Assembly (NCBI GenBank): GCA_050177605.1
Contig: JBFXGX010000011.1
Location: 1-55,976 of the forward strand
Reading direction: 5' to 3'
Origin: Candidatus Izemoplasmatales bacterium
Lineage (GTDB): Bacteria > Bacillota_I > Bacilli_A > Izemoplasmatales > Hujiaoplasmataceae
Length of the DNA stretch: 55,976 nt
In this document: positions 1 through 55,976 of the stretch, piece by piece
Layout: each line of letters starts with the position of its first letter
Position numbering within the stretch: the first letter of the stretch is position 1
Made by a program: the position numbers and the translations under genes
Notes under the pieces: model-generated
Databases searched by the model: none
The model's input: the letters and a program-made list of their open reading frames with translations, nothing else
Told to the model about the DNA's origin: nothing

Positions 1-259
1 TATGCCCAGCTGCGCCGATACGAAGTCTCCAATTAGTATGTAAACTTGGCACTTCAATGGTTTTTTCATAGCAAACTTTTCCCACGTAATCGCGGATTTC
101 CTTTTCTGTAAATAAATCGTTATAACTACCAGGTACGCCAATCATCCTACTGTTTTCTAATGGATGGATTGGGTTGTAATGAATATCAACGAGACTAAAA
201 TTCCATAGGCCATTCAAAGATAATGCAAGTCTTGATTGATTTGTGACAGGTTGTAACAT
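1..259 (-). CDS. uidA: Beta-glucuronidase (GH2), N-terminal part; runs off the window start
   Basis: Not in the ORF track. Manual translation from ATG 259 (RBS GAGGTG upstream) gives MLQPVTNQSRLALSLNGLWNFSLVD...VPGSYNDLFTEKEIRDYVGKVCYEK...LRIGAAGH, matching the UidA N-terminal pattern MLxPxxxxxRxxxxLxGLWxF / VPGSxND. Confidence 0.75.
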   Translation of the reverse strand, partial: MLQPVTNQSRLALSLNGLWNFSLVDIHYNPIHPLENSRMIGVPGSYNDLFTEKEIRDYVGKVCYEKTIEVPSLHTNWRLRIGAAGH

Positions 260-421
260 TATTTCACCTCGTTTGCTTCAATAATTCTATTGTACCATAG
301 AATCATAGATGTGCGATGAATTCATAATTAATGAATTATTTTAGTATATTTTTATCGCTAGGCTAGATATTCTGTATCATTCGTTTTATAATGAAATTAC
401 GCATATTAGGGGGGGAAGACA

Positions 422-1633
422 ATGAGCCATAATAAAATAGTGTTATATGGATTTTTCTTTACACTCATTTCAGTCATTTTAGTTTTAGGGATTTTATTCT
501 TCGAGCAATGGAGTCATTATATCGAAGCAGCGACAATTATTGGTGCTTTTTCAGGGTTATTTAAGTTAATCTATGAGTCTAGTAAAACACGACTAATTAA
601 GGAAGCAGAATTTATTGCTAATTTAAATCGCGATTTTGTGTCTAATGAACAAATATGTCAATTATATAAGAAACTAGAACATGATTATCGAAAGCAAAAT
701 GATCATTCTGAAATTAACGAAGACGACGTTCTATCCTTTGTAATCTATTTTACTTTCTTTGAAACATTAAATGATTTTATCAAAAAAAGAATTATCCGAA
801 TAAAAAACATTGATGATTTGTTTGGGTATCGGTTCTTCATTATGGTGAACAATCCAACAATTCAAGAATTAGAATTGCTGAATCCAAATATCAAGAGTTC
901 ATATGTCAATATATTTAACTTATACAATAAGTGGTTAAGGTACAGAACCAAAGTTTGTAGAAAAAATAATCAAAAAATCACAGATAGTGTTGTTTTGTGG
1001 AATCACAATTTGTTTGAAAGAAGTAATGATATTTTTTCTCTCCTTCATATAAAAGAAAACAACACAACGATTTCCAAAGCTTCCTTTTTGGATTTTCTAA
1101 AAATTATACTAATTCAAAACCGTACGCATAAATATGAGTATTCGCGACCAGTTATAGAACAATTAAGAAAACTAGAGAAAAACAAAAACCTGACTAGTCA
1201 AGAAATAAAGAAAAATCAAAAAAACATGTTTGTGAAAAGTCATATTTTTGAATTGTGTGAAATGTTTTTACATAAAAATCTATTTGTTAAAAAAGCTGCG
1301 TTTGGGTTAGAAGGCTACATAGGCGTAATTCCAGTAAAAAAACGCAAATATTTGCTTAAGTATACTGAGCATCCTGAAGCAACACTAGTGATTGATACAG
1401 TAGTTGTTGATACTCCATTTAGGGGCTTTCATATTCAAAAGGATTTGATTGAGTATATAAAAGCGAATTATCTTCAAAAATATAGCCATTTGATTGCGAC
1501 AATTGATCCAAATAACAAAAAAAGTCAGTTGAATTTTAGTTCGTCTAAGTTTAATCAAGTCGCAAAAAACATTCAAATGTATCATCATAGAATCCGAGAT
1601 GTCTACAGCTTTTCTAGCGAACATTTACTGTAA
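422..1633 (+). CDS. Membrane-anchored hypothetical protein: 2 TM, DUF4760-like helical domain, C-terminal GNAT-like domain
   Basis: 403-aa ORF with a hydrophobic N-terminus; FFETLNDFIKKRIIRIKNIDDLFGYRF segment; C-terminal VVDTPFRGFHIQKDL and ATIDPNNKKSQLNF resemble GNAT motifs A/B; TAGATA-17-TATAAT promoter at 364-392. Confidence 0.55.
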   Translation: MSHNKIVLYGFFFTLISVILVLGILFFEQWSHYIEAATIIGAFSGLFKLIYESSKTRLIKEAEFIANLNRDFVSNEQICQLYKKLEHDYRKQNDHSEINEDDVLSFVIYFTFFETLNDFIKKRIIRIKNIDDLFGYRFFIMVNNPTIQELELLNPNIKSSYVNIFNLYNKWLRYRTKVCRKNNQKITDSVVLWNHNLFERSNDIFSLLHIKENNTTISKASFLDFLKIILIQNRTHKYEYSRPVIEQLRKLEKNKNLTSQEIKKNQKNMFVKSHIFELCEMFLHKNLFVKKAAFGLEGYIGVIPVKKRKYLLKYTEHPEATLVIDTVVVDTPFRGFHIQKDLIEYIKANYLQKYSHLIATIDPNNKKSQLNFSSSKFNQVAKNIQMYHHRIRDVYSFSSEHLL

Positions 1634-1797
1634 AAAGTATTGAACCAAAAGTTCAAAATTGAATTATTACTGTAATAATGTCTTGCCTTGAGATATAATA
1701 AAAGTAGATTCATATCCAAAAATAATCCTCAATAGAAATAGTAGTTTGTTTTTCTTGTTTTTCAGGTTGATAGAGGAAATAATTGAGGAGGGTTACT

Positions 1798-2034
1798 ATG
1801 AATCTAAAAAAAGTGTTAAACAAAGATAAGACGGGTGAAAAAATCAAAAGTTTTATTCGCAAATCATCCTTTTCTTATGAGGATATTGCAAATGAACTTG
1901 ATTTAAGTAGCGCTAGAGTTATCTATGATTGGATGAACGGATTTAAAATGCCAAATATAGAACACTTGGTCGTTTTATCTACCTTGCTTCAAGTACAAAT
2001 CGAAGACATTCTTGTAATAGAGAATGTCTTTTGA
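1798..2034 (+). CDS. XRE/Cro-C1 family helix-turn-helix regulator
   Basis: ATG 1798 after GAGGAGG; SYEDIANELDLSSARVIYDWMNGFKMPNIEHLVVLSTLLQVQIEDIL is a typical HTH_3 pattern. Confidence 0.88.
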   Translation: MNLKKVLNKDKTGEKIKSFIRKSSFSYEDIANELDLSSARVIYDWMNGFKMPNIEHLVVLSTLLQVQIEDILVIENVF

Positions 2035-2053
2035 TTTTTGTACCTTCAGTACA

Positions 2054-2082
2054 TTGTTTCCTAGATTTCAAATAAGTATAAT
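2054..2082 (+). promoter_or_regulatory. Sigma-A promoter of the large ncRNA
   Basis: TTGTTT (2054-2059), 17 bp, TATAAT (2077-2082); predicts a start near 2089, just before the closing stem; no ORF downstream. Confidence 0.75.
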
Positions 2083-2089
2083 AGGCTTA

Positions 2090-2644
2090 TCATAAGTTCT
2101 TTGAAAAGAAAATAGAGTGCAAACATGTCACGATTAGGCTCATAACCTAACATGTACACTATCTTCGGCACGGAAGAAAGGCGATAGTCTTTAGTAGTAG
2201 TGTCTCATCACCTATGAAACAACATAGGGAGGGTAGTGGTGGTATGTTGAAACTTATTCGTTATAATGCATCAGATCTTCTTGGGGGAGATAATAGACGC
2301 TACTAGGTAGAAAAATCAAGTTAGGGAAGTAAAGTCGCAACTACAGGCCAAACCTTGAAACGCGAACAATCCCTTTTGTCGTTGAGATACTTAACGGTAT
2401 GTATAAAAGAAGACTGAGTTGGAGTAGCACAAAATGACAAAATAAACTGGAATATAGAGAGATTTTTCAGGCTACCATGGTGTGAAACTTGAGGATAACC
2501 AATTCCTTTACAGCCTTGTTAAGAGACGGATAAAATCGGATCGCAACCGATTTGTGCCCCGTTACTTGCTGGTGGCAGAAATAATAACGATGTAGGGCAT
2601 ATTATGGGGACGACTCGGCACTTTATTTTGTTTTCAGAGAATTT
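2090..2644 (+). ncRNA. Large structured non-coding RNA (~550 nt), probably ROOL class
   Basis: No ORF of 60 aa or more; visibly more GC-rich than the flanks. 2094-2120 pairs with 2618-2644 (~27 bp with G-U pairs and one mismatch). Internal helices: 2123-2155, 2158-2188, 2195-2205/2295-2305, 2211-2228, 2275-2291, 2374-2383/2433-2442, 2533-2553, 2555-2599. Promoter upstream and terminator downstream. The ncRNA call is strong; the ROOL assignment is inferred from size and lineage. Confidence 0.8.
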
Positions 2645-2651
2645 TAAAAAA

Positions 2652-2679
2652 ATAGGAGAACTTTTTTGAGTTCTCCTAT
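2652..2679. terminator. Hairpin terminator between the ncRNA and the convergent suhB-like gene
   Basis: ATAGGAGAACT-TTTTTG-AGTTCTCCTAT perfect 11-bp stem, with an A-run on the left (U-tract for the minus strand). Confidence 0.75.
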
Positions 2680-3455
2680 ATCTTATTGTTTATACTTTGA
2701 ATTACTTCATTCATTACAACTTGATTTGCGAATGCGAATAAATGAGTATCGCCTATTTTGTAAGGCTCACCAAATTCATTTGAAATAATACCACCAGCCT
2801 CTTTCACAAGAACAATCCCAGGAGCAATATCCCAAGGATTATATACATCAGTGTATAAAAGAGAAAATGCACCTTGTGCTAAATGGGCCATTTCAAAACC
2901 CATTGTTCCTAACATTCTTAGTTTTATCTTGTTTCGTTGACTAAATTGAATCATTTCTTGAAACATAGATTTATCGTTATCGCTTTGATGGGTTATACCT
3001 ACTAAGGAAAAAAGCCTGTTTGGTGAAGTTGTGTCTTTTTCCGTATGGATTCTCTCCTCGTTTAAATAGGCACCTTCCCCTTTAATAGCAGTGAAAGTTT
3101 TGTTAATTCTAGGTGCGTAAATATAAGAAAGAACAAAATCATTATGATCATACAAAGCAACTTGAACAACGAACATATCCAGACCATGTGCATAATTGCT
3201 TGTACCATCGATTGGATCAATCAACCATGTTCTATCTTCAAGAGATGAGTCTTTATGAAATTCCTCACTGAAAAATCGATCATTTGGAAATTCTTCAAGG
3301 ATTGAGCGAATGATTTCTTTTTCAATATATAAATCAGAAGAAGTAACAATTTCATCTTTTGATTTATAAGAAACTTGTTTAATACTTTTTTCTGTAGCTT
3401 CAAAAACCTTTGGAATGATTCTTTTCAGTAAATTCATCTCACGCGAGTACACCAC
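2676..3455 (-). CDS. Inositol monophosphatase family protein (SuhB-like)
   Basis: IVTSSD, FSEE, WLIDPIDGTSNY and PWDIAPG motifs. Confidence 0.9.
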   Translation of the reverse strand: MVYSREMNLLKRIIPKVFEATEKSIKQVSYKSKDEIVTSSDLYIEKEIIRSILEEFPNDRFFSEEFHKDSSLEDRTWLIDPIDGTSNYAHGLDMFVVQVALYDHNDFVLSYIYAPRINKTFTAIKGEGAYLNEERIHTEKDTTSPNRLFSLVGITHQSDNDKSMFQEMIQFSQRNKIKLRMLGTMGFEMAHLAQGAFSLLYTDVYNPWDIAPGIVLVKEAGGIISNEFGEPYKIGDTHLFAFANQVVMNEVIQSINNKI

Positions 3456-3467
3456 GAATCTCCTCCT

Positions 3468-4151
3468 TTATTTTGTTACGCTTGGAATTTCGTAAGGTAA
3501 TATAATTTTAGGTGAACTAAAACCAAGTTTATAAAAACCGGTCATCACCACATATCCATTATACTCCTTACCTGTTTCAGTTTTTAACGATGCAATATTT
3601 TTGTTTAGGGCATTAATTGGGTTTGGGAATTTTGCTTTCGTTTTATAATTGACTCTGCCGTCTTGTTTAAATTTAGCACCTCGAATGCTCCATTCATCCC
3701 AACTAGGATTACCACTCACTATTCCCATAATATCGGCGAAATAGAGTGCATAACTTTTTCCGTGTTTGTCAAATACAATCATTCTAGTCTGTAGATTAAC
3801 TGTGATATCCGTATCTTTGACTCCTCCTTGTTGAACTTGATCATAAACAATATGAATATCCATAATGCCATGATATAAGGCTTCAAATATGTTCACACGG
3901 TAGATTCGGTAAAATACAGAGTTAAAATATCTGGCGATTTGTGATGAGAGAAAAACCAATAACACGATGAGTAACATAATCAGCACAGTCTTAATGCCGC
4001 CAAAGATGATTCTAACGGTTTCAAAGATATCAGGAGCCTCACTATAGTATAAAGAGATTATTTTATTGAGTACCCCAATGATAATGAGAGCGACAATAAT
4101 TTGAACAAGAGTTTTTAAAAGAGATGTATATTTTGAATATGAATTCATCAT
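3468..4151 (-). CDS. Membrane protein with a degenerate NERD-like domain
   Basis: Two N-terminal TM helices, then GIVSG...EW...KFPNPI...NIASLK resembling the NERD scaffold without its catalytic residues. Confidence 0.45.
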   Translation of the reverse strand: MMNSYSKYTSLLKTLVQIIVALIIIGVLNKIISLYYSEAPDIFETVRIIFGGIKTVLIMLLIVLLVFLSSQIARYFNSVFYRIYRVNIFEALYHGIMDIHIVYDQVQQGGVKDTDITVNLQTRMIVFDKHGKSYALYFADIMGIVSGNPSWDEWSIRGAKFKQDGRVNYKTKAKFPNPINALNKNIASLKTETGKEYNGYVVMTGFYKLGFSSPKIILPYEIPSVTK

Positions 4152-4229
4152 TACCTCCTAAAAGTAAATATTTGAATGCAAATATACTTTTATTTTACTT
4201 GAAATAGAAATAATTATCAACATTTACTA

Positions 4230-4985
4230 TTAAATAATTCCTAATGGAATCAGTGTTGCAAGTAATAATAGGACAACACCCCAAAGAATGGAGATAAACT
4301 TAACTTGCTTTTTAATCGGTGCATCATAGATTAAGAATGCCGCTAAAAAGAACGGAATATAGGTTGTGATAAAAACTGGAATCGCTCCCCACCAAGGATA
4401 AATCCATAAAAATGCTGGTGTTCCAGCTAAGAAGATTTCAAAGAAACTAAAGAATGCCGCATTCAAAATAGCAAAGAAGATGCGGTTATTCATGCCTAGA
4501 ATTTCTAAATTCGTGTTTTCTGGAAGTAGTTTTGACATGGCGAGCCCAGCGATGGCGAACATCATCGATAACTCCCATGAAACACCAATTAGCAGAATGA
4601 ATGATGTGCTTTCTGGCGATACAGTCCAAAGAGCGTATCCTGAGATTGATTGAATTAGAGCATTCAAAATCTCATAGATCCAATGTACGCCGTAGAGTGC
4701 TAAAGCAGCCATGAGCCCTTTATAGTTTTTATTTTTTAATTCACTAAAATAGATGTATATGACAATCGCAAACAGTGTAATGAAAGTCCAATTAAAATTA
4801 GCACTTGATCTAACACTAATATTTGCTAGATTAATCGCTCCTTCATTGGAGGAAGTACCCCAGAAAACGAATACGCTAGAGTCTTTTGCAATCAGCGATA
4901 AAATCCATTCTAAAAAACAAATCGAAAGAATAAGCAAAAAAATAGGAATAGCCTTTTTTATGGTATTTTTGAGTTTTTCATCCAT
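4230..4985 (-). CDS. Integral membrane hypothetical protein
   Basis: 251 aa with about 7 hydrophobic segments; divergent from the GH3 gene. Confidence 0.7.
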   Translation of the reverse strand: MDEKLKNTIKKAIPIFLLILSICFLEWILSLIAKDSSVFVFWGTSSNEGAINLANISVRSSANFNWTFITLFAIVIYIYFSELKNKNYKGLMAALALYGVHWIYEILNALIQSISGYALWTVSPESTSFILLIGVSWELSMMFAIAGLAMSKLLPENTNLEILGMNNRIFFAILNAAFFSFFEIFLAGTPAFLWIYPWWGAIPVFITTYIPFFLAAFLIYDAPIKKQVKFISILWGVVLLLLATLIPLGII

Positions 4986-5142
4986 TGATAAATATCCACC
5001 TTTCTTGATTGACTTAATTATACAACTAAAGCGATCAATTTTGAAGTTTCATTTCAATATAATGATTTATATTATTGATTTTTTCTCAATGTTTATATAA
5101 TATTTAATTAGTACAGTCTATTGAAGGAGTGTGAAGTAATCA

Positions 5143-7542
5143 ATGAGTAATGAGGCAAAAAAAATACTTCGCGAATTGACTTTAGAAGAAAAATGTAGTT
5201 TAGCTTCAGGAAAAGACTTTTGGCATCTTAAATCAATAGATAGATTAGATCTTCCTGAAATTATGGTTACCGATGGACCGCATGGCTTACGAAAACAAAA
5301 AGGGTCTGGTGATCATATTGGAATCAACACAAGTGTAAAAGCCACTTGTTTTCCAACCGCAAGCTTGCTCGCCAGTTCTTGGGATGAATCGCTTCTTTTT
5401 TCAATGGGTGAGGCTCTAGGACAAGAATGTATTAGTGAAGAAGTCTCCGTATTGTTAGGACCTGGAGCGAACATCAAAAGACATCCACTTTGTGGCAGAA
5501 ACTTTGAATACTTCAGCGAGGATCCTTTCTTAAGTGGAAAAATGGCTTCCGCATGGATCAATGGTGTTCAAAGTCAAGGTATTGGCACAAGTTTGAAGCA
5601 CTTTGTCGCAAACAATCAAGAAGCATTCCGGTTAGTCTCAGATTCCATCATTGATGAGAGAACTCTTCGAGAAATCTATCTCAAAAGTTTTGAAATCGCT
5701 ATTAAAGAAAGTCAACCTTGGACAGTGATGTGTTCTTATAATCTGGTGAATGGAACCTATATGAGCGAAAACGAAAGACTGCTCCAAAAGGTTTTAAAGG
5801 AAGAGTGGAATTTCCCTGGCCTTGTGGTTACTGACTGGGGAGCTTGTAATAACCGAATGGAGGGAATCATCGCAGGTCAAGACTTAGAAATGCCTTCTAG
5901 TAATGAAATGAATGACTTATTACTATTCAAATCAGTTAAAAATGGAACTTTAAGTGAAGACATATTGGATGAACGCATTGAACGTGTTATCGACCTTATA
6001 TTAAAATCAAAAGAGACTTTGTCTAAACAACACTATCATTATGATGAAGAAACCCATCACCAAATTGCTAGAGATATCGCAACCCAAGGAATGGTTCTAC
6101 TTAAGAATGATTCTGGCATCTTGCCACTTCCAAAAAGCACACGTGTAGCCTTGATTGGTGAATTTGCTAAAAAACCTCGATACCAAGGAAGTGGTAGCAG
6201 TTTAATTAATCCTAATCTGTTGTCAAATGCCTATGAAGCATTTAAGGATGTACTCCATGATGAACTTCTATATGCAAAGGGGTATGATAGTACTACTGAT
6301 GAAGTAGACCAAGTGCTTATCGATGAAGCTTTGGAAGTATGTAGACAAGCAGAGGTCATTGTTATCATGGCAGGATTAACTGAAACTTATGAAAGCGAAG
6401 GTTTTGACCGAAAGCATCTGGATCTACCAATGAATCATACTGCATTAATCAATGCAATCACAAAAGAGTTCAAAGAAGTAGTTGTTGTTCTTGCGAACGG
6501 TGCGCCTGTTCTGATGCCATGGAAAAATGAAGTAAGAGCTATTCTTGAAGCATATCTTGGCGGAGAGGCAAGTGGCGAAGCATTAGCTGATATTATCTTT
6601 GGATATGTTAATCCATCGGGAAAACTAGCGGAAACTTTTCCGAATTCATTAGAAGAAATTCCATCAAATCAAAATTTTCCTGGGATACATAAGCAAGTGG
6701 AGTATCGAGAAGGATTGTACGTTGGATATCGCGCTTATGATACAATGAATATTGACCCGCTATTCCCATTTGGATTTGGACTTAGTTATACAACATTTAG
6801 TTATGATAATCCAATGATTTCTGTTAAGAATAATTTAATTACCGTTAGCGTCGATATCTCTAATACGGGGAATTTGACTGGTAAAGAAATTGTTCAAGTT
6901 TATGTCAGTAAAAAAGATAGTCTTGTTTATCGACCAGCAAAAGAATTAAAAGGATTTACGAAAGTCAACCTCCTTCCTGCAGAAACAAAGACAGCGCAAA
7001 TTTTGATTCCTGCCCTTCAACTTGGTGTATACAATATTGATCAGTTTAAAGTTGAACCTGGAGAATACTTGGTGATGATTGGGTCTTCTAGTAGAGATAT
7101 TAAATTTACTGAGAAGATTCACATTCATTCAAAAGATATAGTGACAGAGGTTAATGATCAATACTATAAAAATATTGACCATCATTTCTATCCATCAAGA
7201 GAAGTGTTCGAACAAATCTATGGAAAAAAAGTAAGTGAACCTCTGAAACAAAAACCATTCCATATGAACTCAACACTTGATGAAATTAAAGGTTCAATCG
7301 TTGGAAATCAAATACATAAAATGGTTGCGAAAGAAATGCAAACGATGTTAGGAAAAGATTTGGATGCTGGATCAAAAAAGATGATTGAAGAGATGGTGGG
7401 AGAAATGCCACTCAGATCTCTCATCATTATGAGTGGCGGAATTCTTACATTCAGACAAGGTGAAGGAATCATTGACTTGCTGAATCATCATCCAATTAGA
7501 GGATTGATTAAACTAATTCATAAAAACAAGAAAAACGCTTAA
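5143..7542 (+). CDS. GH3 beta-glucosidase with Fn3-like domain
   Basis: TDGPHGLRK, GRNFEYFSEDP, KHFVANNQE, nucleophile motif VVTDWG, ESEGFDR, YREGLYVGYR; terminator at 7533-7557. Confidence 0.95.
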   Translation: MSNEAKKILRELTLEEKCSLASGKDFWHLKSIDRLDLPEIMVTDGPHGLRKQKGSGDHIGINTSVKATCFPTASLLASSWDESLLFSMGEALGQECISEEVSVLLGPGANIKRHPLCGRNFEYFSEDPFLSGKMASAWINGVQSQGIGTSLKHFVANNQEAFRLVSDSIIDERTLREIYLKSFEIAIKESQPWTVMCSYNLVNGTYMSENERLLQKVLKEEWNFPGLVVTDWGACNNRMEGIIAGQDLEMPSSNEMNDLLLFKSVKNGTLSEDILDERIERVIDLILKSKETLSKQHYHYDEETHHQIARDIATQGMVLLKNDSGILPLPKSTRVALIGEFAKKPRYQGSGSSLINPNLLSNAYEAFKDVLHDELLYAKGYDSTTDEVDQVLIDEALEVCRQAEVIVIMAGLTETYESEGFDRKHLDLPMNHTALINAITKEFKEVVVVLANGAPVLMPWKNEVRAILEAYLGGEASGEALADIIFGYVNPSGKLAETFPNSLEEIPSNQNFPGIHKQVEYREGLYVGYRAYDTMNIDPLFPFGFGLSYTTFSYDNPMISVKNNLITVSVDISNTGNLTGKEIVQVYVSKKDSLVYRPAKELKGFTKVNLLPAETKTAQILIPALQLGVYNIDQFKVEPGEYLVMIGSSSRDIKFTEKIHIHSKDIVTEVNDQYYKNIDHHFYPSREVFEQIYGKKVSEPLKQKPFHMNSTLDEIKGSIVGNQIHKMVAKEMQTMLGKDLDAGSKKMIEEMVGEMPLRSLIIMSGGILTFRQGEGIIDLLNHHPIRGLIKLIHKNKKNA

Positions 7543-7714
7543 TATAGCGTTTTTTTAATAGAAAATATGGTTGAAATCAAATCACATTTTTATGTAAATT
7601 TTTTAGTGCACTTGTTGAAATATCATTACAATTTTGGTAAGATATAAAAACAATAAAGCAATAATTTTTATCTTTATTATCTCTATGATATAATAATTTT
7701 ATGAGGTGATTATT

Positions 7715-8143
7715 ATGCTTACAAAAGAAGAAATTAAAACCTATTGGTCTCAAACCTATAACAAAGAAGGAAAACCAGATTGGTCACACATTTTACCGTT
7801 TTATGATCAATCCATTGTTTTTCAAGATAGCATTCAAACGATTAAGGGATTTGAAAACTTTGAAAATATGTGTAAACGGCTCACAAAAAGATCCAAGTCT
7901 CTTCATATGGAGATTGTAACAATTATGCAAGAAGAGAATATCGTTTTAATGGAATGGATTATGACGATTGCTTTTCGTCGAAATCCTTCATCACACATGT
8001 ATGGTACCTCAAAACTTACATTTAATGAGGAAGGAAAAATCATCCATCAACGTGATTATTATGACCTTTGGGGAGACATTTATGATAATATTCCTGGATG
8101 GAGAAGATTTTATCGATGGTTTATGAGAAAGGTGTTTGGATAA
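7715..8143 (+). CDS. NTF2/SnoaL-like protein
   Basis: FYDQSIVFQDSI...G...GKIIHQRDYYD; ATG 7715 after GAGGTG. Confidence 0.8.
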   Translation: MLTKEEIKTYWSQTYNKEGKPDWSHILPFYDQSIVFQDSIQTIKGFENFENMCKRLTKRSKSLHMEIVTIMQEENIVLMEWIMTIAFRRNPSSHMYGTSKLTFNEEGKIIHQRDYYDLWGDIYDNIPGWRRFYRWFMRKVFG

Positions 8144-8144
8144 T

Positions 8145-9062
8145 ATGAAGTTACCTGAAGAACTTAATTTCATAGAAAACGCTAGAAAACCACAGTATTC
8201 TACTTTGAACTCTGTTACAGGGCAAGTGGTTGTCATCACTGGCGCAACATCTGGTGTAGGACTAGAGACGACAAAAGAGGTTTTATCTCATCAAGGGAAT
8301 GTTATCTTAGTTGTTCGTAATGAAGATAAATTGCTACACCTTCTGGATACTGAACTCAGTACATATAAAGACCAAATTAGATATATTATCGCCGACTTTT
8401 CATCCCTCAACGAAGTTAGACGCGCTTCAGAATTATTACATCAAATGGTATATAAAATTGATGTTTTAGTAAATTCTGCAGGAGTTTACCTGACAAAGAA
8501 ATCAATGTCAAAGGATGGTTATGAAATGTCTCTCGCGGTCAATCATTTAGCATCGTTCTTGTTTGCAATTCTAACGTTAGATTTACAACCTCGTAGAATT
8601 ATCCAAATTAACTCGGAAGGACATCGATTTGCTAATTTCAAAATCGAGGATCCAAGTTTTAATAAACGTCATTATACAGGACTCAAAGGATACGGTTCAT
8701 CGAAGACTGCACAACTTCATACGACTTATATCTTATCAGATAGATTATCAAATAAAGGTATCTCCATTAACTGCGTTCATCCTGGAGAAGTAAAAAGTAA
8801 TATTGGTATGAATAACGGATGGTTTTACAGAACCTATAAGAAAATATTTATCAATCCTTTTTTAAAACCCGTACAAGTCTCAGGAAGTGCTATTTATTAT
8901 CATATTGCATGCGATGAAAGCGAAGTAAAAACTGGACGCTTTTATAATTTAACAATTGATGAACTTCCTGCAAAACACGCTAGAGAATCATCCCAATCGA
9001 AGAAAGTATTCGATTGGTCACTTTCAGCGATAGGATTAAAAGAAGAAGAGGTGTTCAAATGA
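8145..9062 (+). CDS. SDR family NAD(P)-dependent oxidoreductase (retinol-dehydrogenase-like)
   Basis: TGATSGVG, NSAG, VNHL, catalytic YGSSK, VHPG; ATG 8145 preferred over TTG 8136 by RBS spacing. Confidence 0.88.
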   Translation: MKLPEELNFIENARKPQYSTLNSVTGQVVVITGATSGVGLETTKEVLSHQGNVILVVRNEDKLLHLLDTELSTYKDQIRYIIADFSSLNEVRRASELLHQMVYKIDVLVNSAGVYLTKKSMSKDGYEMSLAVNHLASFLFAILTLDLQPRRIIQINSEGHRFANFKIEDPSFNKRHYTGLKGYGSSKTAQLHTTYILSDRLSNKGISINCVHPGEVKSNIGMNNGWFYRTYKKIFINPFLKPVQVSGSAIYYHIACDESEVKTGRFYNLTIDELPAKHARESSQSKKVFDWSLSAIGLKEEEVFK

Positions 9063-10648
9063 AAAATGTAGTCGTCGTCGGGGCAGGAATGAGTGGATTA
9101 ACTGCCACAGCATACTTGTTAAAAATGGGACATCAAGTGACACTAATCGAACAAGGTGATAAGCTTGGTGGATTAGTATCTTCATTTAATTACAAAGGAT
9201 TCACTGTAGATGGTGGTGCACGATCAATCGAAAACAACGGTGTCTTATTTCCAATGCTCAAACATCTTGGCATAGACGATATTGAGTGGAAAAAGAGTAT
9301 TGTTTCTCTTGGGCTTGAAGATGAATTTGTGATTCTTCATTCCAAAGACAATATTGACGATTATCAAAACCTCTTGGTTCGTAAATTTCCTGAGGAAAAA
9401 GAAGCAATCAGCCATATTTTTAATGATATAAAAAAATTTATGGATTATATGGATATTTTATATGGTATCGATAATCCTCTCTTTCTAGATATCAAAGAAG
9501 ATCGTGACTATTTCATCAAGAAAATATTTCCTTGGCTATTTAAGTTTTTACGAACCATTGGAAAAATCAAAAAGTATGATACTCCAATCAAACCACACTT
9601 AAATCAATATACGAATAATCAAGAATTGATTGACATTATTTCTCAACACTTTTTCCAACAAACTCCTGTTTTATTTGCTTTAAGTTACTTCTCTATTTAT
9701 TTGGACTATTATTATCCAAAAGGAGGGACTGGTGTTGTTGTTGAGAAAATAGGTGAGTATATAAAAAAACATGGCGCGGATATTCATCTCAATACACGAG
9801 TCAGCGAAGTCAGAATGGATACTCAAACTGTTTATGATTCTGAAGGAAGAGAATATCATTATGATTATTTGGTTTGGGCTGCAGATCAAAAAGCACTCTA
9901 TAGACAGTTGAATATAGAACATATTCCTCATCCAAAAGAAAAGAAACTAATCGAAGATAGAAGAACATATTTGGAAGATAAAAAAGGTGGAGATTCCGTT
10001 TTGTCATTATATTTATTGACAAATATTGATTCCCAAAACTATCCAAAATCCTATACACCACATTTATTCTATACGCCTTCCTCAACTCATTCCTATGACT
10101 TAACTAAATTCATTCGTCATGCAGATGGGCGTGATAAAGAAACAATGATTTCTGCTTTAAAAGAGTATTTAGAGTATACGACTTATGAAATATCAATACC
10201 ATCAAATCGATATCCAGAGCTTTCTCCTAAAGGCAAAAGTGCTATTATCGTTTCAACGTTAATGGACTACGAAATTATGACTCAAATTAGAAACGGTGGA
10301 TGGTATGATGAGTTCAAATCTGTCGTCACTGAAAAAATCATAGAGGTATTGAACAAAACCTTGTTTAAAGGTTTCAAAGATCAAATTTTTGATTCATTTA
10401 TTGCTTCTCCACTTACGGTAGAAAACCGAGTTAAATCCACAGATGGCGCAATTACCGGATGGGCATTTACAAACGATACGAATCCTTCAGTCAATGAAAT
10501 TCCAAAAGTCGCAAAATCTGTCCTCACTGGTCTAACAAATATTGTGCAAGCTGGTCAATGGGCTTATTCACCAGCTGGTATACCAACTGCAGTTATGACT
10601 GGAAAACTAGCTGCGGATCGTGTGCTTAAAAAGTTAAGAAAGAAATAA
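9059..10648 (+). CDS. Phytoene-desaturase-family FAD-dependent oxidoreductase
   Basis: GAGMSGL, E...GG, YPKGG, GAITGW, AGQW...GIPTA; ATG 9059 overlaps the SDR stop (ATGA). Confidence 0.85.
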   Translation: MKNVVVVGAGMSGLTATAYLLKMGHQVTLIEQGDKLGGLVSSFNYKGFTVDGGARSIENNGVLFPMLKHLGIDDIEWKKSIVSLGLEDEFVILHSKDNIDDYQNLLVRKFPEEKEAISHIFNDIKKFMDYMDILYGIDNPLFLDIKEDRDYFIKKIFPWLFKFLRTIGKIKKYDTPIKPHLNQYTNNQELIDIISQHFFQQTPVLFALSYFSIYLDYYYPKGGTGVVVEKIGEYIKKHGADIHLNTRVSEVRMDTQTVYDSEGREYHYDYLVWAADQKALYRQLNIEHIPHPKEKKLIEDRRTYLEDKKGGDSVLSLYLLTNIDSQNYPKSYTPHLFYTPSSTHSYDLTKFIRHADGRDKETMISALKEYLEYTTYEISIPSNRYPELSPKGKSAIIVSTLMDYEIMTQIRNGGWYDEFKSVVTEKIIEVLNKTLFKGFKDQIFDSFIASPLTVENRVKSTDGAITGWAFTNDTNPSVNEIPKVAKSVLTGLTNIVQAGQWAYSPAGIPTAVMTGKLAADRVLKKLRKK

Positions 10649-10711
10649 ACCCAGAATTAAGACATAGTTCAACTACGCCTATCGAAAATAATAATTCATC
10701 CAAAAAAACTG

Positions 10712-10740
10712 TTGACAATGACTCTTATAGAGAATATAAT
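10712..10740 (+). promoter_or_regulatory. Consensus sigma-A promoter of the T-box/trpB transcript
   Basis: TTGACA (10712-10717), 17 bp, TATAAT (10735-10740). Confidence 0.9.
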
Positions 10741-10747
10741 GAATTCA

Positions 10748-10996
10748 AATCGTTGATTGGAAGTAAGTAAAGATATCTTGATTTGTTTAGAGAGTCAGTG
10801 TTTGGTGAAAACTGGTGAAATCAATTATCTTGAATGGGTCCAAGAGAGTTTCTTCGAATCAAGTAGAAGAAAACGGGTGTTCCCGTTACAGAACTAGAGT
10901 ATGTTAGTACTTGAATAAGCGCTTTTTTAAGCGAAATATGAGGTGGCACCACGAATTCAATCGTCCTCTACACATTTTTTGTGTAGAGGTTTTTTT
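10748..10996 (+). promoter_or_regulatory. Tryptophan T-box riboswitch
   Basis: AGAGA (10789) and GGTGAAA (10804) stem-I motifs; specifier GAA-TGG (Trp codon 10835-10837); antiterminator GAGG-TGGCACC-ACG...CGT-CCTC, where C fits the G73 discriminator of tRNA-Trp; terminator CCTCTACACA/TGTGTAGAGG plus T-run at 10965-10996. Confidence 0.95.
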
Positions 10997-11097
10997 AATT
11001 TTTAAGGAGGTACTAAAATGGGTACTTGAAGAGCATTTTCTATCGACAACTTAACGTATAAAAAAAATCAAACAAAAACTAAAGGAGAAAATAGAAA

Positions 11098-12273
11098 ATG
11101 GAATTAGAATATGGAAGATTTGGTGGACAATTTGTTCCACCAGCTGTAATAAAGGCTTTAAATGAATTAGAAATTGCATTTAATGAGGCAATCAATGATC
11201 CTTCTTTTATTGATGAGTTAAACTACTATTTGAGAGACTATGTAGGTAGACCTTCCCCGTTATATTTTGCTGAGAATCTAACTAAAGAACTTGGTGGTGC
11301 AAAAATCTATTTAAAAAGAGAGGATTTGAACCATACAGGGGCACATAAGATAAATAATACAATTGGGCAAATCTTACTTGCTAAAAGAATGGGTAAGAAA
11401 AAAATAATCGCGGAAACTGGTGCAGGTCAACATGGTGTAGCGACTGCGACTGCAGCTGCAATGTTTGGTATGGAATGTGAAGTGTTCCAAGGGGCACTCG
11501 ATATGAAAAGACAAAAGTTAAATGTTTTTCGTATGGAAATGCTCGGAGCGAAGGTTACTGGTGTTGAGCAAGGCACAAAAACACTAGCGGATGCAGTAGA
11601 TTATGCAATTCAAACTTGGGTTGATCGCATAGACGATACTTTTTACTTACTAGGAAGTGCGGTTGGGCCCCATCCGTACCCTACAATCGTAAGGTATTTC
11701 CAAAAAATCATCGGTGAGGAAGCAAAACAACAAATTCTAGATAAAGAAGGAAGGTTACCCGATGTTGTCATGGCTTGTGTTGGCGGGGGATCAAATGCCA
11801 TCGGACTTTTCGCAGATTTCATCCAAAATGAAGAAGTATCCATTATTGGAGTTGAAGCTGCGGGAAAAGGACTAGATACAAATGAACACGCAGCAACCTT
11901 AACTCTTGGGAAAGAAACCGTGATTCACGGAATGAATACTTTTTCAATTGTGAATCCTGATGGTTCAATTAAAGAGGCATACTCTATCAGTGCTGGACTT
12001 GATTATCCTGGTGTTGGACCAGAACATGCTTTACTTAAAGATACGAAACGTGCAGCCTATTTCTCTGCTACTGATAAGGAAGCAGTAGATGCTTTTCTTA
12101 AGTTGTCACAACTTGAAGGAATTATCCCCGCGATTGAATCGAGTCACGCGATTGCTTATGCAATGAAATTAGCTCCAACGATGAAGAAAGACCAAATTAT
12201 TATCGTTAATCTATCTGGTAGAGGAGATAAAGATGTTGAAGCTATTGAAGCGTATTTAAAAAACAACGATTAA
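11098..12273 (+). CDS. trpB: Tryptophan synthase beta chain
   Basis: [24 protein letters not shown] (PLP lysine), [29 protein letters not shown]. Confidence 0.97.
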
Positions 12274-12281
12274 TGAAAACA

Positions 12282-12320
12282 AAAAGAGCCATTTGGAATA
12301 GTATTCCATTTGGCTCTTTT
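12282..12320. terminator. Bidirectional terminator after trpB
   Basis: AAAAGAGCCA..TGGAATA-G-TATTCCA..TGGCTCTTTT inverted repeat between convergent genes. Confidence 0.8.
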
Positions 12321-12331
12321 ATACGAAGTAA

Positions 12332-12871
12332 TTATTGTTTTGTATAATCTTGTTTTCTGATGGAACCATCAACTTTGTGAATAACTACTGACGATCCAGC
12401 AGCATTCGCTAAACCTTCTGCAAATGCAATCGCATCTTTTTGAGTATCAAAAAATTTAATGGTTTTTTCTGAACCTTCTTTACGTACACGCCATTTCTTA
12501 AAATTCGGACTCTTTTCATCCTTGTTTTGAGACACATGATACTTCGGATTCTTTACAGGAGTTTTTTTCAATTCTTCTGTAACAGGTTTTTCTTTTTCAA
12601 CTGTATTTTCTTCTGTAATAGTTTGAGGTTCTAAAACGATTTCTTCCTTTGGTTCTTCCTTCACTACCTGTGGTTCAACAATGGTTTCCTCTTTTTCAAC
12701 TTCCTTTTGAACGACTACCTCAGGGACAATTTCCTTTGGGGTTTCTTTAGCTTGTTCCACTTTTTCTGGAGTGGCTACTTTCTTTGGTTTACTAGTAAGG
12801 ATAAAAATGAAAGCAATCAAGATGACTAGTCCAATAATGAAATAATACCAGTTTTCAATAATAAATTCCAC
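12332..12871 (-). CDS. DUF2188 domain protein with N-terminal membrane anchor and E/K/P-rich linker
   Basis: GTG 12871 after a G-rich RBS; YHV...WRVRKEGSEK...FDTQKDAI...VVIHKVDGSIR. Confidence 0.8.
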   Translation of the reverse strand: MEFIIENWYYFIIGLVILIAFIFILTSKPKKVATPEKVEQAKETPKEIVPEVVVQKEVEKEETIVEPQVVKEEPKEEIVLEPQTITEENTVEKEKPVTEELKKTPVKNPKYHVSQNKDEKSPNFKKWRVRKEGSEKTIKFFDTQKDAIAFAEGLANAAGSSVVIHKVDGSIRKQDYTKQ

Positions 12872-12989
12872 AATAAATCCCCCTTCATATATATATTTTA
12901 TGGACAATTCCATTATAACTCAATATCAAGAAAAAAGGTCAAAATTGACTTATTTATTGCATTTTTTACAAAAATTTCTAGTAGATTTG

Positions 12990-13346
12990 CTATTTTGATG
13001 ATCGTAATATTTTTTCTAAAGCCTTCCCTTTTGCGAGTTCATCGACTAGTTTATCAAGATACCGTATATTTTTCATTAAATCTTCTTCAATATCCTGAAT
13101 AATCACGCCACAAATTGAACCGGTGATGAAAGAACGATTCGGATTTAGGCGAGGTGCACGCTCAAAGAAAACGGTCATTGTCTGATTGTTTTCCAGTACG
13201 TGATGCAATTCATCTTCATTATATCCTGTGAGCCAATAAATGATTTGATCGAGTTCAGACTTTTCTCTCCCCTTTTTCTCTATTTTTTGGATGTAAAGAG
13301 GATACACAGTTGAAAACGCAATGTCATAAATTTTGTTTTTTTTCAT
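12990..13346 (-). CDS. DUF2200 family protein
   Basis: FSTVYPLYIQKIEKKGR...IIYWLTGY...LNPNR...IRYLDKLVDELAKG; ATG 13346. Confidence 0.88.
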   Translation of the reverse strand: MKKNKIYDIAFSTVYPLYIQKIEKKGREKSELDQIIYWLTGYNEDELHHVLENNQTMTVFFERAPRLNPNRSFITGSICGVIIQDIEEDLMKNIRYLDKLVDELAKGKALEKILRSSK

Positions 13347-13347
13347 C

Positions 13348-14838
13348 TTATTCGTCCTTTGTGCGTATACTTGAGTGGAAAGAATGCTGAGCGTGAGTTC
13401 TGTCGTACACGGTAACATTCCACAACTCGTTTGAAGTTACACGTATAAACGCTTGCTCGTTTTCTGGCTGATATGCAATATGTAAACAATCATTTCCTAT
13501 ATGAAGTTGATCAATTGAATAGGCATTCTGTTCTTGAATGTGAATATAAAGTTCATGATGAAGATAATTTAGTTTGATTCCAAAGATATCTTCAATAAGG
13601 ATTGTAATTGGAGCGAGTCCAGTCCAACCAACAAAATCAGGACGAGCAATCGACTGGTGCTTTCCTGTTTTGGATTCATATACTTCATATAACTTTTGAA
13701 ATTCACTATAATCTTGAACAATTCCTTGAAGATATCTTTTTGCTAGTTGATGTTTTTCAGAGTAGTAACCATATCTTTCAAGTGCCTTGAATACCATATA
13801 ATTTGTTGGTGCCCATACTCCACCTCGCCAATAGTTATCATCGCATAAAGGGTGATGACTCGCGAGTCCAGGAATCACCATCGTTGTATAGAAGTCAGAA
13901 GGATTCATTAGGTGTTCAACCATTCTTTTGGCTTGCTTAACACTTGCAAGGCCTGAGAGCATTACCCAAAACGATCCAATGGTCATGATCTTTGTTAATT
14001 GACCAAAACGGTTTTTATCATAGAAAAAGCCAGTATCTTCATCCCACATTTCTTGGATTTTTACAGATAAAAGATGATACTCATCTTCCATATCTGTTGG
14101 AATTTTTACGTCGATTTCTTTTGCAATTTTGATGAGACAATCACAAGATAAAGCTTGCTGGGCTGTCATATCGATCCAAGATAAAAAACCATGATGAAAT
14201 TCAGGAGAATATTCAGCCGATTGTCTTGGTAAATTATCCATCCCACTACCCCATCCTGAAGTGAAATATGTTCCGTCTTTCCAAGTTCGATAATTTCTGA
14301 GCCACTGATGATAACTCGTTATTACTGGATAGACCTTTTTTAGTCTTTCAAGATCACCAGTGAGTTGATATCGATCCCATTCTATCCATGCAAATAGATT
14401 GGGTCCAGTACTACTATAATCAAACCTTTCAAATCTTTCTAAACCTGTTTCTTCATGAATTTCTCTACAAATAAAACCATCGCTATGCTGCGTTTGATAT
14501 AAATTATCGAGCGTTCCAAAAAAAGGAAATGCTGACGCGGCATATTTACCAAAATGCATCATAAATACACTGTCCCACATAAATAAGTGATCATTAAAAC
14601 AAGTGTCTATAAATGGTTTATAGAAATAGTCGTTAGCTGGTTTCAGTGAAGAATATGCTTGTTTCCATGCATAGTTATAACAAGAGATTGTTTCCTCGTT
14701 GTTACTCCATGCTATCCTAGGTGTATTCTTTATAAAATGTTCTATTGACGGCACAGTGGTAACCTTCAAAGGCTTCATTTTGAAAGTATTTTTTTTCGTT
14801 AGTTCATTTTCTACATGAATATCATAATAGCTTGTCAT
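13348..14838 (-). CDS. MGH1-like (GH63/trehalase-like) glycoside hydrolase
   Basis: FMWDSVF, GFICREI, WGSGMDN, YWRGGVWAPTNY, DFVGWTG. Confidence 0.85.
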   Translation of the reverse strand: MTSYYDIHVENELTKKNTFKMKPLKVTTVPSIEHFIKNTPRIAWSNNEETISCYNYAWKQAYSSLKPANDYFYKPFIDTCFNDHLFMWDSVFMMHFGKYAASAFPFFGTLDNLYQTQHSDGFICREIHEETGLERFERFDYSSTGPNLFAWIEWDRYQLTGDLERLKKVYPVITSYHQWLRNYRTWKDGTYFTSGWGSGMDNLPRQSAEYSPEFHHGFLSWIDMTAQQALSCDCLIKIAKEIDVKIPTDMEDEYHLLSVKIQEMWDEDTGFFYDKNRFGQLTKIMTIGSFWVMLSGLASVKQAKRMVEHLMNPSDFYTTMVIPGLASHHPLCDDNYWRGGVWAPTNYMVFKALERYGYYSEKHQLAKRYLQGIVQDYSEFQKLYEVYESKTGKHQSIARPDFVGWTGLAPITILIEDIFGIKLNYLHHELYIHIQEQNAYSIDQLHIGNDCLHIAYQPENEQAFIRVTSNELWNVTVYDRTHAQHSFHSSIRTKDE

Positions 14839-14861
14839 TTGTTTACAAGATCCTTTTATAT

Positions 14862-15800
14862 TTAGATTGAGGAGTATCTTCGAATATTTTCTTCGATGAT
14901 ATCCCAGTATTTCTCCACATCGATGTCTGTTGCGACATAGATGTTTTTTTCTAAATGCATATAATCAAATATGTCGCAATTGGTTCTTCCATAACTTGAA
15001 CTATGCGCTATATCAATATCACAATGAACATGTTTAAGTGTTACGACGGTAGGGTCTAATAAATAAGCGATTGTGACTGGGTCGTGCAGTGGACCACCTT
15101 CAAAACCAAATACTTGGCGTTGGTTTTGATTGAATACTTCCATTAATTTAACAAATAAGTCAGATGCATGATTATTGATTTTTCTCATACGCTCAATCAC
15201 ACTTGGCAATACTTTCACTTTTCTAGTCACATCAAGGCCAAACATCTTCACGGTTAATCCTGAGTTAAAAACAATATAGGCAGCTTCAGGATCGGATTGA
15301 ATATTGAATTCAGCAGCGGGTGTAACATTTCCGTTTGAAATCGATCCTCCCATTAATACAACTTCTTTAATATTGGATTTAATGCTAGGATCTACTTTGA
15401 GTGCCAATGCTAAATTCGTCATTGGTCCTGTCGTGACAATCGTCACCTTTTCTTTTGAATGATGAATAGCTTCAATCATAAAGTTTACAGCGTTTCGTTT
15501 ATCAAAACCAAATTTTGGTTCATCAAAATCAAATCCATCAAGTCCTGATGCACCATGGATTGCTTCACAAACAACAACCTCTTTAATGAGTGGTTCTGGT
15601 GTACCTAAACATACAGGGACATTGATATTTAAATAAGATGCTAAGTTTAATGCATTTTTTCCTGTTTTTTCTAGCGTCTGGTTACCGCATTCAACAGTTA
15701 TACCAAGTAAATCAAAAGCAGGATGATGTCCAACGAGAAGAATCGCTATAGCGTCATCATGGCCAGGATCACAGTCTAGTATAAGTGGTAGTTTATTCAT
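14862..15800 (-). CDS. Inosine/uridine-preferring nucleoside hydrolase
   Basis: DCDPGHDD, HGASGL, GPMTN, AEFN..DPEAA, LHDP. Confidence 0.95.
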   Translation of the reverse strand: MNKLPLILDCDPGHDDAIAILLVGHHPAFDLLGITVECGNQTLEKTGKNALNLASYLNINVPVCLGTPEPLIKEVVVCEAIHGASGLDGFDFDEPKFGFDKRNAVNFMIEAIHHSKEKVTIVTTGPMTNLALALKVDPSIKSNIKEVVLMGGSISNGNVTPAAEFNIQSDPEAAYIVFNSGLTVKMFGLDVTRKVKVLPSVIERMRKINNHASDLFVKLMEVFNQNQRQVFGFEGGPLHDPVTIAYLLDPTVVTLKHVHCDIDIAHSSSYGRTNCDIFDYMHLEKNIYVATDIDVEKYWDIIEENIRRYSSI

Positions 15801-16716
15801 GAAAATCCTCCTTATAGATTACTTCAATTTCTTTTTTTGTAGGGATTGATGCGCCAGCGCCATACCTAGAAATAGTGATAGAACTAGCAATGGTCGCTAA
15901 TTTCATCGATTTTTCAATACTAAATCCTTGTAACATCGAACTTGCATACACACCGAGATAAGTATCACCTGCAGCAGTGGTATCTACTACCTGAACTTTT
16001 TTTGCTGGTTCTTTGATCTGTTTGTTCGCTGAATAGTAGATACTTCCTTGATCACCAAGTGTAATGATGACTTCTTTGACGCCATATTCTAAAAACAGAT
16101 TCAAAGCTTTCAGTGTTTGTTCTTCGTTGGTTGGTTCGATTCCTGTAAGAATATTCGTTTCTGTTTCATTGACCACTAAAAGGTCGACGTGTTCATATAG
16201 TTCTATTGGGAGAGGGTAAGCTGGGGCTGCATTAAGGATTGTCTTCATTCCTTTCTCTCGAGCAAGTTTGAAACTAGATAGAATTATTTCTAAAGGAATT
16301 TCTAGTTGAGCGATGAGTATGTCAAAAGCATCACCTTTTGCAAGGGCTTCTTCAATCACTTGTAGTTTTTGATACTTGTTCGCACCAGAATCAACGATAA
16401 TTCGATTATCGTTATTTTCAAGCAATATTCCTGCGACACCAACACTTGCTTGGTCGGTTTTTGTAACATATTCTGTATGGACGCTTGCAGATTTAAGTGA
16501 TTGTAAACAGGCTTCTGATAATGAATCCTTCCCAACCGAACCAATCATATAAGTATCAATTTCTTGTCTTGCACAAGCGATAGCTTGATTGGCTCCCTTT
16601 CCTCCAGGTGTCATAAAAAATTTGTTACTGTGAACTGTCTCACCTTTTAGCGGAAGTTTATCTAACTCAAATACCAAGTCCATATTAATACTTCCTAGAA
16701 CATAAATTCGCTTCAT
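15793..16716 (-). CDS. rbsK: Ribokinase
   Basis: GSINMD, PGGKGANQA, NAAPA, VNETE, DTTAAGDT. Confidence 0.93.
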   Translation of the reverse strand: MKRIYVLGSINMDLVFELDKLPLKGETVHSNKFFMTPGGKGANQAIACARQEIDTYMIGSVGKDSLSEACLQSLKSASVHTEYVTKTDQASVGVAGILLENNDNRIIVDSGANKYQKLQVIEEALAKGDAFDILIAQLEIPLEIILSSFKLAREKGMKTILNAAPAYPLPIELYEHVDLLVVNETETNILTGIEPTNEEQTLKALNLFLEYGVKEVIITLGDQGSIYYSANKQIKEPAKKVQVVDTTAAGDTYLGVYASSMLQGFSIEKSMKLATIASSITISRYGAGASIPTKKEIEVIYKEDFHE

Positions 16717-16788
16717 AAAATTCCTCGTTTCTTAAGAGCTATATCTAAACATCACAATTCTATTTTATCATAGAATAGAAAGGTTCAT

Positions 16789-16835
16789 TTGACAATTCAT
16801 TAAAAGATAGTATAATATAGTTAGAATTCTAACTA
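16789..16835 (+). promoter_or_regulatory. Promoter and palindromic MarR-type operator
   Basis: TTGACA (16789), 16 bp, TATAAT (16811), followed by the perfect 18-bp palindrome TAGTTAGAATTCTAACTA (16818-16835). Confidence 0.8.
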
Positions 16836-16850
16836 ATATGAGGTGAAACG

Positions 16851-17294
16851 ATGAATATTACCCTTTTTAGACAATTTGCAGATGGTGTGATGAGAGATTT
16901 TCATCCGAAATTAAGTGAAAAATTAAGAGGACGTGAAATCCATCTTATTACCCTTTTAGCGAAAGAACCGAATATGCCTCTATTTTTTTATGCTGAGCAT
17001 ATTGGGCTCGAAAGAGGTTCCTTCACCTATATGGTAGATGTTCTTGAAGAAAGAGGGATTTTAGTAAGGAAAAGTAATCCATTCGACAAACGACATAAAT
17101 CTATTGTACTCACGGATAAAGGATTATCTTTGGTAAGAGAAGCTGAGGAGCAATTACAAGATTTTATGAAAATATTCGTTAGTAAGTTGTCCGAAGAGGA
17201 CCAATCTCTTTTAGAACAGTCCTATCAACTCATTTCTAGACTGATGATGGACCGACCTCATCCTCCAGATATTAGGAGGGAAGAAGATGAATAA
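16851..17294 (+). CDS. MarR family regulator
   Basis: AEHIGLERGSFTYMVDVLEERG...DKRHKSIVLTDKG winged helix. Confidence 0.9.
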   Translation: MNITLFRQFADGVMRDFHPKLSEKLRGREIHLITLLAKEPNMPLFFYAEHIGLERGSFTYMVDVLEERGILVRKSNPFDKRHKSIVLTDKGLSLVREAEEQLQDFMKIFVSKLSEEDQSLLEQSYQLISRLMMDRPHPPDIRREEDE

Positions 17295-18672
17295 AATAGT
17301 ACTTAGCTTATCCTTGGTGGTTACACTCTTTTCGCTCATTGCTTGTACAAACACCGAAGCCGCAACTACAAATGACATTACCTATTCAAATGAGCCCAAT
17401 ACAACTGATCTTAGTTCATTCAGTAGCGAGGAAGAGATAATCGATGCCCTGATTTATCCTCATAATCAGGTCATTGAAGTCAATATCGATATTGATGATA
17501 CTGAATACTCAGATTTAATTGTCAATGCAACCCTAGAAGAGTATCATCCTTGTAATATAACCTATAACGGATTTACGTTGAATAACGTCGCGATTCGTAC
17601 AAAGGGGAATTCTAGTTTAAGAGATGTTGCTAGAAGCAATGGTACTAGATTTAGTTATAATATTGATCTCAATTATTTTGAAGACCAAGATTTATTCGGA
17701 CTTGATAAACTGATACTAAATAACCTTTACATGGATCCTTCAATGATTGCGGAATATACCGCCTATGAAGCGATGGACTCACTTGGAGTTATTTCATCGA
17801 AAACAACATTTATCGCATTATTTATCAATCAAAGTTATTATGGTCTTTATCTTTCGGTAGAACATGTAGGGAATGAGTTTTTAGATAATCGATTTGGTAA
17901 TTCTGAAGGTGAGTTTTACAAACCAGAAATAGAAGAAGGATCAGCTGGATCCCTTGGTGGAGCGAGCCTAGATTATGTAAGTGATGACTTCGATTACTCA
18001 AATTTGATTGACAAATTCAATGATACGCTGATTATTGATAATACCAAAATTATCGATTTGATGAAACGGCTCGAACTGAACAATCAAATTGGAGAAGTAT
18101 TTGATATGGCTCAATATCTAAAGTATCTTGCGGTATCAACCTATACAGTAAACTTAGATTCATATCAAGGAGGAATTTTTCACAATTACTATCTATATAA
18201 TAATAATGGTATCTTTGAATGGATTCCTTGGGACCTGAATATGGCTTATAATGGGTTCCCTGGCGTAAGGCTAACAGATAATGCAGCAATCGCATATTTA
18301 ATTGATGAACCCGTGGTGAATTCAATGGACAATTATCCGCTTATTGATGCCTGTTTTTCAAACCAAGACAATATTGAAAGTTATCATATTTATATGACTA
18401 TGCTCATTGAAAACTATTATCAAATTGATCATTTTACTTCAAGAGTTGAAGAAATTGTATCGATGATTGATCACTATGTCGAAAGCGACCCGAATCGTTT
18501 TTACTCTTATCAAGATTTTTTGAGTGCTGTCAGTGGCACATCCACAACAACTTATAGTATTATCACCTTTGTTTCAAAAAGAACAGATAATGTAAGGGAT
18601 CAGTTACTTGGGATTACAGCTAGTACTAACAATCGAAACGGAAATATCGTGACAGTTTCTTTACCAAGGTAA
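17287..18672 (+). CDS. CotH kinase family lipoprotein
   Basis: Lipobox LIAC; IRTKGNSS, KLILNN, YGLY..VE, NLDSY, HNYYLY, IPWDLNMA. Confidence 0.9.
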   Translation: MNKIVLSLSLVVTLFSLIACTNTEAATTNDITYSNEPNTTDLSSFSSEEEIIDALIYPHNQVIEVNIDIDDTEYSDLIVNATLEEYHPCNITYNGFTLNNVAIRTKGNSSLRDVARSNGTRFSYNIDLNYFEDQDLFGLDKLILNNLYMDPSMIAEYTAYEAMDSLGVISSKTTFIALFINQSYYGLYLSVEHVGNEFLDNRFGNSEGEFYKPEIEEGSAGSLGGASLDYVSDDFDYSNLIDKFNDTLIIDNTKIIDLMKRLELNNQIGEVFDMAQYLKYLAVSTYTVNLDSYQGGIFHNYYLYNNNGIFEWIPWDLNMAYNGFPGVRLTDNAAIAYLIDEPVVNSMDNYPLIDACFSNQDNIESYHIYMTMLIENYYQIDHFTSRVEEIVSMIDHYVESDPNRFYSYQDFLSAVSGTSTTTYSIITFVSKRTDNVRDQLLGITASTNNRNGNIVTVSLPR

Positions 18673-18720
18673 AATATAAAAAAGGACAAACAAGCAGTTT
18701 GTCTTTTTCTTTGAATAAAA

Positions 18721-18740
18721 ATGTGTAAATGGTTTCACAT
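18721..18740 (+). promoter_or_regulatory. Candidate LacI/CcpA-type operator upstream of GH81
   Basis: TGTAAATGGTTTCA (18724-18737) matches the cre consensus TGWAANCGNTNWCA at 13/14 positions; flanked by ATGTG/CACAT. Confidence 0.45.
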
Positions 18741-18784
18741 TATGGTATCATTAAGTATAAGATTTAATTTATCGAGGTGCTCAA

Positions 18785-21592
18785 ATGAAGAAATGGCTTA
18801 GTTTTATTCTTATCTTTTTACTTTCGTCAGTGCTATTTGCTTGTACAGAAGATTCCACTTCTACAACCGCGAATACTTCCTCTTCTTTAACATGTTCTTT
18901 AGGCTTTCATATAGAAAATAATGAATGTGTTTTGGATGATCAAGAAACAACAGATTCAATTAAAGAAGTATCTGGTATTCTCGAAACAAATATCATTGTT
19001 GGACATTATTTTAATCCTCTTGATGGCGTTTTAGCTACTTCAGAAGAAGGCGTGAATTTAACATCCTACGTATCAATCGTAGGACATGTTGATTATGGAA
19101 CGATTGGTGATTATACATTAACCTATTCGCTTCTTTATCTCGAAGACTCTTTTTCAGCAGAAAGAATTATTCATGTCATCAATGGAACATATACACAAGA
19201 AAATCTGAGTAGACCAGTTGTCACAACTGGAAGTAATCTACTTGGAAGTGGATCCTACTTCAGTGGAACAAACACAAGTATCTCACATCCAGCAAGTCCC
19301 TCCTTTATCGACCATGATTTGTATGATGTCGCTATACCATCCAGTGGATGGTGGACATCGTTGCTCGTTCAAAACTATGGTGGAAGCAATGGAATCTATA
19401 CAAATCCGTTACGCGTAGCTTATACGAATGATGGCATGGAAATTACCAATCCTGAGGATGGATTTGTCCAATATTGGTTTAATGAAGGTCTTCAAACAAT
19501 AGCTCAGTTTCCACTCTCATTACGGGACTCTTATTTAAAAGCAACCAGTTTAAATGCTGGATACGAAACACATGTAATCAACTATTCTGATGCCGCTGTA
19601 CAAGTGGCACTTAGAAATGTTGGAAGCAGTGTTGATCAAATGGTCACGACGCTTGTACAGGGATCTCCATATGTATTTGTCGAAGTGGCAAACAAAGAGT
19701 CATTAACGTACAAATTTGATACAAATGCCGTAGATAATTATGAATATTATGATGTCGAAGGAAATTTAATTACATCTTCAACATATACGGGAAATGCAAT
19801 TATCGTAAAACTAGTTCATCGTCATAGTGGATATGTTACGACACCACCTGCCAATGTGGGTATGCCACAATATAGTGATAAATATTACTTAGTCAATACA
19901 CCAGATAACACCGTCTTTACAATTACAAGTGCAAATCATCCATTTGGGCTCAAAAATGAGTTGATCATCAATCTAGGAGACAGTAATTATTTATCTATTG
20001 CAGCGATTAACAATTTATCGGAAGCGTCATTTTATCATCAAAATGGATACTCGCTGATTAATTCAACCGATATAAGTTATAATATCAATTATGATGATAG
20101 TGTTGTAAGGACTCACTATACCTATAGCGCAAGTAATTTAAAAGATGATTCCAAAGTGTTAATAGCGATGATGCCACATCACTATAAAAACAGTGATGCT
20201 TCCTTGACAGAATACGCTTATCGTACTGTTCGAGGAACATTAAAGGTTCACGAAGGTAGTTATTTTGAAACCTCACTTGGGTTTAGTGGATTATTACCTG
20301 GCTTTACAACCCCTACGGATACAGCGTTTGATTCTTCGCTCGCGACAACTTATTTAAATAATTTGAATGACAATATCGATACTATGGATAGTGAAGATTT
20401 CATCAATTATGATGGACCTTATTGGAATTCTAAAGCGATGTATCCTCTATCACAAGGAATGATTATTGCGGATCAATTAGGGTTAGAAACATTAAAACAA
20501 GAATTTATTGGAAAACTTGAATTTGTTCTTGAAGATTGGTTCACTTATTCTGGATCTACAGATACTAAATTCTTGTACTATAACAATACATGGGGTAGTG
20601 TCTATTATTCTAATGATGATTTTGCGACAGCTTCAACACTGAGTGACCATAGTTTTACGCACGGATATTTGATTTATGCCGCAAGTGTTCTTGCTATGTA
20701 TGATCCAAGTTTCGTCGACAATTATGGCGATATGGTTGATTTACTATTAAACGATTATATGTTTACTGAAAAAGATAGTGCTGAATTTGCCTACCTTCGA
20801 AACTTTGATCCATTTGCTGGCCACTCTTGGGCTCATGGATTTGGGACATTTGCAGAAGGAAATAACCTAGAATCATCTAGTGAAGCCCTAAACTCGTGGA
20901 ACGCAGGGTATTTATGGGCACTTGCGACAGGTGACACTGAAAGAATGGAAGCTGCAATTTATGGTTTTGTTACTGAACTAAGTGCAGCGAAAGAATATTG
21001 GTTTGATTACGATGATACAAACTGGGATCCAGCCTATGGAGATTATGTTGATGTTGCAGGAATGGTATGGGGTGGAAAATTTGATTATGCTACCTGGTTT
21101 GGTGCTAACCCTACTTTCATCTACGGAATCCAGTGGCTACCAACAGGTGAATATTTAACCAGTTATGCACTAACCGAAGAAGAACTTACAAAATTATCTA
21201 GTATCTTTGAAACTTACCTTGCAGCTAAAAACGGCGTCATTGATACATGGTATTCCAATATGTGGGCAGTCATGGCGATTGTCGATCCAATCGAAGCAGT
21301 CAGTGAATTTGATGCTTCAAAGATATTGAATGATGATTATCCTAATGAACTAGTGGGAAGTTATTGGATGGTTCATAGTCTTGCTAGTCTTGGAAATAGA
21401 ACTAGTGAGGTATGGATGAAACTAAATACTTCAGTATCTTCAACTGTGTATGTTGACGCTGATGGAATCTATACCGCTATGGTTTGGAATCCAACACAGA
21501 GTGCGCACACGATAGAGTTTTATAATCAGGAAGGGTTACTAATGACTTATACGATTCAGGCAAATACCTTTGAATCAGTTGTTCTAAACTAA
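18785..21592 (+). CDS. GH81 endo-beta-1,3-glucanase lipoprotein with Ig-like domain
   Basis: Lipobox LFAC; PSSGWWTSL, QGSPY, DHSFTHGY, RNFDPFAGHSWAHG, NLESSSE, GIQWLP; terminator at 21597-21630. Confidence 0.9.
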   Translation: MKKWLSFILIFLLSSVLFACTEDSTSTTANTSSSLTCSLGFHIENNECVLDDQETTDSIKEVSGILETNIIVGHYFNPLDGVLATSEEGVNLTSYVSIVGHVDYGTIGDYTLTYSLLYLEDSFSAERIIHVINGTYTQENLSRPVVTTGSNLLGSGSYFSGTNTSISHPASPSFIDHDLYDVAIPSSGWWTSLLVQNYGGSNGIYTNPLRVAYTNDGMEITNPEDGFVQYWFNEGLQTIAQFPLSLRDSYLKATSLNAGYETHVINYSDAAVQVALRNVGSSVDQMVTTLVQGSPYVFVEVANKESLTYKFDTNAVDNYEYYDVEGNLITSSTYTGNAIIVKLVHRHSGYVTTPPANVGMPQYSDKYYLVNTPDNTVFTITSANHPFGLKNELIINLGDSNYLSIAAINNLSEASFYHQNGYSLINSTDISYNINYDDSVVRTHYTYSASNLKDDSKVLIAMMPHHYKNSDASLTEYAYRTVRGTLKVHEGSYFETSLGFSGLLPGFTTPTDTAFDSSLATTYLNNLNDNIDTMDSEDFINYDGPYWNSKAMYPLSQGMIIADQLGLETLKQEFIGKLEFVLEDWFTYSGSTDTKFLYYNNTWGSVYYSNDDFATASTLSDHSFTHGYLIYAASVLAMYDPSFVDNYGDMVDLLLNDYMFTEKDSAEFAYLRNFDPFAGHSWAHGFGTFAEGNNLESSSEALNSWNAGYLWALATGDTERMEAAIYGFVTELSAAKEYWFDYDDTNWDPAYGDYVDVAGMVWGGKFDYATWFGANPTFIYGIQWLPTGEYLTSYALTEEELTKLSSIFETYLAAKNGVIDTWYSNMWAVMAIVDPIEAVSEFDASKILNDDYPNELVGSYWMVHSLASLGNRTSEVWMKLNTSVSSTVYVDADGIYTAMVWNPTQSAHTIEFYNQEGLLMTYTIQANTFESVVLN

Positions 21593-21634
21593 TAATTAAA
21601 AGTCATATTCAATAATCGAATATGACTTTTTGTT

Positions 21635-22315
21635 TTATTCTTGAATTGTTGGCTGTTCAACTTGATTTAAATTTTTTTGAGTATCCAATGAAGCACCAAT
21701 ATTAATGTTTTTTAGGACAAATCGATTATAGAAAGACATAATCACACCACCGAGAGTTAAGATAAATAAAGTTCCAAATCCAATATCTGTAATTTGTCCA
21801 TTCAGTAAACCAAAGATGATAGCAATGATGAAAGCCAGTCCATAGGAGAAATAAGTTCCTTTTACGACACTTTTAAAGACATCTTCTTGCATTACTTTCA
21901 AAAATACATCCATTGGGTGTACTGCAATGTTAACCTTTAGATGCACTGCGATTCCAAGTAACAAGATAAGTAGTCCGATGATATTCATCAAGACTCTTAA
22001 AACCAGTGGCCAGAATTCCATTTGAGGTATGATCATTATAAATAAATCAAGAACACTGCTGAATAGAAGCAAAAAAAGCAATGATCCTAGAAAATCAATC
22101 CAGGTAATTTTTTTGTGAATCAGTACTGCTGCTATATACATCACTGCACTGATTAGTATAAACGCTATTCCTGGAGTAACCCCCGGAAGATAGTTGCTAA
22201 TGTTTGCGGCACTCGCTCCATAAGCACTCATTCCTAACTTTGTCTGATAAGTAATTGCACTACCTAGACCATTGCAAAGGATGGCCACAAATAACAGTGA
22301 TATTTTTGTCTTCAT
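21635..22315 (-). CDS. YczE/YitT family membrane protein
   Basis: LGMSAY, TPG, HPMD, IGFGT repeated TM pattern. Confidence 0.75.
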   Translation of the reverse strand: MKTKISLLFVAILCNGLGSAITYQTKLGMSAYGASAANISNYLPGVTPGIAFILISAVMYIAAVLIHKKITWIDFLGSLLFLLLFSSVLDLFIMIIPQMEFWPLVLRVLMNIIGLLILLLGIAVHLKVNIAVHPMDVFLKVMQEDVFKSVVKGTYFSYGLAFIIAIIFGLLNGQITDIGFGTLFILTLGGVIMSFYNRFVLKNINIGASLDTQKNLNQVEQPTIQE

Positions 22316-22496
22316 ATTGACTTCCTTGTTAAGTATACGTTTATTCTATATTTTATCATATGTATTTATTAGATGATTGTGAAATATCGATAATGATGAG
22401 AAAATCGTGCAAATTTGTTATATTTTTCGATGATGTGTACCGTAAATGTCCGATTCGTTGTATAATGATTTTTGTATTATATTGTGGGGTGGATGA

Positions 22497-24707
22497 ATGA
22501 ATAATCAAGTTTTTGACAAAAAATATATGCTCTATTTTGTCGCTTCCGCGACAGTGATTGTCCTAACGCTGTTTGAATATATCTCAACCCAAAACTTTCT
22601 TTTGTTTCATACTAGTTTGGGAATTGGGATGATTACACTTGGTATTGCCATTCCAGTCATCGGCATAATCAGTTCATTTCGATTAAAAGATAATATTCTT
22701 TCAAGAATTTCGCCGGCAATCTTCATCTATACGTTTTTAATGTTAATCCATATCCTTTCATTTCCTGGGATGAACATTATTCATAATGTCGGAAACAACT
22801 TTACATTTTTCAATTATTTCTTTGCTAATTTTATCTTGGTGATGGGTTTTATTGTCGCTATTCTTGATCGTCATATGGTAATAAAAACGACAACTCATTT
22901 AGCCCTCGCTACTATCTTTGGTATCTTATTTTTCTTTGTTTCGACAACTGAATGGGCACAAAATCAAAATACAGATTCTATATTGATGATTTCACAGGTT
23001 CTCTTAATTTGGTTATATATCGTAACGCTTTGTCTTTGGTATATCTATCGAAAATTGTATTTGGATTCCGAAATAAAAATATTGAGTTATGCAATAATCT
23101 TATTACTTTTATCCGAAATCTTTGGCGTTTTTCACTTCTCTGGAGCGAATTTGTTAGCTTCGTTTAGTCTCGGGTTTAAGTTTATGGCGTTCATGCTGAT
23201 TTTATACTTAACTGCCGTCGTTAATTTAATCCTTCCTTACAATGAACTTTATGAAGTGCAAATACAAGAGAGTGAAACACAAAAGTTTCTTCGAAAAGAA
23301 ATCAGTGTTAGCTTTGAGCGATTAAAACAAAGTCAACAAATTGCTCATGTTGGGACTTGGGAACTAGATATTGAAAATGACGTCGTGTGGGCCAGTGATG
23401 AAGCGTTTCACATTTATGGTATCCCAGTCACAGATGACAATTCATTTTCTTTTCAAATTGCTCGAAAAATGGTGTTTCAGGAAGATCGGCCAAAGCTGGA
23501 TTACGCAATGAATAACCTATTAACCAAAAAAATCCCTTATAACGTGTTCTTTAGAATACTCAATCCAAACAATGAGATTCATCATATTAATTCAATAGCG
23601 ACTTGTGAATATTTGGATGGCAAACCATATAAAGTTCTCGGTGTCATTCATGACATCACAGAGTTGAGAGTTGAAGAAGAAAAACTGATTTATGCTAGTT
23701 ATCATGATGAACTCACGGACACATATAATCGTCGATATTTTGTAGAACAAAGAAAGCATTTAAGTATTGAGTCATATTTGCCTGTGGCAAACATCATTTT
23801 AGACATTAACGGTCTTAAAATTATTAATGATAGTTTTGGACATAACGCTGGGAATCTGGTATTAAAGAAAGTTGCTTCTGTGATTAAGAATAATATGCAT
23901 GAAAATGGATTTTTGGCAAGAATCGGTGGCGATGAATTTGCGGTTATGCTAACCAATACCACTTTGTCCGAAGCAGAAGAGTTTATGAAACAAATCAATG
24001 GATTTATCAATAGTGAAAAAATCGGAAATATCAATTTATCAATTGCTTATGGAATTGCAATGAAACTTAATAATCATGATTCATTTGATCTCATTCTAAA
24101 AAAAGCAGAAGATGAGATGTATCTTAATAAAATGTCTCAAACATTTAGCTTTAGAAACAAAATTATAGATGCATTAACCAATACACTATTTGAAAAAGAT
24201 AATAATAGCGAAGAACATTCTCGGAGAGTTTCTGATTATGCATTTGAATTAGCCCAAGCATGTAATCTATCTCAAAAGAAATGTAGTGATATTAAAGTTG
24301 CAGGAATGCTACATGATATTGGAAAAGTCACAATTTCCAATGAAATCTTGAATAAAGAAGGAAAGTTAAATGCTGATGAATATACGATTATCAAGTCGCA
24401 TTCAGAAAAAGGATATAGCATTATTCATTCAATAGGGAATATGGATGTCATCGCTAATTATGTTCTTGAACATCATGAGCGATACGATGGCTTTGGATAT
24501 CCAAAAGGAATTAAAGGAGAAGATATCAGTTTTGAAGCAAGAATTATTGCTATAGCTGACGCCTTTGATGCGATGACTTCGTACCGAAGTTATAAAAAGA
24601 ATAAGACGAAAGAAGAAGCCGTTGAAGAACTAAGAAAATTCAAGGGAACCCAATTTGACCCTAGTCTCGTCGATATCTTCATTGAAAAGGTACTTTTGAT
24701 AAAGTAG
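22497..24707 (+). CDS. Membrane sensor (MASE3-like) - PAS - GGDEF - HD-GYP c-di-GMP enzyme
   Basis: About 8 TM; VGTWE...WASDE PAS; HDELT...NRR, DINGLKIINDSFGH, RIGGDEF; HSRRV, HDIGK, HHERYDGFGYP, IADAFDAM. Confidence 0.92.
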   Translation: MNNQVFDKKYMLYFVASATVIVLTLFEYISTQNFLLFHTSLGIGMITLGIAIPVIGIISSFRLKDNILSRISPAIFIYTFLMLIHILSFPGMNIIHNVGNNFTFFNYFFANFILVMGFIVAILDRHMVIKTTTHLALATIFGILFFFVSTTEWAQNQNTDSILMISQVLLIWLYIVTLCLWYIYRKLYLDSEIKILSYAIILLLLSEIFGVFHFSGANLLASFSLGFKFMAFMLILYLTAVVNLILPYNELYEVQIQESETQKFLRKEISVSFERLKQSQQIAHVGTWELDIENDVVWASDEAFHIYGIPVTDDNSFSFQIARKMVFQEDRPKLDYAMNNLLTKKIPYNVFFRILNPNNEIHHINSIATCEYLDGKPYKVLGVIHDITELRVEEEKLIYASYHDELTDTYNRRYFVEQRKHLSIESYLPVANIILDINGLKIINDSFGHNAGNLVLKKVASVIKNNMHENGFLARIGGDEFAVMLTNTTLSEAEEFMKQINGFINSEKIGNINLSIAYGIAMKLNNHDSFDLILKKAEDEMYLNKMSQTFSFRNKIIDALTNTLFEKDNNSEEHSRRVSDYAFELAQACNLSQKKCSDIKVAGMLHDIGKVTISNEILNKEGKLNADEYTIIKSHSEKGYSIIHSIGNMDVIANYVLEHHERYDGFGYPKGIKGEDISFEARIIAIADAFDAMTSYRSYKKNKTKEEAVEELRKFKGTQFDPSLVDIFIEKVLLIK

Positions 24708-24739
24708 AGATCACTAAAAAATGCAAGCTTGCGCTTGCA

Positions 24740-26446
24740 TTATTTTTTTTCGCCAGAATGAAATACTTCATCCCAAAAATCGTTTCCATCTTTTTCTTTG
24801 TATTCATGTTTTTGATGGTTGTAATCAAAACGAATCATCGATACAACGAATATAAAGGCAAGAGAAATATACATACATAATAATAAATTGTTCAAAATCA
24901 CACGAGCTGATGAGACAAAAGAATAGAGTCCACTATGAAAATGATTCGGTATTGAAGTGTCTATATTTACTTGGTTGAAAGATACCTTCGTATAAGCGAA
25001 AGATAGTGGTGAGAATAAGACAACATCATCACCATCATCGTAAAATGAAATCTCATAATAATTGCGTTCTAAGTTATCCAGGCCATTATAGGAAAGAAGT
25101 GTACTCTGAAAAACTGAAAAGCCATTGTAATCACCATTTTCATCAAATTGAACAAGATACAATATATAATCTAAATTTGAGTTCATCATGCCTTGGTTGC
25201 CAAACATCAATAGATTAACATTTCCGTTTTCATCGACAAATAAGTACCTTGGTAAATAAGTGTATCTTTCATATTCATAATAGACTGATTTAATATCAAA
25301 AGCCATATTATCTTCAAGTTTTCCGTTATCCATATTGATTCGCAGAATATTAACGGCATAGAAAGGGATATCAGATTGTATCAAATGAAGTAGATTGTAC
25401 ATATCTTTGTAATATTCTCGCACAAAGCCATATAAGTAGATATCTCCATTTACAATTTGCATGCCAGACAAAGATATTGTATTATCGAAATATTCCCATT
25501 TTAGGTTTCCATTTTCATCAAGACATGTTATTTTGTTATCTCGCAAAAAAATATAGTTATTATTTTCATAAAATAATGTTTCAGTATAAGATGAAATTGT
25601 AACGCCAGAATAGTAAGGAGTGTCTTGGCGATCATTATAGTAATAACTCCAAAGTGGACTGATAGCCGAATCATATTTAACTACAATAGATCCATCGAAT
25701 AGCGTGTGATATTTAATAACAAATCCACCATCATCCGTAGAGATAAGATCATAATAAGCATGTCCTCCGAACACATCTATTCCATACGCCGTGATATCAA
25801 CATTGACCAGGTTGATTATTTCTCCTTGAGCGTTAATGACTAAAATACCTATGCCAAAAAGATTATTGTCAAGGTCAACATACATTCCTAAAGAAACAAA
25901 ATCACCGTTGTCGATTTGATCAACTGACCATGCTTGAAATTGATAGTGCTCATACAAAATGTCAATATTTGCGGCCAGTTTTCCACCTACGCTCCAAACA
26001 AGTTCATCCTCGTTATTATAATAACTTATCATCGAAGCGCTATATACGTAGGTAAGTGAACATTCGTCACCAGGAAGGCCATAACAATTCATTTGATCAT
26101 TATTGTAAGCGACAATGTACCCTTGGTCTAATTTTTTGAAGTCGTATTCATGATAATAATCATCGTAAAAATCTTTTCTTTCAGTAGTAACAATATCTTC
26201 TTGAATCAAAGAACTAACTTCAAGGATAGGTTGGTGTAGTATTGGAAAGATGTTAAACAGAACTACAAAAATCGTGAATGCTAAACTCGCTGTAATCAAT
26301 AATCTTGTTGGACTAAGCATTTTTTTGTGATGTTCTAAAAACAGTGCTTGATTAACATATTTTTCATATTTTTTATAGTAGAGAAAGAAAGCAACATATG
26401 AAATTGACAATACAAGAAACGATATAATGATGTATTTAAGCTCCAT
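24740..26446 (-). CDS. Membrane protein with a large extracellular beta-propeller-like domain; partner of the LytTR gene
   Basis: 2 N-terminal and 1 C-terminal TM; repeated YNNEDELVW / YDSAISPLW / LDENGNLKW blade-like motifs; 12 bp downstream of lytTR. Confidence 0.6.
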   Translation of the reverse strand: MELKYIIISFLVLSISYVAFFLYYKKYEKYVNQALFLEHHKKMLSPTRLLITASLAFTIFVVLFNIFPILHQPILEVSSLIQEDIVTTERKDFYDDYYHEYDFKKLDQGYIVAYNNDQMNCYGLPGDECSLTYVYSASMISYYNNEDELVWSVGGKLAANIDILYEHYQFQAWSVDQIDNGDFVSLGMYVDLDNNLFGIGILVINAQGEIINLVNVDITAYGIDVFGGHAYYDLISTDDGGFVIKYHTLFDGSIVVKYDSAISPLWSYYYNDRQDTPYYSGVTISSYTETLFYENNNYIFLRDNKITCLDENGNLKWEYFDNTISLSGMQIVNGDIYLYGFVREYYKDMYNLLHLIQSDIPFYAVNILRINMDNGKLEDNMAFDIKSVYYEYERYTYLPRYLFVDENGNVNLLMFGNQGMMNSNLDYILYLVQFDENGDYNGFSVFQSTLLSYNGLDNLERNYYEISFYDDGDDVVLFSPLSFAYTKVSFNQVNIDTSIPNHFHSGLYSFVSSARVILNNLLLCMYISLAFIFVVSMIRFDYNHQKHEYKEKDGNDFWDEVFHSGEKK

Positions 26447-26458
26447 TTTACAACCTCC

Positions 26459-26905
26459 TTAATAGCCAATAAACTTTTTAAAAGAAGCACGATATATTCT
26501 TGATACAGTGACTCTCATATTGTTTTTTAGTAGAAGAGACATTGTTCCATTGATTGAAGGAATGATTTTTTTGATTCCAGATTTCGCAATAATCATTGAT
26601 TTGTTAATTCGAGTAAACTTTGAATTATCAAGTTGTATTTCTAATTCAAATAGTTTTTCTCTAATTGAGAACTGTTCATTCAGCGTATGAAGAATAATCA
26701 GTCTACCGAAACTTTCTATCATGATAATCCGATCGAAAGGGATAATTTCAAGTTGTCCATTTTTCTCACCAAGAATTGAATCTTTTTGAGGAACTGTTTC
26801 TTGAAATACGATATCTGCATCGTCAGAAACTGAAAAACCAGCTTTTTCAAGCATTTCTTTATACTCGTTATAATTTTCTGGTTTTGAGACGATGCGTATC
26901 TTCAT
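26459..26905 (-). CDS. Stand-alone LytTR family regulator
   Basis: IIMIESFG, KLFELE..L...FTRINKSMII, VSRIY; no receiver domain; ATG 26905 after GGGAGGG. Confidence 0.9.
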   Translation of the reverse strand: MKIRIVSKPENYNEYKEMLEKAGFSVSDDADIVFQETVPQKDSILGEKNGQLEIIPFDRIIMIESFGRLIILHTLNEQFSIREKLFELEIQLDNSKFTRINKSMIIAKSGIKKIIPSINGTMSLLLKNNMRVTVSRIYRASFKKFIGY

Positions 26906-26924
26906 TTTTTTCCCTCCCATTCAA

Positions 26925-26991
26925 ATTATACCAAAAATAAATTCGTTTTGGATTTGTTTTTACATAAGAGGTCAATTTTTTGTTACAAGAG
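26925..26991 (-). promoter_or_regulatory. LytTR-type direct repeats and extended -10 promoter
   Basis: Minus strand: CTCTT repeated at 21-bp periodicity (26991-26987 and 26970-26966), then TGGTATAAT (26933-26925) with no good -35. Confidence 0.6.
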
Positions 26992-27033
26992 AACAGAAAA
27001 CAAAAAAAACAGTCTTGTTGACTGTTTCATAGG

Positions 27034-27738
27034 TTACATGATATCTGATAACAAGATATCGATACTTTCGTGGACTTGACCTTTAAGTTTTAATAAAAGC
27101 GTTTCATCTATATCCTTATTCTTAATGTGTCCTAGATGAATCAATAAAATAATCGAACCAAAATAAAAAGCTAGAGACCTTTTTACCGCTCTTTTATAAG
27201 ATTTCCAACCTACGGATTTACTCACCTTTTCAAGATACAATTTATCAATTAAGACTTTTGCCAGCGCAAGAATCAGTGCTAGAAGCGTTCCGCCGACAAT
27301 TGTATTTATTTCCAGTAAGTGTGTTATTTGATTGATTGCGAACAGAAGTAGAAAGGTAAGCAAATAAGAAAATAACATATTGAAAAAGTAAAACCGCTTT
27401 ACCTTTTTTTGACAAGTCACAACTTCGTCATAGATATGTTGATTTACTTTGTGTTCCAAAAGTAATATTGATGAATCTTCTTGAATTACTTTAAGTCGTT
27501 CTTCTTGAAACGAATAGAAGCGATTTAAGTCATCTAACGTCGTCTTAAAGCAGTAATCTAGGTTATACTCTTCTTGATTTTCCGTATAATTGAAGTATTG
27601 TGTATATTTTTCTAACGCAAGTGTTAATCCTTTATCGTCATGAGATAAGATTTCATCGATGGCAATATCTGGGAATATATCATCATGAATTTGTGAAATA
27701 TTTTGATTAATCTTTAAATATAGCTGATCTTTATGCAT
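27034..27738 (-). CDS. Hypothetical membrane protein
   Basis: 234 aa; soluble N-half and 3 hydrophobic segments; RBS GGAGG. Confidence 0.65.
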   Translation of the reverse strand: MHKDQLYLKINQNISQIHDDIFPDIAIDEILSHDDKGLTLALEKYTQYFNYTENQEEYNLDYCFKTTLDDLNRFYSFQEERLKVIQEDSSILLLEHKVNQHIYDEVVTCQKKVKRFYFFNMLFSYLLTFLLLFAINQITHLLEINTIVGGTLLALILALAKVLIDKLYLEKVSKSVGWKSYKRAVKRSLAFYFGSIILLIHLGHIKNKDIDETLLLKLKGQVHESIDILLSDIM

Positions 27739-27887
27739 TAAAGCCTCCTCCTAGAATAGGTATTATGAAAAATTATATCATAAAGAGCAGTTGCTGTAAT
27801 GGATGAAAGAAAAATAGAACTATTGTTTTTTTTATAAAATAAAAGAATTGATTATATCTGAAAATCAATTCTTCATCATAATGATTA

Positions 27888-28451
27888 TCATAAATCTAGA
27901 ACCATATAAATGGTGCCATCTTTTGCTTGATATTCCTTGAAATGACGATGTAGGTACATATCCTTTGGCCCACGATAATTCATTTCCTGTTTCCCAGCTT
28001 CAATCGGTACTGCAATGAGTGTTTCCATTCCTGCGAATCGGTGAAACGCTATAGCATAGTCAAGTAAAGAAGAAGCGATTTTTAAACCACGATAGTTTTC
28101 ACGAATGACGAAACAGATTGACAGTGCTGTTTTCTTTTTTTTAAACTCATCTTCGATGATTGGATAGAGCCGATGATATAAAGAGATTGGGGCACTATTC
28201 AACCACCCAACACATATATCGCCATCAAAGGCTAAAAAACCTTTCATCAATCCTTGATCAATCTCTTGAGATGCTTCTTGTTTATTAAACGCTCCAGTTC
28301 TGTTCATCCATTCATCTCTTGAACAGGTTGTATGATAAAATCTACAATAACATGATGACCAGTTTTGTTGATGCTGAAAGGAACTTTCATTAAAGAGACT
28401 AAAAAATGATTCTTTATTATGACTTGATAATACTTCAATACGTAGCTCCAT
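27888..28451 (-). CDS. GNAT family acetyltransferase
   Basis: CYC motif, VGW, SICFVIRENYRGLKIASSLL, YRGP..MY. Confidence 0.85.
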   Translation of the reverse strand: MELRIEVLSSHNKESFFSLFNESSFQHQQNWSSCYCRFYHTTCSRDEWMNRTGAFNKQEASQEIDQGLMKGFLAFDGDICVGWLNSAPISLYHRLYPIIEDEFKKKKTALSICFVIRENYRGLKIASSLLDYAIAFHRFAGMETLIAVPIEAGKQEMNYRGPKDMYLHRHFKEYQAKDGTIYMVLDL

Positions 28452-28459
28452 ATACTTAC

Positions 28460-28993
28460 CTACTCATTCCACAAATCTTTAAAATTCACAAGTGATGAAG
28501 AAGCACCTGGAAGTGAAGTATTCCATGCCATTTTATTTTCCCAAGCAATAATATATTCCCCAGAAAACATATACTCACCAAAACGAGTAGCTTCAGTCGT
28601 ATGTCCTTCTGCGACTAATCTCACTGGATACCCTCTATTTACACAGCCATGTTTGGTCATCCGAATACAAGCATCAGATTGAGCGCCAACTAAGACGATA
28701 TCTGTGACACCAAGCTCTTCAAGATATGCTTTTAAAGGCGTGTTCACAAAGGCATCTCCCCATTCTTTATAAATATGATAATCTCCATTCATAGGTACGA
28801 GTTCAGATACAATATTCCAACCTTCAGTGTTTTTTAGTAAATAGTCATCATTGTGTTGAACCCAAATAATAGGGATTTTTCTATCCCTTGCTTTTTTAAT
28901 GACTTCCTTTATCGTAGAAATCACATTATCTTTATTCCACGCATTGTTTACAACATCATTTTGCACATCGACAACTAACAAAGCTTCTTTCAT
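28460..28993 (-). CDS. Isochorismatase-family cysteine hydrolase
   Basis: ALLVVDVQN, K...DAF, GAQSDACI (D-K-C triad); ATG 28993. Confidence 0.9.
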   Translation of the reverse strand: MKEALLVVDVQNDVVNNAWNKDNVISTIKEVIKKARDRKIPIIWVQHNDDYLLKNTEGWNIVSELVPMNGDYHIYKEWGDAFVNTPLKAYLEELGVTDIVLVGAQSDACIRMTKHGCVNRGYPVRLVAEGHTTEATRFGEYMFSGEYIIAWENKMAWNTSLPGASSSLVNFKDLWNE

Positions 28994-28997
28994 AGAT

Positions 28998-29957
28998 TCA
29001 CCTTCCATATTTCATTTTAGTGTAATTGTTAAAAGCGTTCATTTTCATGCCACAGGGAACCCCAGTATTAAATGAGAGATTAGGAAATAACTTTTCAAAA
29101 TCAATTTCTTGATGATTAAATAAATAAGATTGGATGTCGCTAATCATTGATTTGGAATGATTCACAGCTTGATCAAGTAATTGACTAACAGAATCATTAT
29201 GAGGATGATTGGATACAGGATGATACCACACGCGATGATGTTGATTCAAAAAATCAAATTTAGAAGTATGATGGTACATTGAAACATCCGCTAGTAACAA
29301 AGGCTTGGTATTGTTCATCCCATCGACGATTCTAAAAATACATTTTTTTATTCCATACGGATCATAGGCATATTGTTTTAAAACTCTTTTCATCGTTAAG
29401 ACACCTTTGTGGTAAAGCCCGGATGCTAGCGGTTCTTGATATGTTCTTTTCACGACCTCATTCATCAGAGAAGAAATAGAACTTGGCAATTCATATTTTG
29501 GAAAATATCGTTGATTGAAATCAAATCTTTCAGGACGTACGCCTTCATTCAACCTTATCATCTCATAATCGATTGAACGTTCAAAGCGTAGGTGGAGACC
29601 GCGAAACGCATAAGTCGACTTATTTTTGGGGTCATATTCACCAACATGATAGTATACATATGGGTGTAGGGTTACATCAAGAATATAATGAGTTAAAAAA
29701 CCTACTAAGAATGTATAAGTTTCTTCCGTTAAGTTCTCCTTCACTAGTTGTACAAGATTGGTTAGTAGATCGTGCGTGAGTTCATCATGACATCGATTAG
29801 CAATCTTATGTGCGATTCCTTGTGTTTTTGAATCTAATACATAATAATATGGGTCTGGTCCTTGAGCCCCAATATATAAAAGAGGTTTTACAAAAGGGAA
29901 GGTACTTTGTTTTGTGACCTGTTCTACGATATAATTATGTAAATAAAAGTCAGCCAT
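28998..29957 (-). CDS. Zinc-dependent phospholipase C family protein
   Basis: MADFYLH, GAQGPD, GFLTHYILDVTLHPYV, H..FE..ID. Confidence 0.85.
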   Translation of the reverse strand: MADFYLHNYIVEQVTKQSTFPFVKPLLYIGAQGPDPYYYVLDSKTQGIAHKIANRCHDELTHDLLTNLVQLVKENLTEETYTFLVGFLTHYILDVTLHPYVYYHVGEYDPKNKSTYAFRGLHLRFERSIDYEMIRLNEGVRPERFDFNQRYFPKYELPSSISSLMNEVVKRTYQEPLASGLYHKGVLTMKRVLKQYAYDPYGIKKCIFRIVDGMNNTKPLLLADVSMYHHTSKFDFLNQHHRVWYHPVSNHPHNDSVSQLLDQAVNHSKSMISDIQSYLFNHQEIDFEKLFPNLSFNTGVPCGMKMNAFNNYTKMKYGR

Positions 29958-30106
29958 TGTATTCGCTCCTTCCTTTTATTATATTATACATCTTAATCAT
30001 GTATACTATGTCGTATTTCTTTTAATCAAATAAATGAATTATGAATGAAAGGATACATTTCAATAATCAAAAAACAAATATATTAAAAAAACTAGGCATT
30101 AAATGT

Positions 30107-30859
30107 CTAGCTTTTCTCTTCTTCAAAATTAGCGAGGATAACCTCTGCTTCACTGGATATTTCAAATCCTAGTTTCACTGCCATATTACAGGAAGCTTGA
30201 TTTACAGTAAAGCATCCCCACTGAACTGCTTTACCAATGTTGTTATAGTGATCAATAAATAATACACAGGCATGGGAAGATACGTTCTTACGTCGATGAT
30301 GTTCATCAACGAAAACGTCGATATCCACTATATTCATTGCTTCACCTGCATTCATAGCGTACCCAATTTCTTTTCCTTCAAACAAAATTTTGATCCGGTA
30401 CTCTTTTGATTGGAAATCTTCTTGAAACTGATAATCGGAAGATAAAACTTTGAGAACTTCTTTGTAACGATGGTATTTTTCCAAGTTTAATTGATGAATC
30501 CTGCGGATAATAAGTTGACCAAACTCAGGATAAGTGTAAGGTGACAAATCGGCAATTAGATGATTTTTCCAAATGTCGTTTAGCGGATAAAAAAAAGCTA
30601 ATTTGTCTTCATTAAACGGAAGAATGTTTGTCTTAATGTGTTCTATTGAATCAAACATGAAATTCTCGCTATAATTCCCTCCATAGAAAATTTCTAGAGA
30701 AGGTGTAAGGATTAAAAATGATGAAATCGAAATGATGTTATCCACAAACACATGTCCATTTTGATGTGTTTGAATATATTCTAGAAACCACTTAGCTTGA
30801 TCACTTAAAGGAAACTTGGTTAATAAGTTGCTATATTGATTAACGGGTAATTTTTCCAT
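30107..30859 (-). CDS. GNAT family acetyltransferase
   Basis: IDVFVDEHHRRKNVS, WGC...NQASCNMAVKLGF. Confidence 0.8.
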   Translation of the reverse strand: MEKLPVNQYSNLLTKFPLSDQAKWFLEYIQTHQNGHVFVDNIISISSFLILTPSLEIFYGGNYSENFMFDSIEHIKTNILPFNEDKLAFFYPLNDIWKNHLIADLSPYTYPEFGQLIIRRIHQLNLEKYHRYKEVLKVLSSDYQFQEDFQSKEYRIKILFEGKEIGYAMNAGEAMNIVDIDVFVDEHHRRKNVSSHACVLFIDHYNNIGKAVQWGCFTVNQASCNMAVKLGFEISSEAEVILANFEEEKS

Positions 30860-30873
30860 CCTAACTCCTAAAT

Positions 30874-31599
30874 TTAATAAAATATACTGTCTGTTTTATC
30901 GATAAAAGAGATCAGTAGAGATTCTTGTTCGGGCTCTTCATTTTCTCGTAGTTTTATGAATGACATCACCGGTAAAGAAAGTAGTACATCTCTTTTGTTC
31001 ATTCCTGTTTTTTCAAGAATCATCTGTAAATATTCATCAGCCTGATTTGGAAGAAATTGTCTATATATAATGTAGGTACTGGCAATATCCATTGCTGGAT
31101 GTCCTAGTTTAGCATTTGTCCAATCAATAATATAGTACAATTCATTATCGTAGAGAATATTGAGTGGATGAAAATCAAAATGGCACAGAACCGTCAATTT
31201 ATCGATGCTCGCCAAAGATTCTAGTGCGCTATTCTTTAGTGTTTCATCAAGACTAGAAGCAATAATTTGTTTTTCATAGATTGGATAAGATTGATACAAA
31301 TCTAAATCTTTGTATTCATAGATTTGAGATTGTAAATCAACAAAGTCTTTTAACCAATTGGGATAATGTTCGACCAAGATACGATCCGCTAGAGTTACCC
31401 CATGAAATAAAGTCATCTTGATGTAATCTTCAATAATTTCGTATTTAGCGACATTCAACTTTGTTTTATGATATATCTCGTTTTGTACATTCACTTCATA
31501 ATGAATATTATTACTATCGTAATGCGAATGGTATTTTTTATACGCATACTCTGTGTCTGAATAGACAGTAGCTGTCTTTCCTTCGCCGATTTTTTTCAA
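30874..31599 (-). CDS. APH-family phosphotransferase
   Basis: IGEGKTATVY, CHFDFHPLNI, IIDWTNA..G.P..DIA. Confidence 0.85.
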   Translation of the reverse strand: MKKIGEGKTATVYSDTEYAYKKYHSHYDSNNIHYEVNVQNEIYHKTKLNVAKYEIIEDYIKMTLFHGVTLADRILVEHYPNWLKDFVDLQSQIYEYKDLDLYQSYPIYEKQIIASSLDETLKNSALESLASIDKLTVLCHFDFHPLNILYDNELYYIIDWTNAKLGHPAMDIASTYIIYRQFLPNQADEYLQMILEKTGMNKRDVLLSLPVMSFIKLRENEEPEQESLLISFIDKTDSIFY

Positions 31600-31623
31600 T
31601 GAGGTACCTCCATGTTTCTTTGG

Positions 31624-32412
31624 TTATTTTAGAAAATGTGCTAGGATTGTAACAAATCCCAAGATCATAAAAATCAAAGGAATCCCATATACATCCGTTT
31701 TTGCGAGTGTATTCCAGTAGATTTCATTAGGAGTCCTTTTCTTTCTAGAAAATGATTGAAATACACAAAAGACATGTCGCCATTTTTTAAGAACGCCTAA
31801 CATTAAGTAAAAACCATAGAAAAACAGACCAATTCCAAGAGTGTATAAAGGTATTGCAGATGCATGAGACAAAGCTAAATAAAGTAGAGGAATAATTGCA
31901 ATAAGACTTAAAAGACCGTATTGAATGAGGTAGGAAAAAATGATTGTCCTTTTCTCTTGTTCTTTTGAAAGGATAATTTGATCTTTTTCAGATTGTTCTA
32001 TCAGTTTTTTTGGCTCTTTTACTCGATTAAATCCATGAATGACAAGATTAATCTTTGATTGTTCAATCCATTCATTCATCTTGTAATACATCTCTACACG
32101 CTCTTTCAAGGTTAGTTCTTTCATTTCTGGGTACATCCAAACACTTAAGTCAATATAAACGGTATAAACTTCATCTTCCAAATACGCCTCGTCAACAACC
32201 AATTTTCCTTGATGTTTATAGCAAATAAACGCAAACCCATCTAATTCTTCAGATGCGTCATACACGATTGTAAATTCATCATCATGAATCAAATCAAAGA
32301 TTTCTTTATAAAATGATAATTCAATTGCTTCATCTGAGAAATCTAACGTTTGGATTGCAGTGGTATAGTATTTGCCATTCTCTTGATAAATATTCTTGTT
32401 TGATTTTTCCAT
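31624..32412 (-). CDS. Hypothetical protein, acidic soluble N-domain plus 3 C-terminal TM
   Basis: 262-aa ORF; hydrophobic C-terminal third. Confidence 0.6.
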   Translation of the reverse strand: MEKSNKNIYQENGKYYTTAIQTLDFSDEAIELSFYKEIFDLIHDDEFTIVYDASEELDGFAFICYKHQGKLVVDEAYLEDEVYTVYIDLSVWMYPEMKELTLKERVEMYYKMNEWIEQSKINLVIHGFNRVKEPKKLIEQSEKDQIILSKEQEKRTIIFSYLIQYGLLSLIAIIPLLYLALSHASAIPLYTLGIGLFFYGFYLMLGVLKKWRHVFCVFQSFSRKKRTPNEIYWNTLAKTDVYGIPLIFMILGFVTILAHFLK

Positions 32413-32546
32413 CTTATCCTTCTTTCAATGTTGTAAGTTTCAATCTTAAAAATCATTATAGCATACATTCAAATTACAGTAAATTTATAAAACAACACTT
32501 TACCTGTAAATCAAAGTTATCCAAGATATAAGATTACCTCGAATCA

Positions 32547-33977
32547 TTATGCAGTAATTGTCAAGTTATAAACAGTGATTTTCATCACACCTTGATCAAT
32601 ATCATAGGCAATCATCATCATTTGATAAGTTCCAGCTTCAAGCATTATTTCATTCCTATGATCATTGGTAATGTTGTAAAGAGCATAATACTCGTATATA
32701 GATTCGCTCACTATTGGATATGGAAGGATAGCGTCATACAAGGATTGAATACTTTCTTTGGATTCATAGTTATTCAAGACAAAATCATCAAAATCAGATA
32801 GTTCTGCCCCTTTTGTAAAAAGGATGTCGCTTTCAAGAATTACCGAAACGTTCGTGTAGAATGAGTAATGCGTGTTAGTCGAAACAACCATCATACTGGA
32901 TGGAAAATCATAATGTAAGGTTTCTTCAACTTGAAATAAATAATCATTATTGACATAAATCCGATTGTGAAAGGCTAAATTTATACAACCAACGCTGAGT
33001 AGCATAAATAGAACTATCAAACTTGATATTGTGTTTCTACTTTTTGCGACATTGGTCTTTCTAGAAAGAATGAGTGTAACGATCGGTATTGGTAGGAATA
33101 GTAAAAGAATCCATATTGACAATACAATCCCTGCAGAAGAAAACCAAAAAAGAGTATTTTTGTATAGTGCGGCTGCGAATACAGCCACAGGTAAAGTAGC
33201 GGCATTGATCAAAAAGAGAATTTTTGAGAATTTCACACTCTTTGAACTGACAAGATCTATAGATTGGCTAGAAGAGTGGCCCAGAATATTATTCTTAATT
33301 TTTAAAAAATCACCTTGGAGTACATTTTTTGGAACCGGATAGAGTTGATTTGCATAATTGATATAATAACCAAAATCAGTTTCGTATAGTCTTATAATAT
33401 TGCTATATAAGAGTTGAATATCGTTTTGCTTATTTTCGTTAATCACTGTGATTTTTAAATAATGCAGATAAAAGTTGAATGTAATTGATTTGTTAGGATT
33501 GACTGAGAGATCTTTTTTCACACGATCAATCATTTTTTTATTAGTGAGGACGTCTCTTATCACAGCTACAAGGCATAATCCACCTAGAATGATTACTACA
33601 TATACATTGATTCTCGAATCTACGTAAAAGGAAAATACAAGATAGAAAAATGAAAACAAGAGTATGAGTCGTGAAATGGTATATGATTTTCTATGAGTCA
33701 TTTTTGTAATATCTTGAATCAAAGCCTGTGAAAAACGATAAGTGGCAGAAGCTATCACTGGATCTAAGTCAAATTCCTCATCAGAAGAATCAACTAAGTT
33801 GTTTAATGGAACTTCAAAAAGTTCGGATAATCTTATCAAATCATTCTTCGATGGTTGACTTTGATTTGTTTCCCATAGATTGATCGTTTTTACACTTAAG
33901 TCTAATTTATAAGCAATATATTCTTGTGAATACTCTTTATGTTTTCGATAAGCAATAATCTTTTCGCCAACAGTCAT
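32547..33977 (-). CDS. XRE HTH - TM - YcxB-like - TM membrane-tethered regulator
   Basis: GEKI...RK...SQE.IA..L.LS..TI..WE...S.P; two TM clusters separated by a PH-like segment (YSNIIRLYETD...PVPK). Confidence 0.75.
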   Translation of the reverse strand: MTVGEKIIAYRKHKEYSQEYIAYKLDLSVKTINLWETNQSQPSKNDLIRLSELFEVPLNNLVDSSDEEFDLDPVIASATYRFSQALIQDITKMTHRKSYTISRLILLFSFFYLVFSFYVDSRINVYVVIILGGLCLVAVIRDVLTNKKMIDRVKKDLSVNPNKSITFNFYLHYLKITVINENKQNDIQLLYSNIIRLYETDFGYYINYANQLYPVPKNVLQGDFLKIKNNILGHSSSQSIDLVSSKSVKFSKILFLINAATLPVAVFAAALYKNTLFWFSSAGIVLSIWILLLFLPIPIVTLILSRKTNVAKSRNTISSLIVLFMLLSVGCINLAFHNRIYVNNDYLFQVEETLHYDFPSSMMVVSTNTHYSFYTNVSVILESDILFTKGAELSDFDDFVLNNYESKESIQSLYDAILPYPIVSESIYEYYALYNITNDHRNEIMLEAGTYQMMMIAYDIDQGVMKITVYNLTITA

Positions 33978-34119
33978 ATTTTCACCTCTTCAATGTCGCA
34001 TTTGTAAAAACGTAGGACTTTGATTATTGATTAACCATATCCTTGATGTATTTATTTTAGCATAATTGAGAATTAAAAAAAATCACTTCTTAAATAAGAA
34101 AGTGATTTATTTGTATTCG

Positions 34120-35769
34120 TTATTCTTTTAGCGACGATTCCATCGCTAGAAGCAATGTCCCTGATGAGTCTAGGCCATTTTCCCAGTACATCATCCCTCC
34201 AAGACCTTGATTAATAATATAATCGCTTTTATCCATGATTGATCTTGGGTTATCAAATGAAATAAAGATGGTTCCATCAGTGCTGATGATATAAGGAACA
34301 CCAGCTTTTGAATCATAGTAATAATTATAGTTACTATTATTTAAATAGTTATTCATAATATAAGTATAAGATACAGAACCTGCATTTGTCCATGCGGACC
34401 AAGTTCCTGAACCAGCATCATATGTTCTGGTTTGTTTTATGCCATAAAAGGCTACACCAACGATGATTTTACTATTTGGGATGCCGTATGTATTATAAAT
34501 CGCAACACTTTCAGCGATGGAACAACTACTTAATGTTTTTCCAACCAAATTGGTTGTATTAGCATTAGTTGTTGATTTATATAATGCGTTTTGATAGTAT
34601 CCGTTGTTGCTGACCATTCCATAGGTCATCATATTGATATAATCTAGGTATTGTTGAGAGTTAACCAAATCATATCTAGGTGGCTGCCACATTCCTCCAG
34701 CAACTGCCGCTGTAACTAAATGATTTGGATTATTTTCTTTCACTTTTGTGTAAATAACATGCATCATTTCTGTAAATTTCGTTGCTTCAGATTCAGTTGG
34801 TGTTTCCCAGTCAATATCGACACCATCAAATCCATATTGATTAATCATGGCAACAATATTATCTGCGAAGTTGTTTACTCTTGTTGGACTTCCCGCGATA
34901 GAAGACCAAGAAGAATCAGGAGCGATTGAGAAAAGAACCCAGTTTCCGTTCTCCTTTGCTTTTGGCATAATATAAGTATTGATGTTGGCTAAGACACTTG
35001 TTCCAGATAAATTTCCTTCTGAATCAGCTGTTATAAAAGCGCAATTAATAATGTCTAGTGTTGTAAAAAAGGCATCACTGACTAAATAATAGTCACGATA
35101 GATATAACTTGAAGCAAGTGGTGCAGTTAAAGGCTTATATCCCTCTATTTGGACTTCAAATGACTCTGTATGGGTTCTTGATTCAATTGAAATTGTTGCG
35201 GTCAAGGTAATCAGTGTGGCTTGATATGGCCTAAGATATTCACCCATACTGTTCAAAATGTCTGGATGACTAGAAGTCCAAGATATCGTATACTCCGAGA
35301 AAGTTTTTGGTAAGTCGATATCACTTGAGAGAACAGAAGGGATATTTTGCGATAAATAGTTTTGTACATCACTCCAGTCTTCTGCTTCCCATTTTGCGTA
35401 AAGAGTAATGTCTGATGTAATGGTATAAGGAGATATGATTGTTTCTGCGTCTGGTGTGTTTGTAAGCGTCCATCCCACAAATATGTAACCTTCTTTCGTA
35501 CAAGTCGGTAGATCAATTGATTCTCCATTTTCTTTGATGATTGAACTGACGTTACTTCCACCTACTGAATCAAAACTGATGGTGTAGTTGATTGTTTCAG
35601 TAGAAGAAGATGTGATTGAAACAGTTGAAGTAGTCGTTGAAGTTGACGTGTCTGAATAAGAAGTTGTTGAGGTTGTGATTGAGGTTGTTGCATCATTTGT
35701 TAAATGACATCCGTAAAATGATATACTAATCGCTATGATAGCGATACTAAAAATGATTTTTCTGATCAT
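34120..35769 (-). CDS. GH18 chitinase-like lipoprotein with S/T linker, InlB B-repeat and Ig-like domain
   Basis: Lipobox FYGC; ISFDSVGGS...KEGYIFVGW...TLYAKW; catalytic FDGVDIDWE; NMMTY, GLGGMMYWE; ATG 35769. Confidence 0.92.
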   Translation of the reverse strand: MIRKIIFSIAIIAISISFYGCHLTNDATTSITTSTTSYSDTSTSTTTSTVSITSSSTETINYTISFDSVGGSNVSSIIKENGESIDLPTCTKEGYIFVGWTLTNTPDAETIISPYTITSDITLYAKWEAEDWSDVQNYLSQNIPSVLSSDIDLPKTFSEYTISWTSSHPDILNSMGEYLRPYQATLITLTATISIESRTHTESFEVQIEGYKPLTAPLASSYIYRDYYLVSDAFFTTLDIINCAFITADSEGNLSGTSVLANINTYIMPKAKENGNWVLFSIAPDSSWSSIAGSPTRVNNFADNIVAMINQYGFDGVDIDWETPTESEATKFTEMMHVIYTKVKENNPNHLVTAAVAGGMWQPPRYDLVNSQQYLDYINMMTYGMVSNNGYYQNALYKSTTNANTTNLVGKTLSSCSIAESVAIYNTYGIPNSKIIVGVAFYGIKQTRTYDAGSGTWSAWTNAGSVSYTYIMNNYLNNSNYNYYYDSKAGVPYIISTDGTIFISFDNPRSIMDKSDYIINQGLGGMMYWENGLDSSGTLLLAMESSLKE

Positions 35770-35991
35770 AAGTAAGTCTCCTGACAAAACATTTTTTTAA
35801 AAAGTAGGATCTATTTCATTATATCATAGATAAAAATGGAAAAATGTTCAAGATTTGACATTTTCTTTCTGTATTATGTTGAATCGGATTTCATGATTAT
35901 TATCAATATCACTTTTTGATTAATCTATCGTTAATAAAAAAAAACGGCAGAACCGAAGTTCGTGCCGAGATGAATCATTCATTTGAAGTGC

Positions 35992-37143
35992 TTAGTTCGT
36001 ATCATTCATCAAGATTTGATAAAAATACTCTGAAGCAATGACGAATTTTGTCGGAAAATGACGATCCGAGAAAACAAATTGATACAATTGATCATGATCA
36101 TATATTTGAACATTGATACCAAGATCAGAAGGTAGAGATGCAATGTGACTTGGTTGAAACTGATAATTGACAGGAAGTCCATCGACTAGCCCCTCAAACA
36201 AATAGAGGTTACGAGACAAAGTCAAAGTCCCTTCTCCGACATCAACGATGTTGTTGTCGCGGAACATCTCTAGACGAACTGGAGAAGACATCGTGAATTC
36301 TTTATTTTGATCAATCTCATTTTGAAGTGCTTGCTCTTGTAGATGATATAAAGAATCGAGACGAAATCCTCCAATTTTTCCATATACATCATATTCAAAT
36401 GAAGCATGACAATCAGGACAAATAAGTTGGTTCCCTTTTGTGAATAAGTGTTCTTGATGACAAGATGGACATCGGTAAATGACGCTTTCAAGATTATCAA
36501 TATCTTGTACAATGTATTCATTTCGTTGTATCTCATTTTCTTCATGTGTGTTGAAGTAAAGAGATTCTTTTACGAGAAGATTAATCTCTTCAACAGATAA
36601 ATGATTCAAATCCTCTTTTGATGCTATTTGGTCTACCACCGTTTCAATTTTTCCAGCAAAAGTTTTCGTAGACCATGGTGGGTTCACTAGATAGGCAAAT
36701 TTATGTTTTACGATATACACTGGAACCTTTGCTTTTTTTAATAGTTTGCCAATGGCTGGATTCATTGGAATTGTAACGCCTGTTGGAGAGATTTGTCCTT
36801 CAGGAAATATCAAAATAATTCCACCTTTTTTTAAAATATTAAATGTTGCGATCGTTGATCTCGGATCGGACTGATATAGACTTTTTGGAATTGCTCTAGC
36901 AAGTCGAAGCCAAAGTCCTCTTTCAGGCTGAAGGAACATTTTTGATGCAGCAATATAATTGACCCTTTTTGGCCAAATCGCTGCAGTTGTGTAGATAAAA
37001 TCAGAAAAGGATGTATGGTTTGAAAGCACAATACAAGGTGCTTTGATTTTTGAGAGACGCTGGATTCGTTGACCTTTGAAAAAACCGGTGATTTTAAGAA
37101 TCCCCCCTAAGGTGAAAAACAGAAAGGGGTTCGGCCGCTTCAT
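35992..37143 (-). CDS. PlsC-family lysophospholipid acyltransferase with C-terminal zinc ribbon
   Basis: NHTSFSD (HX4D), IFPEG, YRCPSC...CPDC. Confidence 0.88.
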   Translation of the reverse strand: MKRPNPFLFFTLGGILKITGFFKGQRIQRLSKIKAPCIVLSNHTSFSDFIYTTAAIWPKRVNYIAASKMFLQPERGLWLRLARAIPKSLYQSDPRSTIATFNILKKGGIILIFPEGQISPTGVTIPMNPAIGKLLKKAKVPVYIVKHKFAYLVNPPWSTKTFAGKIETVVDQIASKEDLNHLSVEEINLLVKESLYFNTHEENEIQRNEYIVQDIDNLESVIYRCPSCHQEHLFTKGNQLICPDCHASFEYDVYGKIGGFRLDSLYHLQEQALQNEIDQNKEFTMSSPVRLEMFRDNNIVDVGEGTLTLSRNLYLFEGLVDGLPVNYQFQPSHIASLPSDLGINVQIYDHDQLYQFVFSDRHFPTKFVIASEYFYQILMNDTN

Positions 37144-37144
37144 T

Positions 37145-38551
37145 CTAGAGACTTTGTAGAAGTTCAGTATTATCTAACTGACCTTCTTTAATTGCTAAAG
37201 CGATTTCTTTTTGTTTTGTTGCATCTATCCGATATTTATAGGAAATGAAACTACCAATACTCATAAAAATCAAAGGTGTAAGCGCCATAATAATCCGTAT
37301 TGCAAGCATTGCGGAATCGGGTTGACTAACGATTTCAGGTGCAGTCAGGTCTTGTGACTGGAATCCTGCTAGACCAATGATAAACATCACGAGTGATAAG
37401 CCTAATGCTTGTGCAACTTTATTAATAAAATTGGTGAATCCACTCATTTGGCCATCGAGTCGATCTTTAAATTTTAATTGACCTGCATCAACGACATCTC
37501 CATACATTGTGTGAGGGACAAGTCCTGGTCCACTGATACCAAATCCCATGGCAGCTCCTAGAAAATAGATTGCTATTGGATTGACGTTTGCTGGCAAGAA
37601 AAATAAGATAATTCCTGTCACAATCCATAAATAACCACCAAATCGATAAGCAAATGTTTTCCCCTTCTTCTCAATCATCTTAAGGTAGATAGGTAATGCA
37701 ACGATTTGCATTGAGAACATTAATGCAGCCGCTATCAATCCCACCATCGAAGTCGCACCTGAAGCGGTTAAATCTTTCGTGACATAGAAATCAACGTAGA
37801 AGAAAAACAATCCACTCATTATCGCCATTGACATTTGTAAAACTAAAAACATTCCAAGGTATTGGCGAAATGGTTTTAAAGAAAGTGGTTTTCCGATTTC
37901 TTTGAAAGAAAGTTTTGTCGAAACGATAGGCGTGGTAATCTCTTCTCTAGCGAATAGCCCAGTCATCAAAACTGCAAGACCGAAGAAAAGACCAAAACTG
38001 AGGCTCATCACTTGGTATCCTATAGCAGTATCTGCGAAAGAATCAACGATAATTCCTGGTACAGCCACACAGAGAATCGAAGCGAAGATAGAGAAACCAA
38101 GGCGATATGAATTATATGAAGCACGTTCTTGATAATCACTCGAAATTTCACTTGAGAGTGAATAATAAGGAATCATGATGCTGGTTTGAATTGTTGTGAA
38201 TATTAAATAGGAGAGAAGAACCGCAATCACACGAAGTCCTTCACTAGAGAATGAATACGGGAAAAATAGAATATACATTCCAAGAACGACAAGTGGCGCG
38301 GAGATAACCAGATAAATCCTTCGTTTTCCAAGTTTTGATTTAGTGTGATCTGAGATATACCCCATCATCGGGTCTGTGATGGCATCCCATCCTCTTGCGA
38401 CTAACATTACGAAACTAATCCAAAATGGGTTAATACCAACGGTTAGTGCGAGAAATCCTGGTAAGAGAAAATTAATAATGTTGAAAGAACCTCCACCAAA
38501 GATGTCGGCAGATGCGAATGCGAGTTTTTTACGTAGTTGATGTTTGACCAT
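37145..38551 (-). CDS. GPH family (MelB/UidB-like) MFS cation symporter
   Basis: RGWDAITDPMMGYISDHTKSKLGKRR, IPYYSL, ER...R; about 12 TM; ATG 38551 after GGAGGT. Confidence 0.92.
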   Translation of the reverse strand: MVKHQLRKKLAFASADIFGGGSFNIINFLLPGFLALTVGINPFWISFVMLVARGWDAITDPMMGYISDHTKSKLGKRRIYLVISAPLVVLGMYILFFPYSFSSEGLRVIAVLLSYLIFTTIQTSIMIPYYSLSSEISSDYQERASYNSYRLGFSIFASILCVAVPGIIVDSFADTAIGYQVMSLSFGLFFGLAVLMTGLFAREEITTPIVSTKLSFKEIGKPLSLKPFRQYLGMFLVLQMSMAIMSGLFFFYVDFYVTKDLTASGATSMVGLIAAALMFSMQIVALPIYLKMIEKKGKTFAYRFGGYLWIVTGIILFFLPANVNPIAIYFLGAAMGFGISGPGLVPHTMYGDVVDAGQLKFKDRLDGQMSGFTNFINKVAQALGLSLVMFIIGLAGFQSQDLTAPEIVSQPDSAMLAIRIIMALTPLIFMSIGSFISYKYRIDATKQKEIALAIKEGQLDNTELLQSL

Positions 38552-38927
38552 GATGACCTCCATTTTTAGAGCGTATGATAGTTGCTATTATATATTAATG
38601 ATGCGAAAAAGTCATCAATTTCATCGAATTATACGAGAATTCCAAAATAGAATTGATATGCAACATAGGCAAGTGAGTGATTTGGTTTTTTCGAGAACGA
38701 ATAATGAATATAAAACAAATAAAAAACTCTTCCAGAGGTGGAAGAGTGATATTCCTTTTAAAAATTTGAATAACATTTCATCGATTATGATTAGGTTCTT
38801 ATCCAAACAATCGAATGGTTTCCCTTTTTTGAATGTATCCAAATTCAAGAAAATTATATTCTTTTCTTTTATTTTTTGTGGATAATTACTGTTGTTAAAC
38901 TATCGCAGATAAATATAACAACTTTAT

Positions 38928-39746
38928 CTATACTCCCGAATCCATAATGACAAGAAAAATAGAAGAGAGAAAATCTTTGGAGACTTGATTAAATTTGTAT
39001 TGATACCTACTTATATAACCTAGATCATATATAAAACCAAAGGAGCGTTTTCCTAATTCATTAAACTCTTTCAGGTAATATCGTGATACAAATGACGCAA
39101 TCAATAACCCGATAGAAATCAATGGCAATAGAATTTTTGAAACGACGCTTGCAGATTCGTTCAATACAACAAGTAGTGTTATAAACAGACTGAAAATCAG
39201 AAATACAATCGAGTAAATCGATAAGTTGAATAGAAGTTTATATTTTTTTAAGTAGTTCATTTGCTTTTTAAGGTATTCCTGTTTGTTTGATTCATTCAAT
39301 TCAGGTATTGACCTGAAGTATATCAATAATTTATCAGGGTTTTTATAGTCAACTTTAACAAATCCTGCATTCAAATAGTCCTCTGTAATAGGTTTGTTTG
39401 AAATCATGCATAAGCCTTTAAAATCTTTGTTTTGTAGTAATAAATCAAATAGAGTATGATAGACTGGTACAGTCCTATATTTTTCTTCCACATAAACAAA
39501 ATGGACGAGTTGATGATAATAAAGCGTCAAATTGGAACAAACTACAATTCCAAAGGGATATCCTCCGTCATAGGCAACATACACTCTCATTTGATAAGCC
39601 ACAATTTCGAGCATAAACTGTTCGTATGCATCTTCTTTTGATATCTCTAATTTCGAAATGTGTAAATTAAGAAAATTCGATATGATGTCTTTTGAGGCTT
39701 GATCGCTTGTAGTATGGTCATACTTTACTAATCGAAAGGTATTCAT
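38928..39746 (-). CDS. Hypothetical protein: degenerate GNAT-like N-domain plus 2 TM
   Basis: VHFVYVEEKYR and YLNAGF resemble GNAT; C-terminal TM pair. Confidence 0.5.
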   Translation of the reverse strand: MNTFRLVKYDHTTSDQASKDIISNFLNLHISKLEISKEDAYEQFMLEIVAYQMRVYVAYDGGYPFGIVVCSNLTLYYHQLVHFVYVEEKYRTVPVYHTLFDLLLQNKDFKGLCMISNKPITEDYLNAGFVKVDYKNPDKLLIYFRSIPELNESNKQEYLKKQMNYLKKYKLLFNLSIYSIVFLIFSLFITLLVVLNESASVVSKILLPLISIGLLIASFVSRYYLKEFNELGKRSFGFIYDLGYISRYQYKFNQVSKDFLSSIFLVIMDSGV

Positions 39747-39939
39747 TTATTTTCTCCTTTTCCAAAATGATAGAGTATTTGATACATAGTTCTTAAAAAT
39801 GAAATTACATACATACAAAGCATATCATTTATTTAGGTGGTGTGCAAGCCAGTTCTAAAAATTCAATCAATGATAATCATATCGCTTTTAGTCACCGCAA
39901 TCTTTTGTTATACTTTAGATATAGAAAAGAGATGATTTT

Positions 39940-40782
39940 ATGACATCAAAATCAATTCCTAGGTATCAAACTTCGAATAAGGCATTTTATTATGAAAACG
40001 TAAAAAATACCAATTCTGATGTTGGAGCACACCGACTTGAACAATATGCAATTTGTTATCTAGCTGAAGGGAAATTGAAAATTGAAACCAATCTTATTAT
40101 GCAGGAAGCAACAGCGCCAGCACTATTCGTGATTGCTCCTGATGTAATTAGAAAATTCATTGATACGAATCAAGAAGTCAATATGAAAGTCTTGTTTTTT
40201 AACAAAGAATTTTTCTTGCAAAATCAAATTGATGTTACATTTTTAAGTCAATACGATTTCTTTGAACAAAAAGATCGACATATCATCCCTCTCACAAATA
40301 AACAAAGCGTAAAAATGGAAAAGTATTATCAACTCATCGAAGAACAAATTGTTGAGGATTCAATCAATACTGGCGAGATTATCCGCTCATGGATATATAT
40401 ATTGCTCAATGAAATCGATGAAATAGTCAAATCTTCACTTCCAAAAATCAAACGTATTCTGACTCGAAATGAGCAGTTAGTTCTAGATTTCAAACTTCTT
40501 TCCTCTGCACATTTTAAAGAACATAAAGAATTATCCTTCTATGCAGAGAAACTCCATCTTTCAAAAAAGTATCTGTCCCAAGTGATTAAGGAAGAAACAG
40601 GAATGTCCGCATCAGAATGGATTAAAGAATTAGTTTTTTTGGAAGCGAAAGTTTTATTAAAAGATAGTAAATTGTCAATTGCAGAAATCTCGGACTACTT
40701 AAAATTTTCTGATCAATCGCATTTTGGTAAATTTTTTAAAGTACGTTCAGGTAGTAACCCTTTACATTATAAAAACAGTTAG
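39940..40782 (+). CDS. AraC family regulator
   Basis: FYAEKLHLSKKYLS..IK..TG, SIAEISDYLKFSDQSHFGKFFK..G..P..Y. Confidence 0.93.
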   Translation: MTSKSIPRYQTSNKAFYYENVKNTNSDVGAHRLEQYAICYLAEGKLKIETNLIMQEATAPALFVIAPDVIRKFIDTNQEVNMKVLFFNKEFFLQNQIDVTFLSQYDFFEQKDRHIIPLTNKQSVKMEKYYQLIEEQIVEDSINTGEIIRSWIYILLNEIDEIVKSSLPKIKRILTRNEQLVLDFKLLSSAHFKEHKELSFYAEKLHLSKKYLSQVIKEETGMSASEWIKELVFLEAKVLLKDSKLSIAEISDYLKFSDQSHFGKFFKVRSGSNPLHYKNS

Positions 40783-40896
40783 GATACGACCTTTTTACCA
40801 ATTTTGACTCCATTTATACCTATTAAAAAATAATTATTATGATAAGATAATAGTGGTTAGTATTCTTACTAACAAAAACAATTTTTGGAGGCAATT

Positions 40897-41502
40897 ATGG
40901 CAAAAGTATTATATATCAAAGCAGATGCGAAATTTGATCAAGATTCTAGAACATTCAAAATTTCAGATGCATTCATCAACGAGTACAAACTATCTAATCC
41001 TAATGATGAAATCATTATGTTGGATTTATATGAAGAAAATATTGGTTTCTTACCAAAAGGACAATTAGGGGAATTACATACACCAACACCTGGTGCTGGT
41101 AAAGACCATCCAATTCTTAAATATGCATATCAATTCAAAGAAGCAGATAAATATGTTATTGCTGCACCATTTTGGAACTTAAGTTTCCCAGCAATCTTAA
41201 AAGCTTACATTGATTACATTACTGTATCTGGAATTACATTTGCATATACAGCTCAAGGACCTGTAGGTTTAATCAATGGCGATAAGGCGGTTTATTTTGT
41301 TTCTCGTGGTGGAAATTATCTTGCAGAACCATTCTCTAATTTAGAAATGGGAGAACGTTACTTAAATGTTCTATTACGTTTCTTAGGAGTGAAAGAATTC
41401 AATACAATCAGTGCTGATGGTTTAGATATTATTGGAGTAGATGTAGAAGGAATCATGTCTGAAGCGATTCAAAAAGCAAAAGATTTAGCTAAAAAATTCT
41501 AG
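40897..41502 (+). CDS. azoR: FMN-dependent NADH-azoreductase
   Basis: KVLYIKA, SRT, APFWNLSFPAILKAYID, TFAYTAQGPVGL, SRGG.Y; ATG 40897 after GGAGG. Confidence 0.9.
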   Translation: MAKVLYIKADAKFDQDSRTFKISDAFINEYKLSNPNDEIIMLDLYEENIGFLPKGQLGELHTPTPGAGKDHPILKYAYQFKEADKYVIAAPFWNLSFPAILKAYIDYITVSGITFAYTAQGPVGLINGDKAVYFVSRGGNYLAEPFSNLEMGERYLNVLLRFLGVKEFNTISADGLDIIGVDVEGIMSEAIQKAKDLAKKF

Positions 41503-41656
41503 AAGTTTTTCTAAATTGATATAAAAAATCAAACTAATGTTTTCTTAGTTTGTTTTTTTTAATATACTATATAAAACCTAGGCAATAACTTTGACTATAT
41601 ATATTATTTAATGTAGAATGTAGATAATATATTTAGAAAAGTAAAAGGAGAGTATT

Positions 41657-42070
41657 ATGAATAGCTTAGAACAGTACTTAAAAGAGGCAAAAGTCTTTTA
41701 TTTAGCGACAATGAGAGAAACTGGGCCGTCAAATCGTCCTATTGGTGGAAAACCTGGTTTTGAGGGTGATGGATTTTTGAAATATGAAGGGAAATATTAT
41801 TTCTATACTGATAATAGAAAGTTAATGTATAAGGAACTTTCTAACAATCCTAACATTGCGATGACTTTTATGGTTTCAGGTGGATATGTACGAGTATTTG
41901 CAGCTGTAGAGTTTATCGATAACGTAGAACTTAAGGAACAATTTTTAAACGAAAATCCCGTTTTAAAACAAATATACAAAGCTGATGATCAGTTCTTTGA
42001 ATTATATTACCTAAATGAAGTTAATGCATTACTCTATGCGCCAATGAAAGAACCTATGAAATTAGAATAA
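41657..42070 (+). CDS. Pyridoxamine 5'-phosphate oxidase family protein
   Basis: FYLAT....P..RP, YFYT...K.MYKEL..NPNI; terminator at 42074-42107. Confidence 0.82.
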   Translation: MNSLEQYLKEAKVFYLATMRETGPSNRPIGGKPGFEGDGFLKYEGKYYFYTDNRKLMYKELSNNPNIAMTFMVSGGYVRVFAAVEFIDNVELKEQFLNENPVLKQIYKADDQFFELYYLNEVNALLYAPMKEPMKLE

Positions 42071-42139
42071 TTGAAAAGATCACCTATTATTCAGGTGATC
42101 TTTTTTTAATCCGCATCGTAAAGCGTAAAAGAATTTATA

Positions 42140-42853
42140 TCAATTATTTGTGATATATCTCCATTTATCTGAATTAAGACTATTTTTTCTAATAATCTCC
42201 CTTATCCTAATTAAACACTCTCTTGGTTTTTGATAATCTATTTTTAGAAAATTATGCTCAATCCACTGTTGCGCCCGGTTTTTGGAGATAAATCCACTTT
42301 CTAGATAGGTGTATAGAGAACGAGCTGCTGTAATTAAGGCGTATTTTTTAAAACCTTCATCACTTAACAATAACTCATTATTTAAAAATCCCTCTATTTG
42401 CATACAAATCTGATTTCTAATTTCAATCCAATCAAAATGAAGTAGCTTAGATATTGTATTCGTCATGAAAAGAGACAAATAACTATCCAAAATCATTGCA
42501 ACTTCAATATCGTTAAATCCTGTTTCAGTTAACTGCTTCCATCCTTTAACGTTTGTACCTACATAATATCCATTTACAAAACGATTATTATCTATTGCTA
42601 TATATCTTCCTTCTAGTAAAGATAATAAATTTCTTGTCATTCTATATTCAGCATGCAATTCTTTGATTTTTACTATATCTACCTCTGTGAGTTCTTCATT
42701 TAAAAAAACGATGAAATCAATATCACTTTTCTTCGAATTAAATCCTCCGCGAATTACTGACCCGTATATAACTATATCTATTATTTTTCTATCAAAACGT
42801 TCTTTCAAATCTTTTTGAAACTTATCCAAAGTTTTCTTTATCGCTAAGTTCAA
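42140..42853 (-). CDS. Pol-beta superfamily nucleotidyltransferase, AadA/ANT(3'')-like
   Basis: IYGSVIRGGFNSKKSDIDF; LITAARSLYT...ISKNRAQQW resembles the DUF4111 C-domain; TTG start. Confidence 0.72.
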   Translation of the reverse strand: MNLAIKKTLDKFQKDLKERFDRKIIDIVIYGSVIRGGFNSKKSDIDFIVFLNEELTEVDIVKIKELHAEYRMTRNLLSLLEGRYIAIDNNRFVNGYYVGTNVKGWKQLTETGFNDIEVAMILDSYLSLFMTNTISKLLHFDWIEIRNQICMQIEGFLNNELLLSDEGFKKYALITAARSLYTYLESGFISKNRAQQWIEHNFLKIDYQKPRECLIRIREIIRKNSLNSDKWRYITNN

Positions 42854-42955
42854 AATGTCACCTTTTTCTATATTATACTCACATTATTTAATGATATACA
42901 AATCTCATTGGTATGTTATTGATATCATAAGTTACAGCTATTTGTGATAAGGCTC
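42144..42955 (-). mobile_element. Small cassette integrated at the rlmH 3' end, bounded by SCC-type att-like direct repeats
   Basis: rlmH end GAGCCTTATCACAAATAG (42955-42938) recurs as GAGATATATCACAAATAA (42161-42144), 14/18 identical and 794 bp apart; the distal site has GATA-N4-GA-N4-TATC symmetry. No recombinase in the window. Confidence 0.6.
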
Positions 42956-43417
42956 ATTATTATTAATTCTAAATGCACGATAGATTTGTTCTAGGAGAAT
43001 AACTTTCATTAATTGATGAGGAAAGGTCATAGTCGAAAATGACAATTTATAATTGGACCTGTTTGAAACATCCTTTGATAGTCCTAAGGATCCTCCTATA
43101 ACAAAAACAATCGAAGAAGAGTGATAGTTGGTTATCCGAATGATCTCTGATGCAAAATCTTCGGAAGACTTCATCTGTCCTTCTATTTCTAAGGTAATCA
43201 CATAACTATCTTTTGGTAGTTTTTCAATAATACGTTCGCCTTCGAGTTGCTTTACTACCTCAAGTTCTTTATCACTACTATTTTCTTTCGTTGGCTCATC
43301 TTTTACTTCAACAAAATCAAGACTAACATATTTTGATAATCTCTTGCTGTATTCAGAAATTGCATCCACAAAGTATTTCTCTTTAATCTTACCGACACTA
43401 ATAATTGTTATTTTCAT
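42938..43417 (-). CDS. rlmH: 23S rRNA m3Psi1915 methyltransferase
   Basis: MKITIISVGKIKEKY, EYSKRL, FVIGGSLG, LSFSTMTFPHQL, EQIYRA...PYHK. Confidence 0.97.
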   Translation of the reverse strand: MKITIISVGKIKEKYFVDAISEYSKRLSKYVSLDFVEVKDEPTKENSSDKELEVVKQLEGERIIEKLPKDSYVITLEIEGQMKSSEDFASEIIRITNYHSSSIVFVIGGSLGLSKDVSNRSNYKLSFSTMTFPHQLMKVILLEQIYRAFRINNNEPYHK

Positions 43418-43602
43418 ATCCATATCACCACTAGTATTATAACTAAACAAGATTAAAAATCAAATACACTGTTGATAAATATCCTTGAACGATCGTCTTC
43501 ATTAGAACAACTTTAGATGTCTTTTTCCGTGTCCTTGACATGAGGTACACATTATTGGCTTGGAAGTGACTTTTTTTGTTTTATGACTTATGAGAATAGA
43601 TG

Positions 43603-44289
43603 TCAGTGATTAGAATTACTCTTTTTTAAATGTCCATCATAGCATAAGGTCTTCACTTTTGGATAAGAATAGCCACACTCGTTTTTGAATTCAATAATTG
43701 TTATCTCTGCGTGGCCAAGATTAAAATGAGTGCAAAAGTGAGGATATGGAATACCAAGGACAAGAGAAAGAAATGCCAGACCAAAACCTTGATGAGCAAA
43801 CATTACGATTTTATCATCCGTTTCTTGAATAATCTTGTATTTTCCATTTCCTAGATGTTGATATCCAAGGGAATCAAAAAAATGATCGCTTTCAGTTTGA
43901 ATTCTTTTTATTTCTTCTTCATAGGATTTATTTACAAAAGTTGGATGTTTATACCATTCGTATCCGAGATCAATCATTTCTTTGCTATGAAATAACTCTT
44001 TGATTTCAGATAATTTAAATAACCATTCTTTCCCAGTTGGTGTTTCAAATGTCAACTTGTCCCAAACGTGGTACTCGCTTGCAAAATCCAAGGGCCATAT
44101 TTCTTTTCCTAGAATTTCCGCAGATGGTTTGGCTGTTAATATGGCGCGGTTTGAAGTAGAAGAATATAATTTGTCAGCACCATATTTGAGTAGGTATTTA
44201 GCAACATCTTCAGCTTGGTCTTTTCCTAAATCAGTAAGACTATCAGGATCATAAATAGGGTCTCCGTGTCTTATATATATAAAAATCAT
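43603..44289 (-). CDS. Histidine phosphatase family protein
   Basis: IRHGDP, LT..G..QA, SS...RA..TA, AHQG. Confidence 0.88.
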   Translation of the reverse strand: MIFIYIRHGDPIYDPDSLTDLGKDQAEDVAKYLLKYGADKLYSSTSNRAILTAKPSAEILGKEIWPLDFASEYHVWDKLTFETPTGKEWLFKLSEIKELFHSKEMIDLGYEWYKHPTFVNKSYEEEIKRIQTESDHFFDSLGYQHLGNGKYKIIQETDDKIVMFAHQGFGLAFLSLVLGIPYPHFCTHFNLGHAEITIIEFKNECGYSYPKVKTLCYDGHLKKSNSNH

Positions 44290-44307
44290 TATTTACTCCC
44301 TCGTCCA

Positions 44308-45123
44308 CTATTTTATGATTATTTTATTTACTTTTCCGATGAGTCCTGATGAGCAACAATATTCTGGTTTATTTGGGGCGATATAAGATAATATTGAGCC
44401 ATGAGTATGTCCGCATAGGATCGCTTTTATTTCAGAAGCATTTGTTATTAAGTTGATGAACTGACTTGTGGTTTCATCGCAATGACTGTATTTGATGGAG
44501 TAATAAGAATCAAGTTTTGATAAATCAGTTTCATTCAATTCAGTCATGATAGGAATATGCATTGCTAGAAGGATTGGCTTATTAGTTTCAATTAGATTCT
44601 TCAACGATTCGAGTTGTTGTTGACTGATTTTACCTAATGAGTTATCGATAGAAACAATGAAAAAATCATTTAAATCAATATAATTGAAATCAGTTTTTCC
44701 TTGGCATAGTTCTTGAAATTGATAGCTAGGAGATTCGTGGTTTCCAAGACTGTATAAAAAAGGACTCTGCAGATTGTTTAAAGCTTTGCTTAAATAAGCG
44801 TAGTTAGCTTCACTAAAATAGTCAACGATGTCTCCCGTCAGTAGAACAAGGTCAGGGTGTAATTCATTTGAAAAGTCTATTAACTGATCTAGACATTCAT
44901 TTGAGGGAAACAGGAATGAAGGATCAAAATTTTCGTTAAATTTGGTCGCAAAATCGACTCGTTGTTTCATCCATATCGATTCCTGGTTTTGGGCTTGTTG
45001 AATCGCTTCGTCTGAGTCCCAAAGACGATAGGTTACAAGATGAACATCACTGATTTGAATCAGGGTATACGTTTTTGTAAGGTGAAGATTTATTTCGATA
45101 ATATTTTCTTGGATAAAACTCAT
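44308..45123 (-). CDS. Calcineurin-like metallophosphoesterase (CpdA/Icc-like)
   Basis: SDVH, GDIVD, GNHE, MHIP, GHTH. Confidence 0.9.
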   Translation of the reverse strand: MSFIQENIIEINLHLTKTYTLIQISDVHLVTYRLWDSDEAIQQAQNQESIWMKQRVDFATKFNENFDPSFLFPSNECLDQLIDFSNELHPDLVLLTGDIVDYFSEANYAYLSKALNNLQSPFLYSLGNHESPSYQFQELCQGKTDFNYIDLNDFFIVSIDNSLGKISQQQLESLKNLIETNKPILLAMHIPIMTELNETDLSKLDSYYSIKYSHCDETTSQFINLITNASEIKAILCGHTHGSILSYIAPNKPEYCCSSGLIGKVNKIIIK

Positions 45124-45158
45124 AATCGACGCACCTAACTTTTGATTTGATTTAATTC

Positions 45159-46448
45159 TTATAAATAATTGTTTTTCGTGAATTCTAATAAATTATCATA
45201 TTGATTTTCAAGCTCTTCGCTCATCACCTTTGTTAATAAATCATTCAATATTTGTTTTATGATGGGGCCTTGTGGTATTCCAAGTTCAATAATATTTTTA
45301 CCGTTGATATTTAAGTCTTTAATCGAGAAACAAAGGGCGCTCATAATTACTTCATCAATAGTCTTTTTGACAGCCATCAAATCATCTATACGATAAATAT
45401 AGTCATGGCTTTGTGCTAAGATATCTGCTTGCTTTAAATCCAATAGTTCATTCAGATATTCACTACCGAATTTCGAGAGAAATTTACGCACATTTTTTTT
45501 GCTGTTGGAAAGTTGATAATCATGAAAACGGATTAAAAGCAAAACAGCGTCGATTTCTTTATTTGGGTACTTGAGTCTTAGCATTATTTTCTTTGCGATC
45601 TCTACGCTTTTTTCTTGATGACCATAAAAATGACCATTTCCTTCATTATCAACTGTATAAGTGGTTGGTTTGCCAATATCATGGAACAAAGCAGCTAGTC
45701 TCGTGATTTTGTCTCTTTTTACGCCATCCATAACTTTTAAAGTATGAATATAAACATCATAGATATGATAGTAGTTATTTTGATCAAAATGGACCATGGG
45801 ACTTAACTCTGGAATGATGGTCTCAAATATCTGAAGATATTTTAGAAAAGCATCTGAAGCATAGTTACAAACGATGATTTGATTGAGTTCTTCACGCAGT
45901 CTTTCTGGTGAGATGTCTACGAGTCTGTCTTTATAATCAAAAAATGTTTTTTCGCTTATTTTGTCAATTGAGAATCCATACTTATAAGCAAGACGAATTC
46001 CTCTCAAAATTCTTAAGGGATCGGTTTCAATTAGCGATGCATTATTTTCTGTTATTTTTATCACTTTATTTTCTAAATCGTTTATTCCGTTTGTGATATC
46101 AATCATTCCACTTCTTGGATGATATGCTAAGGAGTTAATCGTATAATCCCTCAATTTTAGATCATCTTCAATATTATTTTTTTCTCCTCGAAAAGAGGTG
46201 ATTTCGATATCCAGATTATTCTTATGGATTGTGATTGTATCATGTTTTAAACCTGTTTCAATGATTTTATAGTTTTTAAATATAATAAGCATTTCGTTAA
46301 CTGATGCACTAGTGGTTATATCATAATCTTTAGGTTCTATTCCAAGCAGATAGTCTCTACAAGCACCTCCGACTACATAGGCTACAAAATGAGCACTTTC
46401 AAGTAATGTTATAATTTCATATACGAGTTTTGGTAATTTCATCTTCAT
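45159..46448 (-). CDS. Class II tRNA nucleotidyltransferase with HD domain; flexible loop deleted (predicted CC-adding type)
   Basis: VGGACRD..LG..PKDYDITT, EITSFRGE-KNNI-EDDLKLRDYTIN, TDPLRILRG, SPERLREE, HIYDVYIHT, FHDIGKP, FYGH; ATG 46448 overlaps the upstream gene. Confidence 0.88.
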   Translation of the reverse strand: MKMKLPKLVYEIITLLESAHFVAYVVGGACRDYLLGIEPKDYDITTSASVNEMLIIFKNYKIIETGLKHDTITIHKNNLDIEITSFRGEKNNIEDDLKLRDYTINSLAYHPRSGMIDITNGINDLENKVIKITENNASLIETDPLRILRGIRLAYKYGFSIDKISEKTFFDYKDRLVDISPERLREELNQIIVCNYASDAFLKYLQIFETIIPELSPMVHFDQNNYYHIYDVYIHTLKVMDGVKRDKITRLAALFHDIGKPTTYTVDNEGNGHFYGHQEKSVEIAKKIMLRLKYPNKEIDAVLLLIRFHDYQLSNSKKNVRKFLSKFGSEYLNELLDLKQADILAQSHDYIYRIDDLMAVKKTIDEVIMSALCFSIKDLNINGKNIIELGIPQGPIIKQILNDLLTKVMSEELENQYDNLLEFTKNNYL

Positions 46449-47205
46449 ACCATTCAACCCCCTTAAAAAGAAAATCATTAAGCATATCAAATTGATTCTC
46501 TTTATCAATGAGTGTAGCTAATCTTTTAGGAAGTTCATCTAATGATTTGAGAATATAATCTTCAATTCCTTGTTCTAGCGGGACATTTTTTAAGGTAGTG
46601 GAATTGCGTTTTTGGTTAAGTAGGTGATCAATAGGCACCATAGCTAGATCATTAGGGTATATCGATAAAAGTTGTTCGAATTTCATAGGCGGATTCTCAT
46701 TATAGTCTAATACATATTTGCAGGAAAAAATTTCCCTCAGAACATATAAATACCATTTAATTCGGACGATATCTTTTGATTCTATATGTTTTTTGTAATG
46801 CGTTAAAAAAACATTAAAGTAATGAAATGCCATTGTTTTTTGGTCATAAAATTCTCTTGATAGAAGTTTGAGTTTATCAAAATATTCAGTTTGATAATAA
46901 ACAATTGGGGAACTAAACCATTCAAAAAGAGCTGGATTTGATTTTTTTAATAGGATAAGAGTTTTTTTTATGTCCCATCCGGAAATATCTAAATTTTCCA
47001 TGATAGCATATTCTAGAACATCGGAAGGTGAATCAATTCTCAGGTAGTCCTTCATTCTTCGAATGTAGATAAAACGAACATCGTAATCACTATCTGGTGA
47101 ATCAAATCCCCAGGCTCTACTGCCAGATTCGACTGCAAAAAGAATTTTTATTTTTTCTTTGGATTCTATTTCTTTAATCTTGTTTAAAATTGTTTCTTTC
47201 ATCAT
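46417..47205 (-). CDS. RlaP/YcgL-family Pol-beta nucleotidyltransferase
   Basis: AVESGSRAWGFDSPDSDYDVRFIY, DISGWDIKK, KSNPALFEWFSSPIVY, K.YLYVLR. Confidence 0.9.
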   Translation of the reverse strand: MMKETILNKIKEIESKEKIKILFAVESGSRAWGFDSPDSDYDVRFIYIRRMKDYLRIDSPSDVLEYAIMENLDISGWDIKKTLILLKKSNPALFEWFSSPIVYYQTEYFDKLKLLSREFYDQKTMAFHYFNVFLTHYKKHIESKDIVRIKWYLYVLREIFSCKYVLDYNENPPMKFEQLLSIYPNDLAMVPIDHLLNQKRNSTTLKNVPLEQGIEDYILKSLDELPKRLATLIDKENQFDMLNDFLFKGVEWYEDEITKTRI

Positions 47206-47582
47206 TCACCTATTCGATATCGTAACTAGCCCAAGCAATATCTTATTTTATTTGATTTATTAGCTCTATTGAATCAATTAGGCTTTTAAACTGAATATAA
47301 TAATTTTTATTATTATCTTCGCTAGAACTGATTGTTAAACACTATAAATCATTTATTTTCATATCAACTATTATAACTGAACAAACACAAAAAAATATAC
47401 ATTATTGTTAAATTGACTTGAACATCACTTTTTGTTAAAAAAAAATTATCATTTGCGTAATATTATTATAGTTTTATTGTGAATCTTTGATTTGTTTTAC
47501 ATTTTATGTATTTTTTTCTGATTAGGAATATGATATAATCATTTAACCACGATTTTTACAAAGAACACAAGAAGGAGAATAT

Positions 47583-50381
47583 ATGAAAAAAGTTTTAGCA
47601 GTTTTGATTTTATTACTTAGTTTTTCATTTGTAAGTTGCACCGAAGATGCGACGAAAACGATTGTTTTTCAAACCAATGGAGGAAGTGAAATAGCTTCAT
47701 TGGATTTAAATGCTAATGATGTTTTTGTATTACCTGCAAACCCTACGAAAGACGGATACACATTTGTAGGATGGTACCTTGATGAGACTTGTACGGAAGA
47801 ACCTTTTTCTCAAGATACTTTTAGCGCACATCAAAGTGAATCAACAATTACCTTATATGCTTTATGGAGTTTAAATACAGTAGAAGAGACCTCTTTCACG
47901 ATTATATTTCAGTTAGAAGATGGTACGGTTCTATTAACTTATACAGTAAATGCTGGTGTCACTCCAATTTACACTGGAGAAACTCCTAAGAAGGATAGCA
48001 CATCCACGGAAGCTTATACTTTTTCTGGATGGTCACCAGCGATTACATCCGCAACGCAAAATCAAACTTATACAGCGCAGTTCACTGCACAAACGATAGA
48101 AGTAAGCAGTTTTGACCCGACAGATTTAAACGCGATTATTGGGTATGATATCTATGCCGATTTACCTGAAATATCCTCAAGTGATTATCTCATAATTGAT
48201 GATAGCGGTGATGGTGAAACGTGGGCATATGTAGATTGTTTTGATTGGACGGAAGAGGATGCCCTTGATTATATGGATGCTCTTGATCTAGTATTTTCTT
48301 ATGATGATACTGAAGAGTCATGGATCATAGGCGATTTTTTCCTCTATGTTTATGAAGATACAGATACCTATCCTGGAGAAACAGTCTATGGCATTGGAAT
48401 TTATTCATACGGTGAAAACAATCAAAGTACATCTTTTGATGAAACTACCCTGAATAATTATGCTGGATTTGATGCTTACAGTCTCATGCCGACAATCTCA
48501 ACGAATGATTATGATGTGTTTGACTTTAGTGACGCTACTTTCCTAGAAATCTATGTAGATATTTTTGATTGGACAGAAAATAATGCCCTTGATTATATGG
48601 ATGCCCTTGATTTAGTCTTATCCTATGATGATACCGAAGAATCATGGATTATTGGAGACTATTTCCTTTATGTTTATGAAGATACAGATACCTATCCTGG
48701 AGAAACAGTCTATGGCATCGGTATTTATGGTGATAAAACAACTGAAGTCGTCACTTACCCAGATTTTGATAGTGCCTTCGCAAAGGTATTTACTTTCTTT
48801 AATAACACGACATTGGAATCAATTATACCTTCAATGTCTAACGTGGGTTCACTAACAATTACGCAATTAACCAGTCAAAAATTAAGTATTTCTGGCGTGA
48901 TGAATGCATCGAATAATCAAACCGTAGTGAACGATTGGATTGCTTCTTTACAAACCAACGGTTTTGTTTTAGATAACACGTTAAGTACTAACAATAGTGC
49001 AAATGTTTATGTCTATAATGTGAATACAGACTTATCTTATGCGCTCTATGTTACTTTGAATACGAACGATGTGACCTATACAATTTGGTCCTTTGATCCA
49101 TCTCTTGAAAGTGAAACATTAAGTACCCTTCCTGTAATGGAATCAATTAATCAGTATGAAGAAGCTACTTTTGGAAAATCCGGATTACCATCTACAGGTA
49201 CATTTGATGTATTAGTTATTCCAGTAGAGATACAGGGATATCCTTTCCCAGCTGATTACCTAGCAAACCTAGATATCTTATTTAATGGTACGCCAGCACA
49301 AACTGGATGGCAAAGTGTATCTAGTTTCTATCAAACTAGTAGTTATGGAAAACTTAATATGACCTTTGATATTGCAAATAAATATACTACAACGCACCCT
49401 AAATCCTATTATGAAGGATATGGAAGCGATGGAGACCAATATGCAATTTATGAAGCATTACTTGCGTTAGATTCCTCGATAGACTTTAGCCATTACGATA
49501 CAAATAATGATGGTACAATCGATGCAGTGTATTTCATTTATTCTGTCAATTACGATTATGAACAAGATCCTTGGTGGGCTTGGGTATACGCAGCTCAATA
49601 CGGAAAAGCAGATGAAGTTGGCTTACTAGATGGGAAAGAATTTGCTTATTATATGTGGGCAAGTTATAGTTTCTCACAGGATACAATTGAAGGATATTCT
49701 GGCTTAATATTAGATGCAGAAACATATATTCATGAATCTGGTCATTTAATGGGAGCTCTTGATATGTATTCTTATACAGAAGATTACGGCCCAACTGGAT
49801 CCATGGGAATGATGGATTATAATTGTGGAGATCATGATCCTTTCCACAAAGTATTATTTGGATGGTCAACACCATATGTGACGGTGGGGACAGGTATTTA
49901 TGATGTAACTCTTGAATCCTACGCGCTAGACACTGATGGACTAGGAAGTGCATTAGTCATTCCGTATTCAAATAATGAATTTGCTGATGGAGATGCTTTT
50001 GATGAATTCTTAATCATTATGTTCTATACTCCTGAAGGGCTCTATAACGCTCATGTTGGATTACCATATGTATTAGATCATGCAGGGATTATTGTCTATC
50101 ACGTTGATGCAAGACTTTACAATAATCCATCCTTCTGGGATACTTATTTCTCCTATAACAACGATGGAACATCCGATTTCTTTGCGGAACTATTAGAAGC
50201 AGATAATAATAATTCGCTTGATTATTCCGATATCTCTATGTCAGATATCTTGACAGCAGGTAGTTTTGACTTAAGCGGTTATTCTTGGCACCAAGGTGGA
50301 TCAATGAATATCACGATTACGGTGAATTCGGTCATCACTGATACAAGTGATAACGTCTCTTTTACAGTTACAGTTGAATAA
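47583..50381 (+). CDS. M6 (immune inhibitor A-like) metalloprotease lipoprotein with InlB B-repeats and a duplicated acidic domain
   Basis: Lipobox FVSC; FQTNGGS..PTKDGYTFVGWY; VLVIPVE, SVSSFYQTSSYGKL, IDFSHYDTNNDGTID, HESGHLMGALDMY, MMDYN.GDH; terminator at 50387-50416. Confidence 0.88.
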   Translation: MKKVLAVLILLLSFSFVSCTEDATKTIVFQTNGGSEIASLDLNANDVFVLPANPTKDGYTFVGWYLDETCTEEPFSQDTFSAHQSESTITLYALWSLNTVEETSFTIIFQLEDGTVLLTYTVNAGVTPIYTGETPKKDSTSTEAYTFSGWSPAITSATQNQTYTAQFTAQTIEVSSFDPTDLNAIIGYDIYADLPEISSSDYLIIDDSGDGETWAYVDCFDWTEEDALDYMDALDLVFSYDDTEESWIIGDFFLYVYEDTDTYPGETVYGIGIYSYGENNQSTSFDETTLNNYAGFDAYSLMPTISTNDYDVFDFSDATFLEIYVDIFDWTENNALDYMDALDLVLSYDDTEESWIIGDYFLYVYEDTDTYPGETVYGIGIYGDKTTEVVTYPDFDSAFAKVFTFFNNTTLESIIPSMSNVGSLTITQLTSQKLSISGVMNASNNQTVVNDWIASLQTNGFVLDNTLSTNNSANVYVYNVNTDLSYALYVTLNTNDVTYTIWSFDPSLESETLSTLPVMESINQYEEATFGKSGLPSTGTFDVLVIPVEIQGYPFPADYLANLDILFNGTPAQTGWQSVSSFYQTSSYGKLNMTFDIANKYTTTHPKSYYEGYGSDGDQYAIYEALLALDSSIDFSHYDTNNDGTIDAVYFIYSVNYDYEQDPWWAWVYAAQYGKADEVGLLDGKEFAYYMWASYSFSQDTIEGYSGLILDAETYIHESGHLMGALDMYSYTEDYGPTGSMGMMDYNCGDHDPFHKVLFGWSTPYVTVGTGIYDVTLESYALDTDGLGSALVIPYSNNEFADGDAFDEFLIIMFYTPEGLYNAHVGLPYVLDHAGIIVYHVDARLYNNPSFWDTYFSYNNDGTSDFFAELLEADNNNSLDYSDISMSDILTAGSFDLSGYSWHQGGSMNITITVNSVITDTSDNVSFTVTVE
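48110..48730 (+). repeat. Intragenic tandem duplication, 324-bp (108-aa) period
   Basis: YVDxFDWTExxALDYMDALDLVxSYDDTEESWIIGDxFLYVYEDTDTYPGETVYGIGIY occurs twice; 50 nt identical at 48345-48394 and 48669-48718. Confidence 0.9.
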
Positions 50382-50516
50382 AGAATAGATGCTTGTTTTC
50401 GCAAGCATCTTTTTTTTGGAGTTAGTGAAGATAAAATGAGGATTCTGTGAAGAAGAGATTCTTTGCTTGAATTCTCATATTCTTGCATATATAATACTAT
50501 CAAAGGGGTGAATTGG

Positions 50517-51188
50517 ATGAATGAATTAAAACAATTCTGGAAGAAGTATGGTGCGGGAGCACCCGTGACTTTCGTCCTTATCGCAATTAATTTAGTGTTT
50601 TTTATTATTACTATTTTTGCTGGTGGGTTTGACCCGCTTACCTTATCAAAACTAGGTGCGAATGTACCAGTTTTCATTACACAGAATCATGAGTATTACC
50701 GAATTCTTACCGCGATGTTCCTTCATGGAGGATTTATTCATTTCTTGATGAACATGTATGCACTATATTATTTAGGCAGATCTTTAGAAAGATCCATTGG
50801 GCCTTGGAAATATGGTCTACTTTATTTCCTTAGTGGCATCGGTTCTGGATTCTTTGTTGTTTTTATGTCCCCAAGCAATTCTGTTACAATTGGTGCCAGT
50901 GGCGCAATATTCGGAATTATTGGAGCTTTGTTACTGATTACCTATATACGAAAAGACTGGTTTACGCCTCGTAGTATCCAATCTATTCGGATTATGGTTA
51001 TTTTGAACCTAGTGATTACATTAACCGTACCAAATGTAAGTCCCGCAGGGCATTTAGGCGGGTTTCTAGTAGGATTAGCACTTGGTTATTTCTTAATCCC
51101 TAAACGACCTTATTTTATGAGAAAAGTTGTTGAGTACTACCAAGGCGGAGAAGTCGTTGGTGATGGAGATCCTACAATTATCTCGTAA
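50517..51188 (+). CDS. Rhomboid family intramembrane serine protease
   Basis: YYR..TAMFLH....H..MN, GASG (catalytic Ser), GHLGG (catalytic His); ATG 50517. Confidence 0.93.
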   Translation: MNELKQFWKKYGAGAPVTFVLIAINLVFFIITIFAGGFDPLTLSKLGANVPVFITQNHEYYRILTAMFLHGGFIHFLMNMYALYYLGRSLERSIGPWKYGLLYFLSGIGSGFFVVFMSPSNSVTIGASGAIFGIIGALLLITYIRKDWFTPRSIQSIRIMVILNLVITLTVPNVSPAGHLGGFLVGLALGYFLIPKRPYFMRKVVEYYQGGEVVGDGDPTIIS

Positions 51189-51219
51189 ATTAAATAATAT
51201 GAGACAGTAGGAGGCTTTC

Positions 51220-52302
51220 ATGACTTTACTATTTACGTTAGCACTTGGCCTTATTGCATACTTTTTTGGACAATTTGTACGCAAATTCTTTATTCAAACA
51301 TTATTGATACTTTCTGTTCTAGCACTGATTCCTATATTTAAAGTGGTTCCATTATTCGAAGAAACACTTGTGACAGGCTATGTTGGACTTGCATTTTACA
51401 TCGTTGTGATGTTTGCGGGAGCATTTCCAAAAAGTTCTAAAATCAGTAAGAAACTAAGAAGCGTTCGTAAAGAATACTCGATTTATGGATTCATCGTTTT
51501 ATTTCCACATATCGTCATTTACCTTATGTCATTTCTAAATGGTAGTTTGTTATGGGAAATCTTTGGGGTCATTGGCGTCGTAATCATGATTCCACTATTC
51601 ATTACTTCCTTTACATATATCAAAAAGAAAATGAATATCAAGACATGGATGACTTTACAAAAATACGCATATCTAGTGTATTTGCTTATCTTCATTCATT
51701 TAATTCGAGTTAGTGAACCATCTCATGCCGTGATTTATATCTTTCTTGTGAGTGCATATGTTTCTTTAAAAGCAATTTATTATGTTTTTGAACATCAATA
51801 TTTCTTTAAGTATATGACTACCTGTATTGCACTAGTTATTGCCCTTGGATATGGTATTACTTATGTGTTATCAGTGAATGCTGATAATACTGAAATATTA
51901 AATACAACTTATTACACAACGATTTCCAGTACAACTTCCTTAATCGATACAACGATAGCGGAATCGACGTCTAACTCAATCTCCACGACAACAACATCAA
52001 CTTCATCTCTATCAGTGGAAGGCCCTTTTAAACTAGTAGATGGTGATTATACAGGGTATTCTACTGGATATCATGGTCTTGCTGTAGAAGTAGTTGTTAC
52101 ACTTGAAAATGGATATATTACCAACATTGAAGTTGTTAAGTACGGAGGGACAAGCCCTCAAAGAGGTATCAATTTCGAACAAGCTGCGCTTACCACCGTA
52201 TCGAATATCGTTTTAGGTCAAACGACGAATGTGGATACTGTCGCTGGAGCGACTTATACTACATCAGGAATTATTAAAGCTGTAAAAGATGCTTTATCAT
52301 AA
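51220..52302 (+). CDS. Ferric-reductase-like (MsrQ-type) TM domain fused to an FMN-binding (flavinylation) domain, paralog 1
   Basis: R.EYS..GF...PH, PLFITS, W..LQ..AY..Y.LIFIH; Thr/Ser linker; DG.YTG...GY...V.V.V....I..I...VDTVAGAT.T..GI..AV..AL. Confidence 0.85.
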   Translation: MTLLFTLALGLIAYFFGQFVRKFFIQTLLILSVLALIPIFKVVPLFEETLVTGYVGLAFYIVVMFAGAFPKSSKISKKLRSVRKEYSIYGFIVLFPHIVIYLMSFLNGSLLWEIFGVIGVVIMIPLFITSFTYIKKKMNIKTWMTLQKYAYLVYLLIFIHLIRVSEPSHAVIYIFLVSAYVSLKAIYYVFEHQYFFKYMTTCIALVIALGYGITYVLSVNADNTEILNTTYYTTISSTTSLIDTTIAESTSNSISTTTTSTSSLSVEGPFKLVDGDYTGYSTGYHGLAVEVVVTLENGYITNIEVVKYGGTSPQRGINFEQAALTTVSNIVLGQTTNVDTVAGATYTTSGIIKAVKDALS

Positions 52303-52331
52303 AAAAAAGATGTCGGAGGACATCTTTTTTT
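52302..52331. terminator. Bidirectional terminator
   Basis: A-run-GATGTC-GGAG-GACATC-T-run between convergent genes. Confidence 0.8.
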
Positions 52332-52339
52332 ATGCTTAT

Positions 52340-53944
52340 TTATTCATTCGTATACTCTGATAATGGATGGAAGAATGATTCGTAATGTACCCAAGTATCG
52401 TCGCTGAGATAATCACTATAACTAGCATCAGGAACATAAATCGCAAATTGATCTTCATCGATTAGACCAAGTGAATAGTTTAAGTGTGTCATATCACCAT
52501 ATATTACAAAATCTCGAGAAATCAATAAAGTGACTACGCTACTATTGCTAAAAATAAAATTATCAAGCGTATCTACTGAAATTGGGATAGACAGAGTCTT
52601 TAGGCTTTTTGTAGATACAAAAGCATAGGCGTTGATTCGCACTAATTCATTTCCAAGGTCGAGCATTGTTAGGTTTTGATTAGAAGAGAAGGAATAACTC
52701 CCTAAACTTATAACACCAGAAGGAAGACTAAATTGTTCTAAATCCTTATTTGCCGGGTACTTCACTAATTCCGATCCTTTATAAAGAACACCATCAATGG
52801 TTTGATAAACTGTATTTCCTTCTTCGACGATGATTTCTTCAAGTCCTAATAGTCCATCAATGATGAAATCACCTCTAAAGGTAGAAGGTAGGGTGATTGT
52901 TTTGATGTTTATGTTTTGATAAAAAGCATACTGATTGATATCAGTTACGCTACTAGGAATAGTAAATGATTCTGCAGATAATCCTGCTGGATAGTATATA
53001 AGCGTTGAACCATCTAAAAAGTAGATAACGCCATCTATAAGCTGATATCTAGGATGATCGTCGCTGATTATGAATGTAGATAATGAAGGAACACTCTCAA
53101 ATATTTGTGGAGAGACAATAAATGTATTCTTTGGTATTTCAAGTGTAGTAAGATTAGGTATATCTTGTAGAGAGAATGGACCAAAGGTCATTTGGGTCGA
53201 ATTTGGATAGGCATTTTTATCCATTAAAGTCGTGTAATTTGTATAGACAGTACCCGCTATATTCACCGATTTAATTTGAGTTACCTCTATAATCGGACAT
53301 CCATCTGCGAACGTATACTCACCTTCCTCAATGCTTCCAGAAGTAATAACACACAGATCTGAATACTGATTCATGACTTCATTATACTCTACTTGGCTCA
53401 ATGTTTTAACATAAGGAATCAGATATTCTCCATAGAAAGTAATTGATTCAAGTGAATTACTTCCTTCAAAGACATAATCGTGAAGCAGTATTTCTATTGG
53501 TAAGATTATTTCAACTAAATTCGATTCTTTGAATGAGTGGGATTCAAGGGTCAGTACAATTTTTTCATTGATATAGGTTGGCACTTTCAAGTGAGTCGCA
53601 GCCCCTGTATACCCGGTGATTCCTATGTAACTCAAATCACCTTCAGTAAAACTTTGATACTCAAAAACATCGGAGATTAATTCAAACGTTGCGATAAGTG
53701 TTATACTTTCGCTGGCTTGATATTCATCATAATAAAGATTATTTCCATCAGACCAGCCGACAAAAACAGATAATTCTTTTTCGAGAATAGGCAAACTTAT
53801 CATATCATCATTCTTTGCTTCTATTTCTTGATATACTTCGTCACCCATCATCAATGTGACTTTCAAGTCATCCTTATTACATCCGGATAGACCGACTATG
53901 AACATTAAACTGATAAATAACCCAATCCATTTTTTTGGTTGCAT
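52340..53944 (-). CDS. BspA-type leucine-rich repeat lipoprotein
   Basis: Lipobox LSGC; IPSSVTDINQYAF, LPSGVISLGSYSF, Y..IDGV.Y....L..YPA repeats; ATG 53944. Confidence 0.88.
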   Translation of the reverse strand: MQPKKWIGLFISLMFIVGLSGCNKDDLKVTLMMGDEVYQEIEAKNDDMISLPILEKELSVFVGWSDGNNLYYDEYQASESITLIATFELISDVFEYQSFTEGDLSYIGITGYTGAATHLKVPTYINEKIVLTLESHSFKESNLVEIILPIEILLHDYVFEGSNSLESITFYGEYLIPYVKTLSQVEYNEVMNQYSDLCVITSGSIEEGEYTFADGCPIIEVTQIKSVNIAGTVYTNYTTLMDKNAYPNSTQMTFGPFSLQDIPNLTTLEIPKNTFIVSPQIFESVPSLSTFIISDDHPRYQLIDGVIYFLDGSTLIYYPAGLSAESFTIPSSVTDINQYAFYQNINIKTITLPSTFRGDFIIDGLLGLEEIIVEEGNTVYQTIDGVLYKGSELVKYPANKDLEQFSLPSGVISLGSYSFSSNQNLTMLDLGNELVRINAYAFVSTKSLKTLSIPISVDTLDNFIFSNSSVVTLLISRDFVIYGDMTHLNYSLGLIDEDQFAIYVPDASYSDYLSDDTWVHYESFFHPLSEYTNE

Positions 53945-54163
53945 ACTGTTTATTTTCTCCTTATATTCAATCATAATTTTATATACTTATATTTTCAGTA
54001 TATAGAATTTTTTTTATTTGTAAACATAAATATTCATAAAATACTGTTTATTTGTTAATTTTTTCTTACCTTAACAAAAAAATCCAATAATACAGTCAAA
54101 CAAGCAGTATATTAACTAAGAACCTACATGATTTTCTTTTTTTTGTAGATGAAAGGAGCATTT

Positions 54164-55210
54164 ATGATTGTTTTTTTATTGGCTATTTTACTAGGTGTTA
54201 CAGGGGTTGTTTTAGGGAAATATATTCGCAAAGGACTATTCTATTTGATTACTTTGTCGTTGATTCTTTCCGCCATACCCCTTTTCAAAATCATCCCGAT
54301 ATTTGAAGAATATATTGTTTCTGGCTACATTGGGCTTGCATTTTATGTTGTGGTGATGTTTGCCGGAGCTTTTACGCAAGGATCAAAATTATCAAAGAAA
54401 CTGAAAGCGGTTCGTAAAGAATACTCAATTCTTGGATTTATATTTCTTTTGCCCCATTTTTATATTTATTTATCTGCTTATCTAAGAGGAAGTCTCGCTT
54501 GGGAGTTTTTTGGAGTCGCTGCGTTTTTGATTATGATTCCGCTATTTATAACTTCATTTAGTATTATCAAAAAGAATATTCCTACAAAAAAATGGTTTCA
54601 ACTACAAAAAGCAGCATACTTTGTTTATTTGTTAATCTTTATTCATTTAGTTTTGGTTGCACAGGTAGATCACCAGTTAGCCTACGCGGTAATCTTTGGA
54701 TTGTATACAGTTATGAAACTTAATGTTTCATTGCTAAAAACAAAGAAAGCATTAAAATACGTAGTTTCAAGTGCTGTTCTAGTAGTTGTTGGAGTATTCT
54801 TTTATACATCGTTAACGATTACGGGGGAGGATTCGATAACTGGCAGTGTCCTTGATAATACAATTGCTACAACAACCAGTGGTGAAGATCCTGCGGAGGA
54901 CGTAATACTAACTGGAGATAATCTCGGACCGTTCGCAGTTTCAGATGGTAGTTATACTGGTTATTCAACTGCATATAAAGGCGCGACCGTTGAAGTCGTC
55001 GTTACAGTCGTTGGTGGATATATCACGAATATTTCTATCTTGCAGGACGGTGCAAGTGAACCCGAGCGCGGTGTCGATTTCGAAGCAGCGGCCATTACTG
55101 TCGCGAATAGTATTTTTTCAGAACAACAGTTTGATGTCGATACTGTTGCTGGCGCAACGGAAACAAGTGATGGAATCATCGATGCGGTTATGAATGCGTT
55201 AGGTTACTAA
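54164..55210 (+). CDS. Ferric-reductase-like TM domain fused to an FMN-binding domain, paralog 2
   Basis: Co-linear with 51220-52302 (GYIGLAFYVVVMFAGAF, VRKEYS, DTVAGATETS); ATG 54164 after AAGGAG; terminator at 55230-55257. Confidence 0.85.
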   Translation: MIVFLLAILLGVTGVVLGKYIRKGLFYLITLSLILSAIPLFKIIPIFEEYIVSGYIGLAFYVVVMFAGAFTQGSKLSKKLKAVRKEYSILGFIFLLPHFYIYLSAYLRGSLAWEFFGVAAFLIMIPLFITSFSIIKKNIPTKKWFQLQKAAYFVYLLIFIHLVLVAQVDHQLAYAVIFGLYTVMKLNVSLLKTKKALKYVVSSAVLVVVGVFFYTSLTITGEDSITGSVLDNTIATTTSGEDPAEDVILTGDNLGPFAVSDGSYTGYSTAYKGATVEVVVTVVGGYITNISILQDGASEPERGVDFEAAAITVANSIFSEQQFDVDTVAGATETSDGIIDAVMNALGY

Positions 55211-55338
55211 AAAAATAGGAGTAAAGTAAAAAAAACTTGATTTTTATCAAGTTTTTCTCATTTTTATAAGATTTATCTAAATATATTTGATATAATGCGA
55301 GTATAAGATTTTAACTAAAGTACATAGGGGGGAAACAA

Positions 55339-55976
55339 ATGTTTTGTAAAAAATGTGGATCAAAACTAGAAGACAATGCTTCATTTTGCCCAAATTGTGG
55401 TACCAAAGTAGAGGCTGGATTTACTAGTCCAAAACCATTTGAAACACACTCGGTTGATGAAAGTAAAAATCCAGGTTTCCAACAATCAGCATTCAAAGGA
55501 ACGCAGTTTTCTGTGGGAACAAGTGGAAGCACTAGTTTTGGGAATCGAAGAAACAAAAGTGTTTTTGGCCAAATCATTAAAATTGTTATTGGTGTTGCCA
55601 TCGTTTTTTTCATATATCAATGTTTCTTTGCGGATAACGGACCAATTTATAACATTGAGACTGCGACAAGCATTGACACTGATACCTATCTTCCAGTAGA
55701 TAAGGAAAATACTTTTTCCACAACAACACCAGAAATATTTATTACTTTCTCAATCAGAGATTATGAAATCGGAACAGTCATTCAAGCAGATTGGTATTAT
55801 TTAGATGGCGTTACAGATACATTTGATGGATATATTGATTCATCTTTAGTAACGGTAGCGTATGATGATCAAAACGCATATATCAGTTTGACAAAGCCAA
55901 CGGGGGACTGGCCAGCGGGTGATTACGAAGTAGATTTCTTCGCAGGTGATGACTATGTCATTACGGTAACGTTCAC
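55339..55976 (+). CDS. Zinc-ribbon membrane protein (partial, runs off the window end)
   Basis: Not in the ORF track; ATG 55339 after GGGGGG gives MFCKKCGSKLEDNASFCPNCGTKV...IIKIVIGVAIVFFIY. Confidence 0.82.
   Translation, partial: MFCKKCGSKLEDNASFCPNCGTKVEAGFTSPKPFETHSVDESKNPGFQQSAFKGTQFSVGTSGSTSFGNRRNKSVFGQIIKIVIGVAIVFFIYQCFFADNGPIYNIETATSIDTDTYLPVDKENTFSTTTPEIFITFSIRDYEIGTVIQADWYYLDGVTDTFDGYIDSSLVTVAYDDQNAYISLTKPTGDWPAGDYEVDFFAGDDYVITVTF

Follow-up and report, generated by a model that had tools for sequence, protein, structure and literature searches.

Organization of the locus

The window, i.e. the whole stretch of DNA analysed here (55,976 bases), contains a gap at positions 2090–2644, between a small gene of the + strand ending at 2034 and a gene of the – strand with its stop at 2676. 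The longest ORFs overlapping this gap are of 36, 30, 39 and 37 aa. The region had been described as free of ORFs, and with no overlapping frame above 39 aa this description holds.

A putative sigma-70-type promoter can be read from the sequence at 2054–2082 (+). It would combine a perfect –10 box, TATAAT (2077–2082), with a weak –35 box, TTGTTT (2054–2059; three of the six consensus bases), separated by a 17-nt spacer. It is missing from the list of our consensus scan because its –35 box falls below the 4-of-6 rule of that scan. Thus, of the “clean promoter” claimed in the initial annotation, the –10 box stands but the –35 box is weak. Transcription is predicted to start near 2089–2092.

At the other end a bidirectional intrinsic terminator (2652–2679, both strands) consists of a 12-pair hairpin with T-rich tails. 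It is common to the gap (+) and to the convergent gene of the inositol-monophosphatase family (2676–3455, –). The terminator scan found four terminator-like sites for 0.9 expected, and the hairpin followed by its T-rich tail agrees with the terminator announced for this region.

The gap encodes a ROOL RNA

The whole window was scanned with all 4,227 Rfam families at the gathering-score cut-off. Two families match: ROOL, in the gap, and a T-box leader elsewhere. The covariance model of ROOL (RF03087) aligns with window positions 2099–2637 (+) at 164.5 bits, for a cut-off of 99.1 (E = 5.3e-35). The match is non-truncated and runs end to end (model positions 1–574 of 574; 539 nt matched), and it was recovered again in a search of the whole genome (E = 4.3e-37). 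Since the model matches above its cut-off, the gap is a ROOL and not a new class of RNA. The initial annotation had left two options, a ROOL-class RNA or an unclassified one: the full-length match above the curated cut-off supports the former, and the existence of an Rfam match refutes the latter. The cmscan search that it had put forward as a check found ROOL and no housekeeping RNA in the window: GOLLD, OLE, RNase P, tmRNA and introns do not reach their own cut-offs anywhere in it, and ARAGORN found no tmRNA there either. Judged by its sequence, the gap encodes a genuine but unusually diverged copy of ROOL, which adds a member to a known family. The window copy is in itself an ordinary family member, and routine Rfam annotation detects such members.

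The T-box leader (RF00230; 10744–10971, +; 128.7 bits for a cut-off of 93) stands upstream of a PALP-family pyridoxal-phosphate enzyme gene (11098–12273).

The + strand of the gap folds at –157 kcal/mol (z = –4.43; none of 100 shuffles is equally good) and the – strand at –120.7 kcal/mol (z = –1.89). About 20 helices are found in the Rfam alignment, with 17 G-U/U-G pairs on the + strand; at least eight internal helices with G-U pairs had been noted. These 17 pairs in Rfam's frame fix the strand.

Structure of the window copy

The two ends of the RNA are joined by the closing helix P1 (5' strand 2094–2120, 3' strand 2618–2644, +). In this helix 26 of the 27 positions pair, three of them as G-U, with one G.G at 2108/2630, and all 26 pairs are present in the RNAfold minimum-energy structure. 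We compared P1 with 500 shuffles of both 60-nt ends, counting the longest helix with at most one mismatch. The observed value of 27 lies above all the shuffles (mean 11.2, maximum 20), so the end-joining helix of ~27 bp noticed in the initial annotation is confirmed.

The pair list of RF03087 was rebuilt in window coordinates from the cmscan structure lines, for nested pairs only; the published ROOL consensus, with its multistem junctions and long-range closing helix, also includes three pseudoknots. Canonical pairs are formed at 111 of the 148 pairs of the model, 27 pairs are non-canonical and 10 have a deleted side. The value of 111 is a lower bound because the Rfam alignment sets P1 one base out of register: 11 of 16 pairs form in the Rfam register, in a slippery A/U run, versus 26 of 27 in the shifted one. 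The helix formed by 2250–2269 with 2576–2598 shows just 7 of 15 canonical pairs in the Rfam register, with a low alignment confidence. The minimum-energy fold has only 33 of the 111 canonical Rfam pairs.

In an alignment of the window copy with 25 other ROOLs, 27 columns are invariant and about 56 nearly invariant. These columns include the most conserved motif of the family, the core motif AAUAGACG (2292–2299), the GAUA loop (2183–2186) and the motifs GUAUAA (2401–2406), AGUAGC (2423–2428) and GUGAAA (2482–2487), all on the + strand. Weinberg et al. reportedly list 10 highly conserved ROOL nucleotides.

An A-rich variable linker occupies 2433–2477 (+), in loop and insert columns of Rfam with a low posterior probability. 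By analogy it would correspond to the disordered, interior-facing region of the env-120 ROOL. The published inter-subunit bridges of ROOL are B1–B7 (L2/L13, L15/L15 and others). In the window copy the hairpin AAUCGG-AUCGCAA-CCGAUU (2534–2552, +) aligns with the conserved GUCGCU/GUAGCU loop of the family. From the order of the helices, this hairpin could be the self-complementary kissing loop between subunits that is named L18 by Kretsch et al. and L15 in the E. faecalis (Efa) structure. Its loop (2540–2546) keeps the UCGC core of the family, which is only a hint of cage assembly.

The window copy thus resembles RF03087 in the order of its helices across the whole model, in its core motifs, in its variable linker and in its long-range closing helix. 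The differences lie in P1, with 26 pairs versus 16 in the model, and in the peripheral elements. One hairpin is found where the model has two (26 model positions, 109–134, are reduced to 5 nt), the small hairpin near model positions 451–459 (9 positions) is lacking and the L18-like loop sits on a shorter stem than in the consensus. The 539 nt matched in the window compare with a family average of 581 nt. Because peripheral elements are deleted, the inter-subunit contacts may be incomplete.

Natural variants preserve base pairing

Sequences nearly identical to the locus are found in public runs of four studies; the best holders may be the source sample. Four runs were compared over window positions 1700–3500. 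X3 and X7, from other studies, contain short ROOL-only contigs, in pieces of 183–333 nt with 7 differences each (95–99% identity band). They provide 8 distinct substitutions inside or just before ROOL, five at paired sites and three at unpaired ones. The five at paired sites all keep or improve the pairing and none breaks a pair: G.A becomes U-A at 2176/2193, A-U becomes G-U at 2178/2191 and at 2533/2562, and a compensatory double change converts A-U into G-C at 2214/2225. Such a pattern would be expected of an RNA under structural constraint, in a small sample of 8 substitutions only.

X4, from a third study, carries a 2,583-nt contig ~92% identical to the window, with 66 substitutions and 11 gaps over 1721–2652 (932 nt). 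The same order is observed, i.e. HTH gene, ROOL and phosphatase gene; the terminator stretch 2653–2721 is replaced by 67 other letters.

None of the public runs holding the locus is on record as RNA. X7 bears an RNA-Seq label and has one 308-nt contig inside ROOL (2137–2439), which we considered as evidence of expression and rejected. This run is rated probably DNA, and the DNA run X3 is equally ROOL-only; X7 therefore says nothing on expression.

Divergence within the family and covariation

Other ROOLs were gathered with a core pattern, which returned at least 111 viral and at least 120 genome stretches, mostly chance matches. The candidates were then filtered by motifs, by an nhmmer profile and by Infernal. 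This sampling is biased toward ROOLs that retain the core pattern. Four of the viral stretches (L033, L058, L081 and L088) are chance core-pattern matches with type II hammerhead ribozymes (62–67 bits).

Among the matches listed, 22 ROOLs were scored with Infernal, and the window copy comes last (164.5 bits, the other 21 ranging from 216 to 390 bits). The window copy, 12 viral ROOLs, 12 ROOLs of named genomes and one of genome G054 were aligned with MAFFT. In the maximum-likelihood tree of these 26 sequences no end branch is longer than that of the window copy (1.88 changes per column), which has no supported sister and is at most 47% identical to any other ROOL. A single-sequence nhmmer search with the window RNA found no other ROOL among 121 loci, blastn found no match to it in 50,697 phage or 72,556 plasmid records, and an exact 26-mer taken from it is absent from the viral contigs. 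A profile built from 11 ROOLs, the window copy included, scores the window copy at 225 bits.

Covariation was obtained independently of Rfam. RNAalifold predicts 74 pairs on the 26-sequence alignment, 69 of which have at least one compensatory double change, including pairs of P1, P2, the GAUA hairpin and the central domain. Of the 110 pairs of the MAFFT-based consensus, 65 form in the row of the window copy, as compared with 67–108 in the other 25 rows. We attribute this low count to misregistration of the diverged row by MAFFT, directly seen for P2, by one base. As judged from sequence and comparison together, the RNA takes the ROOL secondary structure.

Genomic setting and distribution

A neighbourhood of tRNA genes or prophage is typical of ROOL without defining it, and it is absent here: ARAGORN finds no tRNA gene in the 55,976 bases of the window, and none of the 50 ORFs scanned matches Pfam families of phage structural proteins, integrases or terminases. 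The initial annotation, which had seen neither tRNA nor phage gene in the window, was right on this point. Among the matches listed, tRNA-free flanks occur at 11 of the 23 other ROOL loci checked, over flanks of 0.6–3 kb, and tRNAs at 12. The original description also reports ROOLs outside apparent prophages (Weinberg et al. 2017, PMC5737381). The setting of the window copy is not unusual, since these 11 loci are also tRNA-free and non-prophage ROOLs have been published.

The genes of the window are ordinary chromosomal ones: glycoside hydrolases, an RlmH-type methyltransferase, a CCA-adding enzyme, sugar kinases and regulators. Upstream of the locus a 403-aa protein resembles GNAT acetyltransferases (protein atlas, score 0.98) and matches no Pfam or PHROG family. 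Elsewhere in the window a gene for RlaP (RNA repair pathway, DNA polymerase beta family) adjoins the gene of the CCA-adding enzyme/poly(A) polymerase family (45159–47205, –). Genes for a MASE3-GGDEF-HD-GYP signalling protein (22497–24707, +) and a CotH-family kinase (17287–18672, +) are ordinary and unrelated to ROOL.

The genome (1.94 Mb in 66 contigs, 89% complete) has one ROOL copy only. ROOL was not found in 4 genomes of the same genus (70–91% complete) nor in 36 of the same family. Of 60 relatives one, G054, has a ROOL (216 bits); this genome belongs to another family, whose 9 other genomes yielded no match (10 genomes, 1 match). The distribution is thus patchy among relatives; these genomes are incomplete, so that absence from them is not proof.

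We considered that ROOL might be an insertion at this locus and rejected it, as no empty site is definable: the flanks of the same-genus genomes have 64–77% DNA identity. G004 is the only same-genus genome with an orthologue of the phosphatase gene and has no other neighbour in common. Base composition reveals no island at the locus.

The upstream HTH gene

Directly upstream of ROOL, on the same strand, lies a small gene for an XRE/Cro-C1-type HTH protein (1798–2034, +), whose end is ~65 nt from ROOL. Its likely start is the ATG at 1798, preceded by GAGGAGGG at 1785–1792; the longest ORF begins with a TTG at 1783. The protein (78–83 aa) matches the Pfam families HTH_26 (E = 6.6e-05; 23.5 bits for a cut-off of 22) and HTH_3 (E = 5.3e-04), and repressor families of PHROG at 3e-06. 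Between X4 and the window, 17 of the 20 substitutions in this ORF (1783–2034), among the matches listed, fall at third codon positions, which indicates a real gene under purifying selection. A terminator-like hairpin of 12 pairs (2002–2031, +) with the T-run tail TGATTTTTGT overlaps the last codons, the stop codon lying within it. This hairpin would separate the HTH transcript from ROOL.

A similar layout is found at L002, the one further ROOL of this bacterial order among the matches listed. A gene for a 92-aa HTH_3 protein (E = 1.6e-07) precedes this ROOL on the same strand, and positions 1390–1501 of L002 resemble window 2002–2098: the stop of the HTH gene in a terminator-like hairpin, a T-run, a short AT-rich spacer and a TATAAT, which ends 7 nt before the Rfam start of ROOL. 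BLASTP detects no similarity between the upstream HTH proteins of the window and of L002. Relatives of the window HTH protein (39–53% identity) occur on four metagenome contigs; none of the four has a ROOL or a flanking gene in common with the window, for a downstream sequence of at least 1.5 kb on two contigs, 567 nt on one and 122 nt on one. Among the matches listed are seven further tRNA-free ROOL loci, five of them without any HTH gene within 1 kb. The remaining two have a divergent PadR gene 163 nt away and an XRE gene 915 nt away behind a DUF3169 gene, respectively. Genes of the XRE type are common, and AT-rich spacers often contain a TATAAT. With dissimilar HTH proteins, no ROOL beside the four relatives and five of seven loci without HTH gene, we rejected a conserved HTH-ROOL module. 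The HTH gene is a neighbour and possibly a partner of ROOL, which we retain as a weak lead.

Comparison with known systems

Three ROOLs have been solved by cryo-EM. The env-120 ROOL is described as a D4 octamer 280 A wide, in which kissing loops and A-minor contacts hold the subunits and the poorly conserved linker is disordered and faces the interior of the cage (Kretsch et al. 2025, PMC12286853). Another report gives an octamer for the ROOL of E. faecalis (octamer/tetramer) and a hexamer for that of L. salivarius, and traces the difference between octamer and hexamer to one very short apical hairpin (PMC12990946). GOLLD, another large ornate RNA, is reported to form RNA-only cages and to have genomic habits like those of ROOL (PMC5737381, PMC12286853), from which it differs in sequence and secondary structure.

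A close parallel is the lncRNA of the L. salivarius UCC118 megaplasmid, which is a ROOL (Cousin et al. 2017, PMC5643018). This RNA is reported to be stable, to reach the abundance of 16S rRNA and not to be needed for growth; its deletion is described as leaving growth rate and bacteriocin production unchanged, and it is present in 34 of 45 strains. Like the window copy, it stands alone, outside any tRNA array, as its own transcription unit with a small HTH regulator gene adjoining, and its presence is patchy (34 of 45 strains in L. salivarius, one of five genomes in the window genus). On the account given there the two nevertheless differ. In L. salivarius ROOL is directly followed by the HTH gene LSL_1884, which forms a transcription unit apart, whereas in the window the HTH gene precedes ROOL on the same strand; and the former ROOL is carried by a megaplasmid, the latter by a region of ordinary chromosomal genes.

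The ROOLs located in tRNA arrays of phages and prophages (from 9 viral contigs and from several genomes of gut Clostridia) belong to the same family and share the same core. They score 251–390 bits and have tRNA genes within tens of bases, in contrast to the window, which has none in 56 kb. Since these tRNA genes flank them so closely, the ends of the array ROOLs are probably made by tRNA processing. In place of tRNA genes, promoter-like and terminator-like elements flank the window copy.

Interpretation

With family membership, the main helices of the fold, the strand and the structure-preserving variation established, the window copy is very probably a functional, strongly diverged member of ROOL, which forms a transcription unit of its own in the chromosome of an uncultured bacterium of low GC content. 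Its divergence might instead be that of a relic, i.e. a horizontally acquired ROOL that decays, no longer functions and stays above the cut-off only because its decay is recent. Consistent with this are the lowest score of the 22 ROOLs scored (among the matches listed), the 27 non-canonical pairs and the 10 with a deleted side, the longest branch of the tree, a distribution in which ROOL was not found in the 4 same-genus and 36 same-family genomes searched, and public runs none of which is on record as RNA. However, the deletions take out whole peripheral hairpins and are not scattered over the RNA. The 26-pair P1 and the promoter-like and terminator-like elements are intact, and the 27 invariant columns of the 26-sequence alignment are kept in the window copy (by construction). 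The variants of two other studies preserve pairing at all five paired sites, with one compensatory double change, and in the third (X4) the locus and its neighbours are kept at ~92% identity. We consider decay unlikely.

That the RNA belongs to a distinct, undescribed class of large RNAs which merely resembles ROOL appears very improbable. Over positions 1–574 of the Rfam model the order of the helices is retained and the conserved motifs, AAUAGACG among them, are in place, and the profile of 11 ROOLs (window copy included) gives the window copy 225 bits. This holds in spite of the single-sequence nhmmer search, which finds no other ROOL among 121 loci, of the lack of a blastn match in the 50,697 phage and 72,556 plasmid records, and of a tree in which the sequence groups with no other ROOL. 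Least probable of the explanations weighed here is that the region is a cis-acting leader or codes for a small protein, in place of a free-standing RNA. Four short ORFs (30–39 aa) do overlap the region and the T-box elsewhere in the window shows that this genome uses RNA leaders, but the gene that follows is convergent, with a terminator in between, the ORFs are no longer than chance gives, and the variants preserve base pairs and not codons.

For the functional ROOL that we favour, transcription would start ~7–10 nt past the TATAAT at 2077–2082 and stop at the hairpin 2652–2679, yielding a free RNA of roughly 550–600 nt. Initiation at its own promoter and termination at its own terminator would define the ends of this RNA, in place of tRNA or ribozyme processing. 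The RNA would fold into the ROOL secondary structure, closed by the unusually long P1 of 26 pairs. By homology, kissing loops and A-minor contacts would link copies of the RNA into a closed, hollow homo-oligomer, the linker lying in the interior of this cage; by analogy with the solved ROOLs, such self-assembly is most likely. The number of subunits is unpredictable because small differences in peripheral hairpins change it in the published structures.

Going further, the window copy might represent a distinct, minimal and stand-alone branch of ROOL that lives on bacterial chromosomes, away from phages and the gut. Such a branch would be transcribed from a promoter to a terminator of its own, with a longer P1, fewer peripheral hairpins and a coupling to a small XRE-type repressor gene. 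This extension is speculative and we hold it to be improbable. It draws on the same HTH-hairpin-TATAAT-ROOL layout at L002 and on the HTH neighbour of the L. salivarius ROOL. If it were true, the XRE-type repressor ~65 nt upstream might switch ROOL on or off, and the trimmed periphery could give a cage with a number of subunits unlike those solved.

To our knowledge ROOL is among the very few natural RNAs that build closed cages without protein, and we know of no cellular role for these cages in any member of the family. A copy that is diverged yet structurally selected reveals which elements of the fold tolerate loss or lengthening. It could help to define a minimal cage and to select cryo-EM targets. 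On a non-phage chromosome, a ROOL that has a promoter of its own and possibly a dedicated regulator would also make a simpler genetic system than a phage tRNA array for studying the role of the RNA.

Other ROOL loci

Several loci met in the survey have features of their own. At L154 (5694–6087) and L144 (3431–3824) two closely related tRNA-free ROOLs have a gene of the UDG family directly upstream and a tmRNA gene 2.0–2.4 kb downstream, on the strand opposite to ROOL. Small ORFs upstream of ROOL in L154, L144, L139 and L178 were considered as partners and rejected, as they belong to no family; those of L154 and L144 overlap the real UDG-family gene. A Lachnospiraceae MAG contains two ROOLs in tandem on the same strand, 51 nt apart (L258 and L259; G067:C6:18354–18880 and 18932–19566), scoring 258 and 219 bits respectively, with no tRNA in their 1.5-kb flanks. 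The ROOL of Romboutsia maritimum (L139/L254) adjoins a fragment of a PDDEXK_2 transposase on a 1814-nt contig with ~1559x coverage, according to the contig name; this contig may be a multi-copy or mobile element.
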